Shown here: piece after piece, positions 1 to 64,000 of the stretch
How the letters are laid out: each line of letters begins with the position of its first letter
Numbering within the stretch: the stretch's first letter is position 1
Notes under the pieces: generated by a model
Told to the model about the DNA's origin: nothing
The model's input: only the letters and a program-made list of their open reading frames with translations
The model's database searches: none
Made by a program: the position numbers and the translations under genes
Assembly (NCBI RefSeq): GCF_003334765.1
Contig: NZ_QOWT01000002.1
Strand: one strand, 5' to 3'
DNA from: Escherichia coli
GTDB lineage: Bacteria > Pseudomonadota > Gammaproteobacteria > Enterobacterales > Enterobacteriaceae
DNA length: 64,000 bases

Positions 1-24157: not shown

Positions 24158-24241
24158 TTAATTTCGATTATTTTTCCCGGATGGAAAATTCTTAGAAACC
24201 GATCACATACAGCTGCATTTATTAAGGTTATCATCCGTTTC

Positions 24242-24328
24242 GCTGAAAAACATAACCCATAAAATGCTAGCTGTACCAGGAACCACCTCCTTAGCCTGTG
24301 TAATCTCCCTTACACGGGCTTATTTTTT
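24242..24328 (+). ncRNA. cyaR: CyaR (RyeE) Hfq-dependent sRNA
   Basis: gctgaaaaacataacccataaaatgctagctgtaccaggaaccacctccttagcctgtgtaatctcccttacacgggcttatttttt matches the CyaR sequence as I remember it, including the terminator hairpin and U-tail. Confidence 0.8.
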
Positions 24329-24487
24329 TATGCATAAGCCCTATCTCTGGTAACCGTCTTCCATTGACCACATCGATAGAATCCTCCTTCATAGCACGAT
24401 GCCTTTCACTTATCGGCATCGTGCTCCCACAGGTTCCGGCTACGCACAGCCAGAACGCGCATATTTGACGCTTACCAAAAAATATTC

Positions 24488-24805
24488 TCACTCTCCACAT
24501 TTGAATGTCAGACGAGCGACACCATGTAATCCTACACCTTCTGTCTTCAGCTCAACTATTTGCATTTTTTTGCCCTGAGTAACACAGAAATGAGTTGCAT
24601 CATTTTTTACTATATTTTCTGCACCAGATATTCTGCCCCTGGCTAAAGAAGCTTCGGCTTCGGTGTAGTATTGGTTATCGAGTTTACGCTGAATATTACT
24701 TTTATATGCAAGACCAAATTTACCGATACTTGTCTCATCATTATGCACAGCACAACCAGACATAATAAAAATACTAATTAATGATATAGCAGCTATCTTT
24801 TTCAT
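24488..24805 (-). CDS. yegR: Small lipoprotein-like protein YegR
   Basis: 105 aa from MKKIAAISLISIFIMSGCAVHND (lipobox-like signal peptide); AT-rich context. Confidence 0.8.
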   Translation of the reverse strand: MKKIAAISLISIFIMSGCAVHNDETSIGKFGLAYKSNIQRKLDNQYYTEAEASLARGRISGAENIVKNDATHFCVTQGKKMQIVELKTEGVGLHGVARLTFKCGE

Positions 24806-25209
24806 CTCACCTTCCCCCATTAAATACCAACGACACTCTCTAGTGTTTAAATATAATAATGGCATGATTATTATAATTGAATAGGATTATAATAAATGTT
24901 CTGTACAACATTTCCTACATAAGTAGGAATTACGAACATGGAGGCCCTTCCGGGTAACTCCATGAGGGCTTTAATATATTATATTGAAGATGCCACCGTT
25001 TAGTTGAATATTAGGTATATTCTCTTTTTTGAAATTTATCGGTGGCTGCCGTTAGTATTCGCTGTCCCCATTGCAAGCTCCTGGTGGTAACCACTGAATC
25101 CTCCATACTTGAACTGACTTTTATCCTCCGACTTTCATCCTGTTCTGACTCCACCTTTTGTTTTCTGCTCTACACTATCTACAGACCAATCATAAAGGCA
25201 CATACGATC

Positions 25210-26109
25210 ATGGCAGAATTTCCCGCCAGCTTACTGATTCTTAATGGCAAAAGTACTGACAATTTACCCTTGCGCGAAGCAATTATGCTGTTGCGTGAGG
25301 AAGGAATGACGATCCATGTGCGGGTCACCTGGGAGAAAGGCGATGCCGCACGATATGTAGAGGAGGCCCGGAAGTTGGGCGTCGCAACGGTGATTGCCGG
25401 TGGTGGCGATGGCACCATTAATGAAGTTTCTACGGCGTTGATTCAGTGTGAGGGGGATGACATACCCGCGCTGGGAATTTTGCCATTAGGAACCGCCAAT
25501 GATTTTGCCACCAGTGTAGGGATTCCTGAGGCACTGGATAAGGCGCTGAAACTGGCAATTGCCGGTAACGCCATTGCGATAGATATGGCGCAGGTCAACA
25601 AACAAACCTGTTTTATTAATATGGCGACAGGCGGATTTGGGACGCGTATTACCACAGAAACGCCGGAAAAATTAAAAGCCGCGCTGGGTGGCGTCTCTTA
25701 CATCATTCATGGCTTAATGCGCATGGATACTCTGCAACCGGACCGTTGTGAAATCCGCGGTGAAAACTTTCACTGGCAAGGTGACGCCCTGGTCATTGGT
25801 ATTGGTAACGGGCGTCAGGCCGGTGGCGGTCAGCAATTGTGTCCGAACGCGTTAATTAACGATGGCTTGCTGCAACTGCGCATTTTTACCGGCGATGAAA
25901 TTCTTCCGGCTCTCGTATCAACCTTAAAATCTGACGAAGATAACCCGAATATTATCGAAGGCGCTTCGTCGTGGTTTGATATACAAGCCCCACACGAAAT
26001 CACTTTTAATCTTGATGGCGAACCGTTGAGTGGGCAAAACTTCCATATTGAAATACTTCCGGCGGCGTTGCGTTGTCGATTACCACCGGATTGTCCATTA
26101 TTGCGTTAA
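25210..26109 (+). CDS. yegS: Lipid kinase YegS (DAGK-catalytic family)
   Basis: 299 aa from [15 protein letters not shown] with the GGDGT motif; the ORF-track extension to 25042 is rejected. Confidence 0.9.
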
Positions 26110-26145
26110 TCAAACTATTCTCTCTTGAACCAGGGAGAATCCGTA

Positions 26146-26181
26146 ATGCCGGATGCGGTGTAAACACCTTATCCGGCATAC
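26146..26181. repeat. REP element
   Basis: atgccggatgcggtgtaaacaccttatccggcatac between convergent yegS and gatR. Confidence 0.6.
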
Positions 26182-26190
26182 AGAACAATA

Positions 26191-26970
26191 CTACACCGTA
26201 ATTAATTTCACCCGTGTCTTCTGCAATGCCAGTTTATCCACCTCTGACACAGCATCATCTGTAATAATAATGTCAATTTTTTCGATTGGCAGTACCTGAT
26301 TAAAACCGCGACGGTTAAATTTCGATGAATCGAGAACGGCAATCACTTTATTAGCGGCGGTGACCATTGCACCGCTAATCGAATAACCTTCATTAAAGGT
26401 CGTAATACCATTAACCGCATCAATACCATCAGCACCGACAAACATTAAATCGGCATTAATATCCTGCAATGAACGCTCGGCAATGGAACCATGCATCGAG
26501 CGCGTTTTATGGCGGACCGTGCCACCACAGACGACCAGAGTAATGTCTTTATTTTCGGAAAGGGCAAACGCTGCCGGGAGACTGTTGGTAATCACCGTGA
26601 TATTTTTAGCGGTCATTAATCCTTCGGCGATAAGCATTGTGGTACTTCCGCTGTCGAGAATAACGGTCATCCCTTCATGGATCATTTTGACTGCCGCCTG
26701 CGCTATTCTGTTTTTTGGCGCGCTGGCGAGCTGAAATCGCTCTTTAAACCCGACTTCCTGGGTCTCGGTTTCACTATTACCGGACATTATTTTCGCCGCA
26801 CCGCCATGAAAGCGCGTAACCACGCCTTTTTGTTCGAGAAAGCGCAAATCGGCACGGATTGTCGCTTCCGAGGCAGCAAATACTCCCGCCAGATCCTGAA
26901 CAAGCACGGTTCCCTGTTCATTCACTAATTGGATGATCTTATTCCTTCGCTCGAATGAATTCATCGTCAT
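26191..26970 (-). CDS. gatR: DeoR-family repressor of the galactitol operon GatR, uninterrupted
   Basis: 259-aa continuous ORF with an N-terminal HTH and a DeoR C-terminal sugar-phosphate binding domain. Confidence 0.88.
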   Translation of the reverse strand: MTMNSFERRNKIIQLVNEQGTVLVQDLAGVFAASEATIRADLRFLEQKGVVTRFHGGAAKIMSGNSETETQEVGFKERFQLASAPKNRIAQAAVKMIHEGMTVILDSGSTTMLIAEGLMTAKNITVITNSLPAAFALSENKDITLVVCGGTVRHKTRSMHGSIAERSLQDINADLMFVGADGIDAVNGITTFNEGYSISGAMVTAANKVIAVLDSSKFNRRGFNQVLPIEKIDIIITDDAVSEVDKLALQKTRVKLITV

Positions 26971-27069
26971 TTACCCATATTCAATTGTGGCTAGTGTAAA
27001 CGAAGGGGGACCATTGGTGAATGATCTGTTTTGCACAATACCGGTCCAGCATCACGCTGGCCCGCGGTT

Positions 27070-28110
27070 TCATGGAATGAGCAACACTTTGCCCGGCATG
27101 GCATTACGAGCGATGTCACGCACCGCCTGGGTGAAGCTTTCAAAGCTTCCACGGTGAGCGATTAATGGCTCCAGGCTTAACTTACGTTCTGTCAGCAACC
27201 GGCTCGCCGTTTCCCACTCCTGCCCCGGCCAAGGGCTGGAATAGTTCATCCAACTGCCGATAACCGTCAGCTCTTTACGCAATATTTTGCCAAACGTTGC
27301 CGATGTTAAATGCAGATCCTGATGCAACGTGCCCACCAGCGCCAGTTGGGCATGAGGACCGGCAATCTCTACCGCCAGTTCGACAGTTTGCGGTACGCCA
27401 GCCGTCTCGAGGATAAGCTGATTAAAACGCAGTTCGCGTAAAACGCTCTGCATTTGCGGCGCGCTCATTTCGCTACTGTTAAATGTTTGCATCGCACCGA
27501 AAGATTTTGCCAGTGCCAGTTTTTCTGAGCTAATGTCGATAGCCGTCACACTCTTTGCTCCCAGCGCGACAGCGCACTGAATAGCCAGCAGGCCAATGGT
27601 TCCGGCACCAATAATAATAACGTTTTTATTCTCACAACCTTGCGCTAAATGAAAAGCATGCAGACCAACGGTAATCGGCTCAATAAAAGCCCCATCCTCA
27701 ATAGGCATATCCGTGGGTAGAGCAAAGACATTTTTTCGCTTAACGACAATATATTCAGCAAATCCACCATCACGCCGCGAGCCAATAAAATCATATTTTG
27801 CGCACTGGGAATAAAACCCTTTCAGACACTCTGGACAAGTAAAACAGGGTAATAACGGCACACAGGCAACCGCATCGCCAGGGTGTAAATCATCAACACC
27901 GGATCCCACCGCATCAATATAGCCGCTAAATTCATGGCCTAACGTTATTGGATAATAATGTGCACCATTTTTAAATATCCTGGGTAAATCGGAACCACAT
28001 AAGCCCGAGCTGGCAATTTTTACCCGCACCTCATCCTGATGTTTAATTTCAGGAATGACGCTTTCTGCAACGCGCACGATACCATCAGTATCATTCACCA
28101 CTGATTTCAT
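27070..28110 (-). CDS. gatD: Galactitol-1-phosphate 5-dehydrogenase
   Basis: 346-aa Zn-dependent alcohol dehydrogenase family protein. Confidence 0.92.
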   Translation of the reverse strand: MKSVVNDTDGIVRVAESVIPEIKHQDEVRVKIASSGLCGSDLPRIFKNGAHYYPITLGHEFSGYIDAVGSGVDDLHPGDAVACVPLLPCFTCPECLKGFYSQCAKYDFIGSRRDGGFAEYIVVKRKNVFALPTDMPIEDGAFIEPITVGLHAFHLAQGCENKNVIIIGAGTIGLLAIQCAVALGAKSVTAIDISSEKLALAKSFGAMQTFNSSEMSAPQMQSVLRELRFNQLILETAGVPQTVELAVEIAGPHAQLALVGTLHQDLHLTSATFGKILRKELTVIGSWMNYSSPWPGQEWETASRLLTERKLSLEPLIAHRGSFESFTQAVRDIARNAMPGKVLLIP

Positions 28111-28157
28111 AAAAACTCCTGATTGTTAAGGGGGATAACCTCCCCCTCAGGTAAAAA

Positions 28158-29513
28158 TTATTCTGCGAGAACGACTTTCTCTTGTTTAATAAAGCCACGC
28201 GCTCTACGCCAGGTCATGAAAATACCGGTCAGATAAATTGCACCGATAATAATGAAACCGGGAATATTTTGCGGGGAGAAAACCTGAATCAGTAACCAGG
28301 TAATGGGAGAACCGCCCTGATCCATTGAAGCCACCATACCCCCGGCTTTTAACGCCCCAGCATTAGCCGCCAGTTGGGTGTGCAAACCAATAGTTTGCGT
28401 CGCGATCCACAGGGTGATGCTCATAATGATGACACCCGAGATTAAGGTGCGGAACAGATTTCCACGATGCACGGCGACCGCCATCGCCACGAAGAAGCCG
28501 ATGGTGGCAAGATCGCCAAACGGCAGCACCTGATTACCCGGCACACAAACAGCAATTAAAATGGTGAGTGGGATAAAAATCAGGCTTGCCGATACCACCG
28601 CCGTATGTCCCAGCAGCAACGCCGGATCAAGGCCAATCAGGAACTCCTGACCGCCGAACTTCGCCTGTAAACGACTACGAGCCTGCTTAGCGATGGGCGT
28701 TAAACCATCCATGATGGGTTTAATCACCCGTGGCATTAGCAGCATCACTGCCGCCGTTTTTACCGCCAGCTGCAATACACCTTTGACATCGTAACCCGCG
28801 AGGATGCCGATAATCAGCCCCATCACAAAACCCACGGTGACAGGCTCGCCAAATGGACCAAATTTGCGCTGAATATCGTCGGCGCTAAATTTAATTCGGT
28901 TAACGCCTGGGATTTTCTCGATGATAGCATCGACCAGCACCGCAATCGGCCCCATATACGCCGACGTACCGTGCGGAATAGCAATACCTTCCAGCTCAAA
29001 GAAATTTCGGGTATCGCGGGCAAACCAGTCGCCGAGCTTATAAACAAACGCCGCGTGAATTACCACACCTGCCATCCCTATCATCCATGAACCGGTTGCC
29101 AGATGCAGCAACGCGCCGGTGAAGGTCATATGCCAGATATTCCAGATATCAACATTTACCACCCGCATCATACGGGTCAGTAACATCGCCACGTTAACCA
29201 GAATCGCAATCGGAATCGCCACCAGCGCAATTTGCGACGCCCAGGTCATTGGTGAAGAGCCCGGCCAGCCAACATCGACCACATGCAGATTCAGGTCGAA
29301 ATTTTCCGCCATCGCTTTCGCCGCCGGGCCAATGGAATCCAGCATTAAGCCAATCACAAGGCCAATGCCAACAAAGCCAATCCCGATATGCAGACCCGCT
29401 TTAAAGCAATCGCCTGCCTTCATGCCTAATATTTTAGAAAAAATAATGATGACAATCGGCAGCATCACCGTAGGGCCGAGGTCGAGAATATAACGCATGA
29501 CTTCTGAAAACAT
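28158..29513 (-). CDS. gatC: PTS galactitol-specific EIIC
   Basis: 451-aa polytopic membrane protein. Confidence 0.92.
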   Translation of the reverse strand: MFSEVMRYILDLGPTVMLPIVIIIFSKILGMKAGDCFKAGLHIGIGFVGIGLVIGLMLDSIGPAAKAMAENFDLNLHVVDVGWPGSSPMTWASQIALVAIPIAILVNVAMLLTRMMRVVNVDIWNIWHMTFTGALLHLATGSWMIGMAGVVIHAAFVYKLGDWFARDTRNFFELEGIAIPHGTSAYMGPIAVLVDAIIEKIPGVNRIKFSADDIQRKFGPFGEPVTVGFVMGLIIGILAGYDVKGVLQLAVKTAAVMLLMPRVIKPIMDGLTPIAKQARSRLQAKFGGQEFLIGLDPALLLGHTAVVSASLIFIPLTILIAVCVPGNQVLPFGDLATIGFFVAMAVAVHRGNLFRTLISGVIIMSITLWIATQTIGLHTQLAANAGALKAGGMVASMDQGGSPITWLLIQVFSPQNIPGFIIIGAIYLTGIFMTWRRARGFIKQEKVVLAE

Positions 29514-29516
29514 AGG

Positions 29517-29801
29517 TCACCCCTGTAAGATAGTCAGAATTTTATTTTGTAATGCTTCGATACCGATACCAGAAATAAAAGGCATGCCGTGAACTAACGG
29601 AATATCGCCAAAACTACGATCCACTTTGGCAGTGGTGCATATCAAATGCACACCATCCATATAGGTTTCTATTTCATTAACCCGACACTGGATTAATTCA
29701 ACAGGAATATTATGATTCTGACACAACTCTTTAATTTCTTCCGCCGCCATCGTAGAGGTCGCAACCGCGCCTCCGCAAGCGACAATAATCTTGCGTTTCA
29801 T
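29517..29801 (-). CDS. gatB: PTS galactitol-specific EIIB
   Basis: 94-aa [19 protein letters not shown] with active-site Cys. Confidence 0.92.
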
Positions 29802-29831
29802 AAATAGTCCTTTTTATTGTTACAGAGGGAT

Positions 29832-30284
29832 TTATTCGTCTGAATCTAAAACATACTTTGTGAAGTATTCCTTTAACTGGGTTTCAGGAAGAGTGATTAG
29901 TGTCTCGACGATATCGGGCTGTTGTAACTTGCCAAATAAACAGCGTAAAAGTTTCAATTGCTGCTGCGGATTTTCCACAATCAACGCAATAACCAACGAT
30001 ACCGCCACGTCGTTATCATCATCCGCTTGCTGAAAATGAACTTTATTTGTTGGCCTTAACAGATAAATGGCTGACGACTTAGCATGAATCGCCTCACAAT
30101 GCGGTATTGCAATAGCGTGCTGCTCAAGCATTATCCCGGTAGGGAATTCTGCTTCTCTGGCAATTAATGCCTGTGGCCAGGTATCATGAACCACACCTTT
30201 GGCGAGCATCTCATTACCGATATGGGTTAAAACTTCGCTACGATCGACAAAAGAAATTCCGCTACGAACAAACAGGTTAGTCAT
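29832..30284 (-). CDS. gatA: PTS galactitol-specific EIIA
   Basis: 150-aa ORF. Confidence 0.92.
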   Translation of the reverse strand: MTNLFVRSGISFVDRSEVLTHIGNEMLAKGVVHDTWPQALIAREAEFPTGIMLEQHAIAIPHCEAIHAKSSAIYLLRPTNKVHFQQADDDNDVAVSLVIALIVENPQQQLKLLRCLFGKLQQPDIVETLITLPETQLKEYFTKYVLDSDE

Positions 30285-30293
30285 ATACCGTCC

Positions 30294-32493
<2,200 letters not shown>

Positions 32494-32606
32494 TTAAATA
32501 TCGAGATAACGATCACAAAAACAACAATATGAAAATTGTTCGAGGAGTGAAAGGCAAAAAAACGGCCTCCCGATAGGGAAGCCGTAGCAAAGTGCGCGTG
32601 TTTTTA

Positions 32607-32725
32607 TGCCGGATGCGGTGTAAACATACGTGGCAGTGCTATGTAGGCATGATAAGACGCTTCAGCGTCGCATCAGGCATAGGTTGCCGGATGCAGCGTA
32701 AACGCCTTATCCGTCCTACGGGGTG
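32607..32725. repeat. Cluster of REP elements (BIME) between fbaB and gatY
   Basis: Several copies or variants of gccggatgcggtgtaaac and cgcatcaggc palindromes. Confidence 0.6.
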
Positions 32726-32746
32726 GTGTTGTTCGTATAAGGCGTA

Positions 32747-33799
32747 TCAGGCGATAGTAATTTTGCTATCGAGATAAACGTCCTGCACGGCGTTAATCAG
32801 TTTCACGCCGTCAGCCATCGATTTCTTGAACGCTTTACGTCCAAGAATCAGCCCCATTCCGCCAGCGCGTTTGTTGATAACCGCAGTACGCACTGCATCA
32901 CTGAGGTCAGTTTCACCGCCCGCAGCACCGCCGGAGTTTATCAACCCAGCCCGGCCCATATAGCAGTTAGCTAACTGATAACGCACCAGATCAATCGGGT
33001 TTTCGCTGGTTAACTTGCTGTACACGCGATCGTCGGTATAACCGTAATTAATCGCTTTATAACCGCCGTTATTTTCCGCCATTTTCTGTTTGACGATGTC
33101 CGCGCCAATGGTCGCCGCCAGATGGTTCGCCTGACCAGTCAGGTCGGCGGAAACATGGTAATCAACGCCATCTTTCTTAAAGGCGGAGTTACGCAAATAG
33201 GCCCACAGCACTGTCACCATGCCCAGCTCGTGCGCACGTTCAAAAGCCGCAGAAATTTCTTCAATCTGGCGACGTGACTCTTCCGAGCCAAAATAGATAG
33301 TCGCACCAACCGCAACCGCGCCCATGTTGAACGCCTGCTCCACGCTGGCATACAGCGTTTGATCGTAGGTATTCGGGTAACTTAGCGTCTCGTTGTGATT
33401 AAGTTTGACGAGGAATGGAATGCGATGCGCATAACGCCGCGATACCGACGCCAGCACGCCGTAAGTTGACGCCACACAGTTACAGCCCGCTTCGATCGCC
33501 AGTTCAACAATGTTTTTCGGGTCAAAGTAGAGCGGGTTAGCAGCAAATGAAGCTCCGGCAGAGTGCTCAACGCCCTGGTCAACCGGCAGAATAGAAAGAT
33601 ATCCTGTGCCAGCCAGACGCCCGGTGTTGTACAACGTCTGCATATTACGTAACACCGCAGGCGGGCGATTATTGTCAATCATCACGCGGTCTACGTAGTC
33701 ATGTCCGGGGAGATAAAGCTGGTCAGAAGGAATAGTCATACAACGGTGCTGTAAAAGGTTGTCGGCGTCTTTGCCAAGCAACTGCGCAATATCTGTCAT
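32747..33799 (-). CDS. fbaB: Fructose-bisphosphate aldolase class I
   Basis: 350 aa from [18 protein letters not shown]; the ORF-track 5' extension is rejected. Confidence 0.92.
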
Positions 33800-34055
33800 T
33801 ACTATGCTCCCGTAAATTCCGATTGGATATCGGCTATGGATTTTCCTGGCCCGCCTTTTGCGGGCAATCATAATCCTGGTCGTTACGGGCGAGTTTTTCC
33901 ATCTTTTGGATGTTTTTTCAGCGTTTTCTGTTGGCTCGATTCATCAGAAAAAATGTTAGCGCGGTCAAGTTTTCACCGCAAAGGTATTTAAAAGGTATTA
34001 TTAAGTGGTATTGTCATCGCGTACCTTACATTACCTGTCATGAAGGAATTAAAAG

Positions 34056-35333
34056 ATGAAAACAACAGCAAAGCTGTCGTTCATGATGTTTGTTGAATGG
34101 TTTATCTGGGGCGCGTGGTTTGTGCCATTGTGGTTGTGGTTAAGTAAAAGCGGTTTTAGTGCCGGAGAAATTGGCTGGTCGTATGCCTGTACCGCCATTG
34201 CGGCGATCCTGTCGCCAATTCTGGTTGGCTCCATCACTGACCGCTTTTTCTCGGCGCAGAAAGTGCTGGCGGTATTGATGTTCGCAGGCGCGCTGCTGAT
34301 GTATTTCGCTGCGCAACAGACCACTTTTGCCGGGTTCTTCCCGTTACTGCTGGCCTACTCGCTAACCTATATGCCGACCATTGCGCTGACTAACAGCATC
34401 GCTTTTGCCAACGTGCCGGATGTTGAGCGTGATTTCCCGCGCATTCGTGTGATGGGCACTATCGGCTGGATTGCCTCCGGTCTGGCATGTGGTTTCTTGC
34501 CGCAAATACTGGGGTATGCCGATATCTCACCGACTAACATCCCGCTGCTGATTACCGCCGGAAGTTCTGCTCTGCTCGGTGTGTTTGCGTTTTTCCTGCC
34601 CGACACGCCACCAAAAAGCACCGGCAAAATGGATATTAAAGTCATGCTCGGCCTGGATGCGCTGATCCTGCTGCGCGATAAAAACTTCCTCGTCTTTTTC
34701 TTCTGTTCATTCCTGTTTGCGATGCCACTAGCGTTCTATTACATCTTTGCCAACGGTTATCTGACCGAAGTTGGCATGAAAAACGCCACCGGCTGGATGA
34801 CGCTCGGCCAGTTCTCTGAAATCTTCTTTATGCTGGCATTGCCGTTTTTCACTAAACGCTTTGGTATCAAAAAGGTATTATTGCTTGGTCTGGTCACCGC
34901 TGCGATCCGCTATGGCTTCTTTATTTACGGTAGTGCGGATGAATATTTCACCTACGCGTTACTGTTCCTCGGTATTTTGCTTCACGGCGTAAGTTACGAT
35001 TTTTACTACGTTACCGCTTACATCTATGTCGATAAAAAAGCCCCCGTGCATATGCGTACCGCTGCGCAGGGGCTGATCACGCTCTGCTGCCAGGGCTTCG
35101 GCAGTTTGCTCGGCTATCGTCTTGGCGGTGTGATGATGGAAAAGATGTTCGCTTATCAGGAACCGGTAAACGGACTGACTTTCAACTGGTCCGGGATGTG
35201 GACTTTCGGCGCGGTGATGATTGCCATTATCGCCGTGCTGTTCATGATTTTTTTCCGCGAATCCGACAACGAAATTACGGCTATCAAGGTCGATGATCGC
35301 GATATTGCGTTGACACAAGGGGAAGTTAAATGA
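34056..35333 (+). CDS. yegT: Nucleoside:H+ symporter-family MFS transporter YegT
   Basis: 425-aa polytopic ORF. Confidence 0.88.
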   Translation: MKTTAKLSFMMFVEWFIWGAWFVPLWLWLSKSGFSAGEIGWSYACTAIAAILSPILVGSITDRFFSAQKVLAVLMFAGALLMYFAAQQTTFAGFFPLLLAYSLTYMPTIALTNSIAFANVPDVERDFPRIRVMGTIGWIASGLACGFLPQILGYADISPTNIPLLITAGSSALLGVFAFFLPDTPPKSTGKMDIKVMLGLDALILLRDKNFLVFFFCSFLFAMPLAFYYIFANGYLTEVGMKNATGWMTLGQFSEIFFMLALPFFTKRFGIKKVLLLGLVTAAIRYGFFIYGSADEYFTYALLFLGILLHGVSYDFYYVTAYIYVDKKAPVHMRTAAQGLITLCCQGFGSLLGYRLGGVMMEKMFAYQEPVNGLTFNWSGMWTFGAVMIAIIAVLFMIFFRESDNEITAIKVDDRDIALTQGEVK

Positions 35334-36334
35334 AAACAGAACGTATTCTCGGTGCTCTTTATGGGCAGGCGTTAGGGGATGCGATGGGGATGCCCTCCGA
35401 GCTTTGGCCACGCAGCCGCGTTAAAGCACACTTTGGCTGGATTGACCGTTTTCTTCCTGGACCAAAGGAGAATAACGCGGCCTGTTATTTTAACCGCGCC
35501 GAATTCACCGACGATACCTCGATGGCGCTGTGTCTGGCGGATGCGTTACTGGAACGTGAAGGCAAGATCGATCCGGATCTGATTGGGCGTAATATTCTCG
35601 ACTGGGCGCTGCGTTTCGACGCCTTTAACAAAAACGTACTAGGTCCGACCTCGAAGATTGCGCTTAACGCCATTCGCGACGGTAAACCCGTTGCTGAACT
35701 GGAAAACAACGGCGTGACCAACGGCGCAGCGATGCGCGTCTCGCCATTAGGTTGTTTGCTTCCGGCGCGTGATGTTGATTCCTTTATTGATGATGTAGCG
35801 CTGGCGTCCAGCCCGACCCATAAATCCGATCTGGCGGTTGCAGGCGCGGTAGTCATCGCATGGGCGATTTCTCGTGCCATTGACGGAGAAAGCTGGTCAG
35901 CGATTGTTGATTCCCTGCCTTCAATTGCGCGACATGCACAGCAAAAACGCATCACTACGTTCAGCGCCTCACTGGCGGCGCGGCTGGAGATTGCGCTGAA
36001 AATTGTGCGCAATGCCGACGGCACCGAATCCGCCAGCGAACAGCTTTACCAGGTCGTTGGCGCAGGTACCAGCACTATTGAGTCCGTTCCGTGCGCCATT
36101 GCGCTGGTTGAACTGGCACAAACCGACCCGAATCGCTGCGCCGTCCTGTGCGCTAACCTTGGCGGCGACACAGACACCATCGGTGCTATGGCGACGGCAA
36201 TTTGCGGCGCGTTGCATGGCGTTAACGCTATCGATCCTGCGTTAAAGGCGGAACTGGATGCGGTAAATCAGCTTGATTTCAACCGCTATGCCACAGCGCT
36301 GGCGAAATATCGTCAACAACGGGAGGCGGTATGA
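35330..36334 (+). CDS. yegU: ADP-ribosylglycohydrolase-family protein YegU
   Basis: 334 aa; ATGA overlap with yegT. Confidence 0.88.
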   Translation: MKTERILGALYGQALGDAMGMPSELWPRSRVKAHFGWIDRFLPGPKENNAACYFNRAEFTDDTSMALCLADALLEREGKIDPDLIGRNILDWALRFDAFNKNVLGPTSKIALNAIRDGKPVAELENNGVTNGAAMRVSPLGCLLPARDVDSFIDDVALASSPTHKSDLAVAGAVVIAWAISRAIDGESWSAIVDSLPSIARHAQQKRITTFSASLAARLEIALKIVRNADGTESASEQLYQVVGAGTSTIESVPCAIALVELAQTDPNRCAVLCANLGGDTDTIGAMATAICGALHGVNAIDPALKAELDAVNQLDFNRYATALAKYRQQREAV

Positions 36335-37296
36335 GCGGCGCTCGATTACACACGCTGCTGCCTGAATTAACCACGCGTCAGTCGGTGATGGTCGTCGGCG
36401 CGGCGGTCATTGACGTGATCGCCGACGCTTATGCCCTCCCCTGGCGTGGGTGCGATATCGAACTGAAACAGCAGAGCGTTAACGTTGGCGGCTGCGCACT
36501 GAATATTGCCGTGGCGTTAAAGCGCCTCGGCATCGAAGCGGGTAATGCCTTGCCGCTCGGTCAGGGCGTGTGGGCGGAGATTATTCGCAACCGGATGGCA
36601 AAAGAGGGCTTAATCAGCCTGATCGATAACGCCGAAGGTGATAACGGCTGGTGTCTGGCGCTGGTTGAGCCGGATGGCGAACGCACTTTTATGTCATTCA
36701 GCGGTGTTGAAAATCAGTGGAATCGCCAGTGGCTGGCGCGATTAACCGTTGCGCCTGGCAGCCTGCTCTATTTTTCCGGTTATCAACTGGCCTCGCCCTG
36801 CGGCGAATTGTTAGTGGAATGGCTGGAAGAGCTGCAAGACGTGACGCCGTTTATCGATTTTGGCCCACGTATTGGCGATATCCCGGATGCATTACTGGCG
36901 CGGATCATGGCCTGTCGACCTTTAGTGTCGCTCAATCGTCAAGAGGCTGAGATTGCCGCCGAACGTTTTGCTTTATCCGCAGAGATAACAACACTTGGCA
37001 AGCAATGGCAGGAGAAATTTGCCGCGCCGTTGATCGTTCGTCTCGATAAAGAAGGCGCATGGTATTTCAGCAACGACGCTTCTGGCTGCATTCCGGCATT
37101 TCCAACGCAAGTTGTCGACACCATTGGGGCGGGCGACAGTCATGCCGGTGGCGTACTTGCCGGGCTGGCCTCTGGTCTGCCACTGGCGGATGCCGTATTA
37201 CTGGGCAATGCAGTGGCGTCGTGGGTTGTCGGGCATCGGGGCGGTGATTGTGCGCCAACGCGCGAGGAACTACTCCTCGCACACAAAAACGTATAG
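36331..37296 (+). CDS. yegV: PfkB-family carbohydrate/nucleoside kinase YegV
   Basis: 321 aa with C-terminal GAGDSHAGG motif; ATGA overlap with yegU. Confidence 0.88.
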   Translation: MSGARLHTLLPELTTRQSVMVVGAAVIDVIADAYALPWRGCDIELKQQSVNVGGCALNIAVALKRLGIEAGNALPLGQGVWAEIIRNRMAKEGLISLIDNAEGDNGWCLALVEPDGERTFMSFSGVENQWNRQWLARLTVAPGSLLYFSGYQLASPCGELLVEWLEELQDVTPFIDFGPRIGDIPDALLARIMACRPLVSLNRQEAEIAAERFALSAEITTLGKQWQEKFAAPLIVRLDKEGAWYFSNDASGCIPAFPTQVVDTIGAGDSHAGGVLAGLASGLPLADAVLLGNAVASWVVGHRGGDCAPTREELLLAHKNV

Positions 37297-38016
37297 ATCG
37301 CTGCGACAGTGGCTAATGCTGTACTCAATAGGCCGTTGCTGTTGGTCAAGCGCCACTTGCTTGATCACCAGCACCGGTATTTTGCTATCTAACTGAATAT
37401 GTGACTGAAACTCGGCATCCGGCATCCGGGCGCTAACGCGGGAACGCGTACGTTGTGGGTAAATGTGCTGGCTGCGGAAATAGTCATAAAGTGAAATCCC
37501 GATGGCATCAACATCATGAATTAAATGCGCCGGAACCCACGATTCCTCAATCGATACCGCATCTTCATCGACATAGCGAATACGCTTAAGCAAAAAGACA
37601 TCACTTCCTGCTTCGACCGCCAGCTGCTGCGCGACTTCTTCGGGACATTTCACGACACGCTTGTTAACCCATAGCGTATCGGGCTTTTTCCCGCGCAATA
37701 CCACCTGCTGAGAAAAACCTCGCGCTTCTTTCAACGAGTATTCGAAGATGTTGTTGATCTGCGTGCCGTAACCGCGCGAACGCGTCACCACACCCTCTTC
37801 TTCCAGCGCCTGCATCGCCTTGCGCACCGTAATGCGCGAAACGCCGGTTAACTGACTTAAATCACGCTCACCGGGCAAAATATTGCCATGCTCCAGCACC
37901 CCGCTGCGCACGGCATTTTTTACCGTTTCGGCAAACTTAATATAAAGCGGCGTGTTATCCGCCGCTAAAATACGCTCGTTCAGTTGGGCAATCAGCTGGG
38001 TATGCGCTTGTTCCAT
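37270..38016 (-). CDS. yegW: GntR/HutC-family transcriptional regulator YegW
   Basis: 248 aa with N-terminal winged HTH; convergent with yegV, 27-bp overlap. Confidence 0.88.
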   Translation of the reverse strand: MEQAHTQLIAQLNERILAADNTPLYIKFAETVKNAVRSGVLEHGNILPGERDLSQLTGVSRITVRKAMQALEEEGVVTRSRGYGTQINNIFEYSLKEARGFSQQVVLRGKKPDTLWVNKRVVKCPEEVAQQLAVEAGSDVFLLKRIRYVDEDAVSIEESWVPAHLIHDVDAIGISLYDYFRSQHIYPQRTRSRVSARMPDAEFQSHIQLDSKIPVLVIKQVALDQQQRPIEYSISHCRSDLYVFVCEE

Positions 38017-38067
38017 TTGTCTTTTTCCTGCCGGGGAGTCTGGTGGGAGTATATCACTGCTTCTTAT

Positions 38068-38886
38068 TTAAGGCGTTTCTTTAATCCCATCAACGAATGC
38101 CTGCAACTCCTCCACCGTGCCATTAAATACATTAAAATCCACCGGACCATTGATGCCATCTACCTGTCCACGGTCGGAATGCTGCCAGAAGCGCCAGGCC
38201 ATTCCGTCATTGTCCGGACGACGTTGATAGTAGTGAGCCACCCACCACGGATATTCATTGAAATAGCCCGCCAGATTGGTGTGATAAAAAACGGCTCCTG
38301 AGTAAATAATCGGCTTTTTCCCCGTACTTTTTTCGACCATTTTTAGCCACTGACTTACCCGCTTGCGTAATTCTTTTGCCGATAATTTTCCCCGTTCTTC
38401 TACGTCCAGCACGGCAGGGAAATCGCCTTGTGAGAAATCCACCGTTTGCAGAAATAATCTCGCCTGAACTGAAGCGGATACCGACGGGGAGAAATAATGA
38501 TACGCCCCACGCAGCAGGCCATTTTCGCGGCTTAGTTGCCAGTTACGCGAAAAATAGGGGTCCACCAGCTTTTCGCCTTCCGTCGCCTTAATAAAAGCAA
38601 ACTGTAAGCGGATACCGTTGTCGCGCATTTTTGCCACCCGCTGCCAGTCGATCCGCTCCTGCCAGCGCGAAACATCTATTCCGTGAATGGTGTAACTGGC
38701 AGGAATGCGAATAGCGAAAGATTTAACCGGGCGATAACCGTAGAAGTGGATGTAGTCTGTAATCTGAACTGCTGTCGAATAGAAAAAATTCACCGTCTGA
38801 CGCGGATAAATTGCAACGATGGAAATTAGCCCAAGAGCGCATAATAGAGAGGTGAGTTTTTTTCGACTGGTAATTCTTAGCTGCAT
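38068..38886 (-). CDS. yegX: Glycoside hydrolase family 25 (lysozyme-like) protein YegX
   Basis: About 272 aa with N-terminal hydrophobic signal; start codon choice (38886 or 38895) uncertain. Confidence 0.82.
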   Translation of the reverse strand: MQLRITSRKKLTSLLCALGLISIVAIYPRQTVNFFYSTAVQITDYIHFYGYRPVKSFAIRIPASYTIHGIDVSRWQERIDWQRVAKMRDNGIRLQFAFIKATEGEKLVDPYFSRNWQLSRENGLLRGAYHYFSPSVSASVQARLFLQTVDFSQGDFPAVLDVEERGKLSAKELRKRVSQWLKMVEKSTGKKPIIYSGAVFYHTNLAGYFNEYPWWVAHYYQRRPDNDGMAWRFWQHSDRGQVDGINGPVDFNVFNGTVEELQAFVDGIKETP

Positions 38887-38950
38887 TGGTTTCATCCCTG
38901 AATGTCAGTGCCAAAGGCTGACAATAACCAAAGCAGCTATAGTACGGTGC

Positions 38951-39751
38951 TCACCACCAGGCGTGGAAGTGGTGAACCGGACCAATACCGTGACCAACTT
39001 CCAGCGTGTCGGCCTGGGCTAACGCCGATGAAAGCCAGCTTTTTGCCTCCTGTACGGTGTCAGCCCAGTTTGTATGGCGCGGGCGTAGTGCAGCCAACGC
39101 CGCAGAGAGTGTACAACCAGTGCCGTGGGTGTTTTTGGTCATAATGCGCGGTGCGGTAAACCGTTGTTCACCCTCGCGGGTAAACAGCCAGTCCGGGCTT
39201 TGCTCATCATCCAGATGACCACCTTTCATTAGCACTGCGCCACAGCCCATCGCCAACAGCGATCGCCCTTGTTCCAGCATTTCCTGTTCGGTGCGCGCGT
39301 GTGGCGCGTCGAGCAAGGCGGCAGCTTCGGGCAAGTTTGGCGTTATTAATGAAACCTGTGGCAATAATCGACTGCGCAGCGTAGCAACCGCCGAAGGTGA
39401 AAGCAGCGGGTCGCCGCTTTTTGCCAGCATAACGGTGTCGAGTACCACGTTTTGGATCTGATAACGTTGCAACCGTTCTGCCACCGCTTCAACAATATCG
39501 GTTTCCGCCAGCATACCGATTTTAGTGGTATCGATTCGCACATCGCTGAACACCGAATCGAGCTGGGCGGCGACAAAATCAGGCTCAATGCGATACACCG
39601 ACTGTACGCCACGGGTATTTTGCGCCACCAGTGCAGTAATAACTGAGCAACCATAAGCGCCAAGTGCCGAGAAGGTTTTAAGATCGGCCTGAATCCCCGC
39701 ACCACCACTCGGATCAGTACCGGCAATCGTCAGAGCGTTAATTCGTTTCAT
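38951..39751 (-). CDS. thiD: Hydroxymethylpyrimidine/phosphomethylpyrimidine kinase
   Basis: 266-aa [28 protein letters not shown]. Confidence 0.93.
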
Positions 39752-40536
39752 GCCTGCACCTCCTGCGTCAATTGCCAGAGCGCATCAAGGAAATGTGGAA
39801 CAAAACTGCCTGGTCCCTCGCTTCTGGCGACTGCGCGTTCTCCGGCTTGTTTCATCCAGTGACAGGCAGATGCGACATTTTCCAGCGTATCGCCTGGTAA
39901 CGCACAGCAGGCAGCGACAACCGCCGATAATGCACAGCCAGTTCCTACCACTTTGGTCATTAACGGATCACCACCGTGAATACCAATGATACGATGTCCA
40001 TCGGTAACATAATCCATCTCGCCAGTGACCACGACGATTGCGCCAGTTTCCCGTGCCAGTGTTTGTGCAGCGGGTATCGCGTTAGCTGCGGCGTCAGTGG
40101 TATCCACTCCCCGTCCGCCATTAGCAATGCCAGCTAATGCCATGATTTCCGAAGCATTACCACGTATCGCTGCCGGTTTAAAAGATAAAAGTTCATGACA
40201 AAAATGGCGGCGATAATCGAGCGCACCCACCGCTACTGGATCAAGCGTCCAGGGTGTTTGAGAGCTTTTTGCTTGCTCAACGGCAGCACGCATCGCCTGA
40301 GCGCGTGGCTGCGTCAGTGTGCCAACGTTAATCAACAAGGCACTGGCGATAGCCGCAAACTGACTGGCCTCTTCGGTTTCGATAACCATCGCTGGCGATG
40401 CACCGAGCGCCAGCAAGGTATTGGCGGTAAAGGTTTGCACCACATCATTGGTCATGCAGTGCACAAGAGGGGAATGTTGGTGAAAAAGGTGTAACGCGTG
40501 CGCAGATTGCGCTGAACCCAGCAGGTCGACTTGCAT
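39748..40536 (-). CDS. thiM: Hydroxyethylthiazole kinase
   Basis: 262 aa; ATGA overlap with thiD. Confidence 0.93.
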
Positions 40537-40680
40537 AGTTTGCTCCTGCCATAACGTGAAGAAGCAATGACCTGGTGGTCCGTGACTTCCCTACGCTGGC
40601 ATTATCCAGATCAGGTGATACGGGTATTTCTCAGCCTTCACGCAGAAGGGCACCCCGAGTCGTTTGGTTGCGATGATAAA
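40537..40680 (-). promoter_or_regulatory. TPP riboswitch (thi-box) in the thiM leader
   Basis: Reverse complement contains CTCGGGGTGCCCTTCTGCGTGAAGGCTGAGAAATACCCGTATCACCTGATCTGGATAATGCCAGCGTAGGGAAGTC, the thiM THI-element aptamer as I recall it. Confidence 0.85.
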
Positions 40681-40758
40681 TCGCAGAGGAGGATGGTAAT
40701 GTCCAGCGCACGCGTTGTAAACGAGGAAAAACGGCAGTTTTACAATCGCGTTAATAAA

Positions 40759-41031
40759 TTATTTGATATATGAATCCAGCACCTTCAGAACGACATCCAG
40801 ATCTTCTTCACGTTTTAGCTCATCCCCCTGGTGAACGATGTGTTCCGTCAGATGACCTTTAATCACTTCCCGCATCAGACCGTTTACCGCGCCACGGATA
40901 GCAGCAATCTGTTGTAAAACTGCAGCGCATTCGTGCGGCTCGTCGAGCATTTTCTTGAGCGCCACGACCTGGCCCTGAATCTTACTGGCACGCGCTTTCA
41001 GTTTCTGTTTATCACGGATTGTATGAGACAT
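40759..41031 (-). CDS. rcnR: Ni/Co-responsive repressor RcnR
   Basis: 90-aa [32 protein letters not shown]. Confidence 0.92.
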
Positions 41032-41079
41032 GGCAACACCTGGTTAACAAGAATATGAAAAATCATAGCACTATTAATC

Positions 41080-41114
41080 TACTGGGGGGTAGTATCAGGT
41101 ACTGGGGGGGAGTA
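41080..41114. promoter_or_regulatory. Tandem RcnR operators (TACT-G6/7-N-AGTA) in the rcnR-rcnA divergent promoter
   Basis: tactggggggtagta at 41080-41094 and tactgggggggagta at 41100-41114. Confidence 0.75.
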
Positions 41115-41151
41115 GAATCAGATTGCCGAATTAATACTAAGAATTATTATC

Positions 41152-41976
41152 ATGACCGAATTTACAACTCTTCTTCAGCAAGGAAACGCCTGGTTCTTCA
41201 TCCCCAGCGCCATCTTACTTGGTGCGCTTCATGGCCTGGAACCAGGGCACTCAAAAACGATGATGGCGGCGTTTATCATCGCCATCAAAGGCACCATTAA
41301 ACAAGCGGTGATGCTCGGACTGGCAGCAACTATTTCGCATACCGCAGTGGTCTGGTTAATTGCCTTTGGCGGGATGGTGATCAGCAAGCTCTTTACTGCT
41401 CAATCAGCAGAACCGTGGCTCCAGCTGATTTCCGCAGTGATCATTATTAGCACCGCGTTCTGGATGTTCTGGCGTACCTGGCGCGGCGAACGCAACTGGC
41501 TGGAGAATATGCACGGGCATGATTATGAGCATCATCATCACGATCACGAACATCACCACGACCATGGACATCATCACCATCACGAACATGGCGAGTATCA
41601 GGATGCCCATGCACGAGCCCATGCCAATGACATTAAACGACGCTTTGATGGTAGAGAGGTCACCAACTGGCAAATTTTGTTATTTGGCTTAACCGGTGGC
41701 CTTATCCCCTGCCCGGCAGCAATTACCGTGCTGTTGATATGCATTCAGTTGAAAGCCCTGACACTGGGCGCAACACTGGTCGTCAGTTTCAGCATTGGCC
41801 TGGCGTTAACGCTTGTCACCGTAGGCGTTGGCGCAGCAATCAGCGTTCAGCAGGTCGCAAAACGCTGGAGCGGATTTAACACTCTCGCTAAACGCGCCCC
41901 CTATTTTTCCAGTCTGTTGATTGGCTTAGTCGGTGTGTATATGGGCGTACATGGCTTCATGGGCATAATGCGATAA
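41152..41976 (+). CDS. rcnA: Ni/Co efflux protein RcnA
   Basis: 274-aa membrane protein with a His-rich loop (HGHDYEHHHHDHEHHHDHGHHHHHEH). Confidence 0.92.
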   Translation: MTEFTTLLQQGNAWFFIPSAILLGALHGLEPGHSKTMMAAFIIAIKGTIKQAVMLGLAATISHTAVVWLIAFGGMVISKLFTAQSAEPWLQLISAVIIISTAFWMFWRTWRGERNWLENMHGHDYEHHHHDHEHHHDHGHHHHHEHGEYQDAHARAHANDIKRRFDGREVTNWQILLFGLTGGLIPCPAAITVLLICIQLKALTLGATLVVSFSIGLALTLVTVGVGAAISVQQVAKRWSGFNTLAKRAPYFSSLLIGLVGVYMGVHGFMGIMR

Positions 41977-42194
41977 CTCAATCCTTTAGGCTTGCATGTT
42001 ATCTTCAGCCCAGGATGATTCTTAAATCAGCTATTTCCGCTGACTCTCTGCTCGCTAAGGATGCTTTTAGGGCATCCTTTCATTTACACTTTTTACGAAA
42101 TCATGGGATCACTAACAAAATATCGCTTGTCAGTTATATTGTATGGCAGGAAAGATATGCGACTGATATTACAGATCCCCAAAGTGGAGAGTTT

Positions 42195-42533
42195 ATGACC
42201 ATTAAAAATAAGATGTTGCTGGGTGCGCTTTTGCTGGTTACCAGTGCCGCCTGGGCCGCACCAGCCACCGCGGGTTCGACCAATACCTCGGGAATTTCTA
42301 AGTATGAGTTAAGTAGTTTCATTGCTGACTTTAAGCATTTCAAACCAGGGGACACCGTACCAGAAATGTACCGTACCGATGAGTACAACATTAAGCAGTG
42401 GCAGTTGCGTAACCTGCCCGCGCCTGATGCCGGGACGCACTGGACCTATATGGGTGGCGCGTACGTGTTGATCAGCGACACCGACGGTAAAATCATTAAA
42501 GCCTACGACGGTGAGATTTTTTATCATCGCTAA
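42195..42533 (+). CDS. rcnB: Periplasmic Ni/Co homeostasis protein RcnB (YohN)
   Basis: 112 aa from MTIKNKMLLGALLLVTSAAWA (signal peptide); the ORF-track start at 42015 is rejected. Confidence 0.85.
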   Translation: MTIKNKMLLGALLLVTSAAWAAPATAGSTNTSGISKYELSSFIADFKHFKPGDTVPEMYRTDEYNIKQWQLRNLPAPDAGTHWTYMGGAYVLISDTDGKIIKAYDGEIFYHR

Positions 42534-42558
42534 AAAAAGCCCCCTCATCATGAGGGGG
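42532..42558. terminator. Hairpin between convergent rcnB and yehA; intrinsic terminator on the reverse strand, possibly bidirectional
   Basis: ccccctca-tca-tgaggggg stem-loop flanked by a 7-A run on the forward strand (a T-run on the reverse strand). Confidence 0.6.
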
Positions 42559-42614
42559 AAATGCAGACACCTTGTTATTTTTTATTATTAGCCACTTGCT
42601 CGTCTTGCTTGTTA

Positions 42615-43649
42615 TTAGTCGTATTTCACGTTGATTAATGCGGTTGCCTCCAGTGCGCCAGATTTAACTTTGTTTGTATCGTAGACGTAGTAACTGGCTG
42701 TTATCGGAATTGAAACCGTTGTATCTGTAAGTTTTGACTTCGCCGCAACTTCCTTTAAATTTGTATATCCTTTACTGCTGTTAGTGATATTTAAAAGTGT
42801 GACTGGCGAACCATTACTTTCAAGAATAAATCCTACGCCATTATCTTCCGCACCTTTCAGTATTGTGTTGCTGTTGGTTAACAAGTCAGAACTTGATAAA
42901 TACACCTGCATTTTCCGTGATGTTTGATTTTGTTGACCTAATAAATTTTTACAACGCAGAATAATATCCCCTTGTTTACTATTTATTGTTGCTTTGTTAC
43001 CTGTGGCTGGTAATTGTGAAACGGGAATACTGTCTAAAGTAATTAATAAATCGTCCGGTTTGCAGGTTGTGGTTATCGGGTTGTATGACAATGTCAGATT
43101 AAAGGAATAGACACCTGCATTTTGTGCCAATGCATTTCTGTAGCTATTTACACATGCATCCCATGACTTGCCACCTAATAAACACAGTAGAAATTGTACT
43201 GCGGCACTCCCGCGTGTCGATGATGAAGCACTGGATAATGTCGCAACACCATTAATCATCACTGAACCGCCGCCCCCCGCAGAAACATTCACTTTTGCAT
43301 TACTGGCCGCAGGTGTCACCGTAACTGAATAACCACTGGTGAAACTGGTCTGATTATTTGACAACGTGATGTTGTTTTTATTGGTCCATTCAAAATGTAA
43401 ATTTAATTTTATGGTATCGTTATAAAGTCCAACAATAATATCCGACGGGCTCATAGGGGTGATAGTATTTGTACTTACGCATGACGAATCATTAAAATTA
43501 TGCTCATATGTCGCCATTTGTGTTTGAGTAAGTGCAAAATCCCCCTGAACAACCAAGTTGTGCTGAACAGATAACTCACTATAACATGCCGCATAGCTCA
43601 CAGGCATAACCATCATCATTAATATAAATAGCATTATGCGAATTTCCAT
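42615..43649 (-). CDS. yehA: Fimbrial adhesin-like protein YehA
   Basis: 344-aa AT-rich ORF with signal peptide, last gene of the chaperone-usher cluster. Confidence 0.85.
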   Translation of the reverse strand: MEIRIMLFILMMMVMPVSYAACYSELSVQHNLVVQGDFALTQTQMATYEHNFNDSSCVSTNTITPMSPSDIIVGLYNDTIKLNLHFEWTNKNNITLSNNQTSFTSGYSVTVTPAASNAKVNVSAGGGGSVMINGVATLSSASSSTRGSAAVQFLLCLLGGKSWDACVNSYRNALAQNAGVYSFNLTLSYNPITTTCKPDDLLITLDSIPVSQLPATGNKATINSKQGDIILRCKNLLGQQNQTSRKMQVYLSSSDLLTNSNTILKGAEDNGVGFILESNGSPVTLLNITNSSKGYTNLKEVAAKSKLTDTTVSIPITASYYVYDTNKVKSGALEATALINVKYD

Positions 43650-43664
43650 AGAACCACCTGACTA

Positions 43665-46145
43665 TTACTGGCAAATATAATTTCTACTTTCATCAATCTC
43701 TTTACCGAAGGTGATTGTGCATGAAAGTCCTTGTTGCTTATCAATTGCCACATTAACCGATGGCGGTACTTCATTGGTGCGAATAAATAACTGACTTCCC
43801 TGGCCGACAACGCCAATATTATGACCATGGATATCATTGACTTCATAACCAAACGTTAATGATTGCCCATCTGCTCTTAACGCTTTTATAAACCATGGCT
43901 TGCGCTGATCGGTATCAAAATTAACCAGTACAACCGCGCCGCGATAAGGGGCGGCAATTTTCCGGTTGCCACGTAATTCTGCTTCGCTATCGCTTTGCGA
44001 CACATCCAGCATCAGGTGATTTTCCCGATAAGGTGTCATTCCGTCGTATATCACCACTCCATTACGGTTTGTTGTGCGATATTTTTGCCCATTGACATAA
44101 GCATCTTTAATTCCTGGCGCATTCATCACAGCAAACGTTTCGGAAAGACGGTTCGCCAGATTAACGCCACCCGACCAGGCGACAATGCCCCCTGAAACAC
44201 TGGCTCCAGCCTGTCGATAAGTACTCGACTGACTATAACTGCCATTCACTGTCGCAACCGGCGCGTTCCAGGTCAAATTCGCCCCAGCTGTCGTTTCATT
44301 TCCCTGATGTTGATGACTCAGGTTGACACCATAATTGAACTGATCCCGACTCCCTACTGTTCCTGATAATCCCGTATTATTTGAGGCAAACCCCTGATCA
44401 TCAAACGTCGTTGAGTTAGACATATATATTTGCCGACGAGGCGTCGAAACGTCATCACCCCAATCAAAGGGAATCGATATAAAAATATTAAAACGTTTCT
44501 CTTCATGATGATTCTCGTCATAAGCCTGGCTTGCCGCGAGGGTATAGCTTATCCGTCGCAGGTTGTTGGAATAACTCAACTGATAATCCTTACTACTGCC
44601 GCTACGCCCCCAGTAATCTCGCCATAACGTACTTAATGACACAGACCCCCAACCTTCTGGCAATGACTGGCTCATATTGGCGGAAAAGCTATTTTTGCGG
44701 CCAAAATCGTTCTGGTAATAATCGGCAATGTCATAGACATCGTTTTCATCACGGCGATAATTATCTTTGTTGTTTGCCCAAACGTGATCGTTAAATGTCC
44801 GGTAATCACGCGACGAATAACGCCAGGCCGCCAGACCAAAACGCGTCGACGTTTGGCTCACAAATTTGTTGTAGGCAATTTGATAACTTTGCCCGTCAAA
44901 CACATCGCCGTTGTCTTGTTTACTATGCGACTTAGTGGCATCGACGGAAATGGCACCAATGCGTGTATTCCAGCCAGCCCCCAAAGTAAACGCGTAATAA
45001 TTATTCGCGACCATCGAGCCACCATACAGCGTCAATAAATTATTAAAACCATACTGATAACCCGCCTGGACAAAATCACTTTGTTTGCTCGCCCCTTCAA
45101 TATGGCTACGACCCGCCGCTAAATCATATTTCGACACGCCGGGTTGCAGCATATTTGGCACCGCTGCATAAGGCACCAGATAGGTGGTTACCGAGCCGTC
45201 CGCCTCTTTCACGCTGACATCAAGATCTGCTCCACCACCGGCCAACTGCAAATCTGTAATCGCGAACGGGCCAGGAGGAACCTCTTTCTGATAAACGACA
45301 AAACCATTCTGTTCAATAGTTACCAGCGCGTTACTCTGAGCAATCCCCTGCACCCGTGGCGTAAAATTTTGTTTCGAGTTAGGCAACATCTGCATATCAC
45401 GAAACAACCGCACACCTCTGAAGCGAACAGAATCAAAAATATCGCTTGATGTGTACATATCACCCACGCGAAGCGTGCCGAGAAGTTGGGCAAATCCACG
45501 TTCCAGATACAGGGTATTGCTTTTCCACACCCCTGGATTGTTATTTGTTTTACTGAAACTGGCATCAGAATGCAGTTGCCACCCCAGTAAATTTAACCCG
45601 CTGTTAAAACGTACATATGTACTCTTGTTATTACCCGACGCTTTATAGTCGCTGTAATACTGACTCAGATAATAAGAGGTATAAAACGCATTAATACCCC
45701 GCTCCCAGTTTTCCGGTGGAACATAGCCACTTTCCAGTTCTTCCACCCAGGCCTGCGGGACACTGAAATCGAGACGAAAAACCCCGATATCCCAGGTATA
45801 GCTCCCACCCTGAACAAGTTGCTCAAATGTTAAACATTGCTTACCGCTGGCGAAGTTATCGCTATTAATGCCTAACCGCTTGATAACTTCTCTTGATAAA
45901 CATGTTTCTTGCGGGTTGTCTTTAACAATAATCTCATATTTCCCGCGCCATTGCTTATTGACATAAATATCGATGTCATACTGCCCCGGTAAGGGTTGAT
46001 TATCATCAAGACGAATATTTGCAACCTGCTGGTCTTTCATTCCACCTATCATAAAATGGGTATCAAAGGTTTCTTCAGCTGCATAAGCTTCAATGCCGAG
46101 CAATAACGCTACGATTGCTGATGCAAGTGGGGTCATTCTCAACAT
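43665..46145 (-). CDS. yehB: Fimbrial outer-membrane usher YehB
   Basis: About 826 aa with FimD/PapC-like features. Confidence 0.88.
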   Translation of the reverse strand: MLRMTPLASAIVALLLGIEAYAAEETFDTHFMIGGMKDQQVANIRLDDNQPLPGQYDIDIYVNKQWRGKYEIIVKDNPQETCLSREVIKRLGINSDNFASGKQCLTFEQLVQGGSYTWDIGVFRLDFSVPQAWVEELESGYVPPENWERGINAFYTSYYLSQYYSDYKASGNNKSTYVRFNSGLNLLGWQLHSDASFSKTNNNPGVWKSNTLYLERGFAQLLGTLRVGDMYTSSDIFDSVRFRGVRLFRDMQMLPNSKQNFTPRVQGIAQSNALVTIEQNGFVVYQKEVPPGPFAITDLQLAGGGADLDVSVKEADGSVTTYLVPYAAVPNMLQPGVSKYDLAAGRSHIEGASKQSDFVQAGYQYGFNNLLTLYGGSMVANNYYAFTLGAGWNTRIGAISVDATKSHSKQDNGDVFDGQSYQIAYNKFVSQTSTRFGLAAWRYSSRDYRTFNDHVWANNKDNYRRDENDVYDIADYYQNDFGRKNSFSANMSQSLPEGWGSVSLSTLWRDYWGRSGSSKDYQLSYSNNLRRISYTLAASQAYDENHHEEKRFNIFISIPFDWGDDVSTPRRQIYMSNSTTFDDQGFASNNTGLSGTVGSRDQFNYGVNLSHQHQGNETTAGANLTWNAPVATVNGSYSQSSTYRQAGASVSGGIVAWSGGVNLANRLSETFAVMNAPGIKDAYVNGQKYRTTNRNGVVIYDGMTPYRENHLMLDVSQSDSEAELRGNRKIAAPYRGAVVLVNFDTDQRKPWFIKALRADGQSLTFGYEVNDIHGHNIGVVGQGSQLFIRTNEVPPSVNVAIDKQQGLSCTITFGKEIDESRNYICQ

Positions 46146-46160
46146 AGGCAGCTCCTGCAA

Positions 46161-46880
46161 TTAAATTTTGTCACTAATATAGTTGCCATGGTCATCGATA
46201 ATGGTCAGATGCCAGTTATTTGCATTATTACTTTTGACATTAACACTCTGACTTTCTAAGGGGGCAATCATAATAGTTTCATAATTGACTTTGACATTAT
46301 TAGCTTTGACATCCGAAATCGTCACCCAATTAGCTGAGTCATTTTTTATCACCAAACCATTGCCACTGCGATTTACCAGCAATTTTTTAAATGTCGCTTT
46401 ATTTACCGGAGCAATACCCGCTGGCCGGTAAAACAACTTAATTCTGTTTTGCATCGCAAACTTCAGTGCATTCTTACCTTCTTGCTCTGGACTATTTGGT
46501 GGAATATCCAGAACATTCAGATAAAAAATGCTTTCTTTATTAGTGGGCAGTTTATTCGGCATAATTTTGATTTTTACTTGCTGCCCGGAATTTGCCCCTA
46601 TTTTTGCCACTGGTGGCGTTAACATGAAAGGAACCTGAATTTTTTCTGGTGGTAATGACGTATCGCCATCATCAATCCACGCCTGCAGCAGCGAAGAACG
46701 GTTTCCCTGGTTCATCAACTGCACCATCACTTCTTTATTTTCTGCCGGGTAAATAATGCGCGTCCCGTAGATAACAATTCCGGCATGTGCAGGAAGGACC
46801 ATAGAAAAAATGAGTAAAGATAATAATCCTTTCATTTTAATGCCTCTTAAATTAAAAGGCCGCCATGGGATAGCGGCCAT
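46161..46880 (-). CDS. yehC: Periplasmic fimbrial chaperone YehC
   Basis: PapD-like chaperone; exact start (46880 or the internal MKGLLSLLIF) uncertain. Confidence 0.85.
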   Translation of the reverse strand: MAAIPWRPFNLRGIKMKGLLSLLIFSMVLPAHAGIVIYGTRIIYPAENKEVMVQLMNQGNRSSLLQAWIDDGDTSLPPEKIQVPFMLTPPVAKIGANSGQQVKIKIMPNKLPTNKESIFYLNVLDIPPNSPEQEGKNALKFAMQNRIKLFYRPAGIAPVNKATFKKLLVNRSGNGLVIKNDSANWVTISDVKANNVKVNYETIMIAPLESQSVNVKSNNANNWHLTIIDDHGNYISDKI

Positions 46881-46914
46881 GTTTATTACCTGGAGAAACT
46901 TACAATTTTATTTA

Positions 46915-47457
46915 TTAATCCTGCGCCACACGCATAACCAGAGAAGATAACACATCACCTGATTGCACTGAGTTATCTGTCAGTTTCAGGTATTTTGCTT
47001 TAAACGGAATAGCATATTGACCTTCCGCTGTTTTATAACTCTCAATGTTAAAAGGTGCAGAAACATCCAGGACATCGCTGTTATCACCTAAATAGAGATA
47101 GTAACCCACGGTATCGTTGCTACTGGCTATCGCCTTATCGTTACCGGTTATTTTATCGTTGGTAATCAACGAGAGTTTTACACCAGCAACTTCTTTCGGG
47201 CAGCTAATTTTTAACATGCTGCTGGTTACACCGACTGCATCATCATAGGTAGAATATTTAGCTTTACCTTCAAAGACACTGGTTGGTACAGTCGGCATAT
47301 TAATACTTACTGAATCACCACCCGCTTCGAATTTACACGGAGATTGTGCAATATTCCCCTTAATAGTTAATGTTCCGGTATCAACGTCTGCAGCAAATAC
47401 TCCAGCGCTCATAAAAAAAGAAGAAAAGACAGCGACAGCAATAATTGAACGTTTCAT
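46915..47457 (-). CDS. yehD: Fimbrial major subunit-like protein YehD
   Basis: 180 aa with signal peptide MKRSIIAVAVFSSFFMSAGVFA. Confidence 0.85.
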   Translation of the reverse strand: MKRSIIAVAVFSSFFMSAGVFAADVDTGTLTIKGNIAQSPCKFEAGGDSVSINMPTVPTSVFEGKAKYSTYDDAVGVTSSMLKISCPKEVAGVKLSLITNDKITGNDKAIASSNDTVGYYLYLGDNSDVLDVSAPFNIESYKTAEGQYAIPFKAKYLKLTDNSVQSGDVLSSLVMRVAQD

Positions 47458-47681
47458 AATATGTTCCTTAATAAAATTTATTTTTGGTTGTTAAGAGTCT
47501 GTATCTCTTGGAAACAAATTTCTCACATCAAAAAAGTTGCCGCAATGTAAACACATTGTTTTATTGATTTAAAACAAATTAACCATTGCAATATAAATAC
47601 AACAAATATTTAAGAGTATTAACTATTTATCGCATCTATCAATTAATGTAGATTTATGTAAATGGTATTGTTGATATCAAT

Positions 47682-47719
47682 AAAAAAGCCGAAATCATTT
47701 ATATAAATGATTTCGGCTT
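47682..47719 (-). terminator. Intrinsic terminator downstream of yehE
   Basis: Perfect palindrome aagccgaaatcatttatataaatgatttcggctt followed on the reverse strand by TTTTTTATT. Confidence 0.65.
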
Positions 47720-47749
47720 TCTAAATGCAATTAAAATCAGGTTGCCAAA

Positions 47750-48031
47750 TTAATCGTAGCGATTTAACACGATTCGACGTTTGCTATCGCTACCTGCAAC
47801 AACCACTTCTGTCGTTACACCTTTGACGGGCGAAGAAAACAGATGACGGGTGTCAACATTATACGTTAACTGACCACAATGCTGTTGAGGTTGACCATTA
47901 ACCATAGCCATACTGCATGTTGGGGGACTGATCCTGCCATTAATCGCTAATGTGGCAGTCTCTGAAGAGAATGCGGGAGAAGCCAATCCATAGGCAAGAA
48001 AAATAATTCCTGACAGCCAATACTTATTCAT
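47750..48031 (-). CDS. yehE: Small secreted protein YehE (DUF2574)
   Basis: 93 aa with signal peptide MNKYWLSGIIFLAYGLASPAFS. Confidence 0.8.
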   Translation of the reverse strand: MNKYWLSGIIFLAYGLASPAFSSETATLAINGRISPPTCSMAMVNGQPQQHCGQLTYNVDTRHLFSSPVKGVTTEVVVAGSDSKRRIVLNRYD

Positions 48032-48293
48032 TGAACGTTATCCCTGTAGTAAAGGTTATGCCTGGATAGAATGAGTGCATAACAAACTATAGCTGTACAT
48101 CCACTACACAGCCACGAAGGATGATAATGAAGCATTGCCTGTATGATCAATCGACTTTGTAGAGTTTCGGACGAAGGTCCGCAGAATATTCGCAGTATTA
48201 AATAAGTGTTCATTAATGCGGCAAAAACTAATACACCGCATCAATGTAACATCTCTGCGGTGTATGAAGAATAACCAGAATGGTTAATAGGCG

Positions 48294-49403
48294 TTAGACC
48301 GCGCGGAAGGAAATCTCGCCTGGAATGACTTCACCCTGCCAGTAGAGCTGAGCTGCAACGCGGTCAGCCAGCTGGCGGTAGATAGCGGTAAATTCGCTCT
48401 CCGGACGGCTGATAACCGTTGGCGTACCTTTATCGAGATCCTCACGTAAGGAGATGTGTAACGGCATCTGCCCCAGCAGCTGTGTATGGTATTTTTCAGC
48501 CAGTTTCTCTGCACCACCGGTACCGAAAATCGGTTCATGGTGACCACAGTTACTGCAAATATGCACACTCATGTTCTCGACAATACCGAGCACCGGAACC
48601 TCGACTTTCTCGAACATCACAATGCCTTTTTTCGCATCGATCAGCGCGATGTCCTGCGGGGTGGTGACCACGACTGCACCGGTTACTGGAATGTTTTGCG
48701 CCAGCGTCAATTGAATGTCACCGGTGCCTGGCGGCATATCAAGCACCAGATAGTCGAGATCCGGCCACAAGGTTTCCTGCAACATCTGCATTAACGCCTT
48801 GCTCGCCATCGGTCCACGCCACACCATCGCATTGTCGTCAGTGACCAGATAACCAATTGAATTGGTTGCCAGGCCATGAGACATAATCGGTGCCATATGG
48901 GTACCGTCCGGCGAAGTTGGACGCTGATTTTCTGCGCCCAACATTGTTGGGATTGATGGGCCGTAGATATCGGCGTCCAGAATGCCGACTTTCGCCCCTT
49001 CTGCCGCCAGCGCCAGTGCCAGGTTTACCGCCGTGGACGATTTACCCACGCCGCCTTTACCGGAACTCACCGCGATAATGTTCTTCACACCGTTAATTCC
49101 CGGCTGATTCTTCACGCGTTTCAGAGTGGCTATGTTATGCGACAGTTTCCAGTCGATAGCTTTCGCCCCGGTGATGCGCAGCAGTTCGGCGCTACATTGC
49201 TCTTTTAACTCTTCGAACGCGCTATGCCAGACAAACGGCATAACCAGTTCCACATGCAACGTGTCGTCCATCCAGGCGACATGGTGCAACGCTTTCAGCG
49301 TGGTGAGGTTATGCTTCAGGGTTGGGTGCTGAAAATTGGCCAGTGTCCCGGCGACCATTGCGCGCAAGGCTTCTGGTGATTTGGCCTGGGATTGTTCGTT
49401 CAT
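48294..49403 (-). CDS. mrp: Fe-S cluster carrier P-loop ATPase Mrp/ApbC
   Basis: 369 aa from MNEQSQAKSPEALRAMVAG, deviant Walker A SGKGGVGKS and CxxC motif. Confidence 0.92.
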   Translation of the reverse strand: MNEQSQAKSPEALRAMVAGTLANFQHPTLKHNLTTLKALHHVAWMDDTLHVELVMPFVWHSAFEELKEQCSAELLRITGAKAIDWKLSHNIATLKRVKNQPGINGVKNIIAVSSGKGGVGKSSTAVNLALALAAEGAKVGILDADIYGPSIPTMLGAENQRPTSPDGTHMAPIMSHGLATNSIGYLVTDDNAMVWRGPMASKALMQMLQETLWPDLDYLVLDMPPGTGDIQLTLAQNIPVTGAVVVTTPQDIALIDAKKGIVMFEKVEVPVLGIVENMSVHICSNCGHHEPIFGTGGAEKLAEKYHTQLLGQMPLHISLREDLDKGTPTVISRPESEFTAIYRQLADRVAAQLYWQGEVIPGEISFRAV

Positions 49404-49534
49404 CCCGACTCCTTTTTTGTATAGATAAACCATCAGCTGATAGTTTACCTGAAGAATATAGAGAAGTACTTACTTAACATTTTCCCATTTGGTACTATCT
49501 AACCCCTTTTCACTATTAAGAAGTAATGCCTACT

Positions 49535-51568
49535 ATGACTCAAGTCGCGAAGAAAATTCTGGTGACGTGCGCACTGCCGTACGCTAACGGCTCAATCCAC
49601 CTCGGCCATATGCTGGAGCACATCCAGGCTGATGTCTGGGTCCGTTACCAGCGAATGCGCGGCCACGAGGTCAACTTCATCTGCGCCGACGATGCCCACG
49701 GTACACCGATCATGCTGAAAGCTCAGCAGCTTGGTATCACCCCGGAGCAGATGATTGGCGAAATGAGTCAGGAGCATCAGACTGATTTCGCAGGCTTTAA
49801 CATCAGCTATGACAACTATCACTCGACGCACAGCGAAGAGAACCGCCAGTTGTCAGAACTTATCTACTCTCGCCTGAAAGAGAACGGTTTTATTAAAAAC
49901 CGCACCATCTCTCAGCTGTACGATCCGGAAAAAGGCATGTTCCTGCCGGACCGTTTTGTGAAAGGCACCTGCCCGAAATGTAAATCCCCGGATCAATACG
50001 GCGATAACTGCGAAGTCTGCGGCGCGACCTACAGCCCGACTGAATTGATCGAGCCGAAATCGGTGGTTTCTGGCGCTACGCCGGTAATGCGTGATTCTGA
50101 ACACTTCTTCTTTGATCTGCCCTCTTTCAGCGAAATGTTGCAGGCATGGACCCGCAGCGGTGCGTTGCAGGAGCAGGTGGCAAATAAAATGCAGGAGTGG
50201 TTTGAATCCGGCCTGCAACAGTGGGATATCTCCCGCGACGCGCCATACTTTGGTTTTGAAATTCCGAACGCGCCGGGCAAATATTTCTACGTCTGGCTGG
50301 ACGCACCGATTGGCTACATGGGTTCTTTCAAGAATCTGTGCGACAAGCGCGGCGACAGCGTAAGCTTCGATGAATACTGGAAGAAAGACTCCACCGCCGA
50401 GCTGTACCACTTCATCGGTAAAGATATCGTTTACTTCCACAGCCTGTTCTGGCCTGCCATGCTGGAAGGCAGCAACTTCCGCAAGCCGACCAACCTGTTT
50501 GTTCATGGCTATGTGACGGTGAACGGCGCGAAGATGTCCAAGTCTCGCGGCACCTTTATTAAAGCCAGCACCTGGCTGAATCATTTTGACGCTGACAGCC
50601 TGCGTTACTACTACACTGCGAAACTCTCTTCGCGCATTGATGATATCGATCTCAACCTGGAGGATTTCGTTCAGCGCGTGAATGCCGATATCGTTAACAA
50701 AGTGGTTAACCTGGCCTCCCGTAACGCGGGCTTTATCAACAAACGTTTTGACGGCGTGCTGGCAAACGAACTGGCTGACCCGCAGTTGTACAAAACCTTC
50801 ACTGATGCCGCTGAAGTGATTGGTGAAGCGTGGGAAAGCCGTGAATTTGGTAAAGCTGTGCGCGAAATCATGGCGCTGGCTGATCTGGCTAACCGCTATG
50901 TCGATGAACAGGCTCCGTGGGTAGTCGCAAAACAGGAAGGTCGCGATGCTGACCTGCAGGCGATTTGCTCAATGGGCATCAACCTGTTCCGCGTGCTGAT
51001 GACTTACCTGAAGCCGGTACTGCCGAAACTGACCGAGCGTGCAGAAGCCTTCCTCAATACGGAACTGACCTGGGATGGTATCCAGCAACCGCTGCTGGGC
51101 CACAAAGTGAATCCGTTCAAGGCGCTGTATAACCGCATCGATATGAAACAGGTTGAAGCTCTGGTGGAAGCCTCTAAAGAAGAAGTGAAAGCAGCTGCCG
51201 CGCCAGTTACTGGCCCACTGGCAGATGATCCGATTCAGGAAACCATCACCTTTGACGACTTCGCCAAAGTTGACCTGCGCGTAGCGCTGATCGAAAACGC
51301 AGAGTTTGTTGAAGGTTCTGACAAACTGCTGCGCCTGACACTGGATCTCGGCGGTGAAAAACGCAATGTCTTCTCCGGTATTCGTTCTGCCTACCCGGAT
51401 CCGCAGGCACTGATTGGTCGTCACACCATTATGGTGGCTAACCTGGCACCACGTAAAATGCGCTTTGGAATCTCCGAAGGCATGGTGATGGCTGCCGGTC
51501 CAGGCGGGAAAGATATCTTCCTGCTAAGCCCGGATGCTGGTGCTAAACCGGGTCATCAGGTGAAATAA
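49535..51568 (+). CDS. metG: Methionyl-tRNA synthetase
   Basis: 677 aa from [26 protein letters not shown] (HIGH motif) with KMSKS. Confidence 0.95.
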
Positions 51569-51578
51569 TCCCCCTTCA

Positions 51579-51609
51579 AGGCGCTGCATCGACAGCGCCT
51601 TTTCTTTAT
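51579..51609 (+). terminator. Intrinsic terminator of metG
   Basis: aggcgctg-catcga-cagcgcct hairpin followed by TTTTCTTTAT. Confidence 0.7.
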
Positions 51610-51708
51610 AAATTCCTAAAGTTGTTTTCTTGCGATTTTGTCTCTCTCTAACCCGCATAAATACTGGTAGCATCTGCATTCAACTGGATAAAATTACAGG
51701 GATGCAGA

Positions 51709-54700
51709 ATGAGACACTTTATCTATCAGGACGAAAAATCACATAAATTCTGGGCGGTGGAGCAACAGGGAAACGAGTTGCATATCAGTTGGGGAAAAGT
51801 TGGCACCAAAGGGCAAAGTCAGATAAAAAGTTTTTCAGATGCTGCGGCAGCGGAAAAAGCGGAACTTAAGCTGATTGCGGAGAAGGTGAAGAAGGGGTAT
51901 GTGGAGCAAGCGAAGGATAATTCTTTGCAACCTTCCCAAACGGTAACGGGCTCTCTCAAGGTAGCGGACTTATCCACCATTATTCAGGAACAACCCTCTT
52001 TCGTAGCAGAAACCCGTGCGCCTGACAAAAATACAGATGCTGTTTTACCGTGGCTGGCGAAAGATATTGCTGTCGTTTTTCCGCCCGAAGTTGTACACAC
52101 CACGTTAAGTCATCGCCGCTTTCCCGGAGTTCCTGTTCAGCAAGCAGACAAATTGACCCAATTACGTCGCTTAGCCTGTAGTGTGTCGCAACGGGATAAT
52201 AAAACAGCCACATTTGACTTCAGCGCCTGTTCTTTAGAATGGCAAAACACCGTCGCCCAGGCGATCAGTCAGATCGACGGCCTGAAAACAACACAGTTAC
52301 CATCACCAGTAATGGCTGTACTCACGGCACTTGAAATGAAATGCACAAGATATAAAGTGCGTGAGGATGTTATGGATCAGATCGTCCAGGAAGGCGGTCT
52401 GGAATATGCTACTGATGTAATAATACACCTTCAACAGATTGATATTGAATGGGATTATGCGAATAATGTCATTATTATTCTGCCGTCTGGCATTGCACCT
52501 AGCTACTTGGAGCAATATTCCAGATTTGAATTACGCCTACGTAAACATTTATCACTGACGGAAGAGTCTCTCTGGCAAAAATGTGCACAAAAACTTATTG
52601 CCGCAATTCCACATATTCCAGAATGGCGGCAACCATTAATTGCTTTGTTATTACCCGAAAAACCAGAAATTGCACATGAAATTGCCCAGCGTCTACTGGG
52701 GCAAAAAAAATTACCCTCGCTTGAGTGGTTAAAAATAGTGGCGACTGATGAGCACATTCTTGCCTCATTAGAAAAATATCACGAACCATATGCCATTTTT
52801 GATGATTACTATTGTGGTGCGATATGGTCAGCCACCGTATTACAGGAGCAAGGTGTTGCAGCCCTGCCCCGATTTGCTCCCTATGCCGCAAGTGACTACT
52901 GCGCCGATGTGTTGCGTCATATCAATCATCCGTTCGCATTGACACTGCTTATACGTGTAGCCGGGCAAACTAAACGCTGTCACGATCGGATGACGAAAGC
53001 CATTGCTGCGTTCCCACATGCAGCAATGGCGGCACTGACGGAACTTCTTGGGCAAAAAGAAGAGAACAGTTGGCGCATTATGCTAATGACAATGCTTATC
53101 TCACAACCAGCACTGGCAGAACAGGTCATTCCCTGGCTCTCGACACCCGCAGTTGCCGTACTGAAATCATGCCAGCAACAACTGACACAGCCCTCAAACC
53201 ATGCCAGCGCCGATCTACTGCCAGCCGTAGTAGTCTCCCCTCCCTGGCTTTCGAAAAAGAAAAAATCGCCGATTCCGGTGCTGGATTTAGCGCCATTAGG
53301 CATTGAGCCAATCTGTTATCTGACAGAAGAAATCAGTAATCAACTTTTGGCGAAATATATCTGGTATTCAAAACACATCACGGTTAGCCATGAAGAAAGT
53401 ACTACCAACCTGTTGGCAAGGATGGGTTTTCAACGACGGATCGCTGGTACATATATTAAAGCTCCCGAAGCGGTAGTTGAGGCATGGCTAAATGAAGATT
53501 ATTCAACCTTACTAAGTGAATTTAAGGTGTTTCATTCACCTACCGGGCATTATTGGCAGTTGGGGATTTTGACAACATTGCCGCTGGAGAAAGCAGTAAA
53601 AGCATGGAATGCCCTTACCCTATCTCCACATACCGATACCGAATACTCCATGTTACATTTTGGACTCAAAGGGTTACCTGGGTTAGTAAACTCACTTGCA
53701 CGCTATCCACAAGAAGCCTTGCCCATCACGAATTACTTCGCAGCGAGTGAGCTGGCTCCTGCCGTCGCCCGTGCCTTCAACAAACTGAAAACGCTACGCG
53801 AAAACGCCCGTAGCTGGCTGTTGAAATACCCGGAACATGCCCTTACCGGCCTGCTGCCTGCGGCGCTCGGCAAAGCCGGTGAAGCACAGGATAACGCCCG
53901 CGCTGCCTTGCGTATGCTTACCGAAAACGGTCATCAGCCATTACTGCAAGAAATCGCCCGACGTTATAACCAGCCGGAAGTAACCGATGCGGTGAACGCT
54001 CTGCTTGCGCTCGATCCCTTAGATAATCACCCGACAAAAATCCCCACTCTTCCGGCCTTTTATCAGCCATCGCTCTGGACGCGCCCGGTATTAAAAGCAA
54101 ATGCCCAATCACTGCCAGATAGCGCCCTCCTCCACCTCGGTGAAATGCTCCGCTTCCCTCAGGAAGAGGCTCTGTATCCGGGATTATTGCAGGTGAAAGA
54201 CGTCTGTTCCGCCGACTCACTGGCGGGATTTGCCTGGGATCTGTTTACCGCCTGGCAGACCGCTGGCGCGCCGTCGAAAGAGAGTTGGGCGTTCACTGCG
54301 TTAGGCGTTCTCGGTAACGATGACACCGCCCGCAAACTGACGCCATTAATACGCGCCTGGCCTGGTGAATCCCAGCATAAACGCGCCACCGTTGGGTTGG
54401 ATATTCTCGCTGCTATCGGTAGTGATATCGCCCTTATGCAGCTTAACGGCATCGCCCAGAAACTGAAATTCAAAGCATTACAGGAGCGGGCAAAAGAAAA
54501 AATTGCCGACATTGCCGAGAGCCGCGAACTCACGGTGGCGGAGCTTGAAGATCGGTTAGCACCGGATCTCGGTCTGGATGATAACGGTTCGCTGCTGCTG
54601 GATTTTGGCCCACGGCAGTTCACCGTCAGCTTTGATGAAACCTTAAAACCGTTTGTGCGTGATGTTTCCGGCAGCCGCCTGAAAGACCTGCCCAAACCGA

Positions 54701-55503
54701 ACAAAAGCGATGATGAAACGCGGGCGAACGATGCGGTTAACCGCTACAAATTGCTGAAAAAAGATGCGCGTACCATCGCCGCCCAGCAGGTAGCAAGGCT
54801 GGAATCCGCCATGTGCCTGCGCCGCCGCTGGTCGCTGGAAAACTTCCAGCTCTTCCTGGTTGAGCATCCGCTGGTTCGTCACTTAACCCGCCGTCTGATT
54901 TGGGGCGTTTATAGCGCCGAAAACCAGCTACTGGCTTGCTTTCGCGTAGCAGAAGATAACAGCTCCAGCACCGCTGACGATGATCTTTTCACCCTGCCGG
55001 AAGGCGATATCTCTATCGGCACTCCTCACGTTCTGGAAATATCACCAACGGATGCTGCCGCCTTTGGTCAGCTTTTTGCCGACTACGAACTGCTACCACC
55101 GTTCCGCCAGCTCGACCGTAACAGCTACGCCCTGACAGAAGCCGAGCGCAATGCCAGTGAACTGACCCGCTGGGCAGGCAGAAAATGCCCGAGTGGTCGG
55201 GTCATGGGGCTGGCGAATAAAGGCTGGATAAAGGGCGAACCACAGGATGGAGGCTGGATCGGATGGATGATCAAACCTTTGGGTCGCTGGTCGTTAATCA
55301 TGGAAATCGATGAAGGCTTTGCGGTAGGCATGTCGCCAGCCGAACTCAGCGCTGAGCAGCTCTTAAGCAAGCTGTGGCTATGGGAAGGCAAAGCAGAAAG
55401 ATATGGCTGGGGGAGTAATTCAACACAGGAAGCGCAGTTCTCCGTAATCGATGCCATCACCGCCAGCGAGCTAATTAACGATATTGAAGCCCTGTTTGAA
55501 TAA
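51709..55503 (+). CDS. molR: MolR-family WGR-domain / DUF4132 protein, full length
   Basis: Uninterrupted 1264-aa ORF; N-terminal WGR-like segment (KFWAVEQQGNELHISWGKVG); C-terminal region paralogous to YehI. Confidence 0.85.
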   Translation: MRHFIYQDEKSHKFWAVEQQGNELHISWGKVGTKGQSQIKSFSDAAAAEKAELKLIAEKVKKGYVEQAKDNSLQPSQTVTGSLKVADLSTIIQEQPSFVAETRAPDKNTDAVLPWLAKDIAVVFPPEVVHTTLSHRRFPGVPVQQADKLTQLRRLACSVSQRDNKTATFDFSACSLEWQNTVAQAISQIDGLKTTQLPSPVMAVLTALEMKCTRYKVREDVMDQIVQEGGLEYATDVIIHLQQIDIEWDYANNVIIILPSGIAPSYLEQYSRFELRLRKHLSLTEESLWQKCAQKLIAAIPHIPEWRQPLIALLLPEKPEIAHEIAQRLLGQKKLPSLEWLKIVATDEHILASLEKYHEPYAIFDDYYCGAIWSATVLQEQGVAALPRFAPYAASDYCADVLRHINHPFALTLLIRVAGQTKRCHDRMTKAIAAFPHAAMAALTELLGQKEENSWRIMLMTMLISQPALAEQVIPWLSTPAVAVLKSCQQQLTQPSNHASADLLPAVVVSPPWLSKKKKSPIPVLDLAPLGIEPICYLTEEISNQLLAKYIWYSKHITVSHEESTTNLLARMGFQRRIAGTYIKAPEAVVEAWLNEDYSTLLSEFKVFHSPTGHYWQLGILTTLPLEKAVKAWNALTLSPHTDTEYSMLHFGLKGLPGLVNSLARYPQEALPITNYFAASELAPAVARAFNKLKTLRENARSWLLKYPEHALTGLLPAALGKAGEAQDNARAALRMLTENGHQPLLQEIARRYNQPEVTDAVNALLALDPLDNHPTKIPTLPAFYQPSLWTRPVLKANAQSLPDSALLHLGEMLRFPQEEALYPGLLQVKDVCSADSLAGFAWDLFTAWQTAGAPSKESWAFTALGVLGNDDTARKLTPLIRAWPGESQHKRATVGLDILAAIGSDIALMQLNGIAQKLKFKALQERAKEKIADIAESRELTVAELEDRLAPDLGLDDNGSLLLDFGPRQFTVSFDETLKPFVRDVSGSRLKDLPKPNKSDDETRANDAVNRYKLLKKDARTIAAQQVARLESAMCLRRRWSLENFQLFLVEHPLVRHLTRRLIWGVYSAENQLLACFRVAEDNSSSTADDDLFTLPEGDISIGTPHVLEISPTDAAAFGQLFADYELLPPFRQLDRNSYALTEAERNASELTRWAGRKCPSGRVMGLANKGWIKGEPQDGGWIGWMIKPLGRWSLIMEIDEGFAVGMSPAELSAEQLLSKLWLWEGKAERYGWGSNSTQEAQFSVIDAITASELINDIEALFE

Positions 55504-55512
55504 GGAAAGAGC

Positions 55513-58500
55513 ATGGACAAGGAATTACCGTGGCTGGCGGATAACGCCCAACTGGAACTGAAATATAAAAAAGGCAAAACGCCGCTCAGTCATCGTCGCT
55601 GGCCGGGCGAACCAGTGTCCGTTATCACTGGAAGTCTCATCCAGACATTGGGTGATGAATTGCTACAAAAAGCTGAGAAGAAAAAAAACATTGTCTGGCG
55701 TTATGAGAATTTTTCACTGGAGTGGCAGTCCGCCATCACGCAGGCCATCAACTTGATCGGCGAACACAAACCCTCAATCCCGGCCCGGACAATGGCGGCG
55801 CTAGCCTGTATCGCGCAAAATGACAGCCAACAGTTGCTCGACGAAATCGTCCAACAAGAGGGGCTGGAATATGCGACTGAGGTGGTGATTGCACGCCAGT
55901 TTATTGCGCGGTGTTATGAGAGTGATCCTCTGGTAGTGACATTGCAGTATCAGGACGAGGATTATGGCTATGGTTATCGCTCAGAAACCTATAACGAATT
56001 CGATCTCCGACTGCGTAAGCATCTCTCTCTGGCAGAGGAAAGCTGCTGGCAGCGTTGCGCCGACAAACTCATTGCCGCACTACCAGGAATAACCAAAGTT
56101 CGCCGCCCTTTTATTGCGCTGATCCTCCCGGAAAAACCAGAAATAGCCAATGAGTTGGTAGGCCTTGAATGCCCGCGAACTCATTTTCATTCTAAGGAGT
56201 GGTTAAAAGTTGTTGCTAATGACCCCACAGCGGTGAGAAAACTCGAACACTACTGGAGCCAGGATATATTTAGCGATCGAGAAGCCAGCTACATGTCGCA
56301 TGAAAACCACTTCGGCTACGCGGCCTGCGCCGCCCTTTTGCGCGAACAAGGACTGGCAGCCATTCCGCGCCTCGCGATGTATGCCCATAAAGAAGATTGC
56401 GGCAGTCTGCTGGTACAAATTAACCATCCGCAAGTCATCCGCACCTTGCTACTGGTGGCTGATAAAAACAAACCCAGCCTGCAACGTGTAGCTAAATACC
56501 ATAAAAACTTCCCCCATGCGACGCTCGCCGCACTGGCAGAACTGCTGGCGTTAACAGAACCACCAGCCCGCCCTGGTTATCCAATCATCGAAGACAAAAA
56601 GCTGCCTGCACAGCAAAAAGCACGCGATGAATACTGGCGTACGCTGTTACAAACGCTGATGGCATCGCAGCCACAACTGGCAGCAGAAGTGATGCCGTGG
56701 TTAAGTACTCAACCCCAGTCAGTGCTGAAGAGTTATTTATCGGCACCGCCCAAACCGGTTATTGATGGCACCGATAACAGCAATCTGCCAGAAATCCTCG
56801 TTTCACCACCGTGGCGTAGTAAGAAAAAAATGACAGCTCCACGTCTTGATTTGGCACCGCTCGAATTAACTCCGCAAGTTTACTGGCAACCAGGCGAACA
56901 AGAGAGGCTTGCCGCCACTGAGCCTGCCCGTTATTTCAGCACGGAATCTCTTGCGCAACGCATGGAACAAAAAAGTGGACGAGTTGTATTACAGGAACTG
57001 GGTTTTGGGGATGATGTATGGCTGTTTCTGAATTATATACTCCCCGGAAAACTGGATGCTGCACGCAATTCACTCTTTGTTCAGTGGCATTACTACCAGG
57101 GGCGGGTTGAAGAGATCCTGAATGGCTGGAACTCCCCGGAAGCACAATTAGCAGAACAGGCGCTCCGCAGCGGTCACATAGAAGCGTTAATTAACATATG
57201 GGAAAATGACAACTACTCACATTATCGTCCGGAAAAGAGTGTCTGGAACCTGTATTTATTGGCACAGTTGCCGCGTGAGATGGCTTTGACCTTCTGGCTG
57301 CGTATCAATGAGAAAAAGCATCTGTTCGCGGGTGAGGACTATTTTCTCAGTATCCTCGGATTGGATGCGCTACCAGGTCTGCTGTTGGCTTTTTCACATC
57401 GTCCAAAAGAAACATTTCCGTTAATTTTAAATTTTGGCGCAACAGAACTGGCGCTGCCTGTTGCCCACGTCTGGCGACGTTTCGCGGCGCAGCGTGATCT
57501 GGCTCGCCAGTGGATTTTACAATGGCCGGAACATACGGCTAGTGCACTTATCCCTCTTGTCTTTACCAAACCCAGCGATAATAGCGAAGCCGCATTACTT
57601 GCCCTGCGTTTACTGTACGAACAGGGACATGGCGAATTGCTACAAACCGTGGCAAACCGCTGGCAGCGTACAGATGTATGGTCTGCCCTGGAGCAGTTGC
57701 TTAAACAGGATCCAATGGACATTTACCCGGCACGCATTCCAAAAGCCCCTGATTTCTGGCATCCGGCAATGTGGTCCAGGCCTCGACTTATCACTAATAA
57801 TCAGCCTGTTACCGGTGACGCTCTGGAAATTATCGGCGAAATGCTGCGCTTTACCCAGGGGGGACGTTTTTATAGCGGGCTGGAACAACTGAAAACGTTC
57901 TGCCAGCCACAAACGCTGGCAGCTTTTGCCTGGGATCTCTTCACTGCGTGGCAACAAGCTGGTGCCCCCGCAAAAGACAACTGGGCATTTCTGGCGTTAA
58001 GTCTCTTTGGTGACGAAAGCACGGCACGGGATCTGACGACACAGATCCTCGCCTGGCCACAAGAAGGCAAATCTGCCCGTGCTGTCAGCGGCCTGAACAT
58101 CCTTACCCTGATGAATAATGATATGGCGCTGATACAGCTGCATCATATATCGCAACGGGCTAAATCCCGCCCCTTACGTGATAACGCGGCGGAATTTCTT
58201 CAGGTGGTCGCAGAAAATCGCGGGCTAAGCCAGGAAGAGCTAGCGGACAGATTAGTCCCAACCCTGGGCCTTGATGATCCGCAGGCGTTGAGTTTTGATT
58301 TTGGTCCCCGGCAGTTTACCGTTCGCTTCGATGAAAACCTCAACCCGGTTATCTTTGATCAGCAAAACGTTCGCCAGAAAAGCGTTCCCCGTTTGCGCGC
58401 CGATGACGATCAACTGAAAGCGCCCGAGGCACTGACCCGACTAAAAGGGCTAAAAAAAGATGCTACTCAGGTGAGCAAAAACCTGCTCCCGCGTCTTGAA

Positions 58501-59145
58501 GCTGCCCTACGTACCACCCGACGCTGGTCGCTGGCAGATTTTCATTCTCTGTTTGTTAATCATCCCTTTACCCGTCTGGTTACCCAGCGATTAATATGGG
58601 GGGGTTATCCGGCAAATGAACCGCGTCGTTTACTCAACGCCTTTCGTGTGGCCGCAGAGGGGGAGTTCTGCAATGCGCAAGATGAGCCAATTGACCTGCC
58701 TGCGGACGCTCTGATTGGCATTGCCCACCCGTTAGAAATGGCAGTAGAAATGCGCAGTGAATTTGCACAGCTTTTTGCCGATTACGAAATTATGCCGCCT
58801 TTTCGCCAGTTGTCGCGCCGCACGGTGCTGCTCACACCTGACGAGTCAACCAGTAACAGCCTGACTCGCTGGGAAGGTAAATCCGCTACCGTTGGGCAAC
58901 TTATGGGAATGCGATACAAAGGCTGGGAGTCAGGCTATGAGGACACATTTGTCTATGACCTGGGCGAGTACCGGCTGGTCCTTAAGTTTTCACCCGGTTT
59001 TAACCACTACAATGTTGATAGCAAAGCGTTAATGAGCTGCCGTTCTCTTCGAGTGTACCGTGACAATAAATCCGTCACTTTTGCCGAACTTGATGTGTTT
59101 GATTTGAGTGAGGCGTTAAGCGCACCTGACGTCATTTTCCATTAA
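55513..59145 (+). CDS. yehI: DUF4132-family protein YehI (MolR paralog without the WGR N-terminus)
   Basis: 1210 aa; shared blocks with MolR such as GPRQFTV(S/R)FDE and RRWSL..F..F. Confidence 0.88.
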   Translation: MDKELPWLADNAQLELKYKKGKTPLSHRRWPGEPVSVITGSLIQTLGDELLQKAEKKKNIVWRYENFSLEWQSAITQAINLIGEHKPSIPARTMAALACIAQNDSQQLLDEIVQQEGLEYATEVVIARQFIARCYESDPLVVTLQYQDEDYGYGYRSETYNEFDLRLRKHLSLAEESCWQRCADKLIAALPGITKVRRPFIALILPEKPEIANELVGLECPRTHFHSKEWLKVVANDPTAVRKLEHYWSQDIFSDREASYMSHENHFGYAACAALLREQGLAAIPRLAMYAHKEDCGSLLVQINHPQVIRTLLLVADKNKPSLQRVAKYHKNFPHATLAALAELLALTEPPARPGYPIIEDKKLPAQQKARDEYWRTLLQTLMASQPQLAAEVMPWLSTQPQSVLKSYLSAPPKPVIDGTDNSNLPEILVSPPWRSKKKMTAPRLDLAPLELTPQVYWQPGEQERLAATEPARYFSTESLAQRMEQKSGRVVLQELGFGDDVWLFLNYILPGKLDAARNSLFVQWHYYQGRVEEILNGWNSPEAQLAEQALRSGHIEALINIWENDNYSHYRPEKSVWNLYLLAQLPREMALTFWLRINEKKHLFAGEDYFLSILGLDALPGLLLAFSHRPKETFPLILNFGATELALPVAHVWRRFAAQRDLARQWILQWPEHTASALIPLVFTKPSDNSEAALLALRLLYEQGHGELLQTVANRWQRTDVWSALEQLLKQDPMDIYPARIPKAPDFWHPAMWSRPRLITNNQPVTGDALEIIGEMLRFTQGGRFYSGLEQLKTFCQPQTLAAFAWDLFTAWQQAGAPAKDNWAFLALSLFGDESTARDLTTQILAWPQEGKSARAVSGLNILTLMNNDMALIQLHHISQRAKSRPLRDNAAEFLQVVAENRGLSQEELADRLVPTLGLDDPQALSFDFGPRQFTVRFDENLNPVIFDQQNVRQKSVPRLRADDDQLKAPEALTRLKGLKKDATQVSKNLLPRLEAALRTTRRWSLADFHSLFVNHPFTRLVTQRLIWGGYPANEPRRLLNAFRVAAEGEFCNAQDEPIDLPADALIGIAHPLEMAVEMRSEFAQLFADYEIMPPFRQLSRRTVLLTPDESTSNSLTRWEGKSATVGQLMGMRYKGWESGYEDTFVYDLGEYRLVLKFSPGFNHYNVDSKALMSCRSLRVYRDNKSVTFAELDVFDLSEALSAPDVIFH

Positions 59146-59205
59146 AACACAGCGGGCAGTGATGCGACTGCCCGTTATCTACACGACTTACCAGCGGGGA
59201 AAGCG

Positions 59206-64000: not shown

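Follow-up and report, generated by a model that had tools for sequence, protein, structure and literature searches.

The small RNA gene cyaR lies between trhP (yegQ) and yegR in a stretch of 64,000 nucleotides of Escherichia coli DNA (RefSeq assembly GCF_003334765.1, contig NZ_QOWT01000002.1), which was analysed at its full length and is called the window from here. At positions 24240–24325 of the plus strand, the Rfam covariance model CyaR_RyeE (RF00112) scores 100.7 bits, above its gathering score of 47, and is matched from end to end (positions 1–85), with the terminator present. The K-12 annotation of cyaR (b4438) projects onto exactly 24242–24328, the interval at which a preliminary description of this DNA had recognised CyaR, and over 24000–24328 the window is 98.5% identical to K-12. 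A terminator scan and RNA folding place the terminator hairpin at 24293–24320, with the T-run directly after it. For K-12 cyaR, a cAMP-CRP-dependent promoter and Hfq binding are known. The following features were assigned:

22796–24157, plus strand: trhP (yegQ), conserved neighbour of cyaR on the upstream side (453-aa ORF; annotated in matching E. coli genomes)
24242–24328, plus strand: cyaR, Hfq-binding sRNA CyaR/RyeE (Rfam RF00112, K-12 b4438 mapping, fold with the expected terminator)
24293–24328, plus strand: CyaR intrinsic terminator with 11-bp stem, 6-nt loop and T-run (terminator scan and RNA fold)
24302–24328, no strand: P2 attB core (presumably locI), single and unoccupied, AATCTCCCTTACACGGGCTTATTTTTT (27/27 identity to the annotated P2 attP core)
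24330–25128, no strand: E. coli-specific 799-bp segment at the right core edge, absent in other Escherichia lineages and read as a probable ancient P2-type prophage scar
24342–24376, no strand: probable P2 P-arm relic (local alignment to the P2 P arm, P2 annotation, conserved arm block)
24393–24425, no strand: perfect hairpin with 11-bp stem and 11-nt loop, no U-tract on either strand (fold)
24488–24805, minus strand: yegR, 105-aa predicted lipoprotein (PF27694), inside the probable scar (ORF, annotation, homolog distribution)
24806–25045, no strand: AT-rich region upstream of yegR in the probable scar, with promoter-like sites and no recognisable phage gene remnant
25046–25128, no strand: probable decayed attR, with a P′-proximal part (about 25046–25097), a core relic (about 25098–25121) and the ancestral 7-nt flank (alignment to a model attR)
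25210–26109, plus strand: yegS, lipid kinase, ancestral neighbour downstream of cyaR (ORF, translation MAEFPASLL..., annotation)

The stop codon of yegR occupies 24488–24490 on the minus strand, and the 105-aa form spans 24488–24805. Since cyaR ends at 24328 and the yegR stop starts at 24488, the spacer 24329–24487 measures 159 nt, in line with the preliminary description, which had placed yegR next to cyaR at a distance of about 160 bp. It had also called the flank AT-rich. This applies to yegR (36.8% GC) and to the stretch upstream of it (24806–25128, 37.2%) but not to the spacer with 47.8%; trhP has 54.4%. The hairpin at 24393–24425, located between the P-arm relic and the yegR stop, folds with z-scores of −5.8 on the plus and −6.3 on the minus strand and was not called as a terminator in the terminator scan. 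A derivation from the P2 ogr terminator would fit by position but was rejected, as there is no sequence similarity.

An unoccupied P2 attachment site at the 3′ end of cyaR

Window positions 24302–24328 are identical at 27/27 bases to the annotated attP core of phage P2 (AF063097, 24356–24382), which in the phage record is flanked by annotated binding sites for Int, IHF and Cox. On the host side, the same 27 bp run from the loop of the CyaR terminator through the 3′ half of its stem to the T-run. A search for a direct repeat that would mark a past excision found one copy of the core and no second one in the whole 64-kb window, even with up to 6 mismatches. The 27/27 identity and the single copy therefore identify an unoccupied attB, the configuration that the preliminary description had proposed from the absence of ogrK and yegZ. 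In strain C122, which we take to be a derivative of E. coli C, the junction is contiguous as in the window and identical at 136/136 bases. Barreiro and Haggård-Ljungquist reportedly described the preferred P2 site, locI, in E. coli C in 1992, and the unoccupied attB at 24302–24328 is presumably this locI. Both have the 27-bp core identical to attP, both lie at the cyaR 3′ end in the interval from trhP/yegQ to yegR, and the core itself does not differ between locI of E. coli C and the window. An unoccupied P2 attB at the 3′ end of cyaR is a known and ordinary state.

Phage genes were sought next to the core. Three ORFs of 69, 59 and 34 aa that overlap 24329–24487 matched no phage family in PHROGs, tblastn with P2 Int, Ogr and D gave no match in the spacer, and beyond the 27-mer the spacer matches only two records in the phage collection, both of which contain host flank. 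The statement of the preliminary description that there are no phage-derived genes here is hence borne out for the spacer, whose P-arm relic is non-coding, but may not strictly hold for yegR, if the segment that contains this gene is the scar of a prophage (see below).

State of the site across E. coli and the K-12 remnant

The locus was present in 5424 of 5426 complete E. coli genomes surveyed. A contiguous 136-bp junction was found in about 4203/5424, a count that includes a few short remnants such as the one in BS-01. When matches were joined across inserts of up to about 950 bp, a 901-bp query was recovered in 4566 genomes; set against the 4203 contiguous junctions, this leaves about 363 genomes with a remnant of the K-12 size. 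In about 858 of the 5424 genomes the insert is larger, and there the match starts exactly at window position 24302, the first base of the core (query position 303; 6/6 sampled rows). P2-like prophages thus occupy the cyaR site in some 16% of these complete genomes. The insert of strain EC50 consists of a full P2-like gene set whose integrase adjoins attR and yegR, and in strain 7/2 a site-specific integrase adjoins attR–yegR in the same way. Most E. coli genomes, about three quarters, have the site free, and P2-like phages still make use of it. With the contiguous junction as the majority configuration, K-12 is the exception, not the window.

In K-12 MG1655, the interval between cyaR and yegR holds 629 bp that the annotation names 'cryptic prophage PR-X' and that comprise ogrK and the pseudogene yegZ, the kind of P2-like remnant that the preliminary description had given for K-12. 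PR-X starts inside the cyaR 3′ end. On alignment to K-12, window positions 24000–24328 match through the end of cyaR and 24311–25000 match from just past PR-X, with an overlap of 18 nt, so that the spacing of the two genes differs between the reference and the window. In the pairwise comparison, an 18-bp direct repeat, TACACGGGCTTATTTTTT, bounds PR-X, with two copies in K-12 and one in the window. The K-12 state would have arisen from a P2-like prophage that integrated at locI and then decayed to 629 bp, namely ogrK and a gene D fragment. The right boundary of PR-X (L001 3304–3330) keeps the last 18 of the 27 core bases, fused to gene-D-derived sequence, so the remnant arose when a deletion, or an event of that kind, ended within attR, and not by plain truncation.

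A 799-bp segment specific to E. coli

A scan for cyaR with one genome per species yielded at least 120 loci; E. fergusonii and the E. coli species representative are not among them. Three Escherichia lineages have a short junction: L078, which is deposited as E. coli E69 and stands as a separate species representative, E. whittamii (L110) and Escherichia sp. E1V33 (L127). Their sequence matches the window up to 24328–24333 and, after 6–8 nt, again from 25129 (25119 in L127). What follows the terminator in these lineages is the promoter region of yegS, where the window has 24330–25128. Among the matches listed, 77/111 loci with sufficient downstream sequence have yegS on the same strand after cyaR, and none of the 111 has yegR at the cyaR locus; yegS as the direct neighbour of cyaR is thus common throughout Enterobacterales. 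The distance from cyaR to yegS in these matches has a median of 137 nt, compared with 882 nt in the window.

When related genomes are compared, 24330–25128 thus behaves as a block that is either present or absent. Its absence from the sister Escherichia lineages and from the other sampled genera identifies it as a derived insertion at the right core edge. PHROGs, tblastn and sensitive blastn searches found no remnant of int, ogr, D or a structural gene in the 799 bp. The segment is therefore best termed a scar, or an att relic with a retained gene, and not a gene-bearing cryptic prophage.

A P-arm relic on the left

Directly to the right of the core, window positions 24342–24376 match P2 (L004 1556–1590) at 83% identity over about 35–36 nt in a multiple alignment, including an exact 15-mer, CATTGACCACATCGA, at 24362–24376. 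The local alignment to the P2 P arm scores 38, versus 15.5 ± 2.2 for dinucleotide shuffles (0/2000 reach the score; z ≈ 10). Three control pairings, with the wrong side or the wrong arm, stayed at chance; the match is side-specific. P2 carries an annotated Int P-arm binding site at exactly the position that is matched by the window relic. The arm repeats of P2-type Int follow the consensus tgTGGaCa (PMC3448106). One intact predicted arm-type Int site, TGTGGTCA, lies at 24365–24372 on the minus strand, 37 nt from the core, and is identical to the distal P-arm repeat of P2, while the second arm repeat of the relic is decayed. The left side of the segment accordingly has the order of an attL: the core, then P-arm sequence bearing an arm-type Int site. 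In a minority variant of E. coli (YL03, 7/2), 11 further nt match the GGATTTAT block of phages. PR-X and the intact prophages always insert between the core and this old relic.

A probable decayed attR on the right

For the right end, a model attR was composed of the 60 P′-proximal nt of P2, the core and the ancestral 7-nt flank. Window positions 25046–25128 are collinear with this model from end to end, at an identity of about 66%. With +1/−1 scoring, the alignment reaches 22, versus 8.5 ± 1.6 in 5000 dinucleotide shuffles, none of which attains this value; among 1412 natural 89-nt segments of the window, the maximum was 16. Under a stricter scoring, z is 3.5 and 47/5000 shuffles reach the observed score. 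Against the real attR of Escherichia albertii, the score of 25046–25128 was reached by 2/5000 shuffles. In other E. coli lineages, the right end has a run of 5–6 T at the position expected for the T-run of the core. These alignments make it probable that 25046–25128 is a decayed attR.

A comparison of the right junction with the 27-mer core alone, under strict matching, gave no significant result; the signal appears only with the whole attR and a scoring that tolerates divergence. At the right junction of the inserted segment (25116–25140), there is also a 12-nt near-repeat, GACTTTTATCCT / GACTTTCATCCT, which may be only the decayed T-run plus the ancestral flank.

The relics differ in their identity to P2, about 83% on the left and about 66% on the right. 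Because of this different divergence, they may stem from two separate events.

A parallel in E. albertii and use of the site in other genera

In E. albertii (L019), the locus consists of cyaR, a truncated P arm, about 3.3 kb with three ORFs, an attR and the yegS flank, without yegR. The middle ORF is a clear CdtB (364 bits). The attR is 90.7% identical to P2 P′-proximal sequence plus core and directly abuts the ancestral yegS flank. The interval L019 4956–8330 keeps cdtA/B/C-like ORFs between the truncated P arm and the well-preserved attR. A counterpart of window positions 26181–32684 (the gat region) is missing at the E. albertii locus. According to Svab et al. 2013, as cited in PMC5136569, P2-like prophages carry cdt-V operons. 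Together, this architecture and the carriage of cdt indicate that the backbone of a P2-type prophage at this site can disappear while cargo between attL and attR is retained.

The E. albertii locus and the E. coli segment would share the order cyaR, attL and P arm, then cargo, then P′-proximal sequence, attR and yegS, with the backbone lost. They differ in age, the E. albertii form being the younger, with an attR 90.7% identical to P2 versus about 66% for the probable attR of E. coli, and in cargo, which is a known toxin in E. albertii whereas yegR has no demonstrated phage link. By analogy, we infer an architecture of the E. albertii type for yegR in E. coli.

Intact P2-type P arms were seen directly after cyaR in Citrobacter and Enterobacter (L015, L030, L052, L060, L099, L100), and the P2-like Yersinia phage vB_YenM_42.18 (L012) has a core similar to the terminator of CyaR. 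Use of the 3′ end of cyaR as an att site therefore extends across genera.

The yegR gene

The PF27694 family of YegR is almost confined to E. coli and Shigella. The few divergent homologs elsewhere lie in unrelated chromosomal or IS-flanked contexts, not in phages, and a phage origin of yegR is therefore unproven. Phage cargo was considered as a source of YegR and set aside, as tblastn and blastn against 50,697 phage records matched only two records, both with host flank. One PHROG, phrog_21109, matches YegR and is in effect the YegR family; it probably derives from prophage calls that overran the cyaR–yegR junction. Host flank comprising the spacer and yegR is contained in the phage records ON470606.1 (vB_EcoM-720R8; 31977–32984) and AY639599.1 (Phage TP). 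Such flank in phage records is a pitfall for prophage-boundary and moron calling. Titles and abstracts of the literature that mentions yegR do not address its origin.

Two minor observations concern the ends of the gene. Around the yegR start, window positions 24746–24838 have about 70% similarity over about 95 nt to the interior of a P2 orf30 homolog (L002 891–983). None of 1000 shuffles reaches this score, and it stands at 33 versus a maximum of 26 in 234 AT-rich natural tiles. The similarity is collinear with the scar but antisense to the yegR coding strand, and standard blastn gave no match. In E. coli Ecol_745 (L003), about 170 extra AT-rich nt are present directly 3′ of the yegR stop (at about window 24474–24480). 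This extra stretch occurs in 5/40 evenly sampled genomes and, by eye, holds a possible 42-aa ORF on the minus strand.

Origin of the segment

The lineage distribution of the segment, the P-arm relic on its left, its attR-like right end and the parallel in E. albertii point to a P2-type scar: judged from these sequence comparisons, an old scar of P2 type that includes yegR is probably present in E. coli. As a whole, we consider it very probable that the window holds the standard unoccupied P2 locI and that the following 799 bp, including yegR, were left by a P2-type integration of much greater age. The site is 'unoccupied' in the sense that no recent prophage sits in it, which does not make it pristine.

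A pristine attB, with a chance likeness of its flank to P2 arms and yegR as an ordinary chromosomal neighbour, appears very unlikely to us. It would agree with the lack of phage genes in the segment and with the weakness of the attR relic under strict scoring. However, chance hardly accounts for an exact 15-nt match within 83% identity over 36 nt on the correct side of the core, at a score that 0/2000 shuffles reached and with controls at chance. Furthermore, three Escherichia lineages lack the segment with sharply defined breakpoints, the E. albertii attR abuts yegS, and the other sampled genera lack yegR at this locus among the matches listed.

Similarity alone gives no direction, and the transfer might have gone the other way, with an event such as aberrant excision giving P2-type phages a P arm that originated beside cyaR in E. 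coli. We regard this as highly improbable. The arm block GGATTTAT...GTCCACA...G[AT]CCACATCGA recurs in Wphi, fiAA91-ss, P2_T22 and P2_AC1, although the sequence at the core position of these phages is unrelated to cyaR, and it occurs in Klebsiella and Yersinia phages as well. A block kept in phages with unrelated cores belongs to the phage lineage, which makes the host flank the copy. In addition, the Int arm consensus shared across the family (PMC3448106) lies within the block, and the sister Escherichia lineages lack the host flank.

Of similarly slight probability is an ancestral yegR segment that was deleted independently in the other Escherichia lineages and genera. Small intergenic stretches are often lost, and the sample was a limited one of at least 120 species. 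Nevertheless, many independent deletions with identical end points would be required: among the matches listed, yegS lies at most 150 nt from cyaR in 42 species, and the species of this group keep a conserved TTTCATCCTGTTCT motif directly after the terminator. Moreover, the E. albertii attR sits directly on the ancestral flank, and the segment has an att-type relic at its left end and a probable one at its right.

The preliminary description had proposed a search for the trace of a past excision, and a P-arm piece beside the core would be a plausible leftover if a P2 prophage had been imprecisely excised not long ago in the lineage of this strain. Such an event has a negligible probability, given that the relic is the same in 6/6 E. 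coli sequences (the window, K-12, EC50, Ecol_745, 7/2 and YL03), including those where it lies to the right of PR-X or of an intact prophage, that its divergence from modern arms amounts to about 17% plus an indel, and that the window has a single core copy.

Proposed history of the locus

P2 Int is a tyrosine recombinase that, together with IHF, recombines the 27-bp attP core with attB; excision needs Cox. From what is known of P2, Int and IHF would recombine the attP and locI cores at the sequence described here. The phage supplies a copy of the 3′ part of the terminator, so attL rebuilds cyaR and lysogeny spares the sRNA.

Under the preferred reading of an ancient integration, an early P2-type phage in the E. 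coli lineage would have left the 799 bp that now separate the core from the promoter region of yegS. Selection on the CyaR terminator, of which it forms part, would have kept the left core copy intact. The right core copy and the adjoining phage DNA would have decayed, with a P-arm piece persisting beside the left core. The gene yegR may have been cargo of the old element or a later arrival, and would have been retained in either case. The preserved attL core could then have served as attB for later P2-type phages, as represented by PR-X and the intact prophages.

PR-X and the putative older scar share the att site, the parent phage type, the decayed state and an intact CyaR. PR-X differs in being young, with a P arm 96.7% identical to P2 (record 'Phage TP') and with ogr and a D fragment retained, and it is confined to the approximately 363 K-12-like genomes, whereas the window scar would be older, is fixed in E. 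coli and lacks phage genes. The latter is not part of the interval annotated as PR-X. K-12 has both, one within the other: its annotated PR-X would sit inside an older, unannotated P2-type scar. Neither the K-12 PR-X annotation nor the literature searched covers this older scar.

Phages are known to use the 3′ ends of RNA genes as att sites, such as ssrA in the case of Fels-2/SopEΦ and sdsR in Salmonella (PMC3448106, PMC3333887), and P2-type phages more often use non-tRNA sites (PMC3448106). As at these sRNA and tRNA sites, the core in the window duplicates the 3′ end of a structured RNA gene that survives integration, and successive integrations leave layered remnants downstream; the difference is that the RNA is CyaR and the phage family the P2 type. 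The older scar would be a small addition to the well-known layering of prophage remnants at att sites in RNA genes.

In a more far-reaching version, which we hold to be unlikely, the attB preferred by P2 is itself a surviving ancient attL, the candidate Int site at 24365–24372 could still bind Int, and yegR is a domesticated phage cargo gene. If so, the retained arm site could alter the efficiency or the direction of P2 recombination at locI and help to explain the site preference.

Several practical points follow for this strain and for prophage annotation. With P2 locI free, unlike in K-12, the state of the window helps to predict where P2-like phages lysogenise, and the 3′ flank of CyaR differs here from the K-12 reference. 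The reading as a scar would give an origin to yegR, a species-restricted orphan, and to its AT-rich surroundings. By this account, the terminator of an RNA gene can protect one att copy over very long periods as its partner decays, so that the hotspot is reused and remnants accumulate downstream. 'Empty' att sites should accordingly be treated with caution and not as neutral baselines for prophage-boundary calling.

Further observations in the window

Three tandem Sib antitoxin RNAs (RF00113, 142–150 bits each) were detected on the plus strand at 10075–10223, 10410–10552 and 10738–10880. The corresponding K-12 locus has two (sibA and sibB), and the strain may therefore carry an extra copy of the Ibs/Sib toxin-antitoxin system. 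An OrzO-P antitoxin RNA (RF02083, 101 bits) at 59643–59718 on the plus strand implies a type I toxin-antitoxin locus of the zorO/orzO kind, which is not known to be present in K-12. The gatR gene at 26191–26970 on the minus strand is an intact ORF of 259 aa in the window, while in K-12 it is split by IS3E.

Follow-up and report, generated by a model that had tools for sequence, protein, structure and literature searches.

The gat cluster in the DNA studied here ends with an uninterrupted gatR, and we regard it as highly probable that this open reading frame is the wild-type, functional gene for the DeoR-family repressor of the gat operon, standing as the last gene of gatYZABCD-gatR between fbaB and yegS. 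The window, by which we mean the whole 64,000-nucleotide stretch of Escherichia coli DNA that was analysed, contributes several lines of evidence to this reading: the open reading frame is intact, its product has the domain architecture of the family, the gene order is that of the known locus, the protein is the same, residue for residue, as that of an allele whose function has been proven elsewhere, and the structural genes that it would control are themselves intact.

Results

The gat cluster and its last gene

The minus strand of the window carries gatR, gatD, gatC, gatB, gatA, gatZ and gatY from 26191 to 32439, and the cluster is flanked by yegS (plus strand) on its low side and fbaB (minus strand) on its high side. 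The features that the following text relies on are these:

26191–26970, minus strand: gatR coding sequence, 259 aa if translated from the first ATG, 257 aa (WP_001295426.1) from the second ATG at 26964, which PGAP takes as the start
26257–26718, minus strand: C-terminal DeoRC sensor/oligomerisation domain of GatR, residues 85–238 (Pfam PF00455, E 4.1e-51)
26666–26668, no strand assigned: empty IS3E site in gatR, a GTC that is duplicated in K-12 MG1655 around IS3E (1258 bp)
26791–26949, minus strand: HTH_DeoR domain of GatR, residues 8–60 (Pfam PF08220, E 2.9e-16)
26971–27069, minus strand: gatD–gatR intergenic spacer, 99 bp, one base of which (27045) differs from K-12 and HS
27070–28110, minus strand: gatD, galactitol-1-phosphate 5-dehydrogenase, 346 aa, intact
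28158–29513, minus strand: gatC, PTS galactitol IIC, 451 aa, intact
29517–29801, minus strand: gatB, PTS IIB, 94 aa, intact
29832–30284, minus strand: gatA, PTS IIA, 150 aa, intact
30294–31556, minus strand: gatZ, 420 aa, intact, identical to HS
31585–32439, minus strand: gatY, tagatose-bisphosphate aldolase, 284 aa, intact, identical to HS and K-12
32440–32561, minus strand: gatY promoter-operator region, where GatR presumably binds, with a CRP-like site at 32502–32517 and a private SNP at 32523

In the direction of transcription the order is gatY, gatZ, gatA, gatB, gatC, gatD and then gatR, which begins 99 bp past the gatD stop and thus occupies the 3' end of gatYZABCD, between gatD and yegS. 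An earlier note on this DNA had described the repressor gene as lying upstream of gatDCBAZY; in transcriptional terms this is wrong, as all gat genes are on the minus strand and gatR is downstream of gatD. None of the six structural genes is shortened, and each has zero to two substitutions relative to E. coli HS. At position 116, GatC has Met in the window and Thr in 14EC001, HS and K-12 (T116M). The neighbouring fbaB reading frame is intact, with a 2-bp indel in the T-run of its terminator, and two palindromic elements of REP type are located around the cluster, one read from the sequence at 26148–26179 between the convergent yegS and gatR, the other at 32646–32716 between fbaB and gatY, which scores as Rfam naRNA4.

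The open reading frame listing of the window gives a single frame at 26191–26970 on the minus strand, 259 aa long from an ATG start and free of internal stops. Together with the Pfam HTH_DeoR and DeoRC matches, this bears out the earlier description of a DeoR-type repressor in a single 259-aa frame, and the product has both hallmarks of the DeoR/GlpR family, the DeoR-type helix-turn-helix at the N terminus and DeoRC at the C terminus. The start codon is ambiguous: it may be at 26970 or at 26964, the latter being the one used by RefSeq/PGAP for gatR in 14EC001 and E. coli HS, and good Shine–Dalgarno spacing is absent at both candidates. The extra MT residues of the 259-aa form sit before the helix-turn-helix domain and do not matter. 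Among solved structures, the only sequence match is to 7l6l (E 1.9e-11), in which the deoxyribose operon repressor is represented by its C-terminal domain. In public data, the exact 259-aa and 257-aa sequences are each found on at least 1000 contigs, in some sources under the name "DeoR family galactitol utilization operon repressor".

Comparison of gatR alleles

For comparison with K-12, we rebuilt its gatR by taking out IS3E and the 3-bp duplication (one GTC). The 774-nt coding sequence of the window aligns without gaps to HS, to 14EC001 and to the rebuilt K-12 gene, meaning that no frameshift had been missed, and the frame contains neither an insertion sequence nor a frameshift nor a stop. 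The encoded protein matches HS GatR, and likewise K-12 GatR without IS3E, at every residue, which makes it an ortholog of the named gatR. At the DNA level there are 12 differences from each of the two, all 12 synonymous and none non-synonymous, and this pattern indicates purifying selection on the protein. The gene is 100% identical in DNA to that of 14EC001, where it is annotated as a DeoR/GlpR regulator beside gatD, and the protein differs from that of the phylogroup-B2 strain NRG 857C by a single amino acid, I196V.

The K-12 gene, which the earlier note had described as disrupted by an insertion element, is indeed so annotated: in RefSeq, MG1655 gatR (b4498) is a pseudogene of two fragments parted by IS3E with insE5 and insF5. 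Our alignment places the break after codon 100 of the 257-aa protein, within the DeoRC domain, and the product left in K-12 is 110 aa long, keeping the helix-turn-helix and losing the sensor domain.

The absence of insertion sequences extends beyond gatR. By megablast, the window is collinear with the annotated DNA of 14EC001 and HS, only 84 bases at 4212–4235, 8470–8519 and 63991–64000 being unaligned, and the aligned spans of these two genomes contain no transposase annotation apart from IS1A in the yehH of 14EC001. That element is absent from the window, the alignment breaking at 53607–53615 with a 9-bp overlap. To the resolution of the PGAP annotation, then, the earlier statement that the window has no insertion sequence holds. 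The yehH-like DUF4132/WGR gene at 51709–55503, interrupted by IS1A in 14EC001, is here intact and encodes 1264 aa.

Intact gatR across E. coli

A gatR match is present in 5110 of 5426 complete E. coli genomes, every match being at least 95% identical. It is uninterrupted in 4757 of the 5426 (about 88%), where "uninterrupted" stands for a match unbroken over at least 80% of gatR; this count is an upper bound, because in the survey pieces separated by as much as 890 bp are merged and an insertion the size of IS1 (768 bp) would still be scored as uninterrupted; point frameshifts likewise escape counts of this kind. The K-12 junction of gatR and IS3E, searched with a 141-bp probe covered over at least 80%, is found in 345 of the 5426 genomes, and these account for nearly all of the approximately 350 split copies; the three full-junction examples listed, ER1709, TOP10 and 11202, are laboratory or source-less strains. 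With 4757 genomes sharing the uninterrupted state, an intact gatR is the norm of the species and the broken copy of K-12 MG1655 the exception, and the idea that the intact gene is a peculiarity of this strain is not borne out.

The remaining 316 complete genomes have no gatR match. In LR-45, genes for ribitol/D-arabinitol utilisation stand between yegS and fbaB in place of the whole gat cluster including gatR (locus L008, 31740–42718), and replacement of this kind probably explains many of the 316. Ribitol/arabinitol genes are a long-known alternative occupant of the gat locus. A different loss is seen in BL21(RP) (locus L003, 4001–4642), in which gatR breaks off at nucleotide 549, next to a fragment of tynA; this rearrangement has nothing to do with the IS3E event of K-12.

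Regulation of the gat operon

In the logic of the DeoR/GlpR family, it is a phosphorylated intermediate of the controlled pathway that releases the repressor. Applied to the gat cluster, this suggests that the N-terminal helix-turn-helix of GatR would bind operator DNA in the approximately 120-bp gatY promoter region and keep gatYZABCD off; galactitol would enter through the GatABC phosphotransferase system, and a phosphorylated intermediate, galactitol-1-phosphate or tagatose-6-phosphate, would bind the DeoRC domain and release the repressor, with cAMP-CRP probably assisting transcription. Here the inducer, the operator position and the part played by CRP are those that knowledge of the DeoR family would lead one to expect. 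As for gatR itself, transcription may reach it from the gatY promoter or may start at a promoter of its own.

The effect of losing the repressor is well covered by published work. Expression of gat in MG1655 is constitutive because an insertion sequence interrupts gatR, and when the native gatR of HS, amplified from yegS to gatD, was put in MG1655, the gat operon became regulated; afterwards, new insertions in gatR arose in the mouse gut, producing constitutive mutants (PMC5850726). Expression of gat was found to be higher in MG1655 than in the K-12 strain NCM3722, and this was ascribed to a disruption of gatR found "only in this strain" (PMC3045373). The insertion-sequence disruption of K-12 gatR has likewise been linked to constitutive gat expression in PMC9189660 and, with the element named as IS3E, in a 2026 preprint (bioRxiv 10.64898/2026.01.05.697630). 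All four sources back the earlier claim that the insertion in K-12 makes gat constitutive. The same preprint reports that CRISPRi silencing of gatR is beneficial in LF82 and CFT073, which implies that natural strains with an intact gatR have an active repressor.

As the GatR of the window is identical to the HS allele that restored regulation in MG1655, a repressible, galactitol-inducible gat operon is a well-founded prediction for this strain, made from its sequence. The expression measurement that had been proposed as a check on gatR has in effect been done for this very protein, by way of the HS allele in MG1655 (PMC5850726).

The gatY promoter region and alternative readings

The intrinsic terminator of fbaB at 32562–32585 bounds the gatY promoter region upstream, leaving about 120 bp, over which the window shares 99% identity with K-12 and HS. 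Across E. coli, the sequence of this region varies far more than that of gatR: by megablast, 3777 genomes match it, 617 of them at only 80–90% identity. None of the 5426 complete genomes has a 100% match to the 125 bp at 32436–32560, and the best match, 99.2%, is found in 21 genomes including ETEC B7A. In the alignment, the GAAAACGAAAAC variant is common to the window and B7A. Position 32523 is different in that its C-to-T change (minus strand) is private to the window; it lies seven bases upstream of a CRP-like TGTGA, and the block around it is invariant in K-12, HS, 14EC001, B7A and NRG 857C. A scan with the CRP consensus gives a two-mismatch site at 32502–32517, a weak match that is not statistically distinctive, the window as a whole holding 15 such matches when 24.75 are expected from shuffles. 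Promoter scans upstream of gatY and of gatR returned nothing at the 9-of-12 level, and simple scans of the gatD–gatR spacer detected no consensus promoter and no intrinsic terminator. Besides 27045, the alignment of the spacer to K-12 and HS contains a second difference at 27073, within the last codons of gatD. A repeat search for a candidate GatR operator in 32430–32570 produced only short AT-rich inverted repeats of the TTGTTTT type, which we found unconvincing.

The private change at 32523 is the only reason why our confidence in standard gat regulation is less than full. Conceivably, gatR is intact and gat regulation nevertheless departs from that of the standard wild type because of this cis change, which could make the operator constitutive or strengthen or weaken the promoter or the CRP site. 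The invariance of the surrounding block across five genomes, one of them from phylogroup B2, speaks for such an effect, as do the lack of a perfect match for the 125-bp region and the proximity of the SNP to the CRP-like site. On the other hand, we are dealing with a single base change, perhaps a neutral one private to this DNA, perhaps an error of sequencing; natural alleles such as that of 14EC001 have five differences within the same 120 bp, and the CRP-like match does not stand out statistically. Altered regulation through 32523 is, in our judgement, improbable. If true, an effect of the change on GatR or CRP control would mean galactitol regulation unlike that of the standard wild type despite an intact gatR.

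We give still less credit to the view that the gatR frame is intact but silent or non-functional, being poorly expressed or lacking a promoter, and that the operon is constitutive as in K-12. The scans do fit it, neither a consensus sigma-70 promoter nor a good Shine–Dalgarno sequence having been found for either start, but the spacer and start region are the same as those of HS and K-12 except for the one spacer base at 27045, the yegS-to-gatD fragment from HS was enough to restore regulation (PMC5850726), and the 12 synonymous changes set against none that are non-synonymous argue for selection on the protein; the view is very unlikely to be right. That the frame encodes another DeoR-family paralogue, AgaR, SrlR or GlpR, instead of GatR, hardly needs to be entertained. 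Its best NCBIfam matches are indeed AgaR (232.9 bits) and SrlR (226.3 bits), but both fall below the curated whole-protein cut-offs of 260 and 350, respectively, and the synteny and the 100% protein identity to K-12 and HS gatR settle the matter. No GatR-specific NCBIfam model was returned for the frame, and this, with the AgaR and SrlR equivalogs below cut-off, fits the generic product name that PGAP gives to gatR. A functional, wild-type GatR is the reading that we retain.

Other features of the window

Several observations elsewhere in the window concern differences from the reference strains. The diguanylate cyclase gene dgcE (yegE, 874–4180) carries an 11-bp deletion relative to 14EC001, near 3065–3071, which splits the gene into open reading frames at 874–3153 and 3056–4180; the deletion allele is found in two of 5407 complete E. 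coli genomes, LR-45 and BS15R-A, and the dgcE of LR-45 is flagged as "frameshifted" by PGAP. The gene yegJ is absent (8470–8519), and yegI (6574–8523) abuts pphC (8511–9272); as the same junction is found in 3472 of 5426 complete genomes, this difference from K-12, HS and 14EC001 is a common polymorphism. In K-12, cyaR is followed by the P2-remnant cryptic prophage PR-X (ogrK, yegZ); this prophage is missing at 24311–24328, where the window directly joins positions 1201 and 1813 of the K-12 locus (L004); the CyaR RNA is at 24240–24325.

Two loci belong to type I toxin–antitoxin families. Three tandem SIB antitoxin RNA units of the ibs/sib repeat occupy 10075–10880, in contrast to the K-12-like genomes HS, 14EC001 and LR-45, in which two ibs genes are annotated. 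An OrzO-P antitoxin RNA of the zor-orz family is located at 59643–59718, between yehK and yehL.

Discussion

The intact gatR is the ordinary wild-type state of the locus and reveals no new biology; the disruption in K-12 and its consequences are already known and well documented. What the comparison does underline is how atypical K-12 MG1655 is at gat, with gatR broken by IS3E and gatC frameshifted, and annotation or physiology carried over from this strain would give a false picture of natural isolates. In the mouse gut, galactitol regulation affects fitness, as has been documented (PMC5850726; bioRxiv 10.64898/2026.01.05.697630), and knowing that the gat genotype is of the regulated type helps in interpreting colonisation experiments.

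Among known systems, the closest is that of E. coli HS and wild-type isolates, which have the same GatR protein (WP_001295426.1 in HS) at the same position between yegS and gatD. The flanking regulatory DNA of HS is like that of the window except for a few SNPs, and the window is set apart from HS by the 12 synonymous changes in the coding sequence, the private SNP 32523 in the gatY promoter region and the T116M substitution in GatC. The strain 14EC001 shares the gatR allele to the last base, whereas its gatC, gatZ and gatY alleles differ from those of the window. K-12 MG1655 has the same locus and, with IS3E and the 3-bp duplication taken out, encodes the same GatR, but its gatC is a frameshifted pseudogene and that of the window is intact. 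More distantly, AgaR, SrlR and DeoR share with GatR the two-domain architecture of HTH_DeoR and DeoRC, and the similarity of GatR to AgaR (E 3e-69) and SrlR (E 4e-67) extends over the full length; these regulators control operons other than that of GatR, and their release by a phosphorylated intermediate is, from what is known of the family, presumably the same.

Follow-up and report, generated by a model that had tools for sequence, protein, structure and literature searches.

The yegTUV–yegW Locus of Escherichia coli: a Putative Import and Catabolic Cassette for a Non-Canonical Riboside

Gene Organization

What compound is handled by a chain of three genes encoding a transporter, a hydrolase and a kinase, and in which order do the two enzymes act? 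The question is raised by the yegTUV operon and its repressor gene yegW (ggaR), found in a stretch of 64,000 nucleotides of Escherichia coli contig NZ_QOWT01000002.1 (the window). The coordinates, read from the sequence, were the following:

34056–35333, plus strand: yegT, 425 aa, putative riboside:H+ symporter, NHS-family MFS
35330–36334, plus strand: yegU, 334 aa, predicted metal-dependent ribosyl hydrolase of the ARH fold (ADP-ribosylglycohydrolase family)
36331–37296, plus strand: yegV, 321 aa, kinase with a ribokinase-like fold, forming a separate subfamily within PfkB
37270–38016, minus strand: yegW (ggaR), 248 aa, GntR/HutC-type (UTRA) repressor of yegTUV
37270–37296, no strand assigned: 27 bp shared tail to tail by the coding ends of yegV and yegW, read from the sequence

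A first-pass annotation had placed all four open reading frames exactly, and the chaining by ATGA overlaps that it described was verified by reading both junctions (aATGAaa at 35330–35333 for yegT/yegU and tATGAgc at 36331–36334 for yegU/yegV). The protein families that it had named were also recovered. YegT scored 654.9 bits against the nucleoside permease family TIGR00889 (cut-off 446.1), YegU 224.7 bits against PF03747 (ADP_ribosyl_GH) and YegV 193 bits against PF00294 (PfkB). The convergent regulator YegW carries PF00392 (GntR) and PF07702 (UTRA) and is thus of the HutC type. The stretch matched E. coli chromosomes with yegT, yegU, yegV and yegW annotations at 100% identity, and the locus was found in 5420 of 5426 complete E. 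coli genomes; together with the domain matches, this indicates real, conserved genes and not chance reading frames. The yegV/yegW pair is one of the convergent overlaps (excludons) supported by RNA-seq (PMC12288877).

Conservation of the Module across Phyla

A new survey covered 79 loci of the YegU type, drawn from Proteobacteria, Bacillota, Actinomycetota, Chloroflexota and further groups. A YegV-type kinase lay within 3.5 kb of the hydrolase in 65 of them, and a YegW-type regulator within the same distance in 50. Transporters were present in 60 loci and belonged to the NHS (25), NCS1 (20) and PnuC (15) families. The operons mostly held the module genes alone, and fusions of PfkB and ARH domains existed in both orders. 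The PnuC-family carrier followed the hydrolase–kinase pair in 15 Clostridia-type loci (150 bits against TIGR01528, cut-off 42.45). Carriers of this family work by facilitated diffusion and trapping of the phosphorylated substrate, as demonstrated for PnuT (PMC5749112). Their partnership with the module implies that its kinase traps the imported molecule.

Regulation by YegW/GgaR

The first-pass annotation had called the cassette uncharacterised. This no longer holds for its regulation, published in 2024, nor for YegT, whose crystal structure appeared in 2025. YegW was described as GgaR, a single-target repressor of yegTUV giving one ChIP-chip peak with two sub-sites (PMC10819704). In EMSA, binding was stronger on probe-2 (190 bp, fbaB/yegT spacer) than on probe-5 (yegT nucleotides 571–869), which was bound only when the protein was higher (PMC10819704). 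Co-transcription was demonstrated by a Northern blot in which a 3.3-kb yegTUV mRNA was seen only in the yegW deletion, with a 30-fold derepression (PMC10819704). The window contained the following candidate control elements:

33951–33972, no strand assigned: CRP-like site AAATGTTAGCGCGGTCAAGTTT, upstream of the predicted yegT promoter, read from the sequence
33972–34001, plus strand: predicted sigma-70 promoter of yegTUV, consensus scan, 9/12 matches
33980–34025, no strand assigned: candidate primary GgaR operator O1, AAAGGTATTT-AAAAGGTATTAT-TAAG-TGGTATT...GTACC
34863–34900, no strand assigned: candidate auxiliary operator O2, within yegT, GGTATCAAAAAGGTATTATTGCTTGGTCTGGTCACCGC

The predicted promoter was the single promoter-like match of the consensus scan in the fbaB/yegT spacer (−35 TTCACC at 33972–33977, spacer of 18 nt, −10 TATTAT at 33996–34001). 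The core of the predicted CRP site, tGttA-N6-TCA, was conserved in 18 distinct Enterobacterales upstream regions, and genomic SELEX has located CRP binding at fbaB<CRP>yegT (PMC3105977).

The operator candidates O1 and O2 are new in this analysis. O1 is made up of three direct GGTAT half-sites, with 11 and 13 bp spacing, and an inverted GTACC. Across 18 distinct sequences from Enterobacterales, its blocks AAAGGTATTTnAAAGGTATT, TGGTA and ACC were unchanged and its flanks varied; the 190-bp probe-2 and the published ChIP-chip peak both include it (PMC10819704). O2 was identical to O1 at 30 of 38 positions, against a mean of 21.2 (sd 1.2, maximum 26) for spacer shuffles compared with probe-5; the runner-up, with both strands of the entire window scanned, matched O1 at 23/38. 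It lies within probe-5, the weaker published GgaR site, and encodes the residues F-G-I-K-K-V-L-L-L-G of YegT. Among 25 orthologues, the synonymous codons of this segment were biased to the motif: GGT was used in 80% of cases versus 24% elsewhere in the gene, AAG in 92% versus 29%, GTA in 60% versus 18%, and TTA in 52% versus 10%. O2 was not retained in the yegT orthologues of Enterobacter and Cedecea. Since the half-sites of O1 overlap the predicted −10 element, repression would occur by occlusion of the yegTUV promoter, and O2, 880 bp downstream, may assist via cooperative binding or looping.

In the published interpretation, YegTUV is a dedicated branch of glycogen metabolism that directly imports, hydrolyses or phosphorylates ADP-glucose or its precursors, under the control of GgaR as ADP-glucose sensor. 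At 10–100 µM, ADP-glucose freed GgaR from the spacer probe in vitro, glucose and ADP did not, and more glucose led to a GgaR-dependent rise of approximately 3-fold in yegTUV mRNA (PMC10819704). The yegW deletion mutant contained 2–3 times more glycogen and grew poorly on M9 glucose (PMC10819704), and a Keio screen on medium containing 1.5 mM ADP-glucose yielded 13 glycogen-deficient mutants, with yegV but neither yegT nor yegU among them (PMC6195507). We nevertheless regard a direct action on ADP-glucose as unlikely. The effector panel comprised only three compounds, with ADP-glucose as the sole effector reported (PMC10819704), and the 3-fold induction in vivo is far under full derepression. 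ADP-glucose lacks a C1''-ribosyl bond of the type that ARH enzymes cut. No glycogen gene recurred beside the module in the 79 loci, where riboside- or vitamin-type carriers recurred instead. A Keio-type deletion of yegV probably takes the stop codon of yegW with it, given the 27-bp overlap.

The Transporter YegT

The crystal structure of YegT placed its protonation site at GxxxD/Asp315, and no ITC signal was obtained with uridine, adenosine, cytidine or guanosine (PMC11979927), so the canonical nucleosides are unlikely substrates. The ribose contacts of NupG, R136, T140 and E264, were identical in YegT, whereas the base contacts differed (NupG contacts from PMC8042404). From these three observations we infer a non-canonical aglycone. 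The earlier idea of salvage or catabolism of a ribosylated compound is strengthened by the comparative genomics, with canonical nucleosides now improbable.

The Kinase YegV and the Hydrolase YegU

YegV scored under every NCBIfam equivalog cut-off, and an RbsK orthologue was rejected (82 bits against the ribokinase family TIGR02152, far under its cut-off of 299.65). The nearest solved structure was E. coli RbsK (1e-41), ahead of adenosine kinases. YegV shares with the RbsK/PfkB riboside kinases the PfkB fold, the catalytic Asp of GAGD and an Asp/Gly/Asn set which we take to bind the ribofuranose 2' and 3' hydroxyls; the family invariants were D28, G53-G54, N58 and G266-x-G268-D269. In alignments, at 20–35% identity to RbsK, the RbsK residues D16, G42, N46 and D255, presumably binding the ribose 2', 3' and 5' hydroxyls, were retained in the YegV family, whereas N14, K43 and E143, assumed to contact the anomeric O1 and the ring O4, were lost. 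The family has gained invariant Trp, Tyr, His, Glu and Arg residues and the peculiar motifs DNGWC, GERTF, SGY and GAGDxH.

The YegU motifs GDAMGMPSE, TDDT, PTH and GGDTDT were conserved in 38 relatives and aligned with the ARH3 residues that act in catalysis or bind metal. ARH1, ARH3 and DraG share with YegU a common fold, a catalytic Glu and metal ligands (TDDT, GGDTDT), as well as the conserved Asn, Gly and His near the distal ribose and the 5''-phosphate. In the alignment with ARH3, again at 20–35% identity, the latter correspond to N131, G132 and H164, conserved across the YegU family; in ARH3, the counterparts of G132 and H164 bind the pyrophosphate, and the corresponding Asn borders the distal ribose on its C4''/C5'' side. 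The nearest solved relative was MJ1187 (1T5J), an uncharacterised archaeal protein. Of ADP-ribosyl-arginine and NAD+, ARH1 and ARH3 hydrolyse the alpha forms and leave the beta forms intact (PMC9738213). As the characterised ARH enzymes cut only alpha-linked C1'' bonds, this specificity is probably common to YegU, and its substrate may be an alpha-riboside, by extrapolation from distant eukaryotic relatives.

With all catalytic and metal residues of PF03747 kept, and every biochemically defined ARH acting on ADP-ribosyl conjugates, YegU might be a DraG/ARH1-like enzyme that strips an endogenous protein or nucleic acid of its ADP-ribose, with neighbours that are unrelated or serve only to recycle the ADP-ribose. 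This appears very improbable. Assignments to DraG (79.5 bits, equivalog cut-off 337) and to Tri1 (69 bits, cut-off 490) were both rejected. The Phe/Tyr adenine clamp of ARH3 was absent from the YegU family in the alignment, a loss still compatible with an ADP-ribosyl substrate, since ARH1 and ARH3 bind adenosine in different ways. Unlike its characterised relatives, YegU belongs to a metabolite-regulated operon, tightly linked (fusions included) to a kinase and to small-molecule importers; the conserved neighbours across the 79 loci included no recurring ADP-ribosyltransferase, and a UTRA-type metabolite sensor as repressor is a usual feature of catabolic operons.

Proposed Order of the Steps

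We propose, with a probability of about one half, that yegTUV–yegW forms a self-contained cassette under local repression, by which a non-canonical riboside, possibly an alpha-riboside, is taken up and broken down, the kinase acting before the hydrolase. YegT would import the riboside, recognising its ribose as NupG does; the aglycone would be something other than a standard base. YegV would phosphorylate the 5'-OH of the intact riboside, which would be trapped in the cell. The two-metal YegU would then cut the C1–aglycone bond of the 5-phosphoribosyl compound, giving the free aglycone and ribose 5-phosphate, which would enter the pentose phosphate pathway. This order is suggested by the loss from YegV of the O1/O4-contact residues of RbsK, by the 5-phosphate binders kept in YegU and by the PnuC partners.

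The first-pass annotation had favoured import, deglycosylation and then phosphorylation, which is not the best-supported order. There, YegU would strip the aglycone from the unphosphorylated riboside and YegV would be a second ribokinase acting on freed D-ribose. It is a conceivable but rather doubtful arrangement. The best solved relatives of the YegV family are true ribokinases, and the E. coli genes run in the order transporter, hydrolase, kinase. RikA, an enterobacterial PfkB protein of formerly obscure role, phosphorylates ribose (PMC13432705), and in Bacteroidetes the ribose-utilisation (rus) loci pair ribokinases with a varying set of enzymes that release ribose, in some species ADP-ribosylglycohydrolases among them (bioRxiv 10.1101/574913). 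Against it stand the ribokinase score and altered contacts of YegV, the RbsK that E. coli already has, the 5''-phosphate-binding residues kept in YegU, and the PnuC-linked operons, which agree with a kinase acting directly on the imported compound. In Edwardsiella and Brenneria the hydrolase is present but the kinase and transporter are not, which fits the hydrolase-first order and counts against kinase-first. Two further points weigh against the kinase-first model: the NHS and NCS1 carriers couple transport to ions and do not require trapping, and the model predicts neither the ADP-glucose effector nor the glycogen phenotypes. The phenotype of the yegW deletion would be indirect, via derepressed YegTUV.

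Comparison with Known Systems

The psuT/psuG/psuK genes (yeiM/yeiN/yeiC) for pseudouridine catabolism in E. coli also form a cassette of nucleoside transporter, glycosidase and PfkB kinase. PsuK acts first on the intact riboside, and PsuG, which cuts a C–C bond, then releases ribose 5-phosphate from the 5'-phosphate. The two cassettes are alike in the compact trio and in the kinase-then-glycosidase order proposed here. The glycosidase folds are unrelated: PsuG has the pseudouridine-5'-phosphate glycosidase family fold and is not a PF03747 member, unlike the ARH-fold YegU. YegV was not close to pseudouridine kinases among the solved structures, and the yegTUV substrate is probably not a standard beta-nucleoside.

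PnuC/NadR-type uptake resembles the 15 Clostridia-type loci in pairing a PnuC-family carrier with a kinase, but the module kinase is a PfkB protein, not NadR or a thiamine kinase, and the E. coli carrier is an NHS proton symporter. With the hydrolase acting after the kinase, the product would be broken down and not built into a cofactor. The rus loci resemble yegTUV in combining ribokinases, a transporter, a regulator and ribose-releasing enzymes, but are ribose-induced, of the polysaccharide-utilisation type and equipped with outer-membrane SusC/D-like parts, whereas yegTUV is a three-gene system of the cytoplasmic membrane under a GntR/UTRA repressor. The yegTUV–yegW locus is part of the E. 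coli core genome, and yegTUV most likely serves to take in and degrade an unusual compound linked to ribose.

Gene Layout and Conservation

The four open reading frames of the cassette had coordinates identical to those of the first-pass annotation:

34056–35333, plus strand: yegT, ORF, NHS nucleoside permease
35330–36334, plus strand: yegU, ORF, PF03747
36331–37296, plus strand: yegV, ORF, PF00294
37270–38016, minus strand: yegW (ggaR), ORF, GntR + UTRA

The yegT/yegU and yegU/yegV junctions were both start/stop overlaps, in agreement with the ATGA coupling described there. The coding ends of yegV and yegW share 27 bp (37270–37296), and this pair is among the RNA-seq-supported excludons (PMC12288877). 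The 4.3-kb stretch showed 100% identity to E. coli chromosomes annotated yegT/yegU/yegV/yegW, and the locus was found in 5420 of the 5426 complete E. coli genomes. The cassette is flanked by the divergent fbaB on one side and by yegX, thiD, and thiM on the other. An additional ATG, located 16 nt before the yegT start (window positions 34040–34058), does not share the yegT reading frame in E. coli. Its counterpart in Citrobacter, Kluyvera, and Pectobacterium does, and would there add MKDLK at the YegT N-terminus, so that the conserved CTGnCATGaAGGA block would be in part a ribosome-binding site and in part a possible alternative start.

The yegTUV genes, their operon, and their repressor are already known. 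The description of the cassette as uncharacterised no longer applies to its regulation, since GgaR was published by Saito et al. 2024 (PMC10819704), and a YegT structure appeared in 2025. In that year yegV was still being cited as an uncharacterised sugar kinase.

Transporter, Hydrolase, and Kinase Families

Judged by sequence profiles, YegU and YegV fall unambiguously within their families, and the scores confirmed all three proposed enzyme and carrier types: a nucleoside-type permease, an ADP-ribosylglycohydrolase (ARH)-family hydrolase, and a PfkB kinase. YegT reached 654.9 bits against TIGR00889 (cut-off 446.1, residues 1–418 aligned), which places it in the NHS family. The GxxxD protonation motif of TM10 is present in its translation as GVSYD, and the report on the 3.1-Å crystal structure by Xiao et al. 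2025 describes Asp315 and Gly311 (PMC11979927). In the same work, YegT was silent in ITC with the nucleosides that NupG binds, and the uridine-contact residues of NupG were not conserved in YegT (PMC11979927). The NupG ribose contacts R136, T140, and E264 are identical in NupG, XapB, and YegT, whereas the base contacts differ (PMC8042404). The YegT substrate is termed non-canonical here because of the ITC silence and the lack of conservation of the NupG base contacts. Taken together, the ribose contacts, the altered base contacts, and the ITC silence suggest that the substrate is a riboside unusual in its aglycone or its configuration.

YegU is a full-length PF03747 protein (224.7 bits, model positions 1–285 of 287), this being its sole Pfam match. 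Residues D61 and D282 were invariant among 38 relatives, with T60, D62, D280, and T283 at least 90% conserved, and the metal/catalytic residues align with the TDDT and GGDTDT motifs of ARH3 and with its Glu, the one after GxxxG. By domain and catalytic residues, YegU is accordingly classed as an ARH family member, but it stayed below the DraG equivalog TIGR02662 (79.5 versus 337.05) and the Tri1 equivalog NF041672 (69 versus 490), and the ARH3-type adenine clamp is absent, Phe129 and Tyr135 of the Latimeria enzyme aligning with the variable, non-aromatic E123 and V129. N131, G132, and H164, kept across the YegU family, align with the Asn, Gly, and His of ARH3. The pyrophosphate in ARH3, including the phosphate esterified to C5'' of the cleaved ribose, is bound by this Gly and His, with the Asn positioned along the C4''/C5'' side of the same sugar.

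YegV is a full-length PF00294 PfkB kinase (193 bits), in which G266, G268, and D269 of the GAGD catalytic motif were invariant in 27 relatives. Neither YegU nor YegV reached any curated equivalog cut-off; for YegV, the ribokinase equivalogs gave 82.1 versus 299.65 (TIGR02152) and 60.6 versus 341 (NF008353). The YegV family is nearest to the true ribokinases (E. coli RbsK, 1e-41). It retains equivalents of RbsK D16, G42, N46, and D255, the residues that bind the ribose hydroxyls at 2', 3', and 5' in that enzyme. Lost from the family are N14, K43, and E143, whose contacts in RbsK are with O1 and O4. In the YegV profile alignment to 1GQT, these three positions hold a hydrophobic residue, Cys, and a variable residue. 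The family has invariant aromatic or charged residues of its own in the motifs DNGWC, GERTF, SGY, and GAGDxH. On these comparisons, YegV is best described as a PfkB kinase like RbsK and not as its orthologue. The RikA (STM3547) ribose-kinase paper was considered as a match and concerns a different PfkB gene with different neighbours (PMC13432705).

Distribution of the Module across Bacteria

A first protein search returned Enterobacteriaceae only, at 82% identity or more, and a search of cluster representatives reached other phyla. The full scan of these representatives yielded 234 YegU relatives at E ≤ 1e-30, several of which, 600–760 aa in length, were PfkB-ARH or ARH-PfkB fusions. Fusion in both orders argues that the two enzymes act together. 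In a scan of one genome per species, 79 YegU-type loci were found, spanning Enterobacterales, Vibrio, Aeromonas, Lachnospiraceae and other Clostridia, Bacillaceae, Lactobacillaceae, Negativicutes, Actinomycetota, Chloroflexota, and others.

Table. Neighbours of the hydrolase gene, detected by tblastn at up to 3.5 kb, in the 79 loci
YegV-type kinase: 65/79
YegW-type regulator: 50/79
NHS carrier: 25/79 (Enterobacterales and Vibrio only)
NCS1 carrier: 20/79
PnuC-family carrier: 15/79
Any of the NHS, NCS1, and PnuC-family carriers: 60/79

The PnuC-family assignment corresponded to 150 bits against TIGR01528 (cut-off 42). At a few loci, ECF or ABC importers were present in place of these carriers. 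Most module operons held no further genes, and no glycogen gene was among the recurrent neighbours of the 79 loci. The counts define the conserved unit as a hydrolase, a kinase, a nucleoside-, nucleobase-, or vitamin-type importer, and a UTRA repressor. As read from these neighbourhoods, the repeated swapping of transporter families is the signature that an uptake-and-catabolism cassette for one widely available compound would leave.

Several variant loci were observed. In two Vibrio loci (L029, 10047–11324, and L030, 9893–11239), kinase and regulator are separated by an additional MFS carrier, assigned to the L-lactate/monocarboxylate type (430 bits with the SfMCT model, cut-off 320); it could export an acidic aglycone. 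A PurM/SelD-like protein of 270–290 aa replaces the PfkB kinase in three distant loci with an ECF importer (L076, L078, and L090), and in one representative protein, P0161 (692 aa), two ARH domains lie in tandem. In a metagenomic Bacillota locus (L009, 9945–17051), a PfkB-ARH fusion, a GntR/UTRA regulator, and an ECF importer are followed by phosphopentomutase-, NCS1-, DeoC aldolase-, and alcohol dehydrogenase-like genes, which suggests, for that organism, a link between the module and the breakdown of pentose or deoxypentose phosphates. The YegU-type hydrolase is kept without kinase or transporter in Edwardsiella (L035 and L037, where the regulator is also kept) and Brenneria (L032), and can apparently be retained alone.

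Order of Action and Relation to Known Systems

The first-pass annotation had proposed the catabolism of a modified nucleoside or ribosylated compound with the hydrolase acting before the kinase. The 79-locus survey agrees with an uptake and breakdown cassette, whereas four observations favour the opposite order, in which YegV would phosphorylate the substrate before YegU cleaves it. One is the precedent of pseudouridine, on which the kinase PsuK acts first and the glycosidase PsuG second. The conserved residues of YegV and those of YegU are two others. The last concerns the carriers: PnuC-family carriers move their substrate by facilitated diffusion, with phosphorylation serving to trap the product (shown for PnuT; PMC5749112), and in PnuC-linked operons the PfkB kinase would be the natural trapping enzyme. 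The hydrolase-first order is a live rival, helped by the genomes that keep the hydrolase alone.

The E. coli yegTUV operon resembles the PsuK/PsuG cassette in joining a transporter, a PfkB kinase, and a glycosidase, but YegU matches PF03747 only and does not have the PsuG fold, and the order of the yeg reactions is one that we infer. Since its glycosidase is ARH-fold, the yeg system is described as working like the PsuK/PsuG cassette or PnuC-plus-kinase uptake and not as a member of either. We rate the cassette as a putative riboside kinase/glycosidase system built around an ARH-fold hydrolase.

Candidate Substrates

Among the ARH enzymes characterised so far, cleavage at C1'' is strictly alpha-specific: they hydrolyse ADP-ribosyl-arginine and NAD+ when the linkage is alpha but not when it is beta (PMC9738213). 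If this specificity holds for YegU, the substrate would be an alpha-riboside, which would explain the non-binding of standard beta-nucleosides. Natural candidates, at the level of speculation, are cobamide lower-ligand ribosides, alpha-ribazole for example, and ribosyl remnants of ADP-ribosylated proteins or poly(ADP-ribose). The candidate compounds would include alpha-ribazole-type nucleosides from cobamides, and ribosyl-amino acids or ribosyl-adenosine from digestion of ADP-ribosylated protein or poly(ADP-ribose).

A search with Rfam at gathering thresholds in 17 loci, mostly chosen for having no YegW-type GntR nearby, revealed no riboswitch upstream of the module; it matched only a TPP element in L062, unrelated and at a distance of 5 kb, and one of the c-di-AMP type in L088. 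The cobamide, thiamine, and NAD ideas thus receive no support from RNA elements. Nicotinamide riboside was considered in view of the PnuC-family carriers and of a nadC neighbour, and was set aside, as this adjacency is rare. Two further points stand against it: carriers of other substrates also fall under TIGR01528, and PnuC/NadR is already present in E. coli. The nadC gene, which encodes quinolinate phosphoribosyltransferase, lies directly upstream of the hydrolase-NCS1-kinase genes in a Leuconostoc locus (L062, 7082–7978; 277 bits versus a cut-off of 198), and a homologue of the same cluster is near the hydrolase in locus L082 (4947–5801). This adjacency is a weak hint of a pyridine link.

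A Candidate Operator Pair for GgaR

YegW carries PF00392 (58 bits) and the UTRA domain PF07702 (123 bits), which bears out the convergent GntR/HutC regulator recognized previously. It scored below the PhnF, HutC, and TreR equivalog cut-offs and is thus a distinct member of the HutC subfamily. ChIP-chip showed a single genomic target for YegW/GgaR, the fbaB/yegT spacer, with a weaker site inside yegT that falls within EMSA probe-5 (yegT nt 571–869) (PMC10819704). A 3.3-kb yegTUV mRNA was visible only in the yegW deletion, in which this mRNA rose about 30-fold and fbaB was unchanged (PMC10819704). Neither a motif nor a footprint for GgaR is given in that paper, and the two operators, O1 and O2, are therefore proposed here.

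Positions 33980–34025 of the spacer contain AAAGGTATTT-AAAAGGTATTAT-TAAGTGGTATT, in which GGTAT(T) occurs three times as a direct repeat, and then GTACC in inverted orientation. The repeats overlap the −10 of a predicted promoter, TTCACC-18-TATTAT (33972–34001), the sole promoter-like site there. In the terminator and promoter scans, the numbers of sites did not exceed those in shuffled sequences, and only the spacer promoter is used, as a prediction. A second 38-nt copy, matching O1 at 30 of 38 positions, lies at 34863–34900 (yegT nt 808–845), within probe-5. Dinucleotide shuffles of the spacer against probe-5 gave a mean match of 21.2 (sd 1.2, maximum 26), and the next best match to O1 on both strands of the 64-kb window was 23/38. 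We propose that O1 is a candidate primary GgaR operator, which would occlude the predicted promoter, and that O2, 880 bp downstream, is a candidate auxiliary operator; the pair is inferred from the repeats and their conservation.

The AAAGGTATTTnAAAGGTATT, TGGTA, and ACC blocks of O1 were invariant in 18 distinct Enterobacterales upstream regions, in which the flanks drift, and the Vibrio upstream regions retain GGTATT repeats and an ATACC inverted partner. O2 encodes a conserved peptide, F-G-I-K-K-V-L-L-L-G, and in 25 orthologues its synonymous codons were strongly skewed to the motif as compared with the rest of the same genes: GGT 80% versus 24%, AAG 92% versus 29%, GTA 60% versus 18%, and TTA 52% versus 10%. 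It has been lost from Enterobacter and Cedecea. In other phyla, the YegW orthologues face different palindromes that directly precede the hydrolase gene, which is what diverged HutC-type repressors would be expected to show. An Aeromonas locus (L038) shows four direct ACTGGAC repeats before the hydrolase gene, upstream of position 8001, a multi-repeat layout like that of the E. coli GGTAT repeats with a different half-site.

Directly upstream of the promoter region, a CRP-like site, AAATGTTAGCGCGGTCAAGTTT, is present at 33951–33972, its core tGttA-N6-TCA being conserved in the 18 Enterobacterales. CRP SELEX reported binding between fbaB and yegT (PMC3105977), in agreement with this site. Its centre would fall near −46 relative to the predicted promoter, an unusual spacing. 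The whole window contains 25 copies of WGGTATT versus 12.3 ± 3.4 in dinucleotide shuffles, none of 100 reaching 25. This excess likely results from GGT-ATT codon usage, a feature lost in such shuffles, and the copies are not expected to be operators given the single GgaR target in ChIP-chip.

ADP-Glucose and Glycogen

ADP-glucose at 10–100 µM releases GgaR from the spacer probe, glucose and ADP do not, and these three were the compounds tested (PMC10819704). With more glucose, yegTUV was induced only about 3-fold, and the yegW deletion led to 2–3 times more glycogen and poor growth on M9 glucose (PMC10819704). On ADP-glucose medium, 13 Keio mutants were glycogen-deficient, the yegV mutant among them (PMC6195507). 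In the literature searches, no biochemical characterisation of the hydrolase-kinase module was found beyond PMC10819704. The ADP-glucose and glycogen results are real, and the kinase-first riboside model does not predict them. One possibility is that the link is genuine. Another is that ADP-glucose structurally mimics a phosphoribosyl inducer, a reading suggested by the small set of three test compounds and the weak induction in vivo; the glycogen and growth changes may then be side effects of derepression of the kinase and hydrolase. A Keio-type deletion keeps only the last six codons. With that design, a yegV deletion would remove the yegW stop and last codon (37270–37275), so that YegW may be altered as well in the yegV mutant published as glycogen-deficient.

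The boldest form of the kinase-first riboside model, which we consider unlikely as a whole, is that the YegU family would comprise the first ARH-fold enzymes working in nutrient catabolism and not in the reversal of ADP-ribosylation. Their substrates for hydrolysis would be small 5-phosphoribosyl molecules with an alpha linkage, the products of YegV, and ADP-glucose would be a mere look-alike of the true phosphoribosyl inducer of GgaR. If the alpha-riboside reading of YegU were true, enteric, gut-anaerobe, and soil bacteria would gain a dedicated alpha-riboside route.

Significance

The new elements are the operator pair, the module statistics across phyla, the fusions, and the argument for a kinase-first order on a 5-phosphoribosyl compound. 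Within the core genome of the best-studied bacterium, yegTUV is among the operons still to be assigned a function. The question is concrete, but it is an annotation gap more than a surprise. This annotation problem becomes directly testable with the operator motif, the proposed kinase-first order, and the idea of an alpha-riboside. The hydrolase-kinase pair, separate or fused, occurs in at least five phyla, including abundant gut Clostridia. The identity of the substrate would give a function to many proteins annotated as "ADP-ribosylglycohydrolase family protein" or "carbohydrate kinase", widen the chemistry of the ARH fold, and clarify the glycogen and growth effects of GgaR loss.

Follow-up and report, generated by a model that had tools for sequence, protein, structure and literature searches.

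The DNA between the divergent genes rcnR and rcnA in the window (the whole 64-kb stretch of E. coli DNA analysed here) contains two short sites built around a run of guanines, six in one and seven in the other. The motif recognised by RcnR is described in the literature as TACT-G6-N-AGTA, occurring in two copies in the rcnR-rcnA intergenic region (PMC7055735, PMC3902906, PMC7105576). The question raised by this locus is whether the seven-G run of the second site is a peculiarity of the strain, a miscalled homopolymer, or the normal state of the operator.

Two operator sites between rcnR and rcnA

The products of both flanking genes score well above the curated cut-offs of their family models. 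The open reading frame at 40759-41031 on the minus strand encodes the Ni(II)/Co(II)-responsive repressor RcnR (90 aa), has the same coordinates as b2105 of MG1655, and scores 197 bits with the NCBIfam equivalog NF011613, for a cut-off of 138. The one at 41152-41976 on the plus strand, annotated as b2106 with coinciding coordinates in MG1655, encodes the repressed target RcnA, a Ni/Co efflux protein of 274 aa, and scores 557 bits with NF007454 (nickel/cobalt efflux transporter), for a cut-off of 195. It is followed at 42195-42533 (plus strand) by rcnB, which has the same coordinates as b2107 of MG1655 and encodes a periplasmic accessory protein said to be co-repressed with rcnA; the profile search gave no NCBIfam match for it. 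RefSeq labels identical DNA as rcnR and rcnA in thousands of E. coli genomes. The translated RcnR carries His3, Cys35, His60 and His64, as read from the reading frame, and in this translation the four residues match the H-C-H-H signature that, according to PMC11672702, sets RcnR apart from CsoR. On the other side of the repressor gene, a TPP riboswitch (40571-40667, minus strand) upstream of thiM-thiD adjoins the 3' end of rcnR; it is ordinary and annotated in RefSeq.

Both sites lie on the plus strand in the 120-bp gap that separates the start codon of rcnR (41031, minus strand) from that of rcnA (41152). Site 1, TACTGGGGGGTAGTA (41080-41094), reads TACT-G6-T-AGTA, and site 2, TACTGGGGGGGAGTA (41100-41114), reads TACT-G7-AGTA, i.e., six G followed by N=G. 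Each is an exact match to the published motif. Direct reading gives a spacer of 5 bp between them, TCAGG (41095-41099), and a start-to-start spacing of 20 bp; a repeat search reported the pair as a two-copy direct repeat of 15 nt with 93% identity. The tandem is bracketed by a 16-nt imperfect inverted repeat (41068-41083 and 41111-41126, 75% complementary), with its centre in the spacer near 41097. The bases flanking the sites, TC ahead of site 1 and GA behind site 2, are also conserved across species.

When the window was searched for TACTGGGGGGNAGTA with at most two mismatches, these two sites were the sole matches, and both were exact. At this threshold, dinucleotide-shuffled versions of the window had 0.16 matches on average, and a single shuffle out of 100 yielded two. 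Such a figure leaves some room for a coincidence, but the matches in the window are exact, are placed 20 bp apart in register in the very intergenic region where they are expected, and are conserved across species, so that the probability of a chance pair is vanishingly small. The first-pass annotation had described two G-tract sites, separated by 5 bp, in the divergent promoter of rcnR and rcnA, a description that direct reading and the pattern search bear out. It had also named them as the RcnR operator, and the doubly exact motif, the scores of RcnR and RcnA with their family models, and the literature (PMC7055735, PMC3902906, PMC7105576) all agree with this assignment. Judging from sequence, the locus is almost certainly the canonical tandem type-1 RcnR operator in its reference form. 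The operator between rcnR and rcnA, with its two well-studied sites, is already known.

The seven-G tract in E. coli and across species

Site 2 does contain seven consecutive G, at 41104-41110 by direct reading. The first-pass annotation had suggested that the seventh might be a strain variant or a miscalled homopolymer length, and had named the finding of the same tract in reference genomes as evidence to the contrary. We compared positions 41000-41180, which include both sites, the spacer and both start codons, with the genome of K-12 MG1655 (NC_000913.3), and found that 181 of 181 bases are identical; MG1655 therefore carries the identical G7. The surroundings are about 99.3% identical between the two over 37 kb. 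As the window does not come from a K-12 strain (see below), the identity of the operator reflects conservation and not mere sameness of strain. Furthermore, since a run of seven G is simply G6 followed by N=G, it does not depart from the TACT-G6-N-AGTA motif in the first place.

To place the tract in the diversity of the species, its length was counted in 5426 complete E. coli genomes using queries of 59 to 61 bases. The exact 60-mer of the window (41068-41127) is present in 4415 of them, while site 2 with otherwise exact flanks has G6 in 118 and G8 in 98. G7 with exact flanks thus makes up 95% of the three classes combined. The G6 and G8 genomes indicate that tract length can vary, which is the one point in favor of a strain-specific variant or an assembly error in the window. 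Against this stand the same G7 in MG1655, in thousands of other E. coli genomes, in a copy of the locus on IncHI2 plasmids and in 60 of 61 species, as well as the fit of G7 to the published motif without any mismatch. We thus consider it extremely improbable that the tract of the window is a variant or a miscall, and the suggestion is refuted. By these genome comparisons, G7 is the normal form of site 2: it is conserved, and it is the majority allele in E. coli.

The cross-species figure was obtained by searching a single genome of each species for exact matches to the tandem pattern, in which the N positions and the sequence of the 5-bp spacer were left free and the length of the spacer was fixed. 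The arrangement was found in 61 species representatives from Enterobacterales, Vibrio and Shewanella. A homolog of RcnR or RcnA was present in the examined flank of all 61 loci, and both were present in 51, with RcnR identities ranging from 67 to 100%. As these loci were picked by the motif itself, only three features give independent information, namely the bases at N, the sequence of the spacer and the flanks. The N of site 1 (41090 in the window) is T in 61 of 61 loci, and that of site 2 (41110) is G in 60 of 61, the lone exception being a Shewanella locus with T in both sites. The spacers comprise 25 different sequences, in which the first base is an invariant T and the other four vary. 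Because the scan imposes the length of the spacer, conservation of this length could be assessed in the IncHI2 plasmid alone, where it is also 5 bp. Both in this plasmid copy and among the 61 species, the sites are conserved at orthologous loci while the flanks diverge. The conservation of T in site 1 and G in site 2 across species argues that the G7 of site 2 is the ancestral, conserved state. In five of the loci (Kosakonia and relatives), a third G7 element, AACTGGGGGGGAGTT, lies 7 bp upstream of site 1, and the operator of this group may have three sites.

Tract-length alleles in other E. coli lineages

The G6 and G8 alleles of other strains could themselves be genuine or result from assembly errors. 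As a control for homopolymer miscalls, we used the coding G7 of yehI (58598-58604), whose exact 60-mer was found in 279 genomes only, with G6 in 5 and G8 in 0. The flanks of this tract are polymorphic, which makes it a weak control, and it was replaced by the comparison of independent assemblies of one lineage. G8 is found in the O121 strain RM8352, from creek sediment in California, and in the O121:H19 strain FWSEC0006, a clinical isolate from Alberta. Between the two, the 40-kb flanks show two substitutions, and ten indels that set them apart from the window are common to both. That two independent O121 assemblies have both G8 and near-identical flanks points to an inherited allele, not an assembly error. 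From these two genomes, the O121 G8 allele looks inherited. In both of them yehI is annotated as frameshifted, and several small indels relative to the window are shared at about 56684-57067; these yehI indels mark the lineage independently of G8 in the rcn operator.

G6 is common to O111 RM9322, O111:H8 7-58 72A, 2013C-3513 and E2863, all of which have one and the same rcnA protein allele. Both G6 and G8 are also found with other rcnA alleles, and these length classes probably arise in part from repeated slippage, occasional assembly errors or both. A different change is seen in strain 097H6 (NZ_CP187781.1), where a 5-bp deletion strips the AGTA arm from site 2, leaving TACTGGGGGGGAATAAG (equivalent to 41111-41119 in the window). 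This deletion could be a natural lesion of the operator or else an error in the assembly.

The G6 and G8 alleles of site 2 alter the spacing between TACT and AGTA. Since site 1 with G6-T and site 2 with G7 are each conserved in about 60 species, the two sites may be functionally non-equivalent. If they are, this might be because they differ in affinity or because site 2 abuts the -10 element of rcnA. A fuller reading, in which the N of the motif is not free, the two sites are perhaps functionally distinct, and the natural G6 and G8 alleles could retune the basal efflux of Ni and Co, is one that we hold only tentatively and regard as rather unlikely. The occurrence of G6 and G8 alleles of site 2 in other strains is a mildly new observation, and the window itself carries the canonical allele.

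For the window, the outcome is that a textbook metalloregulator operator was correctly recognised, that it has the reference form, and that the apparent oddity of its G7 is the conserved normal state. The by-products of the analysis are the conserved bases specific to each site at the N positions, the putative positions of the two promoters, and the genuine G6 and G8 alleles of some E. coli lineages. These could help users of Ni/Co biosensors based on the rcn operator, as well as studies of metal resistance in Shiga-toxin-producing E. coli.

Putative promoter geometry and repression

We then looked at the flanks of the operator, whose columns were judged in the 56 loci with full flanks. A few of the columns left unspecified by the search pattern are conserved, and these suggest sigma-70 -10 elements on both sides of the operator. 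On the side of rcnA, the hexamer TAGAAT (41113-41118, plus strand), which overlaps the last two bases of site 2, is a candidate -10: all 60 loci examined have TAnnnT at this fixed offset, and TAGAAT itself is present in 38 of them. The final T of the hexamer was free in the search pattern, yet it is invariant (60/60 loci). On the side of rcnR, a putative extended -10, TGcTATGAT (TGCTATGAT), lies beside site 1 on the minus strand (41062-41070). Here the pattern TGnTAnnnT, read from 41070 to 41062, was compared across 61 loci: TG is present in 43, A at the second hexamer position in 47 and the final T in 46, and several of the remaining loci fit after a shift of one base.

Should both -10 elements be genuine, the predicted transcription starts are about 41125 for rcnA and about 41055 for rcnR. 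In the rcnA promoter, site 2 would then span approximately positions -25 to -11, and the -35 regions of both promoters would lie under site 1. Such a geometry, with site 2 on the -10 of rcnA and site 1 over both -35 regions, fits an operator shared by the two genes. A poor -35 for rcnA also agrees with the native rcnA promoter, PrcnA, being weak, as stated in PMC7105576. We found no published transcription start sites for rcnA or rcnR in the literature searched.

A scan for consensus promoters did not report the candidate -10 elements of rcnA and rcnR and gave other, non-conserved hexamers instead. One of its hits, TTGCCG-16-TATTAT (41123-41150), was rejected because it would place the start at or beyond the ATG of rcnA and because its columns are not conserved. 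A hit on the minus strand (41047 to 41018) was set aside as its -10 falls within the coding sequence of rcnR. The inverted repeat had also led us to consider a mirror-image -10 for rcnR, TAGATT (41081 to 41076), which we discarded because its last T (41076) is not conserved.

The overlap between operator and promoters gives some ground to another reading of the 15-mers, namely that they owe their conservation chiefly to a role as promoter or DNA-shape elements, with protein recognition secondary: an apparently conserved -10 shares bases with site 2, and the -35 regions of the two putative promoters are covered by site 1. However, no sigma-70 element corresponds to the G-tracts or to the TACT arms, and the 15-mer is present in two copies. 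Moreover, each of the 61 loci found by the motif has a homolog of rcnR or rcnA beside it, and published footprinting and binding work, relayed in PMC7055735, PMC3902906 and PMC7105576, assigns the sites to RcnR. We judge this reading very improbable and retain that of an operator recognised by RcnR.

The binding mode and the metal response of this operator are described from published experiments on the identical K-12 sequence (relayed in PMC7055735, PMC3902906, PMC7105576). PMC3902906 describes the operator as two type-1 sites in tandem, each bound by RcnR with a 1:1 stoichiometry. The same source describes contacts of RcnR with the minor groove at the TACT/AGTA repeats, and an unbroken G-tract that is thought to give the DNA an A-form character and to be read by its shape. 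Relaying primary work, it further states that mutations of TACT/AGTA abolish repression and leave basal promoter activity unchanged. In PMC7105576, the RcnR tetramer is described as blocking the transcription of rcnA and rcnB, and as dissociating upon binding of Co(II) or Ni(II). PMC7055735 cites Blaha et al. 2011, whose title has both rcnA and rcnR repressed via a shared operator.

Applied to the window, these elements suggest the following mechanism. Metal-free RcnR, a tetramer of the CsoR/RcnR family, would occupy each TACT-G6-N-AGTA site with one tetramer, which would touch the inverted repeats TACT and AGTA and recognise the uninterrupted G-tract by its shape. With a tetramer on each site, the core of the back-to-back promoters would be covered, and rcnA(B) and rcnR would be repressed. 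Once Ni(II) or Co(II) is bound, the repressor would leave the operator, and the efflux pump would be made.

The locus among known systems

The window is E. coli DNA from a strain other than K-12, as it lacks IS3E in gatR (junction near 26666). It differs from MG1655 at other places as well: it is without the PR-X remnant (ogrK, yegZ) after cyaR and without approximately 0.8 kb around yegJ, and its left end has extra sequence. It contains three tandem copies of the SIB RNA of the Sib/Ibs type I toxin-antitoxin systems (10075-10223, 10410-10552 and 10738-10880), at a place for which the MG1655 annotation lists two, sibA and sibB. A match to the Rfam OrzO-P antitoxin RNA (101 bits) is found at 59643-59718 on the plus strand, in the intergenic region between yehK and yehL. 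None of the small open reading frames listed near it looks like a ZorO toxin by eye, and this copy may be an orphan or a remnant.

The closest relative of the operator is that of K-12, which is the same over at least 181 bp, has the same flanking genes and shows no difference in the operator. The rcnR-rcnA locus of IncHI2 plasmids (e.g., CP048303.1, from Salmonella Schwarzengrund) emerged when plasmids were searched by tblastn with RcnR as the query. The intergenic DNA of this locus reads tcTACTGGGGGGTAGTAtatttTACTGGGGGGGAGTAgaatc, in which both 15-mers are unchanged, with T at the N of site 1 and G at that of site 2. It shares with the window the divergent genes, the 5-bp length of the spacer and the GAAT that follows site 2. 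It differs in the sequence of the spacer (TATTT instead of TCAGG) and in its flanks, which have diverged; its RcnR is 92% identical, and its RcnA is longer (a gene of 1116 nt).

The type-2 operators of CsoR, such as that of Streptomyces lividans, and other sites of the CsoR/RcnR family have in common with the sites of the window the pseudopalindromes with G/C tracts, the AT-rich dyads of GTA type and a recognition based on shape, as described in PMC3902906. According to the same source, a type-2 operator contains a pair of short G/C tracts, its repeats lie about 11 bp apart and two tetramers bind per site, whereas sites like those of the window have one unbroken G-tract, 7 bp from TACT to AGTA and one tetramer per site. 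Finally, an rcnR-like/rcnA locus on the megaplasmid of Ralstonia solanacearum also has divergent genes and a TACT-N7-AGTA site with a G6 tract. It has a single site, TACTAGGGGGGAGTA, which reads TACT-A-G6-AGTA, so that the base other than G precedes the tract instead of following it, and its repressor is 62% identical to RcnR.

Follow-up and report, generated by a model that had tools for sequence, protein, structure and literature searches.

The AT-rich Yeh fimbrial locus of Escherichia coli and a conserved predicted terminator downstream of yehE

Five genes of the same orientation form an AT-rich block within the window (the whole 64,000-nt stretch of E. coli DNA that was analysed), and a perfect palindrome lies between yehE and the four genes yehDCBA. 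This arrangement raises two questions: whether the block is transcribed as one unit or two, and whether its base composition is the mark of recent horizontal acquisition.

Genes and base composition of the Yeh locus

The region 42615–48031 comprises yehA, yehB, yehC, yehD and yehE, all on the minus strand, and the coordinates of the open reading frames agree exactly with the annotation (Table 1). Together they make up the Yeh chaperone–usher fimbrial cluster of E. coli, which is well known and normally silent. The region is 100% identical in E. coli strain H3, the spacer between yehD and yehE is 99.7% identical between the window and K-12 strains, and 5227 of 5426 complete E. coli genomes carry this annotation at the same site. 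Scanning genome contigs with the YehE protein also revealed the locus in several further Escherichia species. The locus agrees with the K-12 Yeh locus (yehDCBA b2108–b2111, yehE b2112) in location, gene order and gene lengths, with no difference of substance, so that the published properties apply: it is cryptic, silenced by H-NS and activated by SlyA, and it functions when a constitutive promoter drives it (PMC3559732, PMC5797941).

Table 1. Features of the Yeh locus in the window
Feature	Position	Strand	Description and basis
Hairpin after yehA	42532–42558	minus	Terminator-like; stem-loop 42540–42558 (CCCCCTCATGATGAGGGGG), then C + T7 (42538–42532)
yehA	42615–43649	minus	Two-domain fimbrial tip adhesin, 344 aa; annotation; NCBIfam NF011788, 689 bits (cut-off 395)
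yehB	43665–46145	minus	Outer-membrane usher; RefSeq annotation of identical sequence
yehC	46161–46835	minus	Periplasmic chaperone, 224 aa form; annotation; NCBIfam chaperone families, E = 1e-95 to 1e-103
yehD–yehC hairpin	46848–46878 (stem-loop 46858–46878)	minus	GGCCGCTATCCCATGGCGGCC then TTTTAATTT; scan and fold
yehD	46915–47457	minus	Major fimbrial subunit, 180 aa; annotation; NCBIfam YehD model, E = 1e-31 (under that model's curated cut-off)
Conserved region upstream of yehD	47458–47610	minus	Presumably promoter and 5′ UTR; near-invariant in eight Escherichia alleles
AT-rich yehD–yehE spacer	47458–47749		Matches published H-NS-bound promoter island (PMC3661553 Table 1)
yehE intrinsic terminator (predicted)	47679–47720	minus	Perfect 36-bp palindrome 47685–47720 + tail U6AUU
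yehE	47750–48031	minus	Secreted 93-aa protein, DUF2574; Pfam PF10836, E = 1.8e-52
Probable yehE promoter region	48010–48160	minus	Promoter scan and sigma-S peak (PMC4447067), placed in the window via K-12 coordinates
Hairpin after apbC (mrp)	48231–48265	minus	−21.8 kcal/mol, z = −3.1

The components of a chaperone–usher operon are all encoded, with genes for a PapD-like chaperone, an usher, a major pilin and a tip adhesin. YehD and YehA match NCBIfam fimbrial models, and the Fimbrial domain (PF00419) is present on their orthologues. For the usher, the PapC_N, Usher and PapC_C domains were found on the yehB orthologues of three other loci (L009, L011 and L013), the protein of the window itself not being part of that scan. 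The yehC orthologues carry PapD_N and PapD_C, and YehC matches the StcB chaperone model with 343 bits (E = 7e-103); the longer form that begins at the 239-aa K-12 start lies in a frame that is not kept in other alleles. A 61-aa open reading frame (48028–48213) that overlaps the yehE start codon (ATGA) was considered as a coupled upstream gene and rejected as spurious, since most other alleles have stop codons that interrupt its frame and it gives no family match. A search of Rfam with 42000–48700 gave only chance-level matches on two hairpins (24–28 bits against gathering scores of 56–102) and no known RNA family.

The GC content of 42615–48031 is 41.6%, compared with 50.9% for the window, and is the lowest of all spans of equal length; non-overlapping spans range from 46.8% to 56.9%. 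It is 38.7% in yehA, 45.5% in yehB, 39.0% in yehC, 40.3% in yehD and 44.0% in yehE, as against 49.9% and 54.0% in the flanking rcnB and apbC (mrp). The third codon position accentuates this, with 33–44% GC in the yeh genes and 60–62% in the flanking genes, and the 292-bp yehD–yehE spacer falls to 24.7%. The original prediction that the cluster is AT-richer than its neighbours rcnB and mrp is thus borne out. It had also taken the fimbriae to be probably silenced, and here the support comes entirely from published work on H-NS, SlyA and protein occupancy. The yehD–yehE spacer is described as a 'promoter island' bound by H-NS (PMC3661553 Table 1), yehDCBA as a cryptic operon of the H-NS regulon that is activated by SlyA (PMC5797941 Table 2 and text), and the locus as lying within a static domain of extended protein occupancy (bioRxiv 10.1101/2024.06.20.599902). 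According to the citation of Korea et al. in PMC5797941, surface fimbriae are assembled in K-12 when the operon is expressed constitutively.

The hairpin downstream of yehE

The element begins 29 nt past the yehE stop codon. The palindrome has two arms of 18 nt, after which the minus strand continues as TTTTTTATT (47687–47679). A perfect palindrome with a T-run had been predicted here; both are present, and the 34 bp first assigned lie inside the 36 bp found. We estimate that about 1e-6 perfect palindromes of this length would be expected by chance in 64 kb. As RNA it folds with −22 to −24 kcal/mol (z = −5.2), a stability not matched by any of 200 shuffled sequences.

The pairing is maintained while the sequence changes. 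Over eight Escherichia alleles 98.1% of cells are paired, four of the 13 stem pairs have changed on both sides in a compensatory manner, and the U tail is invariant. Stem pair 20/43, for example, is found as G-C, A-U and U-A. The covariation score was reached in none of 500 shuffles, and controls slid along the alignment pair at 28–52%. The G-U wobbles found in the stem can pair only in an RNA with the sequence of the minus strand. C. farmeri has a related hairpin, altered at its base by a compensatory change, in the position of the yehE terminator, and in C. freundii and Superficieibacter the same position is taken by unrelated hairpins.

The G+C-rich base, the short loop, the immediate U tract and the location just past a stop codon are shared with canonical Rho-independent terminators. 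The stem differs from these in being unusually long (18 bp) and almost all A-U in its upper two-thirds. Its upper half is entirely A-U, so some read-through is possible. To judge from the pattern of substitution the hairpin is a conserved intrinsic terminator, kept by selection, and it would be expected to stop transcription. A simple terminator scan did not report it, which we attribute to the rules of the scan on loop size and stem length. The spacer appeared by BLAST to have a second genomic copy (median of two places per genome), and this was rejected as a counting artefact. The extra place consists of the hairpin segment alone, and occurs only in genomes having the perfect palindrome; as we read it, the palindrome also aligns with its own reverse strand and no repeat is involved.

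One or two transcription units

That the hairpin is under selection as a terminator argues for two transcription units. We consider the best explanation of the locus, and a likely one, to be two co-oriented units, yehE and yehDCBA, within a single AT-rich, H-NS-bound block.

The first unit would be yehE alone, transcribed from its own promoter in the apbC–yehE spacer. The promoter scan placed a promoter-like TTGATC-18-TATCAT there at 48150–48121 on the minus strand, and a ChIP-seq peak of sigma-S RNA polymerase (2190800–2190949 in U00096.2) has been assigned to yehE (PMC4447067). On the upstream side, the hairpin following apbC is likely the apbC terminator, separating that gene from yehE. The unit would end at the conserved hairpin, with its 18-bp stem, G+C-rich base and U6AUU tail. 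The separate termination of yehE, as had been predicted, is well supported by the comparison of alleles and consistent with the sigma-S peak upstream of yehE.

The second unit, yehDCBA, would start in the spacer, of which the 150 bp nearest to yehD is strongly conserved and presumably contains the promoter and 5′ UTR of yehD. The core of this region, TTAAATCAATAAAACA (47557–47572) followed by TTTACATTGCGGCAAC (approximately 47535–47550), is retained in C. farmeri, C. freundii and Superficieibacter. No convincing −10 element of a sigma-70 promoter could be placed by eye in the conserved block, and the sole match of the promoter scan in the spacer (47642–47615) is in its variable part.

Within this unit a second conserved hairpin follows the major-subunit gene yehD. 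It pairs in 96.8% of cells over the eight alleles, with compensatory changes in two of nine pairs, and is a candidate attenuator or stabiliser. In the pap and fim operons a hairpin directly after the major pilin gene raises the amount of major subunit relative to the other components. The likeness to yeh is one of position, and the T run of the yeh hairpin is found only in K-12-type alleles.

The unit would end at the hairpin after yehA, the T7 run of which overlaps the rcnB stop codon. O157:H7 and C. farmeri retain its stem but differ in the loop, and C. freundii has an unrelated hairpin here with its T-rich side towards yehA. Closely spaced terminators had been proposed at the rcnB end; there is a single hairpin, oriented to terminate yehA, and a second T-rich run on the plus strand (approximately 42575–42590) has no G+C-rich stem before it. 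The second unit would be held off by H-NS under laboratory conditions, and SlyA can relieve this.

The principal alternative is a single yehEDCBA operon with yehE as its first gene, in which the hairpin would either attenuate transcription as a partial terminator or stabilise a processed yehE transcript at its 3′ end. The genes share one orientation and are inherited jointly as an allelic cassette (see below), the similar hairpin after yehD within the operon is clearly no full stop, and a preprint that names the locus the 'yehEDCBA operon' counts against two units (bioRxiv 10.1101/2024.06.20.599902). Yet the long stem and invariant U6AUU tail are the signature of an efficient intrinsic terminator, and 292 bp of AT-rich spacer with its conserved yehD-proximal region separate yehE from yehD. 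Overproduction of SlyA raised yehDCBA, and yehE is not among the genes listed (PMC5797941). The DUF2574 gene of Superficieibacter is oriented divergently to the fimbrial operon, which rules out a requirement for co-transcription in that genus. We found no mapping of transcript 3′ or 5′ ends for yehE or yehD in the published sources consulted; the supplements of Term-seq and start-site studies among them name none of yehE, yehD and yehA. On balance a single operon seems unlikely.

It is highly improbable that the palindrome acts as DNA (the operator of a dimeric regulator, a cruciform or an H-NS nucleation structure) in the control of yehD: it lies within an H-NS-bound regulatory spacer and compensatory changes preserve the DNA palindrome as well as the RNA stem, but pairing is conserved where base identity is not, G-U pairs of the minus strand are A-C mismatches on the other strand, the T run is always on the yehE side, other genera have completely different hairpin sequences in the same position, and the element stands some 220 bp away from the start codon of yehD and beyond the conserved yehD-proximal block.

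YehE and the ancestry of the cassette

The PF10836 match covers the full length of YehE (residues 1–93 of 93), and the gene is under purifying selection (dN/dS = 0.14–0.27). It adjoins a Yeh-type operon in every locus and genus examined, four genera in total; the scan of genome contigs with a single YehE protein gave only Escherichia loci, and the wider relatives came from a search of representatives and contig look-ups. A PHROG match adds nothing, the family being one of unknown function. The possibility that YehE is itself a pilin was rejected. BLASTP gave E = 3.6 with YehD and no alignment with YehA, and an hhalign match (probability 94%) covers residues 1–42 only, about half of these being signal peptide. 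A complete pilin fold (approximately 130–150 residues with an acceptor groove) is not present. The N-terminus does have the pilin donor-strand motif LxIxGxIxxxxC common to YehD and FimG, the penultimate tyrosine is invariant, and the secreted form of approximately 70 residues is too short to act as a strand acceptor. YehE might serve Yeh-type fimbriae as a dedicated accessory factor that caps or ends fibre growth or competes for YehC, expressed separately from the silenced operon by a sigma-S-bound promoter of its own, but this is speculative and we regard it as rather improbable.

Wurpel et al. classed Yeh as core-associated, with the same locus in Citrobacter and in Salmonella (PMC3559732), where Stc (stcABCD) is the orthologue at the same chromosomal position. 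It thus predates the split of Escherichia and Salmonella and is not a recent import (PMC3559732). Among the seven DUF2574 clusters for which source names were checked, none was from Salmonella.

The O157:H7 allele has the same position, gene order and gene lengths, and likewise a yehE homologue and terminator hairpin, the latter with two compensatory changes relative to the window. The yehE-D-C-B-A cassette nevertheless differs by 12–44% between this strain and O157:H7, whereas the flanking genes differ by 1–2%. Nucleotide identity from yehB to yehE is 75–88% (98–99% in the flanking genes), and the O157:H7 adhesin z3276, an O157:H7-specific PCR marker, has only 34% protein identity with yehA. 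The same O157:H7 allele is 99.1–99.6% identical to that of Escherichia sp. E1V33 (the contig of which was read without its yehA side), while apbC of E1V33 is only 91% identical. These identities indicate that yehE-D-C-B-A is exchanged between Escherichia species as one allelic cassette.

The proposal that the cluster was horizontally acquired therefore stands in part: the allele moves as a cassette and composition-based predictors flag the locus as foreign (PMC3661553), but the locus is ancestral. That its AT-richness shows E. coli to have acquired the whole locus recently is barely tenable. In its favour are the low GC, also at third positions, and the island predictors (PMC3661553). Against it, 5227 of 5426 E. 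coli genomes have the locus at one and the same site, published comparison dates the locus to the Escherichia–Salmonella ancestor (PMC3559732), and the synteny metG-apbC-yehE-D-C-B-A-rcnB common to C. farmeri and C. freundii already contradicts it. The patchy distribution or absence from relatives by which a recent acquisition is recognised was not observed.

The identification of the locus is correct but ordinary, re-finding a catalogued cryptic operon of E. coli K-12; the cluster, its AT-richness and its silencing by H-NS were already known from published work. The selection on the terminator, the linkage of yehE and the exchange of the cassette are modest points beyond this. The reading as two units concerns anyone annotating the locus as 'yehEDCBA'. 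Since yehE travels with Yeh-type operons in four genera and is under purifying selection, it merits a place in functional studies of the Yeh fimbria. Exchange of the whole cassette among Escherichia species matters for diagnostics in which z3276 serves as a marker specific to O157:H7.

Gene content and base composition of the yeh locus

The segment, part of the E. coli chromosome, has 100% identity to strain H3 over 6.7 kb; of 5426 complete E. coli genomes, 5227 carry 80% or more of it. Gene calls were taken from the RefSeq annotation of the identical sequence, and the roles annotated for the yeh genes are consistent with NCBIfam and Pfam matches. The K-12 MG1655 counterparts of yehA–yehE are b2108–b2112, and the yehD–yehE spacer has 99.7% identity to K-12 strains. 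YehD (46918–47457) scores 110 bits against the NCBIfam equivalog 'fimbrial protein YehD', below the curated cut-off of 136; that model seems to be built on another allele class than the K-12-type YehD.

Features of the yeh locus and its flanks
Feature	Position	Strand	Description
rcnB	42195–42533	plus	flanking gene
Terminator-like hairpin	42540–42558	minus	then C and T7
yehA	42615–43649	minus	adhesin
yehB	43665–46145	minus	usher
yehC	46161–46835	minus	chaperone
yehD–yehC hairpin	46858–46878	minus	GGCCGCTATCCCATGGCGGCC; within element 46848–46878
yehD	46915–47457	minus	fimbrial subunit
Conserved motif	47535–47572	minus	TTAAATCAATAAAACA then TTTACATTGCGGCAAC; within 47458–47610; Escherichia, Citrobacter, Superficieibacter
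yehE	47750–48031	minus	full-length DUF2574 match
apbC hairpin	48231–48265	minus	10 + 4 pairs, then UAGUUUUUG; just 3′ of apbC
apbC (mrp)	48294–49403	minus	flanking gene

The cluster is AT-rich, as originally predicted. Its GC content (42615–48031) is 41.6%, compared with 50.9% for the 64-kb window; this is the minimum among all equal-length spans, the non-overlapping ones ranging from 46.8% to 56.9%. Third-position GC is 33–44% in the yeh genes and 60–62% in rcnB, apbC and metG, while the yehD–yehE spacer has a GC content of 24.7%. In strain ES7 the yeh region is broken by IS1, and in strain HCP30S3_I2 it is largely absent, the match being limited to 42000–42078; both are in keeping with a published figure of ~92% intact yeh operons. 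A TPP riboswitch (40571–40667, minus strand) precedes thiM; it matches Rfam RF00059 at 71 bits, which exceeds the gathering score, and is likewise annotated in the identical RefSeq record.

Age of the locus and exchange of its alleles

The proposal of horizontal acquisition holds only in part: the locus as such is old, but its alleles are exchanged as a unit. Citrobacter farmeri and C. freundii have the same synteny, metG–apbC–DUF2574–pilin–chaperone–usher–adhesin–rcnB, and Wurpel et al. describe Yeh as core-associated and note its presence at this chromosomal position in Salmonella (as Stc) and Citrobacter (PMC3559732). Comparison of 42615–48200 with the loci of O157:H7 and Escherichia sp. 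E1V33 reveals that yehE-D-C-B-A acts as a single allelic cassette. Between the window strain and O157:H7 the cassette diverges by 12–44%, compared with about 1–2% for flanking genes. Identities are 98.8% for rcnB and 97.6% for apbC in the flanks, and 87.7, 84.0, 79.9 and 75% for yehB, yehC, yehD and yehE respectively, with dS of 0.64–1.2 in the cassette and 0.11 in apbC. yehA is essentially unalignable (protein identity 34%); the O157:H7 gene in its position is z3276, a known O157:H7-specific PCR marker (PMC6060243). Lying within this divergent block, yehE counts as part of the Yeh locus.

From yehB to yehE, O157:H7 is 99.1–99.6% identical to E1V33, which is not E. coli, yet apbC is just 91.0% and metG 94.6% identical. 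These identities indicate that the yeh allele was recently replaced between Escherichia species.

Hairpins and conserved elements of the spacers

The palindrome between yehE and yehD is perfect, as had been stated, but is 36 bp in length (47685–47720) rather than 34. Its start lies 29 nt beyond the yehE stop codon, and it reads AAAGCCGAAAUCAUUUAU/AUAAAUGAUUUCGGCUUU on the yehE strand followed by UUUAUU, the tail becoming U6AUU once three basal A-U pairs are excluded. As RNA its folding energy is −22 to −24 kcal/mol (z = −5.2). We aligned eight Escherichia alleles (the window, O157:H7, two other E. coli lineages, E. albertii, E. whittamii and two further Escherichia species). In the stem 98.1% of cells are paired, compared with just 28–52% when partners are slid by 1–3 columns. 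Four of the 13 pairs have changes on both sides, one being found as G-C, A-U and U-A, and the U6-7AUU tail is unchanged throughout. The stem includes G-U pairs that would give A-C mismatches on the opposite strand, which suggests that it is the minus-strand transcript that functions. C. farmeri has a related hairpin with a compensatory change at its base, while C. freundii and Superficieibacter have wholly different hairpins at the same site 3′ of the DUF2574 gene. Judged by these comparisons selection maintains the hairpin as an RNA structure, and it looks like a conserved intrinsic terminator; the covarying stem, invariant tail and hairpins in other genera all support the prediction that it terminates yehE. 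A search of published data for direct 3′ ends at this hairpin found none.

Some 150 bp 5′ of the yehD start codon hardly vary among Escherichia alleles that are 15–25% divergent in their coding regions. A core, TTAAATCAATAAAACA...TT(T/C)ACATTG(C/A)G..TAAC, is retained in Citrobacter and Superficieibacter, so that the motif persists amid divergence of both the surrounding spacer and the coding genes. Neither a promoter element nor a binding protein could be assigned to it.

The hairpin between yehD and yehC, absent from the original prediction, is conserved among alleles and has two compensatory pairs; the T run required of a terminator follows it in K-12-type alleles only. In the pap and fim operons hairpins in this position increase the share of major-subunit message, and by analogy we infer that this one may raise that of yehD. 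The K-12 annotation gives a YehC of 239 aa starting inside the hairpin (window 46836–46880; 5427–6146 of the K-12 record L015), and PGAP one of 224 aa. Other alleles do not keep the longer N-terminus in frame, and a good ribosome-binding site, AAGAGG, precedes the shorter start.

At the rcnB end closely spaced terminators had been proposed; a single terminator-like element was seen there. Its T7 overlaps the rcnB stop codon, and its orientation suits termination of yehA. Read on the plus strand it leads into AAAUGCAG and so makes a poor terminator of rcnB transcripts. O157:H7 and C. farmeri retain the stem; in C. freundii the position is taken by another hairpin.

YehE, silencing and transcription units

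YehE belongs to a very small family, with 27 matches at E ≤ 0.001 in 1.84 billion representative proteins. Family members are known here from Escherichia, Shigella, Citrobacter, some Klebsiella and Superficieibacter. The DUF2574 gene adjoins a Yeh-type operon in every locus examined, including that of Superficieibacter sp. (L011, 5975–7273), where both are at a different chromosomal site and the DUF2574 and pilin genes are divergently transcribed. There the hairpin of the DUF2574 gene is followed by (TTCTGC)n, a hexanucleotide repeat with an assembly gap. The dN/dS of yehE (0.14–0.27) marks it as a real gene under constraint. The protein carries a signal peptide; two of its cysteines and its penultimate tyrosine are invariant.

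Residues 1–42 align with YehD (hhalign probability 94%) and, weakly, with FimG at its N-terminus, but about half of the aligned stretch is signal peptide, so the likeness to pilins is weak evidence. The mature segment common to the three is an LxIxGxIxxxxC motif, in FimG the donor-strand region. An AlphaFold model from a 28-sequence alignment has a five-stranded beta core (pLDDT 73–87) with a poorly ordered N-terminal segment, and had no significant match in the PDB. That YehE might serve as an accessory factor or cap bearing a donor strand is an idea of low probability.

Both the yeh locus and its silencing had been described before; the original observation was largely correct, and its interpretation, including probable silencing, mostly right. 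The yehD/yehE spacer is among H-NS-bound 'promoter islands' and is flagged as foreign by island predictors (PMC3661553). yehDCBA is a cryptic operon of the H-NS regulon, up 3.6-fold with SlyA overproduction (PMC5797941); as cited there, Korea et al. reported H-NS repression, and fimbriae that were functional when their expression was forced. Protein-occupancy data place the locus in a static domain of extended occupancy (bioRxiv 10.1101/2024.06.20.599902). In ChIP-seq of sigma-S RNA polymerase, a peak assigned to yehE (2190800–2190949, U00096.2; PMC4447067) maps via K-12 coordinates to ~48010–48160, directly upstream of the yehE start, and includes a promoter-like site at 48150–48121. The hairpin 3′ of apbC is likely its terminator, isolating yehE from apbC transcription. 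Together with the published silencing data these features fit an arrangement in which yehE would be a monocistronic unit and yehDCBA a separate one.

What the first reader, a model, noticed from the sequence alone, without database searches (positions are those of the whole stretch)
51709..59145. Intact molR next to its paralog yehI: tandem giant DUF4132 proteins, one with a WGR domain
Two consecutive ORFs of 1264 and 1210 aa share extended blocks of similarity, so they are tandem paralogs. Only the first carries an N-terminal WGR-like module, a domain otherwise known from PARP-type nucleic-acid-sensing proteins. As I recall, molR is a fragmented pseudogene in K-12, whereas here it is a single uninterrupted frame, so this window offers a functional copy of a gene pair with essentially no assigned function. 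The historical 'molybdate regulator' label has little support.
Basis: partly seen in the sequence, partly recalled or inferred. Interest (0 to 1): 0.6.

Follow-up and report, generated by a model that had tools for sequence, protein, structure and literature searches.

The report
SOS-linked giant sensor proteins, MoxR machine
The two giant E. coli genes are real tandem paralogs and are intact here, as they are in most E. coli. They look like the fast-evolving, DNA-binding "sensor" subunits of a widely conserved five-protein ATPase machine of unknown function that is tied to DNA damage, and lab strain K-12 carries that machine in broken form.

Summary
molR (51709-55503, 1264 aa) and yehI (55513-59145, 1210 aa) are uninterrupted and 37% identical over 1184 aa. 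Only MolR has an N-terminal WGR domain, and both carry DUF4132. K-12 molR has a TGA at codon 275 and a +1 G near codon 949.

An intact molR is the norm in E. coli, so this copy is not a rarity.
- molR is a listed LexA (SOS) regulon gene, and a LexA-like box lies 10 nt upstream of its ATG.
- The pair is a derived state. About 30% of E. coli genomes, and Klebsiella oxytoca, have three giants. This molR joins the promoter and first ~100 nt of copy A to the body of copy B.
- Across at least seven bacterial lineages, 1 to ≥8 giants sit beside YehL (MoxR AAA+), YehM (DUF5682), YehP (vWA) and YehQ (double SWIM). I find that YehM has a TraB/ChaN/TIKI-like fold.
- The N-terminal 700 aa of the giants are mosaic and hypervariable, while the C-terminal 560 aa are conserved.

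Best reading: the giants are interchangeable nucleic-acid-sensing adaptors of a damage-responsive MoxR-vWA machine. No biochemical function has been shown.

The parts
51684..51699 (+). LexA-like SOS box CTGGATAAAATTACAG (one mismatch to CTGT-N8-ACAG, all-A/T spacer), 10 nt upstream of the molR ATG.
   Evidence: Not significant as a pattern match alone (21 one-mismatch hits in the window against 17 expected). molR is listed among E. coli genes with a known SOS box (PMC6590174). The box and the whole intergenic region are identical upstream of copy A in a three-copy strain. A similar box, CTGGATGTATGCACAG, sits at the same position in Intestinirhabdus.
51569..51708 (+). metG-molR intergenic region. 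It holds the metG terminator hairpin (51578-51601) and the molR promoter region.
   Evidence: Terminator-like site. The molR promoter in this intergenic region was mapped by 5'-RACE, is activated by BglJ-RcsB and is not H-NS repressed in K-12 (PMC3950696).
51709..55503 (+). molR, intact, 1264 aa: a WGR + helical-repeat + DUF4132 giant (the 'B' paralog body with an 'A' paralog 5' end).
51724..51915 (+). WGR domain (aa 6-69), the short bacterial type. The A/B recombination junction lies inside this coding stretch, at roughly 51809-51915.
   Evidence: Pfam 5e-18. Best solved relative is 2RA8 (E 3e-19); the PARP3 WGR scores only E 0.049. The window is identical to copy A of strain GF130 through about ORF nt 100 and follows copy B from about nt 210.
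52036..53808 (+). Variable N-terminal body (aa ~110-700). It exists as deeply divergent mosaic cassettes among E. coli alleles and is the least conserved part across the family. K-12 has its nonsense mutation here (window 52532).
   Evidence: NG86 dN is 0.27-0.80 with saturated dS in alleles AR_0086 and E189, and allele O18 differs only in aa 501-700. Column conservation is 0.27-0.36, against 0.53-0.73 in the C-terminal part.
53809..55500 (+). Conserved C-terminal module (aa 701-1264): HEAT-like helical repeats, then the DUF4132 alpha/beta core (aa 988-1173, nt 54670-55227), then a small alpha/beta end domain. K-12 has its +1 G frameshift here (~54553).
55513..59145 (+). yehI, intact, 1210 aa: a paralogous giant without WGR. 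DUF4132 lies at aa ~954-1138 (nt ~58372-58926).
   Evidence: Orthologous to the third giant of K. oxytoca (60% identity).
59206..59523 (+). yehK, 105 aa. A lineage-specific small ORF, probably not part of the conserved system.
   Evidence: No homolog in any of 68 related loci. Frameshifted in strain GF130.
59830..60918 (+). yehL, a MoxR-family AAA+ ATPase (362 aa) with Walker A GEPGTAKS.
   Evidence: Present next to the giants in 51 of 68 loci. YehL is the type member of a MoxR subfamily (PMC3893208).
60929..63208 (+). yehM, DUF5682 (759 aa): an N-terminal TraB/ChaN/TIKI/EreA-like domain with two invariant GxxH motifs (G8-H11, G199-H202) and E35, followed by C-terminal helical repeats.
63201..64000 (+). 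yehP 5' part (vWA protein), which runs off the window. yehQ (double SWIM) lies beyond the window.
   Evidence: Gene order taken from K-12 and GF130. YehP has MIDAS DQSGS at 222-226, and YehQ has two CxCx5CxH SWIM motifs.

Best explanation
MolR and YehI are the variable, exchangeable sensor/adaptor subunits of a conserved five-part machine. The other four parts are YehL (MoxR AAA+ ATPase), YehP (vWA/MIDAS adaptor), YehM (TraB/ChaN/TIKI-like putative hydrolase plus helical repeats) and YehQ (double SWIM zinc finger).

Each giant has three parts:
- A short WGR nucleic-acid-binding head, which YehI has lost.
- A fast-evolving ~600-aa helical body, which I infer recognises a ligand or target.
- A conserved ~560-aa HEAT + DUF4132 tail, which I infer docks on the shared YehLMPQ core.

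In E. coli the giants are transcribed from a LexA-controlled promoter, so they accumulate after DNA damage. I infer that they then bind damaged or foreign nucleic acid through WGR. I further infer that they recruit or are remodelled by the YehL6-YehP motor, as in other MoxR-vWA pairs, which would gate the YehM hydrolase or YehQ.

Shown here: domain content, paralogy, synteny, variability pattern and folds. Taken from the literature: LexA, BglJ-RcsB and H-NS control in E. coli, and DdrO/IrrE control of DUF4132 and WGR proteins in Deinococcus. Inferred: all protein-protein contacts, the ligand and the output.
For: 1. Conserved cassette. In 68 loci from Enterobacterales, Burkholderiales, Xanthomonadales, Myxococcota, Thermoanaerobaculia, Actinomycetota and Alphaproteobacteria, YehL and YehM homologs lie beside the giants in 51 loci, and YehP and YehQ in 47. 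Most of the remaining loci are truncated contigs or long arrays of giants. Gene order is permuted in some lineages but the gene content stays the same.
2. Giant copy number varies from 1 to >=8 per locus (Massilia) around a single LMPQ set.
3. Conservation is split. The tail scores 0.53-0.73 in column conservation against 0.27-0.36 for the body. E. coli alleles have dN <= 0.03 in aa 701-1264, against 0.27-0.8 in mosaic blocks of aa 1-700.
4. WGR is the usual head: 111 of the 150 best family representatives and 73 of 94 giants in the loci carry it.
5. One homolog is fused to a histidine kinase next to a MoxR gene, which suggests a signalling role.
6. The motor parts look functional: YehL has a Walker A motif, YehP a MIDAS motif and YehQ two SWIM motifs.
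7. YehM has a TraB/ChaN/TIKI-like fold with invariant GxxH x2 and Glu.
8. There is a damage link in two unrelated regulons. molR is in the LexA regulon, with a box at 51684-51699. D. radiodurans DRA0166 (DUF4132) and DR2173 (WGR) are DdrO targets induced by mitomycin C in an IrrE-dependent way. A D. deserti five-gene SWIM + MoxR operon is radiation-induced.
Against: - No experiment links any Yeh protein to a phenotype.
- The giants contain no recognisable enzyme fold, and the DUF4132 core has no solved relative.
- In E. coli, molR-yehI and yehLMPQ look like separate transcription units. A hairpin + T-run that I read as a terminator and an sRNA gene lie between them. yehL and yehM are H-NS silenced, so co-expression is not guaranteed.
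- No perfect LexA box of the appropriate type was found upstream of homologous cassettes in other taxa, so SOS control may be specific to Escherichia and close relatives.
- The E. coli box is not statistically distinguishable from chance by pattern alone.
- The 68 loci were chosen by similarity to MolR and were annotated with my own crude ORF caller.
- I did not inspect the Deinococcus proteins myself.
Confidence: 0.5

Rival explanations
1. The cassette is an anti-phage or anti-mobile-element immune system. The diversified giants would be pathogen sensors (WGR for invader nucleic acid, the variable body for phage proteins). The MoxR-vWA motor would activate a YehM protease-like effector, giving abortive infection or growth arrest.
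For: - Conflict-like signatures: tandem paralog expansion from 1 to >=8 and deeply divergent mosaic alleles within one species.
- The giants are 56-61% identical between E. coli and K. oxytoca while the adjacent MetG is 94% identical.
- Decay and insertion are recurrent: K-12 molR and yehQ, both A and B in O157:H7, IS1 in strain 14EC001 and TnMB1860 in ST131.
- yehLM is H-NS silenced.
- A type I toxin-antitoxin locus is embedded in the same region.
- Related TIKI/EreA-fold proteins include toxins such as RRSP and HopBA1.
Against: - None of the eight proteins scanned (all components, including the extra paralog A) hits PADLOC.
- There is no phage-encoded homolog.
- The locus is a fixed chromosomal position next to metG, present in >98% of E. 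coli and syntenic with Klebsiella. Typical defence islands are not like this.
- Pairwise dN/dS is 0.2-0.46 and never exceeds 1.
- The family is absent from the Kaur et al. 2020 survey of MoxR-vWA conflict systems.
Confidence: 0.25
2. It is a MoxR-vWA metal-cofactor insertion or complex-maturation chaperone, like NorQD, CbbQO, CoxDEF and Mg-chelatase, with the giants as scaffolds. The old molybdate phenotype of molR would then be a distant reflection of this role.
For: - The characterised MoxR-vWA pairs I know of do this kind of work (PMC3893208; titles and abstracts listed).
- YehP weakly resembles the cobaltochelatase vWA (E 7.5e-4) and YehL resembles GvpN.
Against: - I did not annotate the other flanking genes, so whether a candidate client enzyme is conserved next to the cassette is untested (one search scanned only for Yeh homologs).
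- WGR heads, damage-regulon control and multi-copy hypervariable giants are not expected for a dedicated maturation factor.
- Molybdenum genes were not co-regulated with the Deinococcus homologs.
- The molR label derives from K-12, where the gene is disrupted.
Confidence: 0.15
3. MolR is what the databases call it, a 'MolR family transcriptional regulator' that binds DNA through WGR and controls other genes. YehI would be a degenerate duplicate.
For: WGR is regarded as a DNA-binding domain of 'MolR-like TFs' (PMC7824862). Source databases use that name.
Against: - Pfam reports only WGR and DUF4132 in MolR, so there is no HTH or other known transcription-factor module.
- The protein is a 1264-aa helical scaffold that is constantly linked to an ATPase machine.
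- YehI is intact and present in 5331 of 5426 genomes, with dN/dS 0.26 in one pairwise comparison, so it is not decaying.
Confidence: 0.07

Closest known systems
MoxR AAA+ / vWA remodelling pairs (RavA-ViaA, NorQ-NorD, CbbQ-CbbO, Mg-chelatase BchI-BchD); YehL is the name-giving member of one MoxR subfamily
   Same: An AAA+ MoxR ATPase with a Walker A motif sits next to a vWA protein with an intact MIDAS motif, in a conserved operon.
   Different: No client enzyme is known. The cassette adds three partner types not described for the characterised pairs: WGR-DUF4132 giants in variable copy number, a DUF5682 TraB/TIKI-like protein and a double-SWIM protein.
PARP1/2/3 DNA-break sensing through the WGR domain
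   Same: MolR has a Pfam WGR domain at its N-terminus (5e-18), and its gene is DNA-damage inducible according to the literature.
   Different: The domain is the short ~65-aa bacterial WGR, closest to PDB 2RA8 (E 3e-19), with PARP3 at only E 0.049. The motif reads W-G-K here. There is no PARP catalytic, helical or zinc-finger domain. Nucleic-acid binding is untested.
TIKI / TraB / PrgY / ChaN / erythromycin-esterase superfamily (for the partner YehM)
   Different: Sequence searches do not connect them. YehM carries a ~500-aa helical-repeat extension. No activity is known.
vWA-MoxR 'ternary' conflict systems of multicellular bacteria (Kaur et al. 2020, PMC7159879)
   Same: A MoxR-vWA core is combined with large, diversifying partner proteins.
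   Different: That paper does not mention SWIM, WGR, DUF4132, YehL or YehP. PADLOC, the defence-system model library I scanned, gave no hit for any component. I did not test for that paper's effector domains specifically.

Membership tests
DUF4132 family (Pfam PF13569) | Match to the DUF4132 profile | tested here: met
   MolR 988-1173 at 1e-49 and YehI at 6e-46. 72 of 72 aligned homologs match.
WGR domain proteins (Pfam PF05406) | Match to the WGR profile | tested here: met
   MolR 6-69 at 5e-18. YehI has no WGR. The extra paralog A in three-copy strains carries an N-terminal sequence closely similar to MolR's WGR, and RefSeq products at this locus are named 'WGR domain-containing'.
PARP-type ADP-ribosyltransferases | PARP catalytic domain with an H-Y-E triad downstream of WGR | tested here: not met
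MoxR-vWA system, YehL subfamily | MoxR AAA+ gene adjacent to a vWA gene and conserved with the locus | tested here: met
   yehL and yehP lie downstream in the window and in K-12. YehL is beside the giants in 51 of 68 loci and YehP in 47 of 68. Walker A and MIDAS motifs are intact.
E. coli LexA (SOS) regulon | LexA box (CTGT-N8-ACAG type) in the promoter region | tested here: inconclusive
   CTGGATAAAATTACAG at 51684-51699 has one mismatch. The pattern count is not above chance (21 against 17 expected). The literature lists molR under 'known SOS box'.
E. coli LexA (SOS) regulon | LexA-dependent induction after DNA damage | not testable with these tools
   Rests on Fernandez de Henestrosa 2000 and Courcelle 2001, as cited in PMC6590174.
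Known or candidate anti-phage defence systems (PADLOC-DB 2.0) | Any component matches a defence-system protein model | tested here: not met
   No hit for MolR, YehI, YehK, YehL, YehM, YehP, YehQ or paralog A.
Transcription factors ('MolR family transcriptional regulator') | A recognised DNA-binding transcription-factor domain (HTH or similar) and a defined regulon | tested here: not met
   No HTH or other transcription-factor domain at significant E-value; only WGR. The regulon is not testable here.
TIKI/TraB/ChaN/EreA superfamily (partner YehM) | Shared alpha/beta fold with paired GxxH motifs and a conserved Glu | tested here: met

The most novel reading that the evidence does not exclude
The molR-yehI-yehLMPQ cassette is a previously unrecognised, phylum-spanning class of damage or invader surveillance machine. 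Swappable WGR-headed giant sensors would detect aberrant nucleic acid. They would use a MoxR-vWA motor to switch on a TIKI/TraB-like protease (YehM) together with a SWIM protein. On this reading it would be a bacterial counterpart of WGR-based break sensing, wired to a proteolytic output instead of ADP-ribosylation. Its SOS control in E. coli and DdrO control in Deinococcus would be convergent.
Probability: 0.25. Interest if true: 0.8.

Novelty: new variant of a known kind. Interest (0 to 1): 0.5.

Why it matters
molR has been on the list of E. coli SOS genes for 25 years with no function. It belongs to a cassette found from enterobacteria to actinomycetes and myxobacteria, in a family with 8,966 clusters at 50% identity.

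This analysis offers a concrete reason why K-12 genetics has been silent. K-12 carries lesions in two components, molR (nonsense plus frameshift) and yehQ (internal stop), and it descends from a lineage that had already deleted one of three giants.

It also gives the system an anatomy that can be tested directly in natural isolates:
- variable sensor head and body;
- conserved docking tail;
- MoxR-vWA motor;
- a putative TraB/TIKI-like hydrolase.

If the damage link is real, this is an unexplored branch of the bacterial DNA-damage response, or a new immune system.

Tried and rejected
- **LexA-type boxes in other taxa.** I looked upstream of the 68 related cassettes for perfect boxes of the gamma/beta-proteobacterial, actinobacterial/Gram-positive, alphaproteobacterial and Xanthomonas types. 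There was none in a meaningful position. Among close relatives only Intestinirhabdus keeps a similar box. SOS control therefore cannot be claimed as a conserved trait.
- **Defence and phage libraries.** PADLOC gave no hit for any of the eight proteins. tblastn of the DUF4132 region against 50,697 phage records found nothing.
- **NCBIfam.** Only WGR-level and generic AAA/vWA similarities appeared.
- **Positive selection.** Sliding NG86 dN/dS between alleles never exceeded about 0.46 except for one YehI block at 0.92. The diversity is old and mosaic rather than demonstrably adaptive.
- **N-terminal extensions of unusually long homologs.** These are mostly Ala/Pro-rich linkers. One carries a histidine-kinase fusion and one a second DUF4132 module.
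- **Literature.** Full-text searches for DUF4132, DUF5682, yehLMPQ and WGR+MoxR found no functional study. Kaur et al. 2020 does not cover this system.
- **Not done.** I could not fetch the Deinococcus loci to verify their homology myself.
Full report
**Observation**

The window is E. coli, close to K-12: there are 9 nucleotide differences across molR. ORFs 51709-55503 (1264 aa) and 55513-59145 (1210 aa) are uninterrupted and lie 9 nt apart on the + strand. BLASTP gives 37% identity over 1184 residues, E = 0. YehI begins where MolR residue ~110 aligns. Pfam finds WGR (aa 6-69, 5e-18) and DUF4132 (aa 988-1173, 1e-49) in MolR, and only DUF4132 in YehI.

In a K-12 (BW25113) derivative, molR has TTA->TGA at codon 275 and a +1 G after nt 2845. 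RefSeq marks that gene 'frameshifted; internal stop', and it also marks K-12 yehQ 'internal stop'.

**How special is an intact copy?**

It is not special. The identical protein belongs to a 90%-identity cluster with 7,215 members, and the 98% cluster has 21,639. molR DNA is found in 5420 of 5426 complete E. coli genomes and yehI in 5331. K-12 is the exception.

- molR is listed among E. coli LexA-regulated genes with a known SOS box (review PMC6590174, citing Fernandez de Henestrosa 2000 and Courcelle 2001).
- The sequence CTGGATAAAATTACAG (one mismatch, all-A/T spacer) lies at 51684-51699, 10 nt before the ATG. As a pattern match alone it is not above chance (21 hits against 17 expected), so this point rests on the literature.
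- The molR promoter was mapped and shown to be activated by BglJ-RcsB and not repressed by H-NS (PMC3950696).
- yehL and yehM are up-regulated in hns/stpA mutants (PMC3686432).
- A hairpin + T-run that I read as a terminator and an sRNA gene separate yehK from yehL. In E. coli the giants and yehLMPQ are therefore probably separate transcription units.

Many E. coli carry three tandem giants between metG and yehK. In strain GF130 these are:
- A: N-terminal WGR-like head + DUF4132, 1267 aa, 47% identical to this MolR.
- B: WGR + DUF4132, 1264 aa, 92% identical, the ortholog of this MolR.
- YehI: 93% identical.

The unique part of copy A is present in 1644 of 5426 genomes. K. oxytoca has the same metG-A-B-YehI-yehL layout, with one-to-one orthologs at 56%, 61% and 60% identity, while MetG is 94% identical. 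The three paralogs therefore predate the Escherichia/Klebsiella split.

The window's upstream region and first ~100 nt of molR are identical to GF130 copy A, and from about nt 210 on it follows copy B. The simplest reading is that a ~3.8-kb deletion, by recombination between the near-identical WGR-coding 5' ends, removed A and placed B under A's promoter and SOS box.

**Population diversity**

42% of genomes are only 90-95% identical to this molR, and 1,409 of the 5,420 genomes with a match are covered over less than 80% of its length. For metG, 91% of genomes fall in the 95-99% band.

Codon-level comparison shows that the alleles are mosaics:

| Region or gene | dN | dN/dS |
|---|---|---|
| MolR aa 701-1264 | <= 0.03 | 0.03-0.25 per 100-aa block |
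| MolR, divergent blocks in aa 1-700 (AR_0086, E189; aa 501-700 in O18) | 0.27-0.8 (dS saturated) | 0.14-0.46 where dS is calculable |
| metG | 0.002 | 0.01 |
| yehL | 0.006 | 0.04 |
| yehM | 0.020 | 0.11 |
| yehI | 0.033 | 0.26 |

This is ancient, recombining allelic diversity. It is not demonstrated positive selection. Decay recurs as well: both A and B are pseudogenes in an O157:H7 strain, IS1 interrupts molR in strain 14EC001, and TnMB1860 sits in this region in an ST131 sublineage.

**The system**

A profile search of 1.84 billion representatives finds 8,966 clusters (2,585 at E < 1e-30). Of the best 150, 111 carry an N-terminal WGR.

In 68 loci from representative genomes I called ORFs and searched them with E. 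coli YehK, YehL, YehM, YehP and YehQ. YehL and YehM homologs flank the giants in 51 loci, and YehP and YehQ in 47. These loci span Enterobacterales, Burkholderiales, Xanthomonadales, Myxococcota, Thermoanaerobaculia, Actinomycetota and Alphaproteobacteria. Most loci without these neighbours are truncated contigs or long giant arrays.

Giant copy number ranges from 1 to >=8 (Massilia). Gene order is permuted in Burkholderia and Methylobacterium but the content is kept. YehK has no homolog anywhere. Paralogs within a locus share more identity in the tail (median 56%) than in the body (42%). One homolog is fused to a histidine kinase and sits next to a response regulator and a MoxR gene.

**Folds**

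- The AF2 model of MolR 690-1264 is confident (pLDDT 93.1). It shows helical repeats, then an alpha/beta DUF4132 core, then a small alpha/beta end domain.
- For YehM I predicted a TraB/TIKI-like domain from its invariant N-terminal motifs (G8-x-x-H11, E35, G199-x-x-H202).
- YehP has a MIDAS motif, YehL a MoxR-type Walker A motif and YehQ two SWIM motifs.

**Damage link beyond E. coli**

In D. radiodurans the DUF4132 protein DRA0166 and the WGR protein DR2173 are DdrO targets, and mitomycin C induces them in an IrrE-dependent way (PMC8533742). In D. deserti a five-gene operon starting with a SWIM protein and containing a MoxR ATPase is radiation-induced (PMC4007540). I could not fetch these loci, so their homology is taken from the papers.

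No perfect LexA boxes were found upstream of the other 68 cassettes.

**Interpretation**

The best-supported model has three elements:
- The giants are exchangeable nucleic-acid-sensing adaptors: a WGR head, a variable body and a conserved docking tail.
- They feed a single MoxR-vWA motor whose partners are a putative TraB/TIKI-like hydrolase and a SWIM protein.
- At least in E. coli and Deinococcus the giants are produced after DNA damage.

Whether the biological role is damage processing or defence against mobile elements is open. The conflict-like diversity argues for defence. The fixed, near-universal chromosomal position and the absence from PADLOC and from phages argue against it. A cofactor-insertion chaperone role and a plain transcription-factor role are less likely.

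**Verdict**

The system behind it is uncharacterised, widespread and now directly testable. K-12 is a natural double mutant (molR and yehQ), which explains the lack of phenotypes. I score interest at 0.5 and class it as a new variant of a known kind (a MoxR-vWA machine).

Noticed in passing
window 59643-59718 (+): A full-length match to Rfam RF02083, the OrzO-P antitoxin sRNA (101 bits, gathering score 60, E 1.7e-16), lies in the 306-nt yehK-yehL gap. It is preceded by TTGCAA-17-TATAAT (59601-59629) and followed by a hairpin + T-run. No ZorO-like toxin ORF is present nearby. Fozo et al. 2010 state that the zor/orz locus is absent from MG1655, so K-12-like strains seem to keep an orphan antitoxin sRNA.
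   Followed up: partly
L001 24836-26836 (K-12 derivative, beyond the window end): RefSeq marks K-12 yehQ (SWIM protein) as a pseudogene with an internal stop, while strain GF130 has an intact 667-aa yehQ. K-12 therefore carries lesions in two components of the same cassette.
   Followed up: partly
L007 22346-26149 (E. coli GF130) and 1644 other genomes: A third giant paralog (copy A) sits between metG and the molR ortholog. Its variable region is only 80-90% identical at the nucleotide level in 955 genomes, which is very deep allelic divergence for one species.
   Followed up: yes
L016, L031, L032, L042, L055 (Massilia spp.): Arrays of five to eight or more tandem WGR-DUF4132 giants lie in a row. 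Some are fragmented, and the arrays extend beyond the 10-kb flanks.
   Followed up: partly
L009 6883-12213 (metagenome contig; protein P0237): A 1776-aa fusion of a histidine kinase (HisKA/HATPase_c) with WGR and DUF4132. It is preceded by a response regulator and followed by a MoxR-like ATPase.
   Followed up: no
L025 4059-7898 (Intestinirhabdus alba): A single giant next to metG is the ortholog of YehI (54-62% identity) but carries a WGR head. Either YehI lost WGR in Escherichia and Klebsiella, or another deletion-fusion took place here.
   Followed up: partly
window 49526-51568 (metG): The megablast survey found metG matches on 219 plasmid records of complete E. coli assemblies, which is unexpected for an essential chromosomal gene.
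   Followed up: no
window 59206-59523 (yehK): yehK has no detectable homolog in any related cassette outside Escherichia, is frameshifted in GF130, and lies in an AT-rich stretch (GC ~0.43-0.48).
   Followed up: partly
window 51500-53500 versus 53500-55500: GC content rises within molR from ~0.45 in the 5' half to ~0.55 in the 3' half. This parallels the split between the variable and conserved parts of the protein.
   Followed up: no
protein P0234 (1673 aa, representative library): The first ~620 residues already contain a DUF4132-tail-like sequence, and the best match to MolR lies at 1093-1585. This single polypeptide therefore seems to carry two DUF4132 modules.
   Followed up: no
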